Translations under genes and position numbers: made by a program
Notes under the pieces: generated by a model
The model's input: the letters and a program-made list of their open reading frames with translations, nothing else
Told to the model about the DNA's origin: nothing
Database searches by the model: none
Assembly (NCBI GenBank): GCA_030390025.1
Contig: CM059431.1
Coordinates: 118,980,001 to 119,044,000 of the forward strand
Direction of reading: 5' to 3'
Origin: Squalus acanthias
Lineage: Eukaryota
Length of the DNA stretch: 64,000 nucleotides
In this document: in pieces, positions 1 to 64,000 of the stretch
Position numbering within the stretch: the stretch's first letter is position 1
Layout of the letters: each line of letters starts with the position of its first letter

Positions 1-208
1 AGCAGCAATGATGACATCATCAGAGGTGACTTTTAGACTGAAAACACTAATTGGTTCATGGGTTCCCACATGCTGGAACTCAATTGCCCAATTAGGTGAA
101 AATCGCATCAATCTCCCACATCCAATTGCAGTCGGGTGGATAACACGAAAAGTGGATAACACGAAAAGAACACGACCCCCAGCCCGCCCGAGTATTAAAA
201 TCCAGCCC
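1..208. mobile_element. Right end of a Harbinger-type element running off the window
   Basis: Ends AAAATCCAGCCC like the 7402-8246 element; contains cccgcc and the palindrome tgatgacatcatca. Confidence 0.6.
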
Positions 209-2624
209 ATGGAGTTGTATGAATGTGTGAGAATATGTCGAGCCAAAAATGTGCTCATTGCTTCACATTAATGATATACTATTATCTGGTCACTTGCTCA
301 ACATAGATCAATCCAATCCCAAATTGCAATTCCTTAAAACGCATAAGGCAGCCATGTTGAATTTTGTGTCTACTTTGCATTATTTTAAATTATTTTCCTG
401 TCCATTTTCCTCTTCCCTTTCATGATGTTGTCATTGTTCTCTTTCTCAATGCCTATTTTTTAAATTATTTGCCTTTCTTGCTGCCTGGTCCCATTCCTGG
501 GGCATGCCTAAAACCCCTAGCACCCCTGCTTTGCCTTCAGTCCCCAGTATTTTTATTATCACCTATTCCCTCAACATTGGCCTTGATTTATTCACAAACT
601 AAAACCTGCGGCTCCATTTTAATTAATTTATCAACTTCAACTCCTTCTCACGCTGAGTCTGAGGTTACGATGTTCTTTATTACCAGAGATGTGAGCCGAT
701 ATTCCTTTAAACTTTAGTCAGGAGATCCAGCGGTCTCTCTCCCTCTTTCAGGTTGGGGAGTGGCAGGGCCATCTTCTAAAAAATGGCTTTCATTCAAGTG
801 GGACAGTTTTGGTTTTTGGCCCCGTGGGAGTAGGGACAAGTGAGGCCAACAATGGACCTGCAGTTACAGCAGCTAGCACATGGAAGTCAGGCATTACAGA
901 GCTATCATTGGTAGTAGAGCTGGGCAATGGGACTGAAGATGTGTTACAGGGACATGCAACTATAACGTGACTAGTTTACATAGGAAAAATCATATTAAAT
1001 ATGAACATAGTAATTGATAATGGGAAAAGGGTGACACAAAAAGTGTTACACAAATGTGAAACAGGAAGTCAAGTGGTGCAAACAGGAAGAGACTGCAGAT
1101 ATAATTTTGTATATATATTATCGATATTTATCTATAATTAAATGTGACAGAGAAGTAAAACACAGGGAATGTGATGTAACAAACAGGAAATGCCTATACA
1201 TATTCCATTTTTATTAGATAGATAGATAGTTGTTCACAGCAGATCTCTCTCCTCCCTTAGCATAACAAAATGGTTCCTTCACCACCAGAGTAAATTAAAG
1301 CAAAAACAACACGCAACAAAAGCAAGACAGCTAATGGAAACACAAATAAAATGGAGCAACAGCAAGAAGAGAGTAAAAACAAAATGCTTGATGATCTAAG
1401 AATGGACTATAAATATAGAATAATTCATTATCTTAAAGTGGATTGTAAATACAGAATAATTCATTATCTAACTGTAAATATGCAATAATTAACGATCTGA
1501 GAGTAGGCATGTCTTAAACTGTGTAATCTGTGATGACTTATATTCATATACATAAATCATCAGCAGCATTCTCCAAAAACTAAAGTTAAAAGGTAATTCC
1601 TGTTTCTATTTCAAAGGAAGAACAAGTGACTTTGTTCTTCTGATTTTTTTAAATTAGATTAAAAGATGCAAAGTATAAATACCAGTCCCTCTGATCTAAC
1701 TTGGTGATTTTGTGTGGCTCATTGGCAACATTGGTGGCAGGTAGGGGTATAAATCGGGCACGTGATTCACTGTCCACTGCAACTTGCAATGTGTGATTAT
1801 GCAATCCTAATTGACATGCAAGATGACATGACTACTAGTGGTGATCGTTCACAACTGCACAACTCATCCATATAAAATGGGTACCTTGGGAATCCTGGGA
1901 CCTGGCCTGCTCAAGCAGGCTTCTTAGAGGTAGCTGACAGGTTGAAAAACAAGTGGTGAGGGTAGAATCTCCGCAGTGGTTTCCTGATCTCCCACCGGAA
2001 TTTCGGCAGAAGATTGATGGGAATCCCTGGAGAAACAGTGTAAAATGGCCTTTGGACACCATTTCTACAGAGTTTCCGCTGAGGTTGTGGCAGGTGTTTG
2101 GAAGAATCACTGTGGAAATTACTGGCATTTATCTTTTTAGCACTTATAATTGCACTTTACTGAAGTTTGCTCTGGGTAGTGTTTGATTTTGCTGGATGAT
2201 CTGCCATTTTTACACTTTCGGGTGTTTCCCTATACTTTCCTTCATTATTCTTGTCTGCTACTATCACTTAACTAGCATAATACTAAGTGTTACGGATGAT
2301 AGTTCTTTTTTTTTCGGGGGGGGGGGGAGTGGCAGAGTTAGAATCATAGGCCGTGATTTCGCCTACCTGGGCGGCTCCAAGGCGGGAGAGGTCGGCGGGG
2401 GGCGGGGGGCGACCCCGCTGCTGTGTGGATCCCATCAATAAATCAAATCTTGCCCGAATGGGCCTTGTTAGGCCTGCCCTGCGCGTTTCCCGTCCCTATT
2501 AATGGGTGCGGGTTTGGTGACGTTACCGGATGACGCGATTATTGCCGGTTTATTTAAAGGGGCCATGGCCCCAGCTACTGTCAGTTATAGCATTCAGTGC
2601 AGTCAGTGTTTGAGTCTCTGCACT

Positions 2625-4517
2625 ATGAGCTTGCAGCGCCAATGAGCAGCACCTCGCTTCACAGATGAGTCCCTCCATCATCTTGTGGAGGGAGTGAGAG
2701 CACATAGGGAGGTTCTCTGCCCTGTGGACGGCAGGAAGAGGCCTCCCCAGCAGACAAAGGCAGTGTGGCTGCAGATATTGCAGGAGGTTACGGGGCTGTC
2801 AGTGGTGGTTCGCACCTGGGTGCAGTGCCGCAAGAGGTTCAATGATCTAGATCAGGAAAAGTGAGTATTAAGCCATAATTACCTTGATGCTGCTGTGCGT
2901 CTCATTACATTCGCACCACTCTACATTGCCACCCCTACTCTTGCACAATGCTACACAGCCCAACATCCCTTGTACCTCCATCCATCCCTCTAATTCTATC
3001 TATATTATCAGGTCACCAACTTACTATGCAGCCCTCACACTGAGCCTCATCGTTATGCAATGACAGCAACTAACAACACAAAAGGAGGCAACTTGGTATT
3101 GCCAACCCAGTCCATCAAATTGTCAGTTTAAAGCTCTATGCTATTCCATTCCTTACACTCATACCATCACTCTCACTGAACCTTCTCTTCTTTCCCTCCT
3201 TGCAGGAAAAGATAGCCCACAATAAGAGGGAGAGGGAGAGAACGGGAGGAGGGACTCCACCAACCATTTCATATCTGGCGAGTGCAGAGGAGGCAGCACT
3301 GGAGATTGCTGGAGTGGTGGACGTTCTGGAAGTGGGGGACAGAGAGAGGGGCTCAGTAGAAGAAGCTGGTGACAGAATTAATTTCTATACAATTGCAATG
3401 CCTTTCATCATTGCCTCATATGGGGTGTGATGTTAAGACAAGTTGAATGCTCATCATGTGGGTAATGGTATGTGTCTGCAGTAGACATCCTGTATATCTA
3501 ACTGATGTCTTCACTCTCCCACAGCTCCATCAAGAGCGCGCTCCAATGTCCAGGAGCAAAAGCAAGACTCCTCAGAGGAGCCTCCTGCCTCTGAGGGTGC
3601 AGCATCACCTCAGACAACGCAACCCAGCACCAGCGCAGAGTCGCACACCTCGGTGGGTATGTCGCGAGATAGTGTTGTCACCTGGTGTCTCACAGATCAC
3701 AACTGAGCAGCAGCAGATGGTGGAGACATTGACAGCAGTGGAGACTCCTCATCGGTGGGCACAGGAGTCTCCTAGCTCTGCTCAGCTGCATGCAGATGCT
3801 GAGCCTTGGGGGCCATCCAGGAAGAGGGCAATCCTGGAGCTGCAGGAACAAGTTTTGCGACTGTGGTGATTGTGAGTGTGCAGAGAATGGAGGAGTCCAT
3901 CTCCAGCATGAGCAACACCGTGGCGCACTCACTGGCAACTATAGCTTCCTCCATGGCCACCTGCATGGAGGAGACACGGCGCCAATCGCATGAGAACCTG
4001 GTTTCTCTTCAAAATAGATGCTCATCTATGCAGGAGAGATGGGGAAAAATGGAGGAGAGATGGGCATCTATGGAGGAGAGAAACCAGAGGCTCATTGACG
4101 TCCTTTGTAGGAGGGATGTCAGTATAGAGGTGGGCCCTCATGGCCCCACTGAAGTGTAGCAAGGTGCTCTCCAGCTACTTGCTAGCAGGGAAGTGCTGGT
4201 GGCCCATGAGAGGGATGATGGTGGGAGGGGACATGGAAGTGGGGGCTCAACTCCAAACGCTCTGACTTCCACCCCCTTGCCAACCCCTCGGTCAGAGCCC
4301 CAGATGCCTCCCAGTGATGGCCGAGTCTACACATGCACATTCGCAGGAGGAGTAGACTTTGGTGGAGCCATCAGTGGCTACAAAACCCAGAGGACGACTG
4401 CCAAAGGCGTCTAAGCAGGCACAACATGGAGATGAAGAGGCTGCCTCTACCTCTGCTGAAGCCACAGGGGTAGCACGACGTAGAAGCACCCGGAAAAGAA
4501 AGATCCCACACAAATAG
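2625..4517 (+). pseudogene. Harbinger Myb/SANT-like DNA-binding gene (3 exons: ~2625-2860, 3206-3368, 3525-4517), decayed
   Basis: Exon 1 gives AAPRFTDESLHHLVEGVRAHREVL...WLQI...RTWVQCRKRFNDL then gtgagt. Exon 2 gives EKIAHNKRERERTGGG after ttgcag. Basic C-terminus RRSTRKRKIPHK*; AATAAA at ~4587; TGA at 2643. Confidence 0.85.
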
Positions 4518-4803
4518 TCACAAGGGTAGTCACTCGGGTGTGTCTTTCTTTAACAATGTCATGTTAGTATTCTATGAAGTGCTGTTAATAAATTATGTAA
4601 TTGTCACACTTGGAGGTCGTTGGCAAATTTGTGTGATGAAATGGAAGTGGCAGAGTGAAGGGTCAGGACTCATTTCACACCCAGCAATGGTGGTGAGAGT
4701 CAAAACAAGGGATGAATCATTGTTTGACTGCTGCATGGTGTTGGTGTTGGGTGATGCAAACCTGAGTACGTGGGTGGCAGCCACATGTATGAGCTGCATC
4801 AAG

Positions 4804-6062
4804 CTATTGTAATCTGCCATTGTTAAGGGTATCCCTGGCGTGATGGGCTGCATCGTGCTCACGTACTGGTCGCAATGGGACTGCCGGCTCGTCCAGGTGT
4901 TCCTCATCCTCGTCACCAACCTCATGGTGAGCCCCTCATCCTCTTCCTCCTCATCCTCCGATGAGGCCCTGTGCTCAATGCCGTCTTCCTCATCCAGTAC
5001 TAATCCTCGCTGCTGTCCTATGTTGTGCAGGGTGCAGAAGATGACGACTATTCACGAGACCCTAGCTGGTGCATACTGAAGGGCTCCTCCAGGTCTGTCG
5101 AGGCATCTGAAGCACATTTTGAGCAAGCCTATTGTCCGCTCGATGACACTTCTCGTGGAGATGTGTCTTTGATTAGAACGTCCCTCAGGCTCATTTGTTG
5201 GTCTCCTCAAAGGTGTCCTGAGCCATGTCTTCAGAGGATAGCCCTTGTCTCCAAGCTGCCAGCCGGCAAGACTGTTTGGCGGTGTGAAGAGCTGAAGGAT
5301 GGTGGAATGGTGCAGGATATACGAGTCATGGCAGCCGCCAGAGAACTTGGTGCACACATGGATGATAATCTTCTTATGGTTGTAGACCAGCTGAACGTTG
5401 AGGGAGTGGAAGCCCTTGCGGTTAACAAATGCTACTGGGTTGTGATGGGGTGCTCTGATGGCCACATGTGTGCAGTCGATGACTCCCTGCACCCGTGGGA
5501 AGCCAGCTAGAGTGGCAAAGCCGAGCGCACGCTCATTGACACTGGCTTCATCAGTGGCAAAATGAATATAACTTGCGGACTTGTTAAAGAGGGCATCGGT
5601 TACCTGTGCGATGCATCTGTGTGCGGCCGACTGCGAGATGCCGCAATGGTCTGCTGCAGATGCCTGGAAGGAGCCTGAGGCGAAGAAGTTGAGGGCAAGG
5701 GTGACTTTGACAGCCACTGGTAAGGAGTGTCCACCCCTTCCTCTGGGCTGCAGGTCTTGCTCCGGTAAAGCGCAAATGTCGGCGACAACCTGGCGCGATA
5801 GCCTGAGCCTCCTTTGGCACTGCTGCTCCGTCATGTTGAGGAAGCTCATCCTCTGCCTGTATACCCTGTGTTGGGGGTATGATCTCTGACACGGTGCAGC
5901 CCTGCGCTGATGCCCTCTGCCCTGTGCAGCATCAGGTGGTTGAGGAGAAGGTTGGCGCTCTTGTTGTTGCTGCTGGTGGTGGTGTGGATGGTTCTGCTGC
6001 TGCTGCGGCTGATCGTCATCAGATTCAGAGTACCAAGGTGAGAGAGCATAAATCATGCCCAT
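4804..6062 (-). pseudogene. Harbinger (HARBI1-like) DDE transposase with one premature stop and one late frameshift
   Basis: Motifs [66 protein letters not shown]. In-frame TGA at 5052-5054 reads on into IVVIFCTLHNI and an acidic tail; a frameshift near 4927 leads to ARDTLNNGRLQ*. Confidence 0.9.
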
Positions 6063-6459
6063 TCTGATGATTCATATGGCAGGTGAAGTTCAGATGACAG
6101 AAGCAATCTATCAAGGGTGAGATATGATGTTGCAAGGAGGTGACAGTAAATAGAGAGTTTACTGCAAACACGTCCCAAATGCATAAAGCTTAAAAATCTG
6201 TTCCAAATACTCAAGCCTGAAGCTTCTGAGAGTGGAAAGTGACCAGCTGTAAAATGGTAGGTTTTAAACCACTTTTGCAGCTGTCACCTAGTGAAAGAAA
6301 TGGAGAGTTGTTCAGAACCCGACATACTTACCTGGCGTGATCCCCAAGCGACGGGAACCTCGTGGAAAACTTGGGAAATTCCTTTGTGCCTGCTAAAATG
6401 GTGAGTAAATTGGTTTAAACACCCTCTCAACTAGCACAATTGAATGACCCGCCACTTAG

Positions 6460-6678
6460 AACATAAGAACATAAGAAATAGGAGCAGGAGTAGGCCATTC
6501 GGCCCCTCGAGTTTGCCCCGCCATTCAATAAGATCATGGCTGGTCTGATCTTGGCCTCAACTCCACTTTCCCGCCCGCTCCCCATAACTCCCCTGTAGCT
6601 CAAATATATGTCTGTCTCCGCCTTGAATATATTCAATGACTCCGCCTCCACAGCTCTCTGGGGTAGAGAATTCTACCC
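6460..6678 (-). mobile_element. Short CR1 3'-end fragment nested in the Harbinger
   Basis: Tail acataagaacataagaa plus CR1 3'UTR and ORF2 end (MEAESLNIFKAE); CTTAG on both sides; absent from the homologous Harbinger end at 50384. Confidence 0.8.
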
Positions 6679-6838
6679 TTAGTGCCGTGTCTGCAAAGCG
6701 CAGGCAGAAACGGCACTAGGGAAACTCACAAGGAGGCGGGTTTAGAGTGGGATACCGCCCCGTTGTCAATCATTTGGATTTTGACAGTGGACCCGCCTTT
6801 GAACCTATCCTCTGAGCGCCGGCAAAATTCAGCCCATA

Positions 6839-9150
6839 GAATCATACAATCATAGAGTGATACAGCACAGAAGGAGGCCATTCTGCCCATCGTGCCTGTG
6901 CCAGCTCTTTGGTAGAGCTATCCAATTAATCCCACTCCCCTGCTCTTTTGTCATAGCCTGTCATTTTTTTCCCTTCAATTCCCTTTTGAATCTGCTTCCA
7001 CCACCCTTTCAGGCAGTGCATGCCAGATCACAACAACTCGCTGTGTAAAAAAAAAAAATGTTTCCTCATGCCACTTCTGGTTCTTTTGCCAATCACCTTA
7101 AATCTGTGTCCTCTGGTTACCAACCCTTCTGCCACTGGAAACAGTTTCTCCTTATTTACTCTAGCAAAACCCCTCTTAGCCTTCTCTGCTCCAAGGAAAA
7201 CAACCCCAGCTTCTCCAGTCTCTCTACTTAACAGAAGCCCCTCATCCCCAGTACCATTCTAGTAAATCTCTTCTGCACCCTCTCTAAGGACTTGACATCC
7301 TTCCTAAAGTGTGGTGGCCAGAATTGAACACAATACTCCAGCTGAGGCCTAAACAGTGTTTTATAAAGGTTTAGCATAACTTCCTTGCTTTTGTACTCTC
7401 AGGGCTGGATTTTGTGAATGGAGACGTGCTGGAGGCGGGACTGCTGCTTGTCGGGTCTCAGTCCCGCCTCCATCATGTTCTGGCCAACCAGCGGGATTTT
7501 CCCCTGATTGACCTTGTTAAGCCCGCCCTGCGGGCTCAGCAGGCCAATTAGGAGAAAGTCACTGACAGTGCACAGCAACGTCTGGCGTGCCATCTGTCAA
7601 GACTTCTTGAAAGAAGAAATGTCAGCATTTGACAGCTCTGTGAAGCTGTCAAACACTGACATTCTGTGTAGTTTGATGAGTACTTGTGTTCAGGACTCAT
7701 CAAACCTTTCAACTTTGTAGAAAGCAGATGACTGTTGGTTCAGAGGATCCAACAGCCAGTCTGTGAATTCTACAATGAAGATGTTGGGACTCCGGAACCA
7801 CCGCGGCTGAAGGCTGTAGGCAGAAACAAAGGTAAGTGAACATTTTCTAACACTTACCACTCACCTCACATACTTACCACTCCACACTTGCACCCATCAC
7901 TCACCTCTATATCTCACTTTCAGGCCCCTCCGACCCCCGCAGACCTCCTACTCGACTCCTCCAACCCGGCGGGGTTCTCCGAGGTCGGGAAGCCTTCACC
8001 TGAAAAGGTAAAATGGGACTAATCCTTTTTTCTGCCTGTTAACTACCCGTTAACAGGCAGTTAAAAGGATTGAATCCCTTTCCCGCCTCGAGGAGATGGG
8101 ACCCGGGGCAGGACGGCTTCCTGCCTCCTGGCAAAAGGGCACGGAGGCAGGATGGGGGCGGGTTTGCCATCCGCCCCCACTTTCTGCAACTTTACCGGCA
8201 GTCCCGCCTCCATGCCCGCCTCCTCGGGGCTGACAAAATCCAGCCCTATGCCTCTCTTAATAAAGCCAAGTATCCCATATGCTTTTTTAACAGCCTTCTC
8301 AACTTATCCTGCCACCTTCAAAGATTTGTGTAGCTATACCTCAGGTCTCTATATTCCTGCGCCCCTATTAAAATTGTACCATTTAATTCATATACCTTTA
8401 CTCATTCTTCCTACCAAAATGTATCACTTCAAACTTCTCGGAGTTAAATTTCATCTGCCATGTGTCTGCCCATTTCACCAGTCTGTCTATGTCCTCCTGA
8501 ACTCTGTTGCTAACCTCCTCACTGTTTACTACATTTCCGGTTTTTGTTTCATCTGCAAACTTTGAAATTATGCCCTGTATACCCACGACCATCCCATTAA
8601 CATATAATCAAAAAGAGCAGTGGTCCTAATATCGAACACCTGAGGAACACCACTGTAAACCTCCCTCCCGTCTGAAAAACAACCGTTCACCACTACTCTC
8701 TGCTTTCTGTCCCTTAACCAATTTTGCATCCATGCTGCCACTGTCCCTTTAATCCCGTGGCCTTTAATTTTGCTAACAAATCTATTCTGTGGTACATTAC
8801 CAAATGCCTTTTGAAAGTTCATATACACAACATCAACTGCACTATCCTCATCAACCCTTTCCGTTACTTCATCACAGAATTCAATCAAGTTAGTCAAACA
8901 CTATTTGCCTTTAACAAATCCATGCTGACTTTCATTTATTAGCCCATACTTTTCCAAATGCCAATTAATTTTGTTGCAGATTATTGACTCGAAAAGTTTC
9001 CCCACTACCGATGCTAGGCTAACTGGCCTGTAGTTGCCGGTTTATCCCTTTTTTAAATAGGGTTGCAACATTTGCAATCCTCCAATCCTCTGGCACCACC
9101 CCCATATAAAGAAGGATTAGAAGGTTGTGGCCAGAGCCTCTTACAATTTC
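6839..9150 (-). mobile_element. CR1 LINE, 5'-truncated, interrupted by a non-autonomous Harbinger
   Basis: RT fragments TNLIEFCDEVT..VDVVYMNFQKAF, SGVPQ, ISKFADETK; CR1 3' tail at 6839. Confidence 0.88.
7402..8246. mobile_element. Non-autonomous Harbinger-type element
   Basis: Perfect 14-bp TIR GGGCTGGATTTTGT/ACAAAATCCAGCCC; splits the CR1 sequence tgtactc|tatgcc; TSD not clean. Confidence 0.82.
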
Positions 9151-10100
9151 TACCCTTACTTCCCTCAGTAACCTAGGATGCATCCATCCGGACCAAAGCG
9201 TTGCATGGTTCAGATGAGGAAAAGTTTATGAGGGGACAAGAAATGCAAGAATAATGACAACTGAGGCATATATCCATTGGCTTCCCGGGACCTGTGTTTA
9301 TCACCCGCATCACATCAATCGATATGCCAGAGGATTCCTGTCTTTGCCACCTCCATTTTGGAAGACAGGCTGTCATGGAATTGTATCATCTTCTGCAGAC
9401 AACATCTGGGCAGCTACAAGATGAAGCTTTCATGCTATTGGATCCTTCCAAACTACTGCGAGAGACACATGCCAGATATAGCAGTCTGTCGTGCATATTT
9501 GTATCAACCAAGTGACAAATGCTATGTTTGCAAGGGGCACCACTTTCATCACTTTCTCCATGGAAAAGAAGCATTTAATCGACAGGGTGCAGAACATTCA
9601 CTGGGTGGCAGAGCTCCCTTGAGTGTAAGGTGACAACGGTGGACCACATGTAGGCACCAGGGTTCTTCATATCAACCCCAGAGCTTAAATAAACAGAAAG
9701 AGTTTGCATTCAATTCACGTTCAGGTGGTACTTCAAAACAAAACATCATTATTCATGATAATGGCCATTATCCAGGAAACAGCCATTGTGCCTTCACTAT
9801 GCAGCAGTCCAGAGTGGCCGTATATTCTGAAGGAGAAGAAACACTGAATGGATGGCTCTCGGGAGGCCAGCCCTAATCTCGACATAAATGGGTGCTGACC
9901 CCATTCAGAAGCCCTCCAACAGCAGAGCATCTTGGGCTGGAAGCCTGAACATCTGTTCGTTATTCACTGGCCATCACCTCCACACGTAAGAACAATGTGC
10001 ATGTAGCTTTGGTACAATGTAAGAGTATGTGTAAAAAGATAATGGTTGTGCACAATGCTTTAAATGGTCCCTCCCAGAAAGTGCGGGAGTTCCTAACTTA

Positions 10101-10490
10101 ACAACAACAACTTGTATTCATAGCGTGCCTTTAACCTAGTAAAGCGTCCCAAGGCGCTTCACAGGAGCGATTATCAAACAAACTTTGACACCAAGCCACA
10201 TAAGGAGATATTAGGTCAGGTGACCAATAGCTTGGTCAAAGAGGTAGGTTTTAAGGAGCGGCTTAATGAGGAGAGAGAGGTAGAAAGGCGGAAAGGTTTA
10301 GGGAGGGAGTTCCAGAAATTAAGGCCTAGGCAGCTGAAGGTACGGCCATCAATTGTGCAAGAGGCCAGAATTGGAGGAGCGCAAAGATCTCGGGGGGGGG
10401 GGGGCGTGGTTGTAGGCCTGGAAGAGGTTACAGAGATAGGAAGGGGCGAGGCCATGGAGGGATTTGAAAATAAGGATGAGAATTTTAAAA
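10101..10490 (-). mobile_element. L2 LINE 3' fragment
   Basis: (CAA)n tail on plus; reverse complement matches the 3' end of the L2 at 14440-14854. Confidence 0.8.
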
Positions 10491-10775
10491 TCTTCAGCGT
10501 CAAAATCTCCACTATGCCACTGTGAACAATCAGTCCACCTTTCTGTTACAATGCTGAGTTCTTAAGAGCCTCACTGGATTTTATGTTCACTAGCCGTCTG
10601 CTGCAGAGCAAAACCGGTAGTTTCACTTTGAACTTTTCCATTTCAGTTTGTTACTTTGTAAATTATTCCACACCATCATTCACAAGTCTATAAACATTTT
10701 ATGCATTTGGAGCCAAGTCCTCTAATTAGTGGACACAGCATTGCACAATGCACCATTTCCTCCCAGGCAGTCGAA

Positions 10776-10935
10776 AAGAAGGAACTTTCAAGTATATAGT
10801 GCCTTTCACTACCCAAAGTGCTTTGCAGCTAATGAAGTACTTTTTGAAGTGTAGTCACTGTTGCAATATAGAGAAATATGTCAGCCAGTTTGTGCACAGC
10901 AATGTCCCACAAACAGCAATAAGATAATGACCAGG
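10776..10935 (-). mobile_element. SINE 3' fragment (same family as 48243-48706)
   Basis: aatgaagtacttttgaagtgtagtcactgttg...cccacaaacagcaa is shared with the longer copies. Confidence 0.7.
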
Positions 10936-12879
10936 AAAGGAGGAAAGAAAAGATGAAAAAAGATTTTAAAAATAGATTTGTTGCAGTGAACTGTGTAGTA
11001 CACATTCATGGGTTCTGCAGGCATCCATTAATTGCTATAAACAAGTACATGGATTTTTCATGTGTACATGGAGTGCTTCAATGAGATCTAGTCATCTAGT
11101 TATTAGAGACTGATTGTAACGCTGTGTTTTTTCAAATATATTAGGCTGATGGAGGCCACTGTTGCTGAGTTGCTGATTGCAGCCTTTTTTAAAATGCATC
11201 CACGCATAGATTAACATAAAGAATCCTCCCATGTGTAACTGCGTGTACAATGAACACATGACAGCATCCAACATCTGGCTGGAGCATATGATAAACCCAC
11301 ATCACAGTCAGCTCACAGCATTTCTTTGCTTCAACAGCTTGATGTCTCATATGACAAACATAATGCAGTGACTCCAATGTCTAATTAAGGCACTTTTTTT
11401 TTAGTCTTGATTTTCTAACAACATACTGCTTGGAGCATGTGGGAGTAAGTGTATTTTTGTCACAGAATGTGTACTAAATGCAGACAATTACTACTTCTTG
11501 CTTCATTTACCTCCAAAACTTTGTGATTTTTGTGGCACATACTAAACAAGGCTTTTTTTTCTGTTATCATCTTGTACGCTATTGCCCCTTTCCTAACACT
11601 ACCATGACAGACTTGCCTTTCCTCTAATTGACTACTTAACATTACTGGGAAAGTTATTCACTGATTGCTGCACTTACTTACGAATAAAAGGGTGCCAATA
11701 AGAGATATTAGTCAAGCGACTTAATAAGTAACAACTTTCTAGCCCATTAAAGGAAGTGCATTTATCACAACTCACTATGTTGGCTAACACCTCTCACCCA
11801 AAAGGAAACGTTTCCCTTCCTTTCATCCTCACCCCACAATATTAACTCATCTTTTGAAGGCAAGGCAAGTTGCTCAGAAGATAATGAAAAAGACCTGGAA
11901 TTAAGCAAAATGAAAGCCAATACATTAATTAATTTAAAAAAAAAAAAATTCTCAAAAGAAAGCCAGCCAGTAAAATGTTCTCGGTTTGTCACCAGTTTGG
12001 TTTTGAAGTGGACAGCCAAGATGTCTAGAATTTTTTGAACTGGACACAAAGGGCAGGATGTTCTTTTGATTTATTGCCCATTCTGTAGGTGGATTTGGGA
12101 GCAACAAAAGAGGAAAATCAGCAGGGAAGCCTACTGCATAATCTCCACCTGCAAAACAGTCCACTGCAATTTCCCTCCTGCTGCATTCAGAAAGAGCCCT
12201 GTTGAATTTCCCACCCCTAACTCCGCTGGCCTGCTTCTGAATAGCAACTTTTTTTACATAAGTGGTGTTACTGGTTGTTAGGCAGCAGTACCCATGTGGA
12301 AATACTATTAAAGGCCATTAGACTCAAAGGATTTTTTGTCTGTTCAAAGGTTTTGTGGAATAGTTGGTTTTTTGTTGCTTTTTGCACCTCTACCTACGCA
12401 ATATTTCCAGTATTCCACCTGGGGTTCCATTATTTCACTTTTTGCCTTTGCAGCCATTTCCCACCCCTTTTCATGGCCATTACACTTTACCTAAGTTATG
12501 AAGATGACTAAGTACAAGGTGACCAAGGCCAACAGGCTTGCTCAAGGACCAGCATGAATAGGACAAACCTTTGCTAGATGACAGACAGATGTGGACAAAG
12601 CCCATGGGGGTTTATCTTCAGCTAAACCATTACTGTGCTCACTGCTACTTCAGTCCAGCCTTCATGGTTCTTTTTGAATATTCGCCCAATTATTTATATG
12701 CTGACTGTCATGTTTGAGAATTTATTTTTGACCATTTTTCCACAGAACGGTTTTGGAAGAAGAGTTACTTTTAACATTATGATTTAAAAAGATAAGTCCT
12801 GAAATTTCAGGGGTGGCAGTCCTGGTGATTGTACTGGATTTGCACATGACTGCACTTCAACACTGATCCCTGACGGATT

Positions 12880-14854
12880 TTGCAGGGTAATTGGAAGGGC
12901 ACCTCATTTGGCTGGACCACATAAAGCATTATCGGGTCCTGCTCCCACCTGCCAAAATTGCTCACTATTCCAGAATCGTTCTGGAATGCAAACCCCGGCT
13001 TCTGTTCTCCACTACTAACCATCTCCTCCACCCTCACCTCCAACAACAATTGAGATTGAAACCATCCATTAAGCTGCCTCTGCCACTTTCCTTCCTTCCC
13101 CTAGCCCACCAGGCTAAAACTTCCTCTAAGGTTCCCCCTGCCCTAGCCCTGAACTCATATCTTTCCCCAGTTTCTCTCCGATCTCCTCTCATGACCTCTC
13201 CGCTCTCATCTTGTCCATGAGACCCACTTCCTGCACCCTCGACCCTATTCCCACCAAACTGCTGACCACCCAACTTCCTTTTCTGGCTCCCATGTTAGCT
13301 GACATTGTTAACGGTTCTCTCTCCGCATGTACTGTCCCCCTCTCCCTCAAATCTGCCGTCATCACCCCTCTCCTAAAAAAAAAACCCTTGACCCCTCCGT
13401 CCTTGCAAACTACCGCCCCATCTCCAACCTCGCTTTCCTCTCCAAAGTCCTTGAAAGTGTTGTCGCCTCCCAAATCCGTGCCCATCTTTCCCGCAACTCC
13501 ATGTTTGAATCCCTCCAATCAGGTTTCCGCCACTGCCACAGTACTGAAACGGCTCTCATCAAAGTCACAAATGACTGTGACAAAGGTAAACTATCCCTCT
13601 TCGTCCATCTTGACTTGTCTGCAGCCTTTGACATGGTTGACCACTCCATCCTTCTCCAACACCTCTCCACCGTCGTCCAGCTGGGTGGGACTGCACTCGC
13701 CTGGTTCCATTCTTATCTATCTAATCGTAGCCAGAGAATCACCTGCAATGGCTTCTCTTCCCGCTCCCACATCGTTACCTCTGGTGTCCTCCAAGGATCT
13801 ATCCTTGGCCCCCTCCTATTTTTCATCTACATGCTGCCCCTTGGCGACATCATCTGAAAACACAGCGTCAGTTTCCACATGTACGCTGACGACACCCAGC
13901 TCTACCTCAGCACCACTTCTCTCGACCCCTCCACGGTCTCTAAATTGTCAGACTGCTTGTCCGACATCTGGTTCTTGATGAGCAGGAATTTTCTCCAATT
14001 AAATATTGGGAAGACAGAAGCCATTGTTTTCGGTCCCCGCCACAAACTCTGTTCCCTAGCCACTGACTCCATCCCTCTCCCTAACATCTGTCTGAGGCTA
14101 AACCACACTGTTCGCAACCTTGGTGTCATATTTGACCCTGAAACGAGCTTCCGACGACATATCCACAGCATAACTAAGAACGCCTATTTCCACCTCCGTA
14201 ACATCGCCTGTCTCTGCCCTGCCTCAGCTCATCCACTGCTGAAACCCTCATCCATGCCTTTGTTACCTCTAGACTTGACTATTCCAATGCACTCCTGGCT
14301 GCCCTGCCACATTCTACCCTATGTAAACTTGAGGTCATCCAAAACTCAGCTGCCCGTGTCCTAACTCACACCAAGTCCCGTTCACCCATTGCCCCTGTAC
14401 TCGCTGACCTACATTGGCTCCCGGTTAAGCAACGCCTCAATTTCAAAATTCTCATCCTCGTTTTCAAATCCCTCTATGGCCTCGCCCCTCCCTATCTCTG
14501 TAATCTCCTCCGCCCCACAACCCCCCCTCCGAGATATCTGCGCTCCTCTAACTCTGCCCTCTTGAGTATCCCTGATTATAATCGCTCAATCTTTGGTGGT
14601 CGTGCCTTCTGTTGCATAGGCTCTAAGCTCTGGAATTCCCTGTCTAATCCTCTCCGCCTCTCTACCTCTCTTTCATCCTTTAAGACACTCCTTAAAACCT
14701 ATCTGTTTACCAAGCTTTTGATCACCTGCCCTAATTTCTCCTTATGTGGTCAAATTTTTTGTCCCAAATTTTTTGTCTTATAATACTCCTGTGAAGCACC
14801 TTGGGACTGTTTACTACATTAAAGACGCTATATAAATACAAGTTGTTGTTGTTG
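12880..14854 (+). mobile_element. L2-clade LINE, 5'-truncated, frameshifted RT
   Basis: LDPSVLANYRPISNLAFLSKVLE, QSGFRHCHSTETALIKV, LDLSAAFDMVDH, QGSILGPLLF, YADDTQLY; (GTT)n tail. Confidence 0.9.
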
Positions 14855-15006
14855 TATGGGACAAGTGGGCACAAGTGCTGATTGGGGTGCATCTTCACTC
14901 CATGCTAGCAGAAATTTGGTCAGTTGTCTGTCCTGGCAGGGGGAGGAGAAAGATTGCTTCGGCCCTCGACCCGAACAAGCAAGAGGGTTGATCCAGGATA
15001 GATTTT

Positions 15007-15148
15007 GGGGCTAGATTTTCATGTTCACCGCCTGGGCAGTAATCTGCTGAGTGAAATGCCCGCTCTTTATACAACCTGCCCGCCTTTCATTCCATTGAAG
15101 TCACTCCTCCAGATTAACACCCAGGTGATGAGGGTGAAAATCTACCCC
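15007..15148. mobile_element. Small Harbinger-type MITE
   Basis: TIRs GGGGCTAGATTTTCA / TGAAAATCTACCCC. Confidence 0.65.
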
Positions 15149-16183
15149 ATTAATTTGTTTTTCTTCGATGGCCCAGCTCACTTGCTGGGCCTGGACCTGT
15201 CCATTGGTACTCACATATCCCCTTGTTGACGGTACATCTCATCTCTCTCAGCAGCAGCTACCACTACAATGCTGAACCACCGGAGTGCCTAAGGAACAGG
15301 AACTACATCCAAGGGACACACAACCCTGGCACCTCCCCCAGCTCTCCCCTATGGAGTTTTGGGGCCACAGTGTATTATTGCAACTTAAAAAAAAAGAAGC
15401 CTGCAATGGTAGGAGTTAAAGTACTAACAATCTCGTTGTGACATAGACTCTTTACTGTAAATAAATTAGCAATTCAGAAGCTTGTCTGTGTCACTGATGA
15501 GGACCTCACACCCATTGTGTTGGGACGTTTGTGACCTCTTCTTTACCATGAACAGCTGGGAAATAAAGCAGTATAGCAGACACCTAACTAATCTAATCGA
15601 GTTTATGGGAATGGAACAATGCACAGACAGTCAGGCAACAAAAGGCCACAAAGGAGAGGGGACAGCAGGGAGAGGAGGTTGTGTCCTGGACAGAATGCAG
15701 AGGGGCTATTCTGTTCAAGTTAAGTAGGATGATCAGCTGAACTGGGGTGGGGTAGCACATTAATTATTTCCATGTGATCGCATGGAGATAAGTTGTATTC
15801 ATTGAACTAAGTGAATCTAATCATAACTATTGCTTTGTATATTTGTGTTACTGTTTCAGAAAGGTTTCTTTTCAAAGGATGAATAATGTGTATCTACATT
15901 TATTTATATAAGAATAATCAATAATTTATTAGAATGTTAGGTACAATATTTTCACTTCCATCTTATTATTGTGTGCCATGCAGTTCATCTCATAATAGAA
16001 AATTACCATCAAACAACATACTTCATGTTGCATTGGTATAAGACTTCCACTACTTTTTTAATATTATTATTAATTGTTGTCTTAGTATTGCGTGAAATAA
16101 GCTGTTCATTTGTAAATTAAGTTAGACTTAGTTTTGGTGAAAAACGTAAGTAAAATCGCTAAAGGTTTCTCTTTTTTCCACAG

Positions 16184-16446
16184 TGCAGATAGAGGCCATT
16201 TCGGCCCATCGAGCCTGCACCGACACATATCCCACCCTATCCCCGTAACCCCACGTATTTAATCCCCCCCTAACACTAAGGGTCAATTTATCATAGTCAA
16301 ATCAACCTAACCCGCACATCTTTGGACTGTGGGAGGAAACCCACGCAGACAATGTGCAAACTCCACACAGACAGTCACCCGAGGCTGGATTCGAACCCGG
16401 GTCCCTGGCGCTGTGAGGCAACAGTGCTAACCACTATGCCACCGTG
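16184..16446 (-). mobile_element. tRNA-derived SINE (HE1/V-SINE-like) with CR1-type tail
   Basis: Minus strand: A box tggcatagtgg, B box ggttcgaatcc, core gtctgcgtgggtttcctcc..cacagtccaaagatgtgcgggttagg, tail gggccgaaatggcctct. Confidence 0.82.
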
Positions 16447-16843
16447 TTGCCACCGTTTGTAAGGTGTGTTATGCAATACAGTGTTAGGAATGAAAACTGT
16501 AATTTATTTGTGTGAAATACTTGTCTGCAATATTAACTAAGGCATAACTCATTTAAAATAAATGAGTGAACACCTTCATTCGGACAGCAAAAAAGGAATT
16601 TTATACAAACACATTAACACGCACATTGCTGATACTGTGCAGTGTGATTTCAAGCCACAATTGTAAGGAATCTTGTCCTCCTCATGCTAACAAACCTCTG
16701 CTCCCAGCTTTTTGAGCTATAAACAGGGCAGTGACATGGGGTCTTTCAATTGTGCCTTGATCCTAAATATATTAGCCCAATCACCCTAAAATTACTTGGG
16801 TCAGAGAGGGCAGAAAGCCTGATTATTTGGGGTAGAACCCAGT

Positions 16844-17330
16844 GGTGCCAGGATTCTGGCCTGTCTAGACTGTCCTTTTATATTCCTGTGAGCAGAGCAT
16901 GAATGAATCGTTTTCCTGCCTCCCTGCAAGGTGGGGGTGGGGGGATTGGGTGGGCGGTGGTGACTGGGGGAGTTTCCAGGCTTCCCCAAGGAAATTTCAA
17001 CTTTAACGCCCTCCTTGCGGTTCAGTGTTGAGGCCTGTAAAAAGGCCTCAAACTTTTACCAGTGAAAGGTAGTTGATCCCAGGAATCGACTACGTTCCCA
17101 AACATGCCCGTTTGCTTTATCAGGAACAGAAGATCTGAAGGAGTTTTTTCAGGGCCATGCCAGACCTTCCCTCTGCTGTTGGGGCATTCTTCCTAGGTGG
17201 TTTAGGCTGAGCACCACTGATCTACCCTTGCAGGCGCAATGGACAAATGACTTCAACCCCGGGAATTGGGAGAGGGTCTAGCTCCGCTGTATTTGCACTG
17301 GCACAGTGAACCCCCAGGAATTTTGGGGCC
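16844..17330. mobile_element. Old non-autonomous Harbinger-type element
   Basis: Ends GGTGCCAGGATTC / GAATTTTGGGGCC with AGT on both sides. Confidence 0.5.
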
Positions 17331-18376
17331 AGTGTGAGTTCAAATTTGGAAAACACACTATTTCCGGTTTACATTAGACCCCTTATATTGTTCTTCACTG
17401 TTAATATACAATTATAGCCTAGAAATTAATGTTGGCAATAATAGTGGACCAATGCTTAAAACTTAAAAAGTGTGTGTACTAATATCACCAGCAATCATTT
17501 ATAAGCTTGTATAATCTTCTTGTCGAACTCTTCCTTAAAGAGATGTGTTGCATCATCAGCTCCAGCAATGTCATTATTAATGATCCCCAAGCTGGCCGAA
17601 AAATCCTGATTGCCTCAAAGTTGCTGTGCTGTACAGCAATAGGGGAATACAAAAGATCAATCAATTTAAGTGCTGGTCGCCACAGTTTTTATTTATTTAG
17701 TGACTTCGCTGTTTCATTTTCTTTTTTAATTAAAGTGAAACTTATTGAAAAGGGAAGGCAAAAATAGAAAATCAGGTAGAAAGCACATTGAAAGAAAACG
17801 GCAAAACCTGCAGAGCTACCGAAAAATAGATATATTAACCAGCAATTAAAATCCGTACAAATGAGAAGTCAATGCATGCACTTATATCACACGTAGCCGT
17901 CACCTCGGTGAACTACTTTTCATATTTTATGGAGATAAGAAAAAAAAAGTTTCATAGTAATCGCATCAGAATCACTGCACTCTGCACAAGTCAGTGCTGC
18001 CACTTAAATTTACATTCCCAGCTAACTTTCATTATTTTAATTGAATTATCTACTTAACTAGCGGTATCAGCAGAATGTGTGATGAAGAGCGGAAGATATC
18101 CCATTCATGATGTTGACCATAACCCACTTACTTTGCCAGATCAGAAAATTCATGAGATTTAAGTCATTCTCCCTCATCATGTATCACCTATGTGTCCAAT
18201 ACTGTGGTTGCACTCTAAAATTTAATGTACTTGAAGAAATATATATAACAAAATATGGAGAAAGAACAAGGAATTGCATTAGAGTAGATAGTTCTGATGC
18301 GGATCAGGCACTGACACAATGGGCCACACGGCCACCTACTGTGCTAAAATGATTCTATGAAACAAACAAAAATGTT

Positions 18377-20150
18377 AGAATATAAGAAATAGGAGCAGGA
18401 GTTGGCCATTTGGCCCCATGACCCTGCTCCGCCATTCAATAAGATCATGGCTGATCTTCAACGTCAATTCCACTTTCCCGCCTGATCTCCATATCCCTTG
18501 ATTCCCCTAGGGCAGGATTTCCCCAGGTCCCACACACACCATGCAGGTGGGACCCGGGAGACAGCGGGAAACCCGGCAGTACAGGTTTAGAGGCACGCTA
18601 TGGAGGTTTAACGCCACAGCGTGCGTGCGACATCAGGGGTGGGTTCCCTGCCCGGAAGTTAGCCTGATTGACAGGCTGGCTTCCAGTCGTGCGGGTATCG
18701 CGGACCAGGAGGCCACAGGAGAAGGTAAGTGCTGGGCCCAGGATGGTGGGGGGTTCCAAGCCCGGGGGTCCGATTCCCCGGAGGGAGGTCCGATCCTCGA
18801 GCCAGGTGGTGAGGGGGGGGAGCTCGATCCGTGACACGGAGGCTGAGTCATGATACCGGGGGGGCGGGGGGGGGGGGAGAGGTCCGATCTCCTGGGGGAG
18901 GGTCCGATCTCCGACCCCGCAGAGGTGGGGGGGTAGCTCGATCCCTGACCCCGAGGCTCAGTTATAATCTGGGGTGTGTCCGACCCCCAACCCTGGGGCC
19001 GAGTCGCGATCCCGGGGTGGGAAGTTTGATCCCCAACCCCGGGCCGAGTCGCAACCCCGGGCAGGGCGCGGGGGTGTTCCAGGCCCGGCGTGGGGGGGCA
19101 GGGGTGCGGGCTCCAATCCCTGGGGAAGGGGGGGATGGTCAGATCCCTGACCCTGGGGATGGGCAGGCTGATGGTGGTGGCAGTTCGGGGGCCAGGAGTA
19201 ACCATTCCTGCTCCTCCCGGCCCTCAAGGATTGCTCCCCGAGGCTGAGGCCACCTTGTTGCAGCCACTGGGAATCCCAAGCCCTGGGATCCCTGGCCGCC
19301 TGCAGTTAAACCCGCTTGCAGGTTAAAGTAGAGGCTTCAGGCCTCATTATGATATTCAAATTGCCAACCCACCTCCTGGCAGCGGGTTGGCAGCCCGCCC
19401 CCCCATCCCTCCTGAGTTAAAGGTGAAAGTGGGCGGGTTGGAGGCAGGTTGGAGTTGGGATTCACATTTTTTCAACTTTCACTCCCCCCCCCCCACCCCG
19501 CCCCATGCCTCCAACCCACCCGTTCATACCTCTGAAAATTCCGACCCTAGATTCCAAAAATCTACCTATCACAGCCTTGAATATACTCAATGACGTTGGA
19601 GCAGAGAATTCCAAAGATTCACAACCCTCTGAGTGAAGAAATACCTCCTCATCTCAGTCTTAAAATGCCGACCCCTTATCCTGAGACTGAGCCCCCTGGT
19701 TCTAGACTCTCCAGCCAGGCAAAACAATCTCTCAGCATCTATCCTATCAATCCCCCTCAGAAACTTATATGTTTCAATGAGATCACATTCTTCTGAACTC
19801 CAGAGAGTATAGGCCCAATCTAGACAACCCTCTCATCCCAGGAATCAATCTAGTGAACCTTTGTTGCACCGCCTCTAAGGCAAGTATATCCTTCCTTAGA
19901 TAAGCAGACTAAAACTTTGCACAGTACTCCAGGTGTGGTCTCATCAGAGCCCTGTACAATTGTAGCAAGACTTCGTTACTCTTGTACTCTAACCCTCTAG
20001 CAATAAAGGCCAACATGCCAAGTGCCCTCCTAATTGTTTGCTGTACCTTCATGCTAACTCTCTCTGTGTTTCTTGTACTAGGACACCTAAATCTCTCTGA
20101 ACACCAACATTTAATAGTTTCTCACCATTTAAAAAATATTCTGTTTTCCT
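18377..20150 (-). mobile_element. CR1 3' portion interrupted by a GC-rich non-autonomous Harbinger
   Basis: CR1 3'UTR (aggagcaggag..ggccatt) at 18377-18509 resumes at 19548 with the ORF2 C-terminus. Confidence 0.8.
18510..19547. mobile_element. Non-autonomous Harbinger-type element with internal GC-rich repeats
   Basis: Ends GGGCAGGATTT / AAAATTCCGACCC; (C)TAG duplicated at the junctions; degenerate ~20-bp gggtccgatc units at ~18765-19160. Confidence 0.78.
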
Positions 20151-20508
20151 ATAAATCAAACGAAAATGTTCTATAAATCAACATTAATATGAAAAATAAC
20201 AAGGAGGAGACAGAGTCAAACAAATCCAGTAGATATTGATCATTAGGTGATTTTTAAATACTTTGAACTGCAATATATCTGAACCAATTTTTATTTTCCG
20301 GAATTTCTAAACTCGTTAACGTACTACTTTTTTTAACAAAAGACTGCCACATTGAGTGCCTTTTAAAAAAAATATATAACTTCAGTCTGTTCTAACATTT
20401 TACAATCTTTTAGCAAAGCATTTGAGTGAAAGCACATTCTGTTTCACACCGACATGTAAAATGATGAGATATTGCATCTGTTGGGTTGATTCTAGTTCTA
20501 TTCCCTGC

Positions 20509-21762
20509 TGTTAGAAATTAGGGGAACCTAAAATTACATATGGTTATGCGGATGAAACTGTAATGTGAATAATACTGTGTTTAAATGATTGTATTAGTGC
20601 TCGAGACAAGTAAGGGGTTAATGTATAAATTGTGTTTTACTGGAACTGTGTAAGTTTCATTTTCCTGGAGACTTGTATTAGACTTTGAGACAAAATGACT
20701 TCAGTTAGTCAAATTAGATGAGGCATAACATCCCACACAGGGGCTCATAGCATGGCCTTGCCCTGCCAGGCTAGCTGTCTGTTGTTTGTAAGTTCGGGTT
20801 TTAACTTTGTTAATGTATCTTTAATTTGGCCAATGAAGGCCCAACCTATGTTTCTTCCATTATTACCAATAACCATATTATAATGCTAAGGTAGAATTTG
20901 AGTTTGTTTGACAGAACTGCTTGTGAAGATAATTAAAAGTTAATTAGTATAAAGGACATAGAATAGAAGGAATTTATGGGAGTTAAGGTACCATCTCAGG
21001 ATGGAATAGTCTGTTAGATTAAGGGGAGATAGTTTGGATGGCGGCTACTTGAGCAGACAGCTCTGGCTTGGGCCTCTGATTTAATGGCCCAAAGCTGTGC
21101 CTGATATAAGCACTGGCTGCACCAGGGGGGACAAGACAGGATGAGATAAGAGACTATTGCTTTGGAAGGAAAGGGATGGATGAGATAAGGAAAGACAGTC
21201 CTCAACATGCCGTAAGGCCATGATTGGCCAAGTACAGAAAGCATGTGTACTGGTTGTGAAGACCCCTTGAGGGAGGGTCTTCATTGGTAAGTTTAGACAA
21301 AGAACTCGACATGCCATTGGGCACCTTGCTTTAAGGAGAACCTCTATAGGTTAAATGGTCTTGTCCATTATTCTACCTCAGGCCCACCCCTAAAAAGAGA
21401 ATAAAAGGAAGAGCTAAAGAACTCTAGCTCAGACAGGGGAGCAGAGGGCTCCCAAGAGTGAGTTGGTAGTCTAACACTCTTCAGAGAGTGGACACATGCG
21501 GACTCTTGTCTAACACTCTTGGGTAGTTCAGACAAAGAGAGAGAGAGACATGTGAGACAAGAAGGAGAACGAACAAGAAGAGTTGTTCGTGTACGCCAGC
21601 CGTCTGTCCAATCGGGTCCGGTACCAGCTACTTGTCATGGTCGTATGTTTTTGCTGCATAACTAGTGTGTTATATTCCATCCTAAAGTCCGATTAAACAC
21701 AATATACCCATCATATTGGTTTGCACTTGATCCTGTTTACCAGAGATACGCAAATCTCTACA
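20509..21762 (+). mobile_element. Solo LTR (~1254 bp)
   Basis: TGTTAGA...TCTACA termini with a 4-bp TSD CTGC (20505-20508, 21763-21766); TATA-like ataaaag at ~21401 and ATTAAA at ~21692. Confidence 0.7.
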
Positions 21763-22003
21763 CTGCACAGGCAAAGCAGAGCTCTTTAAATGATACTTAA
21801 ATACATGTGAAAAGCTCTGCTTACAGTAGCTGACCTTGGGTAAAATTTATAATGTTTGGAAAGAACTCACAGAAGAGTCAGCACTTTCCTGCTATTAGAA
21901 ATGTAATAGATGGGTCTAGTGTCCAATGGGAACTAGGTTGCAAATGCCCAAATACATGTCACTGATATCCTACAGAAAGAGTAAAGTTTTGTTATATTAA
22001 TTA

Positions 22004-22065
22004 GGGCTGGATTTGAACCCAGGTCCAACAGGTGAAAGGACCTTCTGCTAACTCACTGTGATAAC
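22004..22065 (-). mobile_element. tRNA-derived SINE head (LF-SINE-like)
   Basis: Minus strand cctttcacctgttggacctgggttcaaatccagccc with a B box. Confidence 0.45.
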
Positions 22066-22590
22066 CAAATCCTAATTACAGATTGTTTCTGATGGATTTG
22101 TCAGAAGGCTACAACTTCTTTTCACTGTTATGCAAATGATTTCAAATTTTGAGACAAATAACAAAAACAGCATAGTAAGATAAAGTTGTTGAAACACTGT
22201 GAATTTGCCTTTTTCAAGAGACTGGTCTCTTCTATCAGGGCTTGAATGGAGGCATGGCACTGCTTCTACTTCATCTGGGCGTCTGTGCTCACTTTCCTGA
22301 GAGATGACATGAGCCAGGTTTGGAGAGGATAGCGTTTGTCCCCAAAGAGCCAGCTTCTGACCTGATACCGGGATGGTGGGAGTTCAGGACCAGTGCGGGA
22401 TGATGGCATCATGGACCTGTCACAGCTCTGCATGATGCACTGCACATTTTCGCATACCAGATGGATGTTCAGTGAGTGAAATCCCTTCCTATTCACATAG
22501 ACTCCAGGCTCTTCTATTGGAGCATGCAAGGCTGTAGGTGTGCAGTCGATCATGCCCTGCATTTGGGGAAAGCCTGCAATCTTAGCATAC

Positions 22591-23670
22591 AATGTGTGCA
22601 GGACTCCTTTCTTACCCAGTATATAAAAAGCCCAACAAGAGAGGGTGCACTGCTGGATCTAGTAATGGGAAATGAACCAGAACAGATAAGAAAACTAAGT
22701 GTAGGGGAACATCCAGCCAATAGCAACATAATAAGGCTTAAGATAAAGATTGAGAACGACACAAGTAAGACAAAGACCAAAGTAATACATTGGGGAAAAA
22801 AATGATTTTAAGGGGATGAGAATGGAACTAGGGAAAATAAATTGAAAACATTTACTGACAAACAAATAGAACAGCATTGGGAAATATTTAAAATGGTGAT
22901 CAATAAAGTCCGAGAGAAATCTATCCCACTAAAAACAACAAACTAGCCAGTAATGTCACACTACGGATGAATAAAGAAATAAGGACAAAATTGAAGCTAA
23001 GGAAAAAGGCGTACACAAAGTGCATAGGCAACAAAGGAAAGGATGACAAAAGGGAATACGTAAAGGTTAGGAAAGAAGTCAAAAAAACTATTAGGAAGGC
23101 AAAGAACTACAAAATACAATTATCAACGAATATAAAAAGAAATAGTAAACTATTCCACAGACACATAAATAACAAAGAAAACTCAGGATAGTGATAGGGA
23201 TACACACGATAAACTCACAGGCAATGACAGTGAAATGGCAGAAATATTAAATCTGGGAGATGAACATGGTGGGCATGACATTAGAAGGGGTGATCAAAAA
23301 AGATATAAAGACATTTAAGATAGAAAGGGGGAGATAATTGATAAACTAATCAAACTTAGAGAGGATAAAATGCCTGGTCTGGATGGATTGCATCTGTGTA
23401 TATTAAAAGATGTTAGGGAAGAGATAGCAGAGGCACTATTACACTTATACACTTGCTACCACAAGAAGTAGTTGAGGTGACTAGCATAGATGCATTTAAG
23501 GGGAAGCTAGATAAACACATGAGAGAGAAAGGAATAGAAAGATATGTTGATGGGGTTAGATGACGAAGGGTGGGAGGAGATCGTGTGGAACATAAACACC
23601 AGCATGGACCTTTTGGGCCGAATGGCCTGTTTCTGTGCTGTAAATACTATGTAATACTATGTAACTATGT
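22591..23670 (+). mobile_element. CR1 LINE fragment with an internal deletion
   Basis: CVQDSFLTQYIKSPTREGALLDLVMGNEP (endonuclease end) and linker, then a jump at ~23450 to the 3' end with a (actatgta)n tail. Confidence 0.8.
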
Positions 23671-23966
23671 AGTCCAGTGCCCTCTCCTCCTACTTTGTGG
23701 TATCCATGGGGAAGGAGAGGAAGTCATTGGCTTTGGCAAAGAACGCATCCATCACCTGGTGCATACAGACTTGTGCAGCTGATTGACTGATGTTACAGAT
23801 GGCACCTTCTGCAGTCTAGAATTACCGAGGCATAGAAGTTCTAGACCACAGTGACTTTGACAGCCACAGGCAAGGATTGATGTGGCCTTGGGCTGCAGTT
23901 GGTGCTGCAGCAGGTGGCAGAGCTCTGTGACAGCCTCCTGGTAAAGCAGAGCCTTCTCTTTCAGGT

Positions 23967-24281
23967 AATATGTTAAATCGAGGCCCTGTTTTCCCTCTTA
24001 AGTGGACGTAAAAGATCCCATGGCCCTATTCGAAAAAGCGCAGGGAGTTCTCCTCAGTCTCCTGGCTAATATTTATCCCTCAACCAACATCACTATAACA
24101 GATTATCTTGTCATTATCACATTGCAGTTTGGGGGACCTTGCTGTTTGCAAATTGACTGCCGCGTTTCCTACATTACTACAGTGACTACAGTTCAAAAGT
24201 ACTTCATTTGCTGTAAAGCGCTTTGGTGTGTCCTGAGGTTGTGAAAGGTGCGATATAAATCCAAGTTCTTTCTTTCTTTCT
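23967..24281 (+). mobile_element. Deu-domain SINE (SacSINE1-like), 5'-truncated
   Basis: gtggacgtaaaagatcccatggccctattcgaa core and (CTTT)n tail. Confidence 0.82.
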
Positions 24282-24954
24282 CACAAACTGCTCCTCAGTG
24301 ATAAGAAGCTCTGTCCTGTATACTTGTGTAGGGCAAGGCCACCATGTGAGCTGTCCTCCTTCTCTCTGCTAGGCAGCTGCAAGTCCCTCCTCCAGCCACA
24401 ATGGTAGTGTAAGTACTAATTAAAACCAATCAGAGGTTTGCCAGAAGCCCACCAACAAAAACCCTCTTCTGACACTCCAAATTACTTTCAGAAATGATTC
24501 CAGCAGCCAAAACTCCTAAAAAGCTCAAAAGCAGCGCACTTGCACTCTAAATAAGCTAACCAGTGATTTTGCTGAGAGCAGCTGTTGATCCCTTTAAAAA
24601 TCGCTACAAATGGCACCCTCTGGGTTGTTCATGATTTCTGTGACGGATTTAGATTTGGCGAATAGGATACCACAGCTGTTTAAAAGGACATTTGGGTCCG
24701 AAAACAGGCGCAGGACCCTAATTAGTATTGTTAAGTAGGCGTCCGCTGAATTCAGGCAAGCGCGCTGGAGACCTAAAAGGCCTGATTCAAAGTGACGACA
24801 GGTGAATTCTGCGCGCAAAACGGACATGTGAGATAGTGACTTGACTGTCATTGCCTGAGCACTAAAACTGGTGTTCGCCAATTCAAACTAACATCCCCAC
24901 CCTCCCCCCCACCCCACCAGTGGAATTAACACATGCATCTAAATCTGACTATCA

Positions 24955-27900
24955 TCATAGAGTCACAGAGTAACGGTACAGAAGGAGGCCATTCAGCCTA
25001 CTGAATCCATGCCGGCTCTCTGTGGAGCAATCCAGTCAGTCCCATTCCCCTGTTCTATCCCCATAGCCCTGCAAGTTTATTTCCCTCATGTGCCTATCCA
25101 GTCTCCCCTTGAAAACATTGAGTGTCTCCATTTCCACCACTTCCATCGGCAGCGAGTTCTAGGTCCTCGCCATTCGCTGCGTAAAAAAGTTTTTCCTCAC
25201 ATCCCCCCTGTATCACTTGCCCAAAACCTTAAATCTGTGTCCCGTAGTTCTTGTTCCATCAACTAGTGGGAACAGCCTTTTCCCGTCTAGCATGTCCAAA
25301 CCCAACATAATCTTGTACACCTCTATCAAATCACCCCTCAACCTCCTTTGCTCTAATGAAAACAAATCCAGCTTCTCCAAACTGTCCTTGTAGCTAAGAT
25401 CCCCCATTCTGGTAAATCTGCTCTGCACCCTCTCAAGGGCCTTCACATCCTTCCTAAAGTGTGGTGACCAGAACTGGACACAATACTCCAGTTGTAGCTA
25501 AACCAGCACTTTATAAAGGTTCAGCATAACTCTATACCTCTACTTATGAAGCCCAAGATCCCATATGCTTTGCTAACCACTCTCTCAAAATGTCCTGCCA
25601 CTTTCAGGGACCTATGTACATTAACTCCCAGGTCCCTCTGTCCCTGCACACTCTTTAAAACTGTGCCATTAAGTGTATATTGCTTCTCCTTGTTCTTCTG
25701 CCAAAATGCATCATCTCACACTTCTCTGTATTAAATTCATCTGCCATTTGTCTGCCCATTCTGCTAGCCTTTCTATGTCCTGCTGCAGTCGATTAGTATC
25801 TTCTCACTGTTTGCCACTCCCCCAAGTTTGGTGTCATTGGCAAATTTAGAAATTCTACTCTGTATTCCAATATCCAGGTCATTTATATATATCAAAAAAA
25901 GCGGTGGCCCCAGCACTGACCCTTGGGGAACACCACTATCTACCATCCTCCAGTCTGAAAAACAGCCATTTACCACAACTTGCTGTTTTCTGTTCTTAAG
26001 CCAATTCCTTATGCAAGCTGCCACTGACCCACCTATTCCATGAGTCTCAATTTTGTTAATCAGCCTTCTATGTGGTACTTTGTCAAACGCCTTCCGAAAA
26101 TCCATGCAGACAACATCCATTGCATTCGCTTCATCAATCATCCGTTACATCATCAAAAAATTCAATTAGATTAGTCAATCACGATCTGCCTTTTACAAAT
26201 CCATGTTGGCTCTCCTTAATTAGCTTAAACCTCTCCAAGTGCCCATTAATTTTTTCCTTGATTATTGTTTCTAAAACTGATGTTAAACTGACCGGCCTGT
26301 ATTTACTAGGATTGTCCTTACACCCTTTCTTGAACAATGGTGTCACATTTGCCACTTTCCAATCCTCAGGCACCTCCCCCGCATCTAGGGAAGATTGGAA
26401 AATTGTGGCAAGCCATTCTGCTATCCCCTCCCCCAATTCCCTTAGCAACCTGGGATGCAAGCCATCTGGACCAGGCAACTTATCCACTCTAAACATATCC
26501 AGCCTTTCCAGTACATCCTGTCTATCAATTTCACCCCTTCCATTGCTCTATCTTTTCCACTTCTACCGATATTTTGTCAGCATGCACTTCCTTAGTAAAC
26601 ACCGATGCAAAGTACTAATTGAGTATTCTAGCCTTGCCCTGCATCTCTAAGCATATATCACCTTCTTTTTCCCTAATCGGCCCCACATTGCCTCTTACTA
26701 CCCGTTTACTGTTTACATGCCGGTAGAAGATTTTTGGGTTCCCTTTTATGTTAACCGCCATTCTACTCTCATATTCTCTCTTTGCCAATCTTCTTTTCAT
26801 CTTCACTTCCCCTCTCAACTTATTGCATTTGGTCTGGTTCTCCCTTGAAGAATTCACCTGACATGCATCATATACCCTCTTTTTTTGTTTAAGCATCTTC
26901 TCTATCTCCCTTGTCATCCAAGGAGCCCTTGCTTTGGTTCCCTTACCCTTCCCTCTTGTTGGAATGTACCTAGACTGTACTTGGAACATCTCCTTAAAGA
27001 TCACCCATTGTTCCATTACAATTTTTCCTGTCAGTCTTTGGTTCCATTTTACCCTGGCTAGATCCTTTCGCATCCCATTGAAGCCCTATTCCAGTTTCGA
27101 AGTTCCACTCTAGATTGTTCCTTGATCCTCTCCATTGCTAATCTAAATCTTCTGAAACGATGATCACTCATACCCAAGTGTTCTCCCACAGACACTTGGT
27201 CGACCTGGCCCACCTCATTCCCTAGCACCAGATCGAGCAATACCTCCTTCCTAGTTGGGCCAAGAACATACTGGTCAAGGAAATTTTCCTGAACACATTT
27301 CAGAAATTCCTTCCCCTCTTTTCTCTTTACCCTAGCATTATCCCAATCGATATTTGGGTAATTAAAGTCCCCCAATATCACCACTCGATAGCTCTTGCAT
27401 ATCTCTGCGATTTCCCTGCAGATTTGCTCCTCTACCTCCCTCTTACTATTTGGAGGCCTATAGCATACCCCCAATAGTGTGATCATACCCTTTTTGCTCC
27501 TCAACTCTAACTAAATGGATTCTGCCCTTGTCCCCTCAAGAACATCCTCCCTTTCCAACACTGCAATGTCTTCCTTAATCAGCACTGCCACCCCACCTTC
27601 CTTTTTTCCTTCCCTATCTTTTCTGAACACCTTGTACCCTTGAATATTAAGTGCCCAGTCCTCACCGCTTTTAAGCCACGTTTCCGTTATTGCCACATCA
27701 TATTGCCGCATGGTTAATTGTGCTTGTAGCTCACCAAACTTATTCACCACACTTTGTGCGTTTACGTACATGCATTCTAAACCCATTTTTGAATTTTTTG
27801 TAGTCTTTTAGTCTGATCCTAGCTAATATGGTACTACTTCCGCCTCTAATACTACTTTCTTCTCGAGTACAACCAACACACTCACTCTTTTATGCGCCTT

Positions 27901-28470
27901 AGTCCTCCTTTCTACTCCTATATGCTGGTGCCCATCCCCCTGCCAAGCTAGTTTAAACCCTCCCTAACTGCACTAGCAAACCTCCCCGTGAGAATATTGG
28001 TGCCGGCTCTGTTGAGAAGTAACCCGTCCGGCTTGTACAGGTCCCACCTTCCCCAGAAACGGTCCCAATGCCTCAGGAATCTAAAGCCCTCCCTCCTGCA
28101 CCATCTCTCCAGCCACGCATTTATCTGTTCTATCCTCCTATTTCTGTACTCACTAGCACATGGCACCGGGAGTAATCCGGAGATTACTACCTTTGAGGTC
28201 CTGCTTTTTAATCTCTTTCCTAGCTCCCTATAGTCTGCCTGCAGGACCTCATCCCTCTTTCTGCCTATGTCGTCGGTACCGATATGAACAACGACCTCTA
28301 GCTGTTCACCCTCCCACCCTCAGAGTGTCGTGCAGTCACTCAGTGACATCCTTGACCCTGGCACCAGGGAGGCAACATACCATCCTGGAGTCACGCCTGC
28401 ATCCACAGAAACGCCTATCTGTTCCCCTAACTAATGAATCCCCTATCACTATTGCTCTTCCACTCTTCAG
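24955..28470 (-). mobile_element. CR1 LINE with ORF1 esterase remnant and fragmented ORF2 (endonuclease + RT)
   Basis: ORF1 SGNH-like RIEQINAWLERWCRREGFRFLRHWDRFWGRWDLYKPDG; ORF2 [39 protein letters not shown]; multiple frameshifts. Confidence 0.92.
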
Positions 28471-28833
28471 TTTTTGTACTGCTGAGTTTCTCATTTCTAT
28501 AATTTATACATGTAAATTTGATCCAGTCCACATTAATATTTAATGTGATGTTACTTGTAGCTTGTGAGATCTATCCTCAAAGTTTCATTAAAAAAAAGGA
28601 CTTGTGTGTTTTGAAATATAAGTAAAAGATAAACCAAAATTGTAAATATATAAAATAGATCAAACAGGTATTATTTGTGAATTTGTTCTAAATGATACAA
28701 ATCACACAGTTACCATGTTTCAAAAGGACAAGATTCTTTGAATTATAAGGAAAACTCCTTGATTTACCTGATCATTTCTGCAAATGAGCTCAAACGGCTA
28801 CAGTTGTCTGAAGTGCTATTGTAGCAACATAAT

Positions 28834-29572
28834 GGGCTGTATTTTCCAATTGGAGGCCACCTGCGTGCGGAGGCCTCCGATCTGGAAAAATCTAAGAACT
28901 TACCTGAGGGCTCCCGAGGCGCTTCCGATCCTGGGCCTCTCCAAACTCCAAGTGCGCAGGGCCCACATATCCCAGAGGCGCATGCGGTTCGCAAGCGTCC
29001 CTGGGATCACGTGGGCCTTGGGGAGCCAATAGAAGAGGGAATCTCCCTTCATACACTTGACAGATAGAACTGTCAAATATATGAATGGAGATCACCCCAA
29101 AAACATAGTAAAACTTTAAATAAATTTTTAAAAACATCACCATTTTAAAACTAGTTGAAATTACAATAAATTAAATATTTTAAACAAAAATTAATTTTTT
29201 GAAAAAAATATTTAAAGTTTTTTACGGGGCTAAAAATAAACTTACCTTTTTTTAAAAAGTATTTTTAAATGATAAATCAGTGAAAATTAAAAAAAAATGT
29301 TTTTAACTCTTATCCTGGCCTTACGCTTGCTTTTACCAGGCGTAAGAATTCTCAGGGTTTTCTGCGGGCGGAGGTTCTGCAGAAAGCGGAACTCTCTGCC
29401 CGCGGAGGCCCTTCTCCAGCGCAGGCGTCCGATCTGTCAAGAGCATTCTTGACAGATCGGAAATGCTGGTTTTCAGCGCATGCGCTTGGCATGCCTGAAA
29501 CCGGCATTTCCGATGTCCCTACGGGTGCGTACACAGCGCGTACCCACCCGTAGGGATCGGAATATCCAGCCC
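28834..29572. mobile_element. Non-autonomous Harbinger-type element (family shared with 44992-45678)
   Basis: TIRs GGGCTGTATTTTCC / GGAATATCCAGCCC; perfect AAT TSD; GC-rich ends around an A/T-rich core. Confidence 0.88.
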
Positions 29573-29764
29573 AATGATTTCCCCTTCAAGCTTAGTAAAG
29601 ATAGAATTTTACATTTTTGAGTTAACCATGTCAGTATCAACAATGCTAGCAAGCTGAAAGTTATCCATGTTTTTCTCCTCCTGCTCTTTTACTTAGTACT
29701 GAATTCAACAGAAAGAAAACAAATGCCCAGAGGCTGCGTACAATTAATCCAGTATTGCCAAAGG

Positions 29765-30115
29765 TGGACTCCCCCAGTGATTCAGTTGGTTAAGGCAGTG
29801 AGAAGATGATCCACAGGCTAGGAAGATCCCAGGTTCATCCCAGTCTGTTCTGGGTTAGCTGATGTCAGCAAGGGTGTAATGTGCTGTCGTTGATTTCAGT
29901 GCCCCTGAGTTGGGGAAAGAGGAATTGACCCCTTTTGGACGCACAGCTGTATGGATGTTGAGTAACAACAGCATTAAGCTCAGCTGTGATGTCATCCATG
30001 GTAGCATAGCCTTCGAATGCTTACTTATAGAGAATGGTCACTTGGTAAGGTACCAGAGGGTGACTGGCTCCATACCTAACTGTACCTCCACAAGGAAGGA
30101 GATAGTGCCTTTAGG
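29765..30115 (+). mobile_element. Old SINE-like repeat (related copy at ~34985-35360)
   Basis: Degenerate B box caggttc and shared blocks (gctgat.tca.c, gctcag.t.tgatg, ggt.act) between the two regions. Confidence 0.4.
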
Positions 30116-30210
30116 TTAGGAAAGGAGAGGACGCAAATTGGAAAATAAGGGAAAAAAGAGCTATTTGGGGACATTTTCAAATGAAAATTATTGCTTTTAT
30201 TGTAACTTCT

Positions 30211-30582
30211 GTTCAAATCCATCCATGGCCTCACACCCTATCTCTGTAACCTCCTCCAGCCCTACAACCTTTCGAGATCTCTGCGCTCCTCCAATTCTGG
30301 CCACTTACAAATCCCTGATTTTAATCGCACCACCATTGGTGGCCACGGCTTCAGCTGCCTGGACCCAAAGCTCTGGAATTCCCTCCCTAAACCTCTCCAT
30401 CTTCCTCTCCTCTTTTAAGTTGCTGCTTAAAACCTACCTCTTTGACAAGCTTTTGGTCACCTGTCCTAATATCTCTTTATGTGGCTCGGTGTCAAATTTT
30501 GGCTGATAACTCTCCTGTGAAGCGCCTTGGGACATTTTTACTATGTTAAAGGCGCTTATAGCAATGCAAGTTGTTGTTGTTG
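30211..30582 (+). mobile_element. L2 LINE 3' fragment
   Basis: Homologous to 14460-14854; (GTT)n tail. Confidence 0.82.
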
Positions 30583-31763
30583 TAACTGCATAGTTTTTAG
30601 TGAGTAACTGCACTGTATGGTACTGATTTCCATGGACCATAAAAGTTCCAAATTCAATGCTGAATTTGCTAATCTCAGCCAGGACATTGTAGGGGCACTC
30701 CAACTGACATCAGTTCCCATGTTCCCAGGTGTATCCAGTGACCCTTGCTAAAAAGAGATTGTGCATGTGGATTTTGGGCAAGGACAAAATCAAGCTTGGT
30801 GAGATGCCCCCCATGTTAAAATCACCTGCCATAGCTCACCGTCTTGATCCATACATGAAAAATAGCCATTTGGATAAGATGAACATTATAATCAGCGCCT
30901 TCAGAAGATAAGGGGAGAACATTTTTAAAAACACACCCACGGGTGCATTAGTTCTCAGTGCTGAATTGAAAACCCCGTAATGACATGAGACAGAAGAATG
31001 AGAACATGCAGGTTGTGAAGAAGAATCTTATCATTACTCAACCTGTATTTCTTGAGTATGAACACAGGACAAGTTTGCATAAAATAGGAGAATAAAATAT
31101 AAACCAAGGAGAAAAGAGTCAAAAATAACAATTGCAATATCTAAGAAATAAACAACGTATCCAACAGTTGTTCACCAATGTCACACGCATAACATCTACA
31201 GAATAAATCATCAGTGGGTATCGATTAGAAATATACCCCAGAAATTAAACACATATGAAAGCTATTCAGCCTATCAAGCCCATTCTTTCTACAAGCCACA
31301 CACTATTATTTCCTCTACCCAGCTTATTTAATCTCCTGATGGAAATTTCTGTGTAAATACTTTCTTATCACAAAGGCAATCACCCAGAATATTTATTCAT
31401 CCTCACCATTTCCACTACTCATTGCTGGGCCTCTGGGTTGCTACATCCATAGACAACATTACCCTGCCCCCAATTCATCCCAACAACAGGGGTCCATTGT
31501 GTCCCATTAAGTATCTGATCATCTCAGTCTATACCGACCTCTATAACCTTGACCGATATACCTATCTACATAATTAAAAGACTTAATCCAAGTCAGGAAG
31601 TGCTGGTTATGCGGGATAGATATGCCAGCGTTTTAGGAAGAGGAGGGACAGTTGGTTCTTGGGGCGGGGAGCCTGCAGACCGTGTTGGCCTCATTTTTTT
31701 TTCTTCTCCCAGGCTCCTGCAGTCTGCTCTGCTTTGCCAATTATTCATGCTTTCATCTCTACG

Positions 31764-31903
31764 AGCGGGGGTTGAACTCTGCACCTTCTGACTCAGAAGT
31801 GGGCATGCTACCACTAAGCCAAAGCTCAGTCCAGCTGGGGTAGCTCCTGCTAGTGGTAGCATGCCCACTTCTGAGTCAGAAGGTGCAGAGCTCAACCCCC
31901 GCT
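31764..31903. repeat. Inverted repeat of a tRNA-SINE head (53-bp arms, 34-bp spacer)
   Basis: 31764-31816 is the reverse complement of 31851-31903 with one mismatch. Confidence 0.92.
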
Positions 31904-33014
31904 TTAGACAGTCTCAATGAGCAGAGAACAGAGCTCTGGTTCTGAATGCTGGGTTGATATCCAGTAGGATACTCATGTCTGGTGGGTGTTGTGGAAGCCC
32001 ATAAAACTCTTGTGCCATGTAAGACTATCCTATTGGTTGGTATAAAGATGGTTACAGCCATGGCAGAAGTGTTCACATTGCAGCCTGTCAAAATGTTAAT
32101 TAGCCTGTGAATACTTCCATTACTTCACAATATTCTCCAAGGTAGAAGTGTGAAGATATGAAAACAACCACCACCCCGGCTTTTCACACATTCTTTTGTC
32201 TTATATTGTTAATATTACCAGCCATTTACCCACCTTCTGTTTTACACATAAGGACATTGTCGGTTATTACATTTCTTCGCATCTCTATGTTTTTCCCTCA
32301 CCTTCCCTTTTTTTCTGTTCCTTTTTAAATACTGTTCTCTGTATTGTCTTCCTGTTCTGATGCAGGGTCCACCTGATACGTTAACTTGCCTGTTCTCTCT
32401 GCAGATGTGCTAAATGGGGCAATTTCTCAAGCACCAATGGATTCCCAGTGCATTAAACCAGGACTGATTGATTTTTGCTCAATGGGAACAATTTGATAAA
32501 TAGGACGATTTAATTTCCACCACGGTGTCCCAATTAATAGACTTTTGCTACCAATGTGTTTCGAAAATCATGATACCCTGAACAGACAAAAACAGTCAAA
32601 TCTATCCCCACTCCATTATGAAAATCAGAACATCACTAATTTCCTAATTGGTAATGAAATGTCTAATTAGCAACGGCACCTAATTATCTGAAGAAAATCT
32701 ACTTTTCTCTAAAAGCTCTATTCCAGTGTTAAAGGGAATAGACATTATCACGAACTTTGAAAATCTGCAAACCTTCTATGACCCTTGAGGATAACTTGTA
32801 CACACAGAACACTGTCCAGAAGAAATTTAAAATATGTCAGCTGATTTTTCAAAATTCCCCTTCACTTTTAGGATTTTTTTCATTAAACCAGTGCTGCTGG
32901 TTGATTGGAACATCTTACCTGAATTCAAAATCTCAAAGTCAAAAAAAAATCTTAAAAATAACTCTGGTGCTCGTTTCCAATAACACTGGGAAAGAAATTA
33001 AATCCTCCCTTCTC

Positions 33015-34292
33015 GTCCACATACACCCACGCTTCCGCCACATACACCACCCACCCCTCCACAAACAACCCCCTCCACAAACCCCTTCCACACCCCCTCC
33101 ACCCCCACTCCGCACCTCCCTCCACACCCCCTCTGCAACTCCCCCTCCATGCCCCACCTTCAGCCCCACTCCACCGCCCTCCGCACCCCCCACTCCCCCT
33201 CCACACCACCCACTCCGCCTCTGCACAATCCTCTCCACACCCCCTTCACAACTCCCCTCCACTCGCCCCTCCGCATACACACCAGTCCGCCCCCCTCCGC
33301 ACCTCCCTCCACCCCCACTCCACACCTCCCTCCACACCCCCTCTGCAACTCCCTCCACACCCCACCTTTACCCTCCACTCCAGCCCCTTCCGCAACCCCC
33401 AGCCCCATTCCACCCCCCACACCCCTGCACCCCTCTTCGCACACCCGCATCCCCTCCGCACCCGCCTTCACACCCCGTCTGTAACACCCCCTCCACACCT
33501 CACCTTCAGTCCCACTCCACCGCCCTCCGCACCCCCCCTCCACATCCCCCACTCCCCCTCTGCACCCCCCACTCCCCCGCCGCACTCCTGCACCCACCTC
33601 CGCACACCCCTCTCCACACCCCCTTTCACAACCCCCCTCCACTCGCCCCTCCGCATACACACCACTCCGCATCCACTCCGCCCCCTCCGCACCTCCCTCC
33701 ACACTCACTCCGCAACTCCCTCCACAGCCCACCTTTACCCTCCACTCCAGCCCCCTCCACAACCCCCAGCCTCCTTCCATCCCCCTACACACCCCTCCGC
33801 ACCCCACACCCCTCTTCGCACACCCGCACCCCCCTCTGCACACCCCTTCCCACCCCCATTCCGCACCCCACTCCACACCCTGTCTGCAACACCCCCTCCA
33901 CACCTCACCTTCAGCCCCACTCCACCGCCCTCCGCACCCCCCACGCCCCCTCCGCACCCCCCACTCCTGCACCCGCCTCCGCACACCCCTCTCCACACCC
34001 CCTTTGCAACCCCCCTTCACTCGCCCCTCTGCATACACACCACTCCGCCCCCTCCGCACCTCCCTCCACACCCACTCCGCAACTCCCCCTCCACAGCCCA
34101 CCTTTACCCTCCACTCCACCCCCCTCCACAACCCCCAGCCCCCCTCGCACCCCACACCCCCTCCTCACCCCCTCCACACCTCCTCTCCACACCCCCCTCC
34201 ACAAACCCCTCCACTCCCCCCTCCGCATACACCCCCCTTCCGCACCCCCCGTACCCCCATCCCCTCCCCCCTCCACACACACCCCTCCCCCA
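33015..34292. repeat. C-rich low-complexity tandem repeat with ~370-400-bp higher-order period
   Basis: CCCCTCCACA/CCGCAC subunits; marker actcgcccctc.gcatacacacca recurs at ~33261, 33641 and 34019. Confidence 0.88.
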
Positions 34293-36044
34293 TTCCTTTA
34301 TCTAGTTGCTGTTGTGTGAAAAGTAGTGACATCATCAAACACTATACTTTAAGAGCACAAGAACAGAAACATGAGAAGGTGGAACTGAGAAAGAACCATT
34401 AAGCTCATCTTTCAATTTAGCTTTATAGGCAAGAGTTTCTCAGAATATTTTCCATTTCTCTCCTACCTCATCCTCAAGTCTGTATCCTTCTGCTCCCTGT
34501 TTAATCAGGAACCTCTCTTGCAATGATTCATGTACACATTCCCTGTTCTGGGAAGACATCTAATTTGAGCATTAATTTTAAAATCTACCCAACTCAAATT
34601 TTCTCAGATTATAATAAGATCCTTTAGGATTCCTCTACCTCCACTGCAATAATTCCCTGGAGTGGTTAAAATTATATTAAAATGGCTGCATAATATAATG
34701 GGCCTTGAAATTAAGCTGTGTGAATATTAGCATGCAAATACAAGTTTGTATAAAATGTCTTTGTCTGGTATTTTAACAGAGTCATTAAGACATTACAATA
34801 GCTATTAAAAAGCAGATGAGGGAATTTCATACAAATGTGTTAATGTTCATACACTAATTTTCACACTGCATAATTTCAAGACCATGATTTCTAAAATAAG
34901 TACATAATCTAAGACATATTCCTATTTGTAAAAATATTCTTTTTAATATAAATGAGAGAAGAATCACTCCTAGTTCCACTGATGGACCAGTAGATAACTG
35001 GTGTACCAGGTGCGTTACAGAGCCACACTGAACAGTAGTGTCTCAGAATTCAATCTCTGATCTGATCTGTGCTCGTCTGCTGATCTCAACTGAGGTAGTT
35101 TTAGCAGTAATAAATTGGCCTAAGAGCCATGGTTTGGCGAAAGATAAATCAACCCGGATTCCTGCTCCCAAGGCCAGTAGCCAGTGACTCCTGCTTGAAA
35201 ATGAGAGCATGGATGTCCATTGATGACAGGATTGAGCTCAGTTCTGATGCTCCCCCTGGCCAAACAGCTTACAGACAACAATGTCTAAATTCACACAAGA
35301 AGTAGGGTGACTTTAGCTAATTATCGTAGGGTTACCAGTGCCTGTAAAACCATACTACTGCACCAGTCACCATATTTTGGCATTAACATTTAGTTGTTTT
35401 ACCTTAATGGAATATTAAATAAAAGGTTGTCAGATGGATGCTTGACTGACTTGTTAAAAACATAGGACTAATTCAAGTCTGCTTGTTTATAAATTCTGAG
35501 GATTGCAACAACACATTTTTTTAAAACAAAGAAGGGATTTTATGAGCTGAGGAACCATTTACTGCCAATAGATTCTATTAACAAGGTATCCTTTGCCAAG
35601 ACTGTCAGTCCAATGTGCTGACCACTTAAGTGACACTGTAGTTCACAAATCAATGCAAAACTAGATGATCGTTACTTCTGCACACCGTTTAGAGCCTTGG
35701 ATGCTTGCAGTCATCTCTGTGTACCACTGATGCCACTAGTTGCTGCAGTCAGGGAAAAATACCATGGTCACTTCAGAGCATTTTGGAAAATTTCAGTGTC
35801 TCCCAAAGTTTAAACAGCTGCAAAACATTCAAATAAAATGGCGATTGATAAATATTTAGCACTATGCATAAGTGTGAGCAAAGCTCTTCATATAGATGGG
35901 TCTTCTGTTCTGATGAGGGCTAAATAACTAAATCAGTCTTCAGATTAAACCAGTCATTTTAATGTTGAAAAATTTTGCCATTATAAAACTCTAAAATAAT
36001 CCTATTAAATGTCCTCTAAGTGCCACCTCCATAGTATTTTCTGT

Positions 36045-36161
36045 TTTATTATGTTACATAACGATGACTTGAACAAAATAGTTTACATCATATCACTGAT
36101 GTAGCCTGAGCAATAGAGTGACATTAATTGGTCATGCTTAAGTGTACTTTATATATTTATT
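36045..36161 (-). terminator. Candidate polyadenylation signals for the SLITRK1-like mRNA
   Basis: AATAAA on the minus strand at 36156-36161 and 36045-36050, about 0.9-1.0 kb past the stop in an AU-rich region. Confidence 0.35.
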
Positions 36162-37073
36162 CCCAAATTTAAAAAAAAAAGAATATTCCATTGGCCATTT
36201 TAATTCCTTTACCACGGTACAAAACATAGTAACTACTCTGAAATTTAGATGGAAATAGGCATTAGCAAATATAAAATAACACCCAAAACATGGAAAAATT
36301 CATAATATAAAATAAATAGTTACTAACCATGCATGAACAAATATGGTCTAAAAACAAGATGACCTGCAGCTTACACCTTATCTAAACAATAATAGCACAA
36401 ACTGCACAATTATAATCACAGCAAAAATAAACAGGGGAAGGTCACTGTGATCAATACTGGAGACATGACTTCATAGAATACAATTAGTACTCATGAATGG
36501 AGCATAATAATAGCTATTTCCTCCAGCTATGTGGTGTATCCCTGTGGTGTTGAGTTCATGCATGACATGCATCACTTGCTTCTAATTAGACAGTTCTGTA
36601 CAATACATTCATGCGTTCGTGCAACTTTACAACTGTAAAACCTAAATGCCGTAATCTACTTCCCCTTTTTTGTATTCTTTTTACAATTCTCCCTTATCTC
36701 CAAATGACAACAAATCGTCTTTATATTTTTTTTTTATACAACTGATTAATTGTCATTTACATTCGGAATATCAACATGAAAAGAGCACTGAAAAGCACAA
36801 CATTACCGCCTGTGCTTTCTTGCGAAATACGTGTATGTTTCACAGCAGGAGAAAAATTGTTAGTTCTAAAAGTTATATGCACTTCTGTGGCGTGCGTGCT
36901 TTCTATTTTCATTAGAAAGCTGAGTTCAACATTCTGTTGCAGAATTTTAGCAGAAGCCTATAGTATCATTATTTACATCAGGAGTGTCTAACCATCAATG
37001 TCACGTCCTCATCTCCGGATAATGTGCTGTTTTAAATCACACGCTATATTTGCAGTACTTCATTTCATGAAGC

Positions 37074-38470
37074 CTAGTCTGAAAGGGAGTGTGTAACACA
37101 ATCGTATACTCTATGAGGTCCCTCTGCATGGTAAGGCCCATTGTGCCAGTAAGAATCGCACACTGTTTGCAAGGAGTTAATTTCTGAAGCAGAGGAGTTG
37201 GTATCCCTTTTTCTCGATCTCTTACGATTTCTCAAGATAAACACCAGCATGCCAACAACCGTAAAGGCAGACGTAACAAAGACAAGTAAAAGGCCAGGTA
37301 CCAGCACTGAAATAGAAACTCTGCTGGTCTCCAAGTAGGGATTCACGTGAGTCCCTGTCTCTGCTGATATGGTAATGTTACTGGATGAGGAAAACGTTAG
37401 ATGGATTTTTGCATACAACTCCGGGCACATCAGCTCATTGCTTATAGACTTAAAATCTCTGTCCCAAAATTCTTCAGGAGATGCACATTTTAATTCGCTC
37501 ACAACCACATCAGTGCCCATCCTCTCAACCCACTGCTTGAAAGCTATGATGTTGCATGAACAGTCCCATGGATTTCCATGAAGGTCGATTTGCACAACTG
37601 AAGTTAGCTGATCCAAAACACCAGTGACTGGGAGATACATAAAATAATTGGTGTGTAAACTTAGCTTGGAGAGGGAGACAGAAGAAAACACATCTACAGG
37701 CAAAGACTTCAATAGATTGTTATGTAAAAACAATTCTCTCAGATTTGGCATCCAGTCAAATGTGCCTGGTAGGATTAACTGAATTAAATTGAACTCCAAA
37801 TTCAGGTACTCTGTATTTTGCAGCCCTACAAACATATCGGGGATGAGGGTTTCCAAGTTATTGTTATCCAGATACAGCCAACGCACATCAGTGAGATTAT
37901 GAAAAGTGTTGTTTTCTATTAACTTTATGGCATTATTTCCCAAATCCAACAAAGTCAAACTGCTGTAGTCCAGGAAATGAGTTTTCCTTATGATTCCTAT
38001 ATTATTCTGTCTTAAGAACAGTTCCTGTGCTTTTAATGGTTTGGGCTGGAGCTCAGCTATACTCTCAAGCTTGCTGCCCCTGCAGTTAACCTCAAGACCT
38101 GATTCAGGGCTATTGATAGAACAGCTACAAGCTGTTGGACATCCAGCTAATAAAAGGGGATTACTACTGCCATTAGGTACAATGGCATTGGCCGAAGGTC
38201 TTGTCCTCAGCTGCCAGTTTCCGCTTGGCTTTGATACTCCTGTGTGCACTGATGCTGACGTTGGTGACCTGGGATGCTGAACGGCGGGAGTTGGAGGCAG
38301 CCCAGAAGCCCCTTGAGCAGGTGGAGCAACAAGACTTAAATCATTATCAATCTTCCAAGGGCATAAATCGTATTCGGATGTTTCATTCAGGTCGTTTCCT
38401 TGTAATCGCATGGGTGCCTCACAAACTACTCTTCCAGTCGAGGCTGAATGGGAGATGTGCTCTAGCCATT
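37074..38470 (-). CDS. SLITRK1: SLITRK1-like, coding exon 2 (LRRCT, second LRR block, transmembrane helix, short cytoplasmic tail)
   Basis: The acceptor tttttcccttcaag|AA TGG restores [28 protein letters not shown] segment [27 protein letters not shown] and C-terminus [22 protein letters not shown]...[12 protein letters not shown] are characteristic of SLITRK1. Joined CDS is 670+1397=2067 nt, i.e. 688 aa. Confidence 0.93.
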
Positions 38471-39266
38471 CTTGAAGGGAAAAACAATATAGATTGGAGA
38501 TGTTCCTGATATGTTGCTATATTAATCAATGTTAGCCACCACCATATTGTTAAAATATATATTACAAAAATATCTTATCAAAATTACTGTGCAAAGTATT
38601 AACATAAAGGGTTCACATTAAACTCCAAAATCAATTGTCACTATAATTAGCACAACTTCATCTTGTTAAAATATGCTGATGCTAAAGAATGGAGGCATTC
38701 AGAACCTGCAACATGTCATCACCCCAACTCTCAATTTTACCAACTCTTTGATGGTAAACAGTAAAAGTAACAAACCAGGAAATGAAAACTATCAAGTGTT
38801 ACAGCAAAGTGACCGAAAAAAAACCCCATAAGACTGTATCTTGAGAATGTGTGCTCTGTGCTGATACTGAGCGCCATGGCTACAAGAGACATTTTCAAAG
38901 AAGTACACAACTGAAACTCCTGCATGTTATGAACGAGAGCTGTGTAGCTCTGTACACTCCGGAACTTCCTTTCTGCTTCTCAAGCCATTCTGAATGAAAA
39001 CTGCGCAGGTCAGTTAAGGCACTTCTGTGCTGTGAACTCGTGTTTGCTTCAGACTTGGCACAGATTGTCAGAACTTAATGTACCCCCCTCTAGCTGCCAT
39101 CAATGAACACAGACAGACCACTGCTATTTATCTTGTTCGGAATAGTTTTGATTTGAAGCACCGTTTTACCCAACTACGCCACCTAGCGGTCACAATTAGT
39201 AATTATTATTATCATCCTTCCCCCCCCCCCCCCCCCCCGCTCTTGCTTTAATCCTCATCACCTCAC
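38471..39266 (-). other. 796-bp phase-1 GT-AG intron inside the SLITRK1-like CDS
   Basis: Canonical GT and AG ends with a polypyrimidine tract; splicing restores both frame and homology with no residue gained or lost at the junction. Confidence 0.9.
39174..39192 (-). promoter_or_regulatory. CTCF-like motif in the intron
   Basis: Minus strand TGACCGCTAGGTGGCGTAG fits the CTCF core CCASYAGRKGGCR. A weaker same-orientation motif TGGCAGCTAGAGGGGGGTA lies at ~39081-39099. Confidence 0.5.
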
Positions 39267-39936
39267 CTTTAAGGGGCAGCAGATCGCAAGTGCAGTCCCA
39301 GGGGTTGTCCTCCAGCAGAATTTCAGCGACCCCGGGGATCAGCTCCAAAATCCCTTCGTAAGGCAGCGTTTTCAGCCTGTTTCCCCGGAGATCGAGATGT
39401 GTGATGGGCACGCTCTGGAACAGGTCAGCTGGGAGAGAGGTGATGAGGTTGTCATTCAAAATCAGAACCTCCAGCTTGTTGAGGTCCTGGAAAGCCCCCG
39501 GGTCGATGTCCCTGAGCAGGTTGAAATCCGCCTGGAGGTACTTCATATCATCCAGCCCCAGAAAGGTGTGCCTCCTGAAGCCTTTAATCTTGTTGTTGTT
39601 GATGTGCAGCCGTTTCACCAGCTGCAGCCCCAGAAAAGCCCCCGGGATGATGTCGTGCAGGCCGTTGTTCTCCAGGTGCAAAGTGACCGCGCTGTAAAAG
39701 TTGGCGAACTCGTTGGGGAAGAGTTTGGACAGCGAATTACTGTGCAGGAGGAGTTCGTAGAAGCGGGAGGTGGGCGCGCTGTAATTCTGCAAGTTGGAGA
39801 TGCCTCTCCTCTCGCAGTCGATGTGCAGGACGCCTTCCACCTCGGTGCAAGTGCACAGCTCCTCGCAAAGGTCCGTCGTCGGATTGCCCCAAGCCAAGCC
39901 CAGAATGATCTGCACCAGCGCAAACCACGGCAGCAT
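39267..39936 (-). CDS. SLITRK1: SLITRK1-like, coding exon 1 (signal peptide, LRRNT, first LRR block, start of LRRCT)
   Basis: MLPWF...[47 protein letters not shown]...[19 protein letters not shown] closely matches recalled vertebrate SLITRK1. It ends at the donor AAAG|gtgagg (phase 1). Start placed at AAAATG 39936; an in-frame ATG also exists at 39963. Confidence 0.93.
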
Positions 39937-41450
39937 TTTCAGACAGTTGCATCTGCCTCCCATCTCATGCCATGAATTGTTTCAGCTGAATTTCAATTAA
40001 ATAAAAAATATTTTGCACGCACGCACACATATATATATATATAAAAAACAACCAACAGATCCGAGCCCGGGAAGTTGCTTGTCAATCCTGACACAAGTGT
40101 GTCGGTACGCAGCACCAGCAGAAACGCAATACTAGGCAAAGCCCCGGTAGTTTTCTAAAAGAATAGGCATCGCAAAAACTGCAAACAGCAAGCAAGTACA
40201 TAATCAGGCATTTACAATCCGGTTACGGTCACAGTGCTCTCTTGTTTCCTTACCGCCGTCCCCCGCAGACTACAAGAAATATATCATTCCAGATTCACTC
40301 AGTTGCACTTGGCACCTGATCCCATGTCCCAGACGTTTCGCTGGCCGCTGAAGAGACAACGTGCTGGAGAGAGAGAAATTCTGCAATCTCTGCATATTCC
40401 GCCAGCCTCTCTGCCTTTCTTTTTGTCTGTGTGTGTGTGTGTGTGTGTGTAAAGGGAAGCGCTAAGCGGCTCTGATCGTTCCAGTTTGGTGCCCGCTGGA
40501 AGAGCTCGCACCCTCTGCCGAGCCGTGCTGGCAAAAAAAAATCCCGTCTGATCAGGGAATCGGTGGGCGAAAAATCAATTCACACAACCAGCCAAATGTT
40601 GGCATCAAAGCGGTCGATCCGTTGAGCCCAAACAGATTCACTTGGAGCAGAAAGATTTTCCCCCCACGTCTTTATCTTTCCGAACCTCACTGCTGGCAAA
40701 GTAGATGTGGACTGTGTTTTGTACCCACAGCTTGGATTCAATTACAGAGGCAAGGCGTCAACTGACTATCAGTAAGGGGTAATTATATCTCTCGCTAGTT
40801 CTGTTTATTGCAGAAAACTCCTTGGATTTCGCCCTCCCCCCCTCTTCTCTCTCTCTGAGCAGCGCCTCTCTCCCGGACACTTCAGCAATGGTCTGGATCA
40901 GAAGGGAGTGTTTGATTAAAGGACTGACTACCAGAGACTGCACATAGGGCTTAGCACGTATGTTTGTGTGGCTATGTTATGTGCGTCTGCACATTGGGCT
41001 GAATGCATGCACGCAGTTGTCTTCCTTACGTACAACACCCAGCGTGTGTCAGTCCACAGATCAACTGGACGTAAAATATAAAAGGGAATGACGCTGGTTT
41101 AGCAACTTTTCAAGTGGGCGAGCCGGGTTGCAATTCAGCTAACTTCACTTTGCAGATTTTTTTTTTGGGGGGGGGGGGGATTTTTTTTGTTTGAAATGAA
41201 TGCTAATTGACACGTCCGGTCTTTGGAGAAAATCGCAATGCAATAGTTAAAACCGCCGGGAAATAGCAGCGCTCGCCTTTAACGCGCTGAACAAAAGCGC
41301 CAATTGTTTTTTATTCGCGGCCACAGCGAGAAGGGCGCTAGCGCTGTCAGTCTGCGGGACACAGCTGTATGTTCATTTTGATTTTTTTTTGTTTGTTGGT
41401 TCTTGCATAATATCGGAAGGATTTCCCCTCGCCCGTGCTTTCTTTAAAAG
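39270..41450. promoter_or_regulatory. CpG-rich region over exon 1 and the putative promoter of the SLITRK1-like gene
   Basis: Visibly higher CpG density than flanks; no recognisable TEs; contains (TG)n at ~40427-40450. Confidence 0.55.
39986..40253 (-). other. Possible 5'UTR intron of the SLITRK1-like gene
   Basis: Candidate donor CG|GTAAGG at 40253 and acceptor tattttttatttaattgaaattcag at 39986; no transcript evidence. Confidence 0.4.
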
Positions 41451-43631
41451 CTGAATTAGATGTTGAACAACCAAATAAATTGATTTAACTCAATTTTGGC
41501 AAATGGCAACAGCTGCCGCAGTTCATTGGATCCCGAACAGTAAAAGATTACGAAAATGGCAGCAAAACAGTGCAGAAGCAACTATTGCAACGTTATAATA
41601 AAGGCTGTGTACACAGCCATCGGATAGCTTTATATTCTGCTGCAATTTGCAATGTGACGCTATAGAACGAAAAGAAACCATAATCATTAACTTATTGCTC
41701 CCCCCCCCCCCCCCCCCGCCATCCAAGTTAAATTGAATCTATTTAATGTTGTCATTTTTACTGTGGTCACATTTGATCTGCAGTTCTACTATTTTAATCT
41801 TTGTAATCTAAGGGAAAAATGAAATTGGCTCTCATTGCCAATGTTTTTTTTTACCATTGTGTGGACATACAATCAGATCTGAAATCTTTATGACAGAATA
41901 GATTTTGCCATGAATGATTCGATTGCAGCATGAACAGGTAACTACTGTGGAACGCGAAGATTTTTATATAATAATCCAAACTGCATCTTGCAGGAGGCGT
42001 TTGTACGAATACTATTTCTGATGTTCAGGTACTGGCTATGCAGGACTGAAAAAAAAATGATACTACTGGAAATGAATGCATGCAAATGATATTTAATCAG
42101 AACTGTGCAGTGTATAATGTGCCATTAGCAGCAAAATAACCAGTTTAAAAATGATTGAAGCTTTGACATTCCTTTGCATTCGTCTCCTCTGCAGTAAAAG
42201 TAATCGGTCAAAAATCAAATCTAATGATCAAAATTCTAAAAATACTGTTCTTCTGAAAATCTCTACCGAGTTTCTATTAAAAGAAAAGTTGAACTTATTG
42301 ACACAAAATAATAAAAGCTTGCAAAAACAAAAAAAAAAGTCCTTCCATGTTATTAATTTAATTTAATTAAGGTTCTTTACACATTTGATCAATATATTGA
42401 TATGTATAAGAAAATATTGCCTAGGAAGATTATTTATAGCTTTGAAGTCCTATCCATTTTAGCAAAAGATATTTGTCCTTCTAATCTTGCACTTGAGGAT
42501 TCATTACGAACTATGCAGCATATTTCATAGATGTAGAGAATTCCTGATCTATAATAAAAACGGTAGGGTAAGAATAGATTATAAAAGGCATAGAGATGCC
42601 ATAACAGCCTACGCCATCCTGCTGCAGCAACTGCAAAGGCAACCTGAACCAAATGAAGATTGATGACAAACAAGGAAAGTTAATAATGAGAGGGTAGAGG
42701 CTGATACAGCACATGCAGTCTGCACAACAGCAATTCATACTGGAAAGGAAGCTGTCACCTCTGCATTACTCAGCTCTTTATATTTTATGCATATAACCCA
42801 AAGTAAACAAAAAAAAGAGAATCAAGAAAGCAGTTCAAAGCATTCTAATCCTGTTGCACTTAAAATGAGTCTACTTGTAAATATAGCACCCATTATTAAA
42901 ATCTAGTTTGCGGCGAAAGTCACCATGCTTGATGTAAATGGTTAATTGAAATGGCTCTTGAATCAGTCTGCTGAAATTAACCATGACTGTGGTCTATATT
43001 TAACTAATTTCAGAGCTGATGATTTATATCACCAAAGGCAGCTAATGTTGTGTTTCAGATTATTTCATGACATACTGTACGCCGATCAGTAAGTATTTGT
43101 AAGCTTAATTATAGTCAAACTCCTTCTATTTGGGCTGACAGTGATATTCTAAAAAAGCTTGGCTGGAACAGCCTGGCAACTGCAGTGTTGGATTTCATAC
43201 TGCACACTTACATTTTGATCGCTAGTCTCCACTGGCATTTGTATTTGGAGAATTTGACAGTATCATGGGATAGAGGGAGGTAAAAAATCATTGTGTGGAG
43301 GAATAAGAAACCCTCCCAGTTTGCACTGTGCAAGAATGCTTCCTGGTGAAAAGGCAATTATAGCAACAGTGGAAAGGTCTGTGAGGATGGTATTACCCAC
43401 TCTCCAATGGAAAAGGATACTCTGCACACAAGGGGAATAAGTGGGAAGAATGGGATAGAGCTTTAAAGTAACTTTTATTACCATGAGTTGATGTAAATTG
43501 TTATCCAATTTCTAATTATTAAAATAAAATGTAATGTTTGGAATCTTACAGTTCATTAGAAACCAGCATTAAGGCTGCTGTCCAGAGGAGGGAAACTAGA
43601 TAAGTGACAAGTTAAACATTTTAAAGACAGC

Positions 43632-44212
43632 GGGCAGGAGTTTCTGCTCGGTTGTGCTGTTTTTTTCAGCTCAATTCGCCAAAACCAAATCAGCCAAACC
43701 AGCACAAAAGATCGAAGAATTTCAAGCACAAATTAAGTCCAGCGCAGATCAAATTTCCGCAATCTCTTGCGCTAGTTTAAAAAAGCATCTCGCTAGAAGA
43801 CGGCCCTGCCCACAAACCTGGCCATGCCCCCGATCAAATTAATCGCCATGGCGAGTTTCCGCTTACTGCGCCCGTTTGCGGGCCTTCAAGGAGGCTCTAA
43901 AAATTAAGCTTTTTTTAGGCATGTTTTAAAAGCTTTTAAATATATGTTTTTAATTTACTAAGAAATTGATTACTGTACACCAATGTAACTAGTAAATGGT
44001 TCTGTATAGTTTTTTTAAAAAGTAATTTTCAGTTATTTAAAATCAAGTTACTAACAGGTGCTGGACTTGACACTTTGATTAAAAATACTTATTTTTTGTG
44101 ATAAACCCATTTTCAGCTGTATTAATAAATCTGTACCAGGTTAACACTCTTAAATATATCAAGGAATATTTTTTATTGCAAAATAAGAAAATTACGTTCT
44201 GAAACACTGCCC
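43632..44212. mobile_element. Non-autonomous Harbinger-type element
   Basis: Ends GGGCAGGAGTTTC / GAAACACTGCCC; CpG-rich left part and A/T-rich core. Confidence 0.6.
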
Positions 44213-44243
44213 AATTGTGCTTGTTCATGAAGGATTTTATGTT

Positions 44244-46095
44244 CATAGAATCATAGAAATTTACAGCACAGAAGGAGGCCATTTGGCCCATCTTGTCCGT
44301 GCCGGCTGAGAAAGAGCTATCCACCCTAATCCCGCTTTCCAGCACTTGGTCCGTATCCTTGTAAGTTACAGCACTTCAAGTGCATATTCAAGTACTTTTT
44401 AAATGTGATGAGGGTCTCTGCCTCTACCACCCTTTAGGCAGTGAGTTCCAGACCCCCCCAGCACCCTCTGGGTGAAAAAATTCTCCTCAAATCCCCTCTA
44501 AACCTCCTACCAATTACTTTAAATCTATGCCCCCTGGTTAGCAACCCCTCTGCTAAGGGAAATAGGTCCATCATGTCCACTCCATCTAGGCCCCTCATAA
44601 TTTTATACACCTCAATTGGTCTCCCCTCAGCCTCCTTTGTTCCAAAGAAAACAACCCCAGCCTATCCAATCTTTCCTCATAGCTAAAATTCCCCAGCCCA
44701 GGCAACATCCTCGTAAATCTCCTCTGCACCCTCTCTAGTGTAAGCACATCCTTCCTGTAATGAGGTGACCAGAACTGCACGCAGTATTCTAGATGTGGCC
44801 TAACTAGTGTTTTGTACAGTTCCAGCGTAACCCCCCTGCTCTTATATTCTATGCCTCGGCTAATAAAGGCAAGTATCCCATATGCCTTTTTAAGCACCTT
44901 ATCTAACTGTCCTGCTACCTTCAGGGATCTTTGGACATGCACTCCAAGGTCCCTCTGATCCTCTGCACTTCTCAGTGTCCTACCATTTATTGGCCCGGAT
45001 TTTCTGATCTGGAAAAAAGTCTACAAACTTACCTGCTGGCTCCGTAGGTCCCGACACTTCCGCTCCTGGGGTTCTCCTGGTGCATGCGTGCAGAGGCCCA
45101 GGTATCCCAGAGGCGCAGGCAGTTCGCAAGTGTCCCTGGGATCACGTGGGCCATGGGGAACCAATCAAGGAAGGGAATCCCCCTTCACTCCTGTCAAAAG
45201 TATGACTGGGGATCACTCAAAAAACAAACTAAAACATTAAATATATATTTTTTTTAAATCACGTATTTAAAATTTGTTAAAATCACATTAAATTAAATAT
45301 TTTAAACAAAAGTTTAATTTTTTGAAAAAAATAATTAAAGTTTTTTACGGGGCTAAAAATAAACTTACCTGTTTTAAAAGTATTTTAAAATTATAAATAA
45401 GTGAAAAAAAATATTTTTTTTACTTTTTTAATCTCATGCTGGTAAAAGCAGGCCTTACGCACGCTTTTACCAGGTGTAAGATTTTTAAAGGTTTTCAGCG
45501 GGCGGAGGTTGTGCAGAAAGTGGAACTCTCCACCCGCAGAGGCCCTTCTCCAGAGCAGGCGGAGAATCTGTCAAGAGGATTCTTGACAGATCGGAAGTGC
45601 CGGTTTTCAGCGCATGCGCTTTGCATGCCTGAAACCGGCACTTGCGAGGCCCCTACGGGTGGTCGGAAAATATGGGCCATTGTGTATTCCCTGGCCTTGT
45701 TAGCCCTCCCCAAATACATTACTTTACACTTCGGATTGAATTCCATTTGCCACTGTTCTGCCCACCTGACCAGTCCATTGATATCTTCCTGCAGTCCACA
45801 GCTTTCTTCTTCATTATCAACCACTCGGCCACTTTTTGTATCATCTGCAAACTTCTTAATCATACTTCCTACGTTCAAGTCCAAATCATTGATATATACC
45901 ACAAAAAGCAAAGGACCCAGTACTGAGCCCTGCGGAACCCCACTGGAAACAGCCTTCCAGTCACCAAAACACCCTTCGACCAAATACCCTTTGTTTCCTG
46001 CCTCTGAGCCAATTTCGGATCCAACTTGCCACCTTGCCTTGGATCCCATGGGCTTTTACTTTCGTGACCAGTCTGCCATGCGGGGCCTTATCAAA
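44244..46095 (-). mobile_element. CR1 LINE 3' portion interrupted by a Harbinger-type element
   Basis: catagaatcatagaa tail; [39 protein letters not shown]. Confidence 0.9.
44992..45678. mobile_element. Non-autonomous Harbinger-type element
   Basis: TIRs GGCCCGGATTTTC / GAAAATATGGGCC; perfect ATT TSD; internally homologous to 28834-29572. Confidence 0.88.
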
Positions 46096-46589
46096 ACCAG
46101 TTGGATCCAAAATTCAGCAATATGCAAATAAGTTTGAGCAGAAACTTGAGCAAAAAAACTTCTTCAAACTTGTGCAATTTCAAGTTCAATTTGTGCCCGG
46201 ATCACCGATTGTGCCCAAAGCAGAAACTCTTGGCCATATTGTTTCAAGTAGATTATGCAATGCAGGCAGCAAAGAAACCAATAAACTGAAATATTATTTA
46301 GAAGTCATATAATAACACAACTTAGGTAAAGGACCAGGGCTCATTGTGCAGAACACTATTAAAATTAAAAAGACTAGGAGAGAAGTTGAGGTAAATCAAG
46401 AAGTAATGCATCTTTTATCAGTAATGATAATATATGTTCATTGCAGCTGCATACGCAAAGCAGTAGACACAAGTTTACAGAAAGATTTATTTAAGATTGT
46501 CTTTGAAAATGTGTGCATTGCAGTAACCCTCATTTTAACACACAGGAATGCATCAGGCTAGAGGATGCATTGTGGTCCATTGTGGTCAG

Positions 46590-47060
46590 GTCACATAGTT
46601 CAAAACATACCATCCTATTTTATACCTCTTAATCTAGTCTTTCACGAAAACCACCTCTCTCTTTAATTTGCTCCCTCCATGGGGAGTCTGTTCTGCAAAT
46701 TCATCACCTCTTTTGTGGAGTAGTGAAATCTAAACTGTCTCTTCACCTCCCCTGTTCTGAACTCAAGTTTGTGCCTCACATTAGAGTTTCTGGTTATGTC
46801 AAAGAAATTATTACGGTTCAGTTTATGCCCATTAGAATCTTGAAAATGTAGATAAAGTCTCTTGAGCTATTTTTTTCCTCCGTGAGTCTCTCCTTGTAGT
46901 TCAGTTGCCTCGTCCCTGGTATCAGTTCAGTGGTCCTCCTCTATACCCTCTCCAAAGCTAGGATTCTGCCACTTTAACGCACTGATTATAATTGTACACC
47001 CTACTCCAAGTGGAGTCATATCAGTGCTGTATATAAGATCACTATTACTCTATAGGACTT
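46590..47060 (-). mobile_element. Highly decayed CR1 3' fragment
   Basis: ctctataccctctccaa and tactccaagtggagtc resemble the CR1 ORF2 C-terminal region. Confidence 0.5.
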
Positions 47061-47377
47061 AGGTTGTATCTCACTCTCTATACACGCCAAGGTAAAGTGA
47101 AGAGGCAGGGTGAAGTAAGCTCAATGCTTGCTAATTTATCTTGGGCCAACCTTTACGGATCTTCCAGATTCATTATGCATGGCAAGTACCTGGCCCATGT
47201 TGGGCTTGGCACTGGAAGTTTGCTGGGGGAGAGGGAAGAAAGTGAATGACGGCAGCCCTTAAAACACTACAGATAAAATTTAAAGGAATATTTAAAATAT
47301 ATTATTCAACTTTTAAATGACTGCATTGGAGAAAAAAAGGTAATGCAGCCAGAGTAAACACAGAGGCAGTAAACCAA

Positions 47378-47950
47378 AGCCACAGTTTTAACTGGGGGCG
47401 GAAGTTGTGCGGGCGGGAGCCGAGGCAAGAGGCAAACCGTCCGGAACTCGGCAGCCTGAGGCACAGGAGATTTTAGATCCTGGGCCTCATCTTTATTGGC
47501 CCCGCTGGTCTCCCGGCTGAACTCGGCAGTAAGTGTCGGCTGGGATTGAAGGAGCAGACCCCAGCACTCAGGTAAGTGGTTGGGAGGAGGTTCAGGAGGG
47601 CCTCGCACCTCGTGGTAAGGATAGGGGAATCCCAGGGCAGGGGAGGCCTAATGTTTCCTGGTGGGGCCAAGAGGAGCACTCCTCCTGGCCCCATAAGGAA
47701 AGCAAACAATTGGCACAGGCTCCTCTTCCCACTAGGTTGGCCTGAAAGGCTTCGGGTTAAAATTGCAGTTGGGGCCCAATGATTTCATCGGCTCCTGATG
47801 TGCATATTTAAAGAAGGTTCCCACTAGCCTCCTGTGGGTGTCCCTCTTGCCTGCTCATAAGAGCAGGTTATGATCAGAACCTGTGTGAAGACAGCAGGAT
47901 TGGTGCAGGAAAGTCCTACAGACCATTTTACCTGCCTGCCCAGTTTCCTC
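47378..47950. mobile_element. Decayed non-autonomous Harbinger-like element
   Basis: GC-rich, with ggcggg motifs and an internal CAG|GTAAGT; ends not clean. Confidence 0.5.
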
Positions 47951-48242
47951 CCAGAGAAAAGTAATGCAGTATGCCTAGTGGGAAGTGATAATCAAGTTCA
48001 TTGCTGAATGCACTGCCAGCATGAGTTGAGGTCAGATGTAGAAGAAGTAGGCACTTCTTAAGGAAGCTGCCAATGTAAGAATACCCAATAGTACCAGTTA
48101 CCAGCTAGATTTCAAAAGTATGCCTGCCAGAAAGTGTTGTCTGTCAACCTGTTGCCCATTTACTGCTGGTCCATTGCACGGCCATACAACTCTATCATCG
48201 TTGACCATGTATATCCATACTCCAGCAGGGCACACCTTCAAG

Positions 48243-48706
48243 AAAAGAAAGACTTGCATTTATATAGCGCCTTTCACGACCACCGGACGTCCCAAAGCGC
48301 TTTACAGCCAATGAAGTACTATTTTGAAGTGTAGTCACTGTTGTAATGTTGGAAACGTGGCAGCCAATTTGCGCACAGCAAGCTCCCACAAACAGCAATG
48401 TGATAATGGCCAGATAATCTGTTTCAGTGATGTTGGTTGAGGGATAAATATTGGCCTGGACACCAGGTATAACTCCCCCACTCTTCTTCGAAATAGTGCC
48501 ATGGGATCTTTTACATCCACCTGAGAGGGTAGACAGGGCCTTGGTTTAACATCTCATCCAAAAGATCACATCTGACAGTGCTGCAGTCCATTGGTACTGC
48601 ATTGGAGTGTCAGCCCAGATTTTTGTGTTCAGGTCCTGGAATGGGACGTGAACCCACAACTTTCTGACTCAGAGGCAATTGTGCTACCAACTGAGCCACT
48701 GGCTGA
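48243..48706 (-). mobile_element. Full-length tRNA-headed Deu-domain SINE (SacSINE1-like)
   Basis: tRNA head (tggctcagttgg...gggttcacgtccc on minus), Deu core, L2-like 3' end with (CTTT)n. Confidence 0.88.
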
Positions 48707-50383
48707 CCTTGGCAACCTGACAGTTTCAAGGGGCTTCACACATACAAGAATTGTAACACAGCCTAACTGCATGATACTTAATGACTTATTGATACACATG
48801 ATGGGCTGCAGGTTGAGCACATGTCTGCTAGTGTGCATGTGCTCCTTCAGTTTACAACATCTAACAACCACTTCAATGACAAGATGATACAGAGTACAAG
48901 TGGAAGGACCTGAACTTGAGGAAAGCTCAGATATTATAATTTTTACATTTTTTTTTGAAGAGATCACTCTGGACATCCTTGTATAGAAGAGCATGGACAG
49001 AATAGGACAAAGTGAAGCCATAGGGTTTTCGCAAGCTCAGGCGCGTATGTCTGGATCCCCATATCAATCACAGACACTATTATGTAATGCAAGCTCTGAT
49101 TGAAGATGTGTCCTGGAGCCACTATTCTGATGTTTCTCCCTTCTCTGTCATTGTAGGACTGGATTAACAGTCTCCTTGCACTGTCAGCAGCCCAGAACAG
49201 AACAACATGCTACAGCATCTTCAAGTGCTTGCAAGAACCATCCTGGGGAATGCAGCTAATGAGCTTGAAGCAGTAACACTGAATGAGTCATAGTATATAG
49301 GCGAGGAGGAGTATAGGATGGTGACAGAGGAAGACTAGGAACCTGCTGCCTGAATGACCAAATGGATACCATCAATGACCCTTTGTTCGGAAGAAATGCC
49401 GCAGTACAGTGAAGCTGGCCAGCCACGTATTCAGTGGACAAACAGAAGGAAGTGCTGACTGTGCTGACTGATGTCTCAGTTCAATACATATGTGGGCAGC
49501 ACATCGACTGATTCTGCAGTTGATCCATGATCCCTATGCTGGTCGGAAGTAGTTGGAGGTACAAAGGTTGAGTGCAGTGGTGCCCTTGCCTGTCTTTGCT
49601 GGAGATTGGCTACTGTTGTCCTTACAAGAGATGGCATAGCTGCTCAACTGGCTCTGTGTTAACCTGGAGCCTGCAGCGGTAGTTGTTCTCAGTCGCTGGC
49701 AAGTAGGTGTGTTAGTGGCTGCAGATATGGTTGGTGGCAGAATGGTGGGTATATGGGCATTTCGGCATATGTATCTGCTGATCTCTCTTGCATGCCTTCT
49801 TTAATCTAGTACATGTTAACATTGAAATATTGCAGTTGGGGCCCTTTAAAAGCAACCCCTGTCATTAATGTTGAATTGTCCTGTTAACCCGCATGGGTCT
49901 CAGAAGCATTCAGATGGCTTATTACTCATGGAGCTGGAGGTAAAGTTTGTATTGTAAGAGTCCCTTTCCATATTCACTTTCTTTTTTTTACCATTTTACT
50001 GTTCTGCTGACCTCTGGTAAATATTTCAGGCTTCCAGGAATTTTGCAGACAATATTCATCTTTTTGTACCCGCATCAACATTCCAAAAATGTTTTGGCGT
50101 CACAAAAAAAAAGCAAAGCAATCCAATCAAAGAAGAGCAGAAAATACAAGGAAAATAACAAAGTAAGTTTTTAAAAAGCAGAAAAAGCCACTGAGAAATA
50201 AATAATTCAGCAAGCCTCTTCCCCTTTAAGAGCTTATTTCTGCACAGAGCTACTCTTTGCATCTACTGCATATGAGCTACCTGAGTGTGCAGTGCGATCC
50301 CATTGCAATCGATGGAAATCATGTGTGCTCTGATTTCCATACATTAGGGCTTATTTAAATATTGAAATAAATTCTCACACATA

Positions 50384-52315
50384 GGGCTGAATTTTGCCGG
50401 CGCTCAGAGGGCAGGTTCGGAGGCGGGTCCGCTGTCAAAATGGCAGTGATTGACAGCGGGGCGGAAGTCCGCTCTGAACCCGCCTCCTTGTTAATTTCCC
50501 AAGTGCCGGCTCTGCTTGCGGTTTGCCCACGGTAAGCGACAGGTCAGGTAATTGAGATACTTAAGAAGCTGCTTAAAGGTATTTAAGCAGCATTTGACCA
50601 AGTCCTCTCTGGGATTATCCAGGGCGAAATTCCGTCTGTAAAATCCCATTTTGTACTAATGATTTTTCATGTTTTTTACAAGGTTCCCAGCACTCGGGGA
50701 TCACGTCAGGTAAGTTCTCAATGACTCTGCATTGCTGTGAATAGTTGACAGCTGCAAAAGTGGTATAAAAGCTACCATTTCACAGCTGTTCAATTTCCAA
50801 ACTTAGAGGCTATTTTCCACTGGGTCTTAATGCCCACATTGTGGGCTAGATTTTTCCAATCTCAGTGGGTCCGGGGGCATGTGGTGATCCCGCATGTGTC
50901 TCGATCCCAGCCTCCAACAAGATTTTCTGTTGATGGGGCTTGTTAAGCCCGCCCTGCGAGGTTCCTGGCCAATTAACAGGAAGCTTCAGGATTTGGAACA
51001 CACTTTTCAGCTTTTTGAAGGTTTGAAGTGTTTGGAGCAAACTCGCTATCCAGTGTCACTTCCTTGGAGCAACCTTTCTCACCGTTGACAGATCGTTTCT
51101 GTCATCTCAACTTCAGCTACCATCTATTCCATCAGCATCGATGCCCTTGAAACTATCTCATCTTGGTCCTCAGAATCCCACCACGATCAGCCCCAACACC
51201 AACATCACCAGCAGCACCAACAACAGCACCAACCTTCTCCGCAATCACCTGATGCTGCACAAGACACACGGCATCAGCACCCAAGCACATTGCTGCCCGG
51301 GACACCAGGAATGGCCTCACCATGGCCAGATTTACTTCACTTGACGCTGTAGACCCTGGCTGTCACATGATGCTCCAGGTTGGTACCACCCCACACCAAC
51401 ACCATAAAGCATCCCTACAATGCCCATGCCATTCCTTTCACACTCATCACCATTGCGGGGGGTACCGTTATGTCTCACCATTCATTGCAACTCACTAAGC
51501 CACTTCCAAAGGTGCACACAGATCTGTCCAAGACTGGAAAGTGTTGAAAATAAAGATTTCAATGTTTGACAACACATTAACAGAAACTTTACATGGACAT
51601 TGGCGATAACACCCAACTGCCTACCCATGTGTGTTGTTAGTTGGTATGATTGGACAAGGATGAGGGTGAGTGTGAGGGGTGGAGGTGCAAGGTAAGTTGG
51701 TGTGAGTAAGGATGTGCAGGAGTAGGGTAGGGAAGGCAGAGTGATGGGGATGTGATGGGTGGCACAGCAGGATGAGGTTCAGTGTGGCTTTGCAGTAACA
51801 TTTCGTGATCTACTGAGATCATTGAAAGGCTTGCACCACTGCAGCCTGGTCCTCCTGACGACATCCCTGCTTGTGTCCTCCTGTGCAATGTGCAACCAGG
51901 CTGCGTTGGTCTCCTGGGGAGGTCTCTTCTGCCCATTGGAAGAGAAGAGAACCTCCCTTCATGCTGTGACTCCCTCCATAAGCATATAGAGGGAGTAATG
52001 GGAGAGTCTGGGTGCAGCTGTGCACTTCTGTGCAGCGCTTGTCAGTGTTTGCAGCACCTCAATGCTGTAGAACACTGACAGCAGAACTGTCAAAATGATT
52101 TTGGACTTGGCCCCTTTAAGGAAACCGGCTGATGACGCGTCATCAAATGACGTCATTAGACCCGCTTCCTATTGTCAGGGAACCTCGCAGGGCGGGCTTA
52201 GGAAGCCCCATCATCGAAAATCTTGTTGGAGTCCGGGATCGAGACTGATGTGAGGTCACCACATGCCACGGATGTCGCCCACCACGGACACGCTGAGGTT
52301 GGAAAAATCCTGCCC
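50384..52315. mobile_element. Internally deleted Harbinger, opposite orientation to 2349-6835
   Basis: Starts GGGCTGAATTTTGCCGGCGCTCAGAGG, identical to the reverse complement of the 6835 end. Transposase 5' remnant ~51130-51300 (+), Myb exon 1 remnant ~51800-52020 (-); ends AAAAATCCTGCCC; flanks ATA/AGA. Confidence 0.85.
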
Positions 52316-53196
52316 AGAATGTGGGCATTAAGACGCAGTGGAAAATAGCACGCGGTGGGTGGGATTTCTGTTGGGAGGGGGCAGTCAGGTGCTATGTTGA
52401 ATTCTGCCCATGCAAATTTTACCAGCGGAATCAAAAAGGCTGCCTGTAAAATTCACCTTCTGTAACAGACTGCTCTTTATATAACTACATTTTCACATGA
52501 CATATTATAGCTTCTATTATAGAATGGATAACTTATTATAGAACGGATCTACCAGTGTAGAACTAGATACCATCCAAATATACTGTACTGATTAAAGAAA
52601 ATTCAACTATTAAAAATCCAGTATAGCTTTCAAATGGGCTTGATGACCATTGTATATATTGAATGTCAGAGATCACTGTACAGCGATTGAACAGTTTACC
52701 TTTTAAGTCAAGTTTAACAATTAAAAAATGAGTTCATAATATCTTTCTAATTGCAGTACAGGACTGGTGTGCATAAAAGTACACTAATTATGTTTTTTTC
52801 TTACCAATTATCCTGATGCTCATGTTTCTAGAGTAAGATATGTCAATTCTAGCTGGATTTCAGCTTACAAGGCTTTGTAGACACAGCATGAGACTTTGCA
52901 GGAGGAGAGAACTGCCCCCTTACTATTTTATTTTTATCTTGATTTGTTTCTGTGCGATGATCCCAGGAGACCAATTATGGAGCTGCATTGACAAAGGGAG
53001 GTTGAGCTGTCCGCAGTCCTGACCACTTGGTGCCCCCTGGTGCTGCCTTTGGAAAGTAGAGGGCTGTTTGGCATCGAGCATTGTCCTGAATTAAATAAAG
53101 TGATTCATCCTATAGAAGAAAAAAGAAACCATACTCGACTCTTTAAACTAGCGAACAGTAACACTCGGCTCATTTTTTAACATCATAAAAAATAAT

Positions 53197-53766
53197 GGCG
53201 TAGAAATAGGACTTCATTGCACCGTTGTACGGGCATAAAACGAGCGCAATGAGGTCCAATTTCAGGGACCAACAACCAAGGATGCCTGAAAAACGCCCTT
53301 CCCGAAATTGGATCAGGCCATTTTGCAGGCATCCCTGTTGGGCACCTTAAATATGTAAATGAGTGGCCTAGTGTCTAATTTATGTCTCTTCAGAGAAATG
53401 TGATTGTGATGAGTGGGGCTGGCATTGGGCTTGTCCGGCTTGTCCGGCTCAGGATTACTAAGCAACGCAGCGGCAGCCAACTAAAGGTAAAACATTTTTT
53501 AAAAAATCTTGTGGATCCAAGAGAAGCAGGAATTCTTCCCTGTCTCCACAGTCATTACAATCATCCTTCCCCCCCCCCCCCCCCCCCCACCCTGTTGCCT
53601 GCCCCCACCCTCGCTCCTGGGACTTGACTTCAGGTCTCTGCTGGTGAGGCAAGCTGCTTGACATTCATACTCCTCAAATGCGCAAGGTTCCTGTGGAGGC
53701 GTGACAGGTGCTGGCAGCTTGCGCATAAAAGGTTACTGAGTTGCAAGGTCCAATATCACGACGGCC
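53197..53766. mobile_element. Probable non-autonomous Harbinger-like element
   Basis: AAT|GGCGTAGAAATAGGAC start; internal hairpin at ~53203-53263; GGTCCAATATC..GGCC near 53766; right end uncertain. Confidence 0.5.
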
Positions 53767-54586
53767 TCAGACCTCTTGGTTGGGGTGCATGTTGTCTGCA
53801 GTGCCGAGTCTGGACCCAAAGTTGGGCCCAGACACATTTATATCTCTTTATGCCTACGAAACAACTGTCAAATATTTCTGAGTATTTCCTGCATAGAACT
53901 TGACAATAACAGTATTCGACTAATTCTGGCGCATTTGGTCTACTATATAGTGGGGCTATAGTTTGTGAATTCACGGCTGGCCTAGATTCTCCACATAGTG
54001 GGTTCTCACTCTAGGCTGCCGTTGTGGAAAGTACCAAGTGGAGACTTGACCCTTTCCCGGAGTTAGAGAGGAACACTTGGAGGGAGAGTATCTTAAGGTT
54101 GCTGTTGCATACATGTTAGTGGCTGGTTATGAAGCAACACTGGTAGAGGTTTGGGAATGGATCCCTGTCCATCCATCAACTAGGGTATGATGGGTGTCAT
54201 TGAGAAATTTAGGGACAAAATTCTCATGTTGGATATTTTTCTGATGTTATATTGACGACCAAATACTATTTTACTGCATGGGTCGATATATTGATCTGTT
54301 GGGGATGGAGTTTCCAATGTTTACTTGCGACATTAGAAGTGGATTCAAGGTGTTGGAAAAACATCAATGTAGGTCATTAACTGGGATTGTTAATCTACTT
54401 TAAAGCACCTCAAGTCTTGAACAAATCCAACTAGAGCAAAGCAACACTGAAATCTGTATTCTGGAAGCTGCCGTCATCCTTTCAGATAAGAGACCTGATT
54501 GCCACCCATTTCAGTTAAAGGAATCTCCTGTGCCTAGCTGAATAATGTCATATACTGGTCTGGTTGATACTAGCTCACAGATATGC

Positions 54587-57500
54587 ATAGAAACATAGAA
54601 GATAGGAGCAGGAGTAGGCCATTCGGCCCCTCAAGCCTGCTCTGCCATTCGATGAGATCATGGCTGATCATCCAAACTCAGTACCCTGTCCCTGCCTTCT
54701 CCCCATATCCCTTGGTACCTTTAGCCTTAAGAAATATATCTAACTCCTTCTTGAATATATTTACTGACTTGGCCTCAACTGCCTTCTGTGGTAGAGAATT
54801 CCACAGGTTCACCACTCTCTGGGTGAAGAAATTCCTCCTCATCTCTGTCCTCAATGGCTTACCCCTTATCTTTAGACTGTGACCTCTTGTTCTGGACTCC
54901 CCCGCCATCAGGAAAATCCTTCCTGCATCGAGTCTGTCTAGTCCTGTTAGAATTTTATAAGTTTCAATGAGATCTCCTCTCATTCTTCTAAACTCCAGCG
55001 AGTATAAGCCCAATCGACCCAATCTCTCCTCATACGTCATTCCTGCCATCCCAGGTATCAGTCTGGTGAATCTTCACTGCACACCCTCTATGGCAAGAAC
55101 ATCCTTCCTCAGATAAGGCAACCAAAACTGCACACAATACACAAGGTGTGGTCTCACCAAGGCCCTGTACAGCTGCAGCAAGACATCCTTGTTTCTGTAC
55201 TCAAACCCTCTCACTACGAAGGCCAACATACCATTTGCCTTCTTAACCACCTGCTGTACCTGCATGCTTACCTTCAGCGACTGGTGCACAAGGACACCCA
55301 GGTCTCGTTGCACTTCCCCTTTTCCCAATCTATTGCCATTCAGATAATAATCTGCCTTTCTGTTTTTGCCACCAAAGTGGATAACCTCACATTTATCCAC
55401 ATTATTCTGCATCTGCCCAATCACCCAACCTATCCAAATCACACTGGAGTTTCTTGGCATCCTCCTCGCAGCACACATGCCCACCCAGCTTTGTGTCATC
55501 TGCAAACTTGGAGATATTACATCTCGTTCCCTCGTCTAGATCATTAATATATATAGTGAATAGCTTGGGTCCTAGGACCGATCCCTGTGGAACCCCACTA
55601 GTCACTGCCTGCCACTCGGAAAAAGACCCGTTTATTCCAACTCTTTGCTTCCTGTCTGCCAACCAGTTCTCTATCCAAGTCAGTACCTTGCCCCCAATCC
55701 CATGTGCCTTAACTTTACACGCAAATCTCTTATGCGGGACCTTATCGAAAGCCTTCTGAAAGTCCAAATACACCACATCCACTGGTTCTCCCTTATCTAT
55801 TCTATCAGTTACATCCTCAAAAAATTCCAGTAGATTAGTCAAGCACGATTTACCTTTTGTAATTCCATGTTGACTTTGTCCAATCCTGTCACTGTTTTCC
55901 AAGTGCTCTGCTATTACATCTTTTATAATGGACTCTAGCATTTTCCCCACAACCGATGTCAGGCTTACTGGTCTATAATTCCCCATTTTTTCTCTACCAC
56001 CTTTTTTGAACAGTGGGGTAACATTAGCTACCCTCCAATCCATGGGAACTGTTCCAGAGTTGATAGAATTTTGGAAGATGACCAGCAATGCATCTACTAT
56101 TTCTAGGGCTACTTCCTTAAGTACCCTAGGATGTAGATTATCAGGCCCTGGGGATTTATCGGCCTTTAATGCCGTCAATTTCCCTAACACCATTTCCCTA
56201 CAAATACTGATTTCATTCAGTTCCTCCCTCTCATTAGACCCTATGTTCCCCGACATCTCTGGGAGGTTATTTGTGTTCTCCTTTGTGAAGACGGAGCCAA
56301 AGTATGTATTTAATTGGTCTGCCATTTCTTTGTTCCCCATTATAAATTCCCCTGATTCTGACTGCAAGGGACCTACGTTTGACTTCAACAATCTTTTTCT
56401 CTTCACATACTTATAAAAGCTTTTACAGTCAGTTTTTATGTTCCCTGCAAGCTTACACTCGTACTCTATTTTCCCCCTCTTAATTAATCCCTTTGTCCTC
56501 CTTTGCTGAATCCTAAACTGCTCCCAATCCTCAGGTTTACTGCTTTTTCTGGCCAATTTATATGTCCTCTCCTTGGATCTTATGCTATCCCTGATTTCCC
56601 TTGTCGGCCATGGTTGAGTCACTTTTTTTGTTTTATTTTTATGCCAGACAGGGAAGAACAAATTCTGTAGTTCATCCATGCGATCTTTGAATGTTTGCCA
56701 TTGCCTATCCACCGTCAACCCTTTGAGTAACATTCCCCAATCTATCCTACCCAACTCGCGCCTCATACCATCGTAGTTTCCTTTATTTAAATTCAGGACC
56801 CAAGTCTCTGAGTCAACTATTTCATTCTCCATCTTAATGAAGAATTCTATCATATTACGATCGCTCCGCCCCAAGGGGCCCCACACAACAAGACTGCTAA
56901 TTAATCCTTTCTCGTTACACAATACCCAGTCTAAGATGGCCTGGTCTCTAGTTGGTTCCTCGACATATTGGTCCAGGAAACCATCCCGTATACACTCCAG
57001 GAATTCCTCCTCCACAGTATTGTTACTAATTTGGTTAGCCCAATCTATATGTAGATTAAAATCACCCATGATAACTGCTGTGCCCTTATTGCACGCATCG
57101 CTAATTTCCTGTTTAATGCCATCCCCAACCTCTGCATTACTGTTTGCGGATTTGTATACCACTCCCACTAACATTTTCTGCCACTTGGTATTTCTCAGTT
57201 CTACCCATACGGATTCCACATCATCAGAGCTAATATCCTTCCTTACAATTGTGTTAATCCCCTCTTTAAGCAGCAATGCTACCCCACCTCCTTTTCCTTT
57301 TTGCCTGTCTTTCCTGAATATCAAATACCCCTGGATGTTGAAATCCCAGCCTTGGTCACCCTGAAGCCATGTCTCCGTAATCCCAATCATATCATATCCG
57401 TTTACCTCTATTAGCGCAGCTAATTCATCCACCTTATTACGAATGCTCCTCGCATTAAGACATAAAGCCTTCAGGCTTGTTTTTTTAACACTCTTAGACA

Positions 57501-57810
57501 TTTTAGAATTATTATTTACTGTGGCCATGTTTGATTTAAACCCTTGATTTCTCTGACTGTCACCTTTGCTTTTCTCCTTCCTGTCTTTTGCTTCTATCCT
57601 TGTTTCCCTTTCCTCTGTCTCCCTGCTCAGGTTCCCAACCCCCTGCCATTTTAGTTTAAACCCTCCCCAGAGCACTAGCAAACACTCCCCCTAGACATTG
57701 GTCCCAGGCCCTGCCCAGGTGCAAACCGTCCAGTTTGTACTTGTCCCACCTCCCCCAGACCCGGTTCCAATGTCCCAGGAATTTGAACCCCTCCCTCTTA
57801 CACCATTCCT
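54587..57810 (-). mobile_element. Young CR1 LINE: 759-codon open stretch of ORF2 (APE endonuclease + RT) then frameshifts; 5'-truncated in ORF1
   Basis: [73 protein letters not shown]; catagaaa tail. Confidence 0.95.
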
Positions 57811-58718
57811 CATGCGTGAGAACAACCTAGCACCTATAGGAGGCATTATACTGACAATTACAGGATATATTCTCACTGCTGTTGGACACTGCCAACCACC
57901 ATTCCCATTGTGTAAACCTGCTGTTGTCCTACGTCTGAGCAGAAACTGCTCTTAATGAATAGAACACAAGCAAAGAAGTTTATACAAATTTGTTGCATAC
58001 TTTATGCAAGTGAAATATAAGTATACCATGTGTATTTTCTGGTCTTGTTCTGTTCTCACCCTTTTAGCGTGTACTTGAGATGATATCCTCTATCCTCCCT
58101 TTCTCGTAGAGAGAAGGTGACTGAACCAACTGTGGACCTTCAGATTGTTCATCTGAACTGGTGCAGAGATCAACTGCACATCCTGATGGTGGAGTAGCAG
58201 GACAAACAATGTTTGAATTGTTACGGAATAGGGCTTCGTGCCTCCCAGTGAGGTATGAGAAGAAACAGAGTGAAGGCTGCATGGCATCAGACACAAGCTA
58301 GTAGCACGAGTTCTTGTCGACTCTCTCTGCATTGCCCTACTTAGTCTATTGGTGATCGACAATTCCTTGTGGCTGCCATACATCTGTCTAAGGACAGCAA
58401 AATATCCATAATGTGAGCAAGAACCTTATTATTGCCTACATTCTACAACAAGAACAACTTGCATTTATATAGTACCTTTAACGTAGAATAAAGTTCCAAG
58501 GTACTTTATTCTCTCTAACAGATTATTTGATCCTAACTGTAGACCGTCCTGGGTTGCAGGTCCTATGTCAAAACTAATAGCAAACAAAGCAGCCATAAGA
58601 GTAGTGTGGAAAAATGATTCTATGTTCATTGCCTAGGTCCAGCACACTATGGATGTCACAGATGAAGGTTAATCTGAGATATGGAAATTCAGCTCAGAAA
58701 TAGACATCTTTGAGAAAT

Positions 58719-59461
58719 GGCGCAGAATTTGTAGGGATGATGGCGAACTGGCAGCGTTCGCCGTCATTCCGCCTTTGAAACTGACCTGCAATTTCGGGAT
58801 TTGGCGCAGGCGCATGCGGACATCTGAAGTTGCAGTCTGTCATTCACTGCTCCTCCACAGGCTGCGCCGTGCCTCTCCCCCACCCCCGACAGAGCCGGCA
58901 ATCACTGAAATCACTCAAATAAGGGAAACCAACGAAAACCTCGGCTCTTCCACAGTAATTAGGCTGTTAAGTTCCCCACTAAAAGTTAGACCCAAAGGGA
59001 TTAGGTGTAACTGGGGTATTAACAGCATATTGACTGCTAAGCAAAGGTTATGGGCCTGAAAAACTAATTTTAATTTTGTGCAGTTTTAAATTTATCCATT
59101 TTAATAAAAAATAACATTTTTAAGAAACTTAAAAAAAAATATAAAGTTTGTTCATCTTTATTTCAGGTTTGCCTTTTCCCCAATGTGAGAGCCCCAATCT
59201 TTGTTTTGCTCTCTGTAACATTTTTAAAAAGTTAGAATTTTAAGAGCTTACTCACATCCTGGTTCACTGTCTATGCGAATTCTGTGTTTTGATTGGCTGC
59301 TTAGACAGCTTGTTGATGTCACAGCAGCTCGCACAAGGGGATCCCCACTATACTCGGTTGATTTGAATTACGCATCGGAAAACCCAAACTTCTTGTGCGA
59401 AGTGTACTTCGGGGCCAGCGGTGAATGCCTTTGCTTCACCGCTGACTGCAAATTACAGGCC
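58719..59461. mobile_element. Non-autonomous Harbinger-type element
   Basis: TIRs GGCGCAGAATTTGTAG / CTGCAAATTACAGGCC; perfect AAT TSD. Confidence 0.82.
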
Positions 59462-59863
59462 AATGCTCATCCTCTGTGCCACCATAGTGTGTATGGTGGT
59501 ACAAGATTGTGCACATGCTGCTAGCATTCCACTATTTGATTTGATAAAAAGTAAAGAAAGAACTTATATTTGTATAGCCCTTTTCACATAGTCAGAACAT
59601 CCCAAAGCACTTCACAACCAATGAATTCATTTTGATATGTTGCCACCGTTGTTAAGTAGGCAAAGGCAGCAGCCAATTTGCATCCAGCAAGGTCCCACAA
59701 ACAGCAATGAGATAAATGATCAGCTAATCTGGTTGATGGATAAATGTTGACCAGGACACCAGGAGAACTCTCTTGTTATTCTTCAAATAGTACCACAGGA
59801 TTTTTTATGTCCACCTGAACAGGCAGAGAGGGCCTGTGTTTAATGTCTCATCTGAAAGATAAT

Positions 59864-62463
59864 GGCCACGAATTTAATAGAGGAGGCGGGTTGGAGTTGG
59901 GTTGCCTGGTGGGCAGGTTCTGGTCCTGCTTCCGGTTTCAGCCGCTCCCGATTTCAGATTTTCATTTAAGTGCCCTAATTAGTCCCGTTGTGCGCGCTGC
60001 CTGGTCCAATGAGTGGGAGCATGTCTGTTGCTCTCCACTGATGACGCCATTGCTGTAGTTTTTAAGGGGTCCATGTAGCCTCAGCCTCTCATTTCTCCTG
60101 TCTCCTGCTGTTTGAATGGGCCCAGGTTACAATGACTGCTGCCAAAGCCAAGGCTGCTCCAAGGTTCAATGAGGACTCCCTCCAAGCTCTTGTGGAGGGA
60201 GTAAGAGGGCGCAGGGAGATTCTGTTCCCTCCCGATGGCCAGAGGAAACCTCCTCAGCAAACACTAGTCAGTCTGGCTGCACATTGCTGAGGAGGTAAGT
60301 GCTAGGTCCTTATGTTCACGCACCTGGGTCCAGTGCCGAAAATGGTTGAATGATCTTCTGGGATCATCAATAGTGAGTATCCCATCACACTTACCTTCAA
60401 CCTGCTTCCCTTCTCTTCTCATCACTAGCAATCTGCTTTGTAAACCTGCTCCTCCACATCCCGCCTTACCCTTACTTCCCTTGCACCCTTTTTTATCCAT
60501 CTCTCTCTGTACTGAATCACTTCACCATCCTACTATGCACCCCTCACATTCACTCTCACTGTTATGCAATGACAACAACTAACAACGCACAGGGAGGCAG
60601 CTTCCTCTTGGCACCTCACTCTATCTTGGTCTCCCTCTAAGCTTCTATGTTATGGATTCTTCACAGTCACTCCATCACTGTCGCTGAAACTCCACTTGTG
60701 TCCCTCCAAGCTCTTGTGGAGGGAGTAAGAGGGCGCAGGGAGATTCTGTTCCCTCCCGATGGCCAGAGGAAACCTCCTCAGCAAACACTAGTCAGTCTGG
60801 CTGCACATTGCTGAGGAGGTAAGTGCTAGGTCCTTATGTTCACGGAAAAGATAGCCCACAATAAGAGGGAGAGAGCGAAGACAGGAGGAGGCCCACCATC
60901 CCTGGCGACATTGACAAGTGCTGAGGAGGCTGCTCATGAGATCGTTGGAGGTGGCGAGGAGCTGGAAGTGGGGGACGGAGAGACGGGCACAGGAGACGAA
61001 GCCGGTGACAGATGGATTTTCAACCCTCGCATTTAGATTTCATGATTGGCTGCAATGGCATATGGTGTTCATGGAGATTGACTTTTGATCATCTGCACAA
61101 TAGGATGTGTCTGCTACCTAAAAATTAGATGTCTAACTCATGCCTTTACCCTCCCACAGGATCATTGAGAGCCCCCTCCCCACTGTCCAGGAGGAAGAGC
61201 CGGACAACTCCTCAGAGGAACCTGCAGCCTCTGAGGGAGCAGCGTCACCAGGACTCAGCGCACCCAGCACCAGTGTAGAAATGCACACCTCGGCGGTGCC
61301 TTCGCGACATAAAGTAGTGTAGTCACCTGGTGTATCACAGCTCACAAGTGAGCATCAGCAGATGGTGGAGACAGGGATAGCAGTGGAGAGTCCTCGTTGG
61401 AGGTCGCAGGACGCTCCTAGCTCTGCTCAGCTGCATGTAGACACTGCGCCTCTGGGGCCATCCAGAAAGAGAGTTGTGCTGGAACTCCAGCAACAAGTGC
61501 AGGAGTCTCAGACGGGGTTTGCCTCCAGGGTAACTGCGAGTGTGCAGAGAATGGAGGAGTCCATCTCCAACATGAGCACTGTCTTGTGCAGGCAATGGCA
61601 CATGAGCGTGCCACCATGGAGAGGGTGGTAACCTCTATGGAGTTCATAAGTCGCCAGACTCAGGAGAACATGGTGACTCTTCAAAATAGATGGTCTGCTA
61701 TGAAGGATAGATGGGCATCTATTGAGGAGGTACATGGATGTCCCCATTATGAGGATTGTCAGTACAGAGAGGGGTCCTCATGGCCCCACTGATGTGCAGC
61801 AAGATGCTCTCCAGCCACTTGCTAGCACTGAAGTGTTGGTGGCGGACAACAAGGAAGTGTGGGCTTCTCTCCAAGCGCTCACATGACCATGCCACTGCGG
61901 AGTCCTCGGTCAGAGCCCCAGATTCCCATACCCAACTGAGATGGCCGTCTCAGCCCCTGCACAGCCGCAGGAAGAGCAGACTGTGGAGGAGCCCTCCCAG
62001 GCTCCCAAACCCAGAGGATGCCTGCCAAAGGCATCTAAGCAGGCACAGCATCAAAGTGAGTAAGGTGCCTCTACATCTGCTGAAGCCACAGGGGAAGCAC
62101 CACGTAGAAGCATGCATAAGAGGAAGTTAACACACAAATAGTCACAAGCGTAGTCACTTGGGTGTTTTGTTCTGTTGTAAAGTATCAATTGTCATCCTTT
62201 TGTGATGTGATTAAACAAAAGTGATGGCAAAGAGTTGAAGTTCTGGCCTATGTGTTCTGGGAAATGGAAGTTGCACAGTGAGGGCTCAGGGCGACTTGCA
62301 TTTATAATGATGGTGCTGAGAGTGTCGGGTCTGGTCTGGAGCTGTTGACCTGACTCTTGCCAAAGTAACGTGGAGGCGGGATAGAGGCAGGTTCGCAGCC
62401 CGCCATCAATTTTTCCGATTTTCGCTACCAATCTGGCTTCTGAGGTCTATTAAATTTGCGACC
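59864..62463. mobile_element. Harbinger derivative carrying only the Myb/SANT gene
   Basis: 17-bp TIR GGCCACGAATTTAATAG / CTATTAAATTTGCGACC; flanks AAT/AGT; interior collinear with ~2600-4700 but no transposase. Confidence 0.88.
60132..62130 (+). pseudogene. Harbinger Myb/SANT-like gene, frameshifted
   Basis: MTAAKAKAAPRFNEDSLQALVEGVRGRREILFPPDG...RTWVQCRKWLNDL; exon 2 EKIAHNKRERAKTGGG. Confidence 0.82.
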
Positions 62464-63221
62464 AGTATCTCCAATATCACAGCACTCTCAGTACTGCACT
62501 GAAGTAACACCACTGCACCAAGATTATGTGCTAAGTGCTGGAAGGGGGGCTGGAACACAGGATCTTCTGCCTCAGAAGTGCAAGTGCTATCACTGAGCCA
62601 AGTGACGACCCACTGATCTCTACACCTTTCTCTCAACTGTGAGCCTAGAATATCTGTAATCCCTCAGCCCTTTCAGTTAATGGAGGCCCTGCCTCCTCCA
62701 TGCTATGTGAGTGGTCTTGTGCTGATAACTCAGGAAGTTTTGGAGGTACAGGTGGTTCTGTGCCAGTGCTGGCTGATGGTTGTGTGTGTGTTTTATGGTG
62801 CAATGTGTGTTCTGGAGTGTGGCTGGTTCAGTTTGTTCTATCATGATAACAGAAGATTAGATACTGTGCAGGTGAGTGTCAGTACAAAGTATTCCTCATT
62901 GCTTATGTGTATCTGCTGCATGACAAATAATATTATCTATAAAGAATGCTACACATCACAGATTCCACTTTTTATCTGGTAAGATGCATGCCCATGCAAA
63001 AGATAAGAGAGGCACTCACCATTGTCACTGGAAGATACATTGCAACTCCACGGCAGCTTCTTTGGATAGTGATCTACTGTGGTCCAACATCAATAGTGAT
63101 TCTTTCCTTTTGATTGAAAGTTTGGTTTTCCTCTTGGCATCATAAAATCTCTTCCTCATCTTCTACAAGTGGTGAACATCATATTGACCCAGCTGGTGGT
63201 CTCCTTGCAGGTTTGCTTTAT

Positions 63222-63375
63222 TGCATGTGCATTAGGGGATGGGAGTTTTATGACAGCAAAATATAATGCTGCCATCCTGCCCAAGTTGGCGAACTTCACA
63301 TTTCGAGAAGACTTGGGCAGGATGGCAGCATTATATTTTGCTGTCATAAAACTCCCATCCCCTAATGCACATGCA
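63222..63375. repeat. Perfect inverted repeat (65-bp arms, 24-bp spacer)
   Basis: 63222-63286 is the exact reverse complement of 63311-63375. Confidence 0.95.
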
Positions 63376-63954
63376 CGAAAGTTGCCTTCTTGCTAAGTTC
63401 TTCCATCATGGCCGCAAGGTTTCCACTTAGCACATTTGTATTGTGCTTACAGGAGAGTCAAGAAACTTGTTTCCTGTCCGTTAAGGTGCTAACCTGTGAT
63501 AATCATTACTCTGCTGCGATTGATTTCAAATGGTTCATTGAACTTGAAGAAATAGTGGGTGCTGTGGGGACGGAGAGACCAAACTTCATTATCTCCACTT
63601 GTTTACAAATTCTTGACTATTAGGTTTGCCAGAGAGCCAAACATGTGTTCCTTTAGAGAGTGGAAAACATGGGGAAACATTTATTTAAAAAAAGGAAACC
63701 TCATAAAATAAGAAAAAAGTTACTTGTCCATAACGTGTAGATGTAATGATCATGAATAGGAAACTGACATGTTTATCAGCAATTCACTTGGGAAGTGGTT
63801 CGATTGCTGAGCAAATTATGTAAAATTCTAATTACTTTTATTGGCAAGCACATACAATTTTTAAAGTTTAATTTTAGATTTACCTAGAAAACAGCACTAA
63901 ATTAATCAAAATGAACTCTGATGGTCATCTGCACCACACCTCAAGAAGGATCTA

Positions 63955-64000
63955 TTGACCTTGGAGAGGGTGCAGCAGATTCACCAGAATGATACCGGGG
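63955..64000 (+). mobile_element. CR1 fragment at the window edge
   Basis: ttggagagggtgcagcagattcaccagaatgatacc corresponds to the LERVQ..FTRMIP motif. Confidence 0.55.

Follow-up and report, generated by a model that had tools for sequence, protein, structure and literature searches.

We analyzed a window of 64,000 nucleotides from Squalus acanthias (assembly GCA_030390025.1, contig CM059431.1, positions 118,980,001 to 119,044,000), and all positions given here are counted from its first letter. On the reverse strand, the window contains two coding segments of a SLITRK gene separated by 796 bp (Table 1). Joining these segments gives a 697-aa protein that is colinear with chondrichthyan SLITRK1 and whose only stop is the terminal one; exon 2 alone, read from its first Met, gives a 445-aa frame. 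The junction is gap-free against all ten proteins aligned to the joined product, and P-L-K-E-W-L is read in each of the 24 named chondrichthyan entries, with 15 of the 16 members of the main elasmobranch protein cluster listed. The joined product is 94.7%, 94.4%, and 93.5% identical to the SLITRK1 proteins of Heptranchias, Heterodontus, and Pristiophorus, respectively, and identities to chondrichthyan SLITRK1 range from 82 to 95%. For exon 1, human SLITRK1 is the top match among solved structures (PDB), with SLITRK2 behind, and one of the 11 matches found by the exon-1 protein search was chondrichthyan. A quick tree, built on exon 2 with the SLITRK paralogues left out, places the S. acanthias product inside a chondrichthyan clade (support 100) and groups it with Pristiophorus and Heptranchias (support 87 and 82). 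Judged from its sequence, the gene is a SLITRK1 orthologue with the full domain layout, and its product is predicted to be a normal, full-length SLITRK1.

Table 1. Features of the SLITRK1 locus in the analyzed window
Feature	Position	Strand	Description
SLITRK1 coding exon 1	39267..39963	-	ATG at 39963, signal peptide, first LRR domain to L-P-L-K plus one base (G at 39267)
SLITRK1 coding exon 2	37074..38470	-	remainder of LRR1 cap, linker, LRR2, transmembrane segment, short tail, stop
Predicted phase-1 GT..AG intron, 796 bp	38471..39266	-	donor AAG/GTGAGG, acceptor ...CCCTTCAAG
G run just downstream of the donor	39219..39240	-	
Exon copy of the 9-bp repeat, CCCTTAAAG	39267..39275	-	
Intron-end copy of the 9-bp repeat, CCCTTCAAG	38471..38479	-	8/9 identical; provides the AAG acceptor
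Used acceptor AG and exon-2 start	38460..38472	-	partner of the inner 13-bp copy, period 519 bp
Inner 13-bp copy, repeat family D6	38979..38991	-	12/13; follows CTGAC and a short T-rich tract
Candidate 5' UTR intron, 268 bp (GTAAG..TTCAG)	39986..40253	-	motifs only; ends 23 bases before the ATG

The LRR1 cap encoded by exon 2 reads H-S-A-S-T-G here (38443-38438, reverse strand), where all 24 named chondrichthyan entries read A-L-I-G. These are two neighbouring hydrophobic-to-polar changes in an otherwise slow-changing gene, and S-T at this place was found in none of the 188 matched proteins.

Several other features surround the gene. Most of 39500-41600 is CpG-rich. Since GC3 drops at the intron, exon 1 having 0.78 and exon 2 only 0.43, the edge of the promoter CpG island likely falls inside the intron. 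Transposon remnants occupy 4593-6071, 13130-14783, 26060-27510, 44243-46131, and 55008-57690; judging from the translations, we take a frame near 5052-6071 to be a Harbinger-like transposase, and other frames in the window are presumably L2-like and CR1-like reverse transcriptases. About 2.7 kb downstream of the SLITRK1 stop lies a C-rich low-complexity repeat of about 1.6 kb (32742-34402) with long spurious frames.

The predicted intron and the repeats at its ends

The first-pass annotation had proposed a 796-bp GT-AG intron splitting the Glu codon of LK-E-WLE, and both its ends and the restored frame are confirmed from the sequence. The Glu codon of L-K-E-W-L-E is split after its first base. 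All three frames of the intron contain stops (18, 16, and 19), its length is not a multiple of three, and the reading frame is restored by this splice only. The donor is consensus-like for a U2 spliceosomal intron. A pyrimidine tract precedes the acceptor, CTAAC is located at -65 with no clear branch motif closer, and the base at -3 is A; AAG is an uncommon acceptor, CAG or TAG being usual. The insertion site, AAG/A, fits the MAG/R proto-splice pattern. On these signals, the segment is a predicted spliceosomal intron that is likely real. It also seems to be a genuine part of the genome. Sampled words of 37000-40400 were counted in sequencing runs, and five runs guessed to be DNA contain 0.92-0.96 of them. 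One of these runs comes from a second sample and study, and because it covers 0.92 of the words of a stretch of which the intron makes up 23%, such word shares indicate that the insert is unlikely to be an assembly artefact.

Some alternative outcomes of splicing can be read at this locus. Two further AG sites in exon 2 lie in frame, 9 and 27 bases from its start (TAG at 38462 and CAG at 38444, reverse strand), and could rival the AAG acceptor; their use would remove 3 or 9 cap residues, a form seen in no named protein. Retention of the intron would lead to read-through to a stop at 39196, giving an LRR1-only product of about 255 aa (39196-39963, reverse strand). An Rfam search of 38400-39300 returned two matches, both far below the gathering score, which were rejected.

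As the first-pass annotation had noticed, the exon end CCCTTAAAG and the intron end CCCTTCAAG agree at 8/9 positions, but the match is modest (chance about 0.1-1.7%). With AG fixed, an 8/9 match has a chance of 0.0009 from the base composition of the intron, and of 0.002-0.006 under an assumed acceptor profile. Matches at ≥8/9 were counted at 14 of the 8625 AG-ending 9-mers in the window and at 11 of the 651 that have a pyrimidine tract, both counts including the two repeat sites themselves; the latter counts against reading the repeat as a repair scar. By these nulls, which are window-based or assumed, the match is above chance for a single test, only modestly. The sole mismatch falls on position -4 of the acceptor, at which Lys dictates the exon base, and this placement together with the AAG acceptor favours an exonic origin of the intron end. 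The idea that the acceptor AG is a duplicate of exonic sequence is plausible on the 8/9 match and the AAG acceptor but unproven, given that a pyrimidine tract and an AG raise the background. Flanking repeats are in any case weak evidence of gain, because they are equally common at old and new Drosophila introns; in the available part of PMC3443670, repeats of at least 5 bp flank 26% of conserved vs 25% of gained introns. The short repeats around the intron end may be scars of DNA repair.

A second repeat, absent from the first-pass annotation, was also found. The acceptor AG and the first 11 bases of exon 2 recur inside the intron at 12/13 positions, and apart from this inner copy nothing else in the 64 kb matches them with ≤2 mismatches. 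A junction-touching match of this length appeared in 1 of 300 dinucleotide shuffles of the intron. The inner copy is a candidate older or cryptic acceptor, whose CAG at 38990 would define a 277-bp intron, and the predicted product of its use is E-W-L-E followed by 27 unrelated residues to a stop. Regular use is unlikely, because none of four poly(A) hexamer motifs occurs after the inner acceptor within the intron and no isoform label is attached to any of the 24 named chondrichthyan entries. Among 20 candidate short proteins, none matched the exon-2 start.

Tandem duplication with a 519-bp period was considered and rejected. The unit reaches z 1.42, a score that 17 of 200 shuffles also reach; with the seed removed, z falls to -0.74, so that there is no likeness past the seed, and none of six translated comparisons rose above the shuffles. 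A 7/9 look-alike of the exon end is located at 38754-38746, near the place that such a duplication predicts.

Distribution among cartilaginous and bony vertebrates

A whale shark gene model (P0001, EukProt) agrees with the full-length whale shark protein as far as L-L-P-L-K, after which come 157 unrelated residues; its local alignment stops at residue 232, which is the junction. This break is what a gene finder would yield with a donor here and exon 2 missed. In skate, a frame (P0147) identical to the Leucoraja protein at 445/445 residues starts at the first Met after the junction, as does the 445-aa frame of S. acanthias exon 2, and it was found on two contigs of up to 12,152 bp. Another skate frame (P0148), identical at 687/688 residues, is continuous on a 2,876-bp contig that is likely an mRNA. 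The skate evidence is the weaker of the two because starts inside the gene also occur at contig edges, as in P0069 and P0109, which begin within the gene on short contigs. These data suggest that the intron is present in both shark superorders and probably in batoids. Metagenome contigs gave 402 pattern matches, with no SLITRK1 relatives among them.

In the mammals and teleosts compared, the site is unbroken. Two teleost contigs (NCBI), taken as genomic from the description of the collection, run uninterrupted across it: P0004 in frame, and P0129 in a shifted frame that spans 28 codons and implies TCC CTA AAG GAA TGG. SLITRK1 of pig, human, and mouse is described as being without introns in the available part of PMC4215120, in agreement with the uninterrupted mammalian coding exon assumed by the first-pass annotation. 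The mammalian gene is orthologous and likewise encodes two LRR domains, a transmembrane segment, and a short tail, but it is reported to be intronless, whereas in the shark gene a coding intron interrupts the LRR1 C-terminal cap (PMC4215120 and PMC9846221, in part).

The gain that the first-pass annotation had claimed is thus supported by the unbroken mammalian genes and teleost contigs and by the MAG/R site, and the intron position is probably not private to S. acanthias. Because the site is broken in a whale shark gene model and probably in skate and unbroken in mammals and two teleost contigs, we consider it likely from these sequences that the intron was gained once, before the shark-ray split. 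The gain would be old and not recent, since the same break occurs in the whale shark model and probably in skate. Age and sharing are both probable on the evidence of one whale shark gene model and one skate open frame. The shark-batoid split dates to about 270-300 million years ago.

Origin of the intron

Our leading reading, to which we assign a probability of about 45%, is that the 796-bp predicted intron was gained once before the shark-ray split, most likely as repair filler at a staggered double-strand break that copied flanking exon bases. Such a break in SLITRK1 would have been repaired with inserted filler DNA and copying of the flanking exon bases. The copied CCCTT-AAAG would supply a ready pyrimidine stretch and an AG acceptor, and the filler would contribute the GT donor; precise splicing would then restore the Glu codon, so that the allele would be tolerated. 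This repair would also have left, as a side product, the inner 13-bp copy of the other flank, and slow sequence change in elasmobranchs would keep the repeats visible. Survival of repeats for this long needs slow change, and the reported elasmobranch substitution rate, about tenfold below that of mammals, fits this (PMC3964593, in part).

Break repair is favoured because the geometry equals that of new introns in Daphnia pulex and because the marks of tandem duplication are lacking. The 33 Daphnia introns were attributed to staggered double-strand-break repair; exon-end bases recur at the far end of the intron, over 4-12 bp in Daphnia and at 8/9 positions in the shark, and many cases have internal repeats (PMC4202315, available part). 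They differ in being about 100,000 years old and polymorphic, whereas the shark intron probably dates back hundreds of millions of years and is common to several lineages, and in that the inner repeat of the shark intron copies the exon flank. Daphnia repeats also fade with age according to the same text, which counts against an old repair scar. Tandem genomic duplication of AGGT, as treated in the available part of PMC3443670, resembles the present case as an old vertebrate gain whose splice sites derive from exon sequence. We rejected it here, as it needs AG/GT and an exon-like intron; exon 2 begins with AA, and the intron resembles neither exon.

Alternatively, the intron may be an old gain at the AAG/A proto-splice site whose mechanism can no longer be traced, and chance may account for the two repeats, given the pyrimidine tract, the obligatory AG, and post-hoc searching. 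We regard this as unlikely, though a serious contender. Against it stand the two separate copies of the flanks, whose individual chances are about 1% or less, and the uncommon AAG acceptor; in its favour are the matches at 11 of the 651 tract-bearing AG sites, the probable great age of the intron, and the finding that in Drosophila such repeats are as frequent at old introns as at new ones (PMC3443670, in part). Also in its favour are other vertebrate gains at MAG/R, which share the proto-splice site and in whose description the term 'direct repeat' has no occurrence in the available text (PMC3151243). Those gains, in GPCR genes of ray-finned fish (MC2R, MC5R, P2Y), likewise placed a new GT-AG intron in a single-exon coding region and are shared by a clade; they arose in fast-changing, compact teleost genomes and are absent from elephant shark (PMC3151243), whereas the present one belongs to elasmobranchs and to an LRR adhesion gene.

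An origin in two steps was also considered, in which the inner CAG (38990) was once the end of an old 277-bp intron and a later insertion of about 0.5 kb duplicated the acceptor and the exon-2 start, the outer copy taking over. The 13-bp repeat would then be the real scar and the 9-bp match incidental. In keeping with this, the 12/13 repeat is singular in the 64 kb at ≤2 mismatches and is matched by only 1/300 shuffles, and the inner copy is preceded by a T-rich tract, CTGAC, and a canonical CAG. We nevertheless judge it improbable, as there is no wider likeness past the seed (z -0.74), the 506-bp spacer has no poly(A) tail or TIR, and splicing at the inner acceptor would give a truncated protein, hence a harmful intermediate.

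Under a further alternative, SLITRK1 of the jawed-vertebrate ancestor already had the intron, and a single loss took place in the ancestor of bony vertebrates. For SLITRK1 alone, such a loss is as parsimonious as a gain if chimaeras have the intron, and elephant shark shows the fewest intron changes among the vertebrates compared (PMC3964593, in part). The paralogues speak against it. SLITRK2-4 have single coding exons, and a SLITRK2-type frame (P0008, ENA contig) spans the site; moreover, the SLITRK6 coding sequence lies in one exon in pig and human (PMC4215120, in part). No invertebrate orthologues of SLITRKs are known according to the available part of PMC9846221. We consider loss quite improbable. 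Gain in the cartilaginous-fish line is the simplest reading, the choice between gain and loss resting on the mammalian paralogue evidence.

A more far-reaching version of the gain is highly improbable in our estimate. When the intron arose, hundreds of millions of years in the past, both flanks would have been copied, and the inner one of these copies would now be a working second acceptor. LAR-type phosphatases PTPRD and PTPRS bind LRR1, and splicing from 39267 to 38989 would produce a secreted, LRR1-only SLITRK1 of 263 aa, which might act as a shark-specific decoy for them.

A transposon origin, in which the intron is a decayed Introner-like DNA element and its acceptor comes from a 9-bp target-site duplication, appears very unlikely. 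Some Introner families do draw their 3' splice site from a target-site duplication, but Introners have many similar copies and often TIRs, whereas the shark intron shows neither within 64 kb (PMC9860276, available part, in which TIRs are not universal among Introners). The reported absence of TIRs in the intron holds, the best end-to-end matches being only 6/8 to 12/20, and no inverted repeats at the intron ends are present among the 25 longest of the 35 listed. The proposed search for dispersed copies of the intron, run here within the 64 kb, found no second copy, and only the G run was matched. Of the insertion with target duplication suggested by the first-pass annotation, the staggered-break form stands as the leading account, still unproven, and the transposable-element form is left without TIRs or a second copy in 64 kb. 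Least probable of all is an unspliced insertion inactivating this SLITRK1 copy: the weak AAG acceptor and the unusual cap S-T (0/188 matched proteins) would agree with it, but both exons are intact, 93-95% identical to those of other sharks, and on a very short branch, exact GT..AG ends restore the frame, and the whale shark model breaks at the same residue.

Significance

A SLITRK1 intron in sharks was not described in the literature searched, which covers few subscription journals, and no paper combining 'slitrk' with 'intron gain' was found there. One supplementary file of the elephant shark paper (PMC3964593) gave no matches. Shark genome annotations probably already model the intron without comment. 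The case is apparently an undescribed example of a known phenomenon, intron gain. Gains described so far in intronless vertebrate genes are mostly from teleosts. As elephant shark has the fewest reported intron changes (PMC3964593, in part), gain in a cartilaginous fish is rare.

Because the protein is predicted to be unchanged, little functional effect is likely unless splicing reaches the inner acceptor. The intron is short and could be aligned over some 20 sequenced sharks, rays, and chimaeras, and would also serve as a clean phylogenetic marker. Once dated, a gain in such a conserved neuronal gene, its flank copies still legible, would be one of the few vertebrate examples that allow an intron's origin to be tested.
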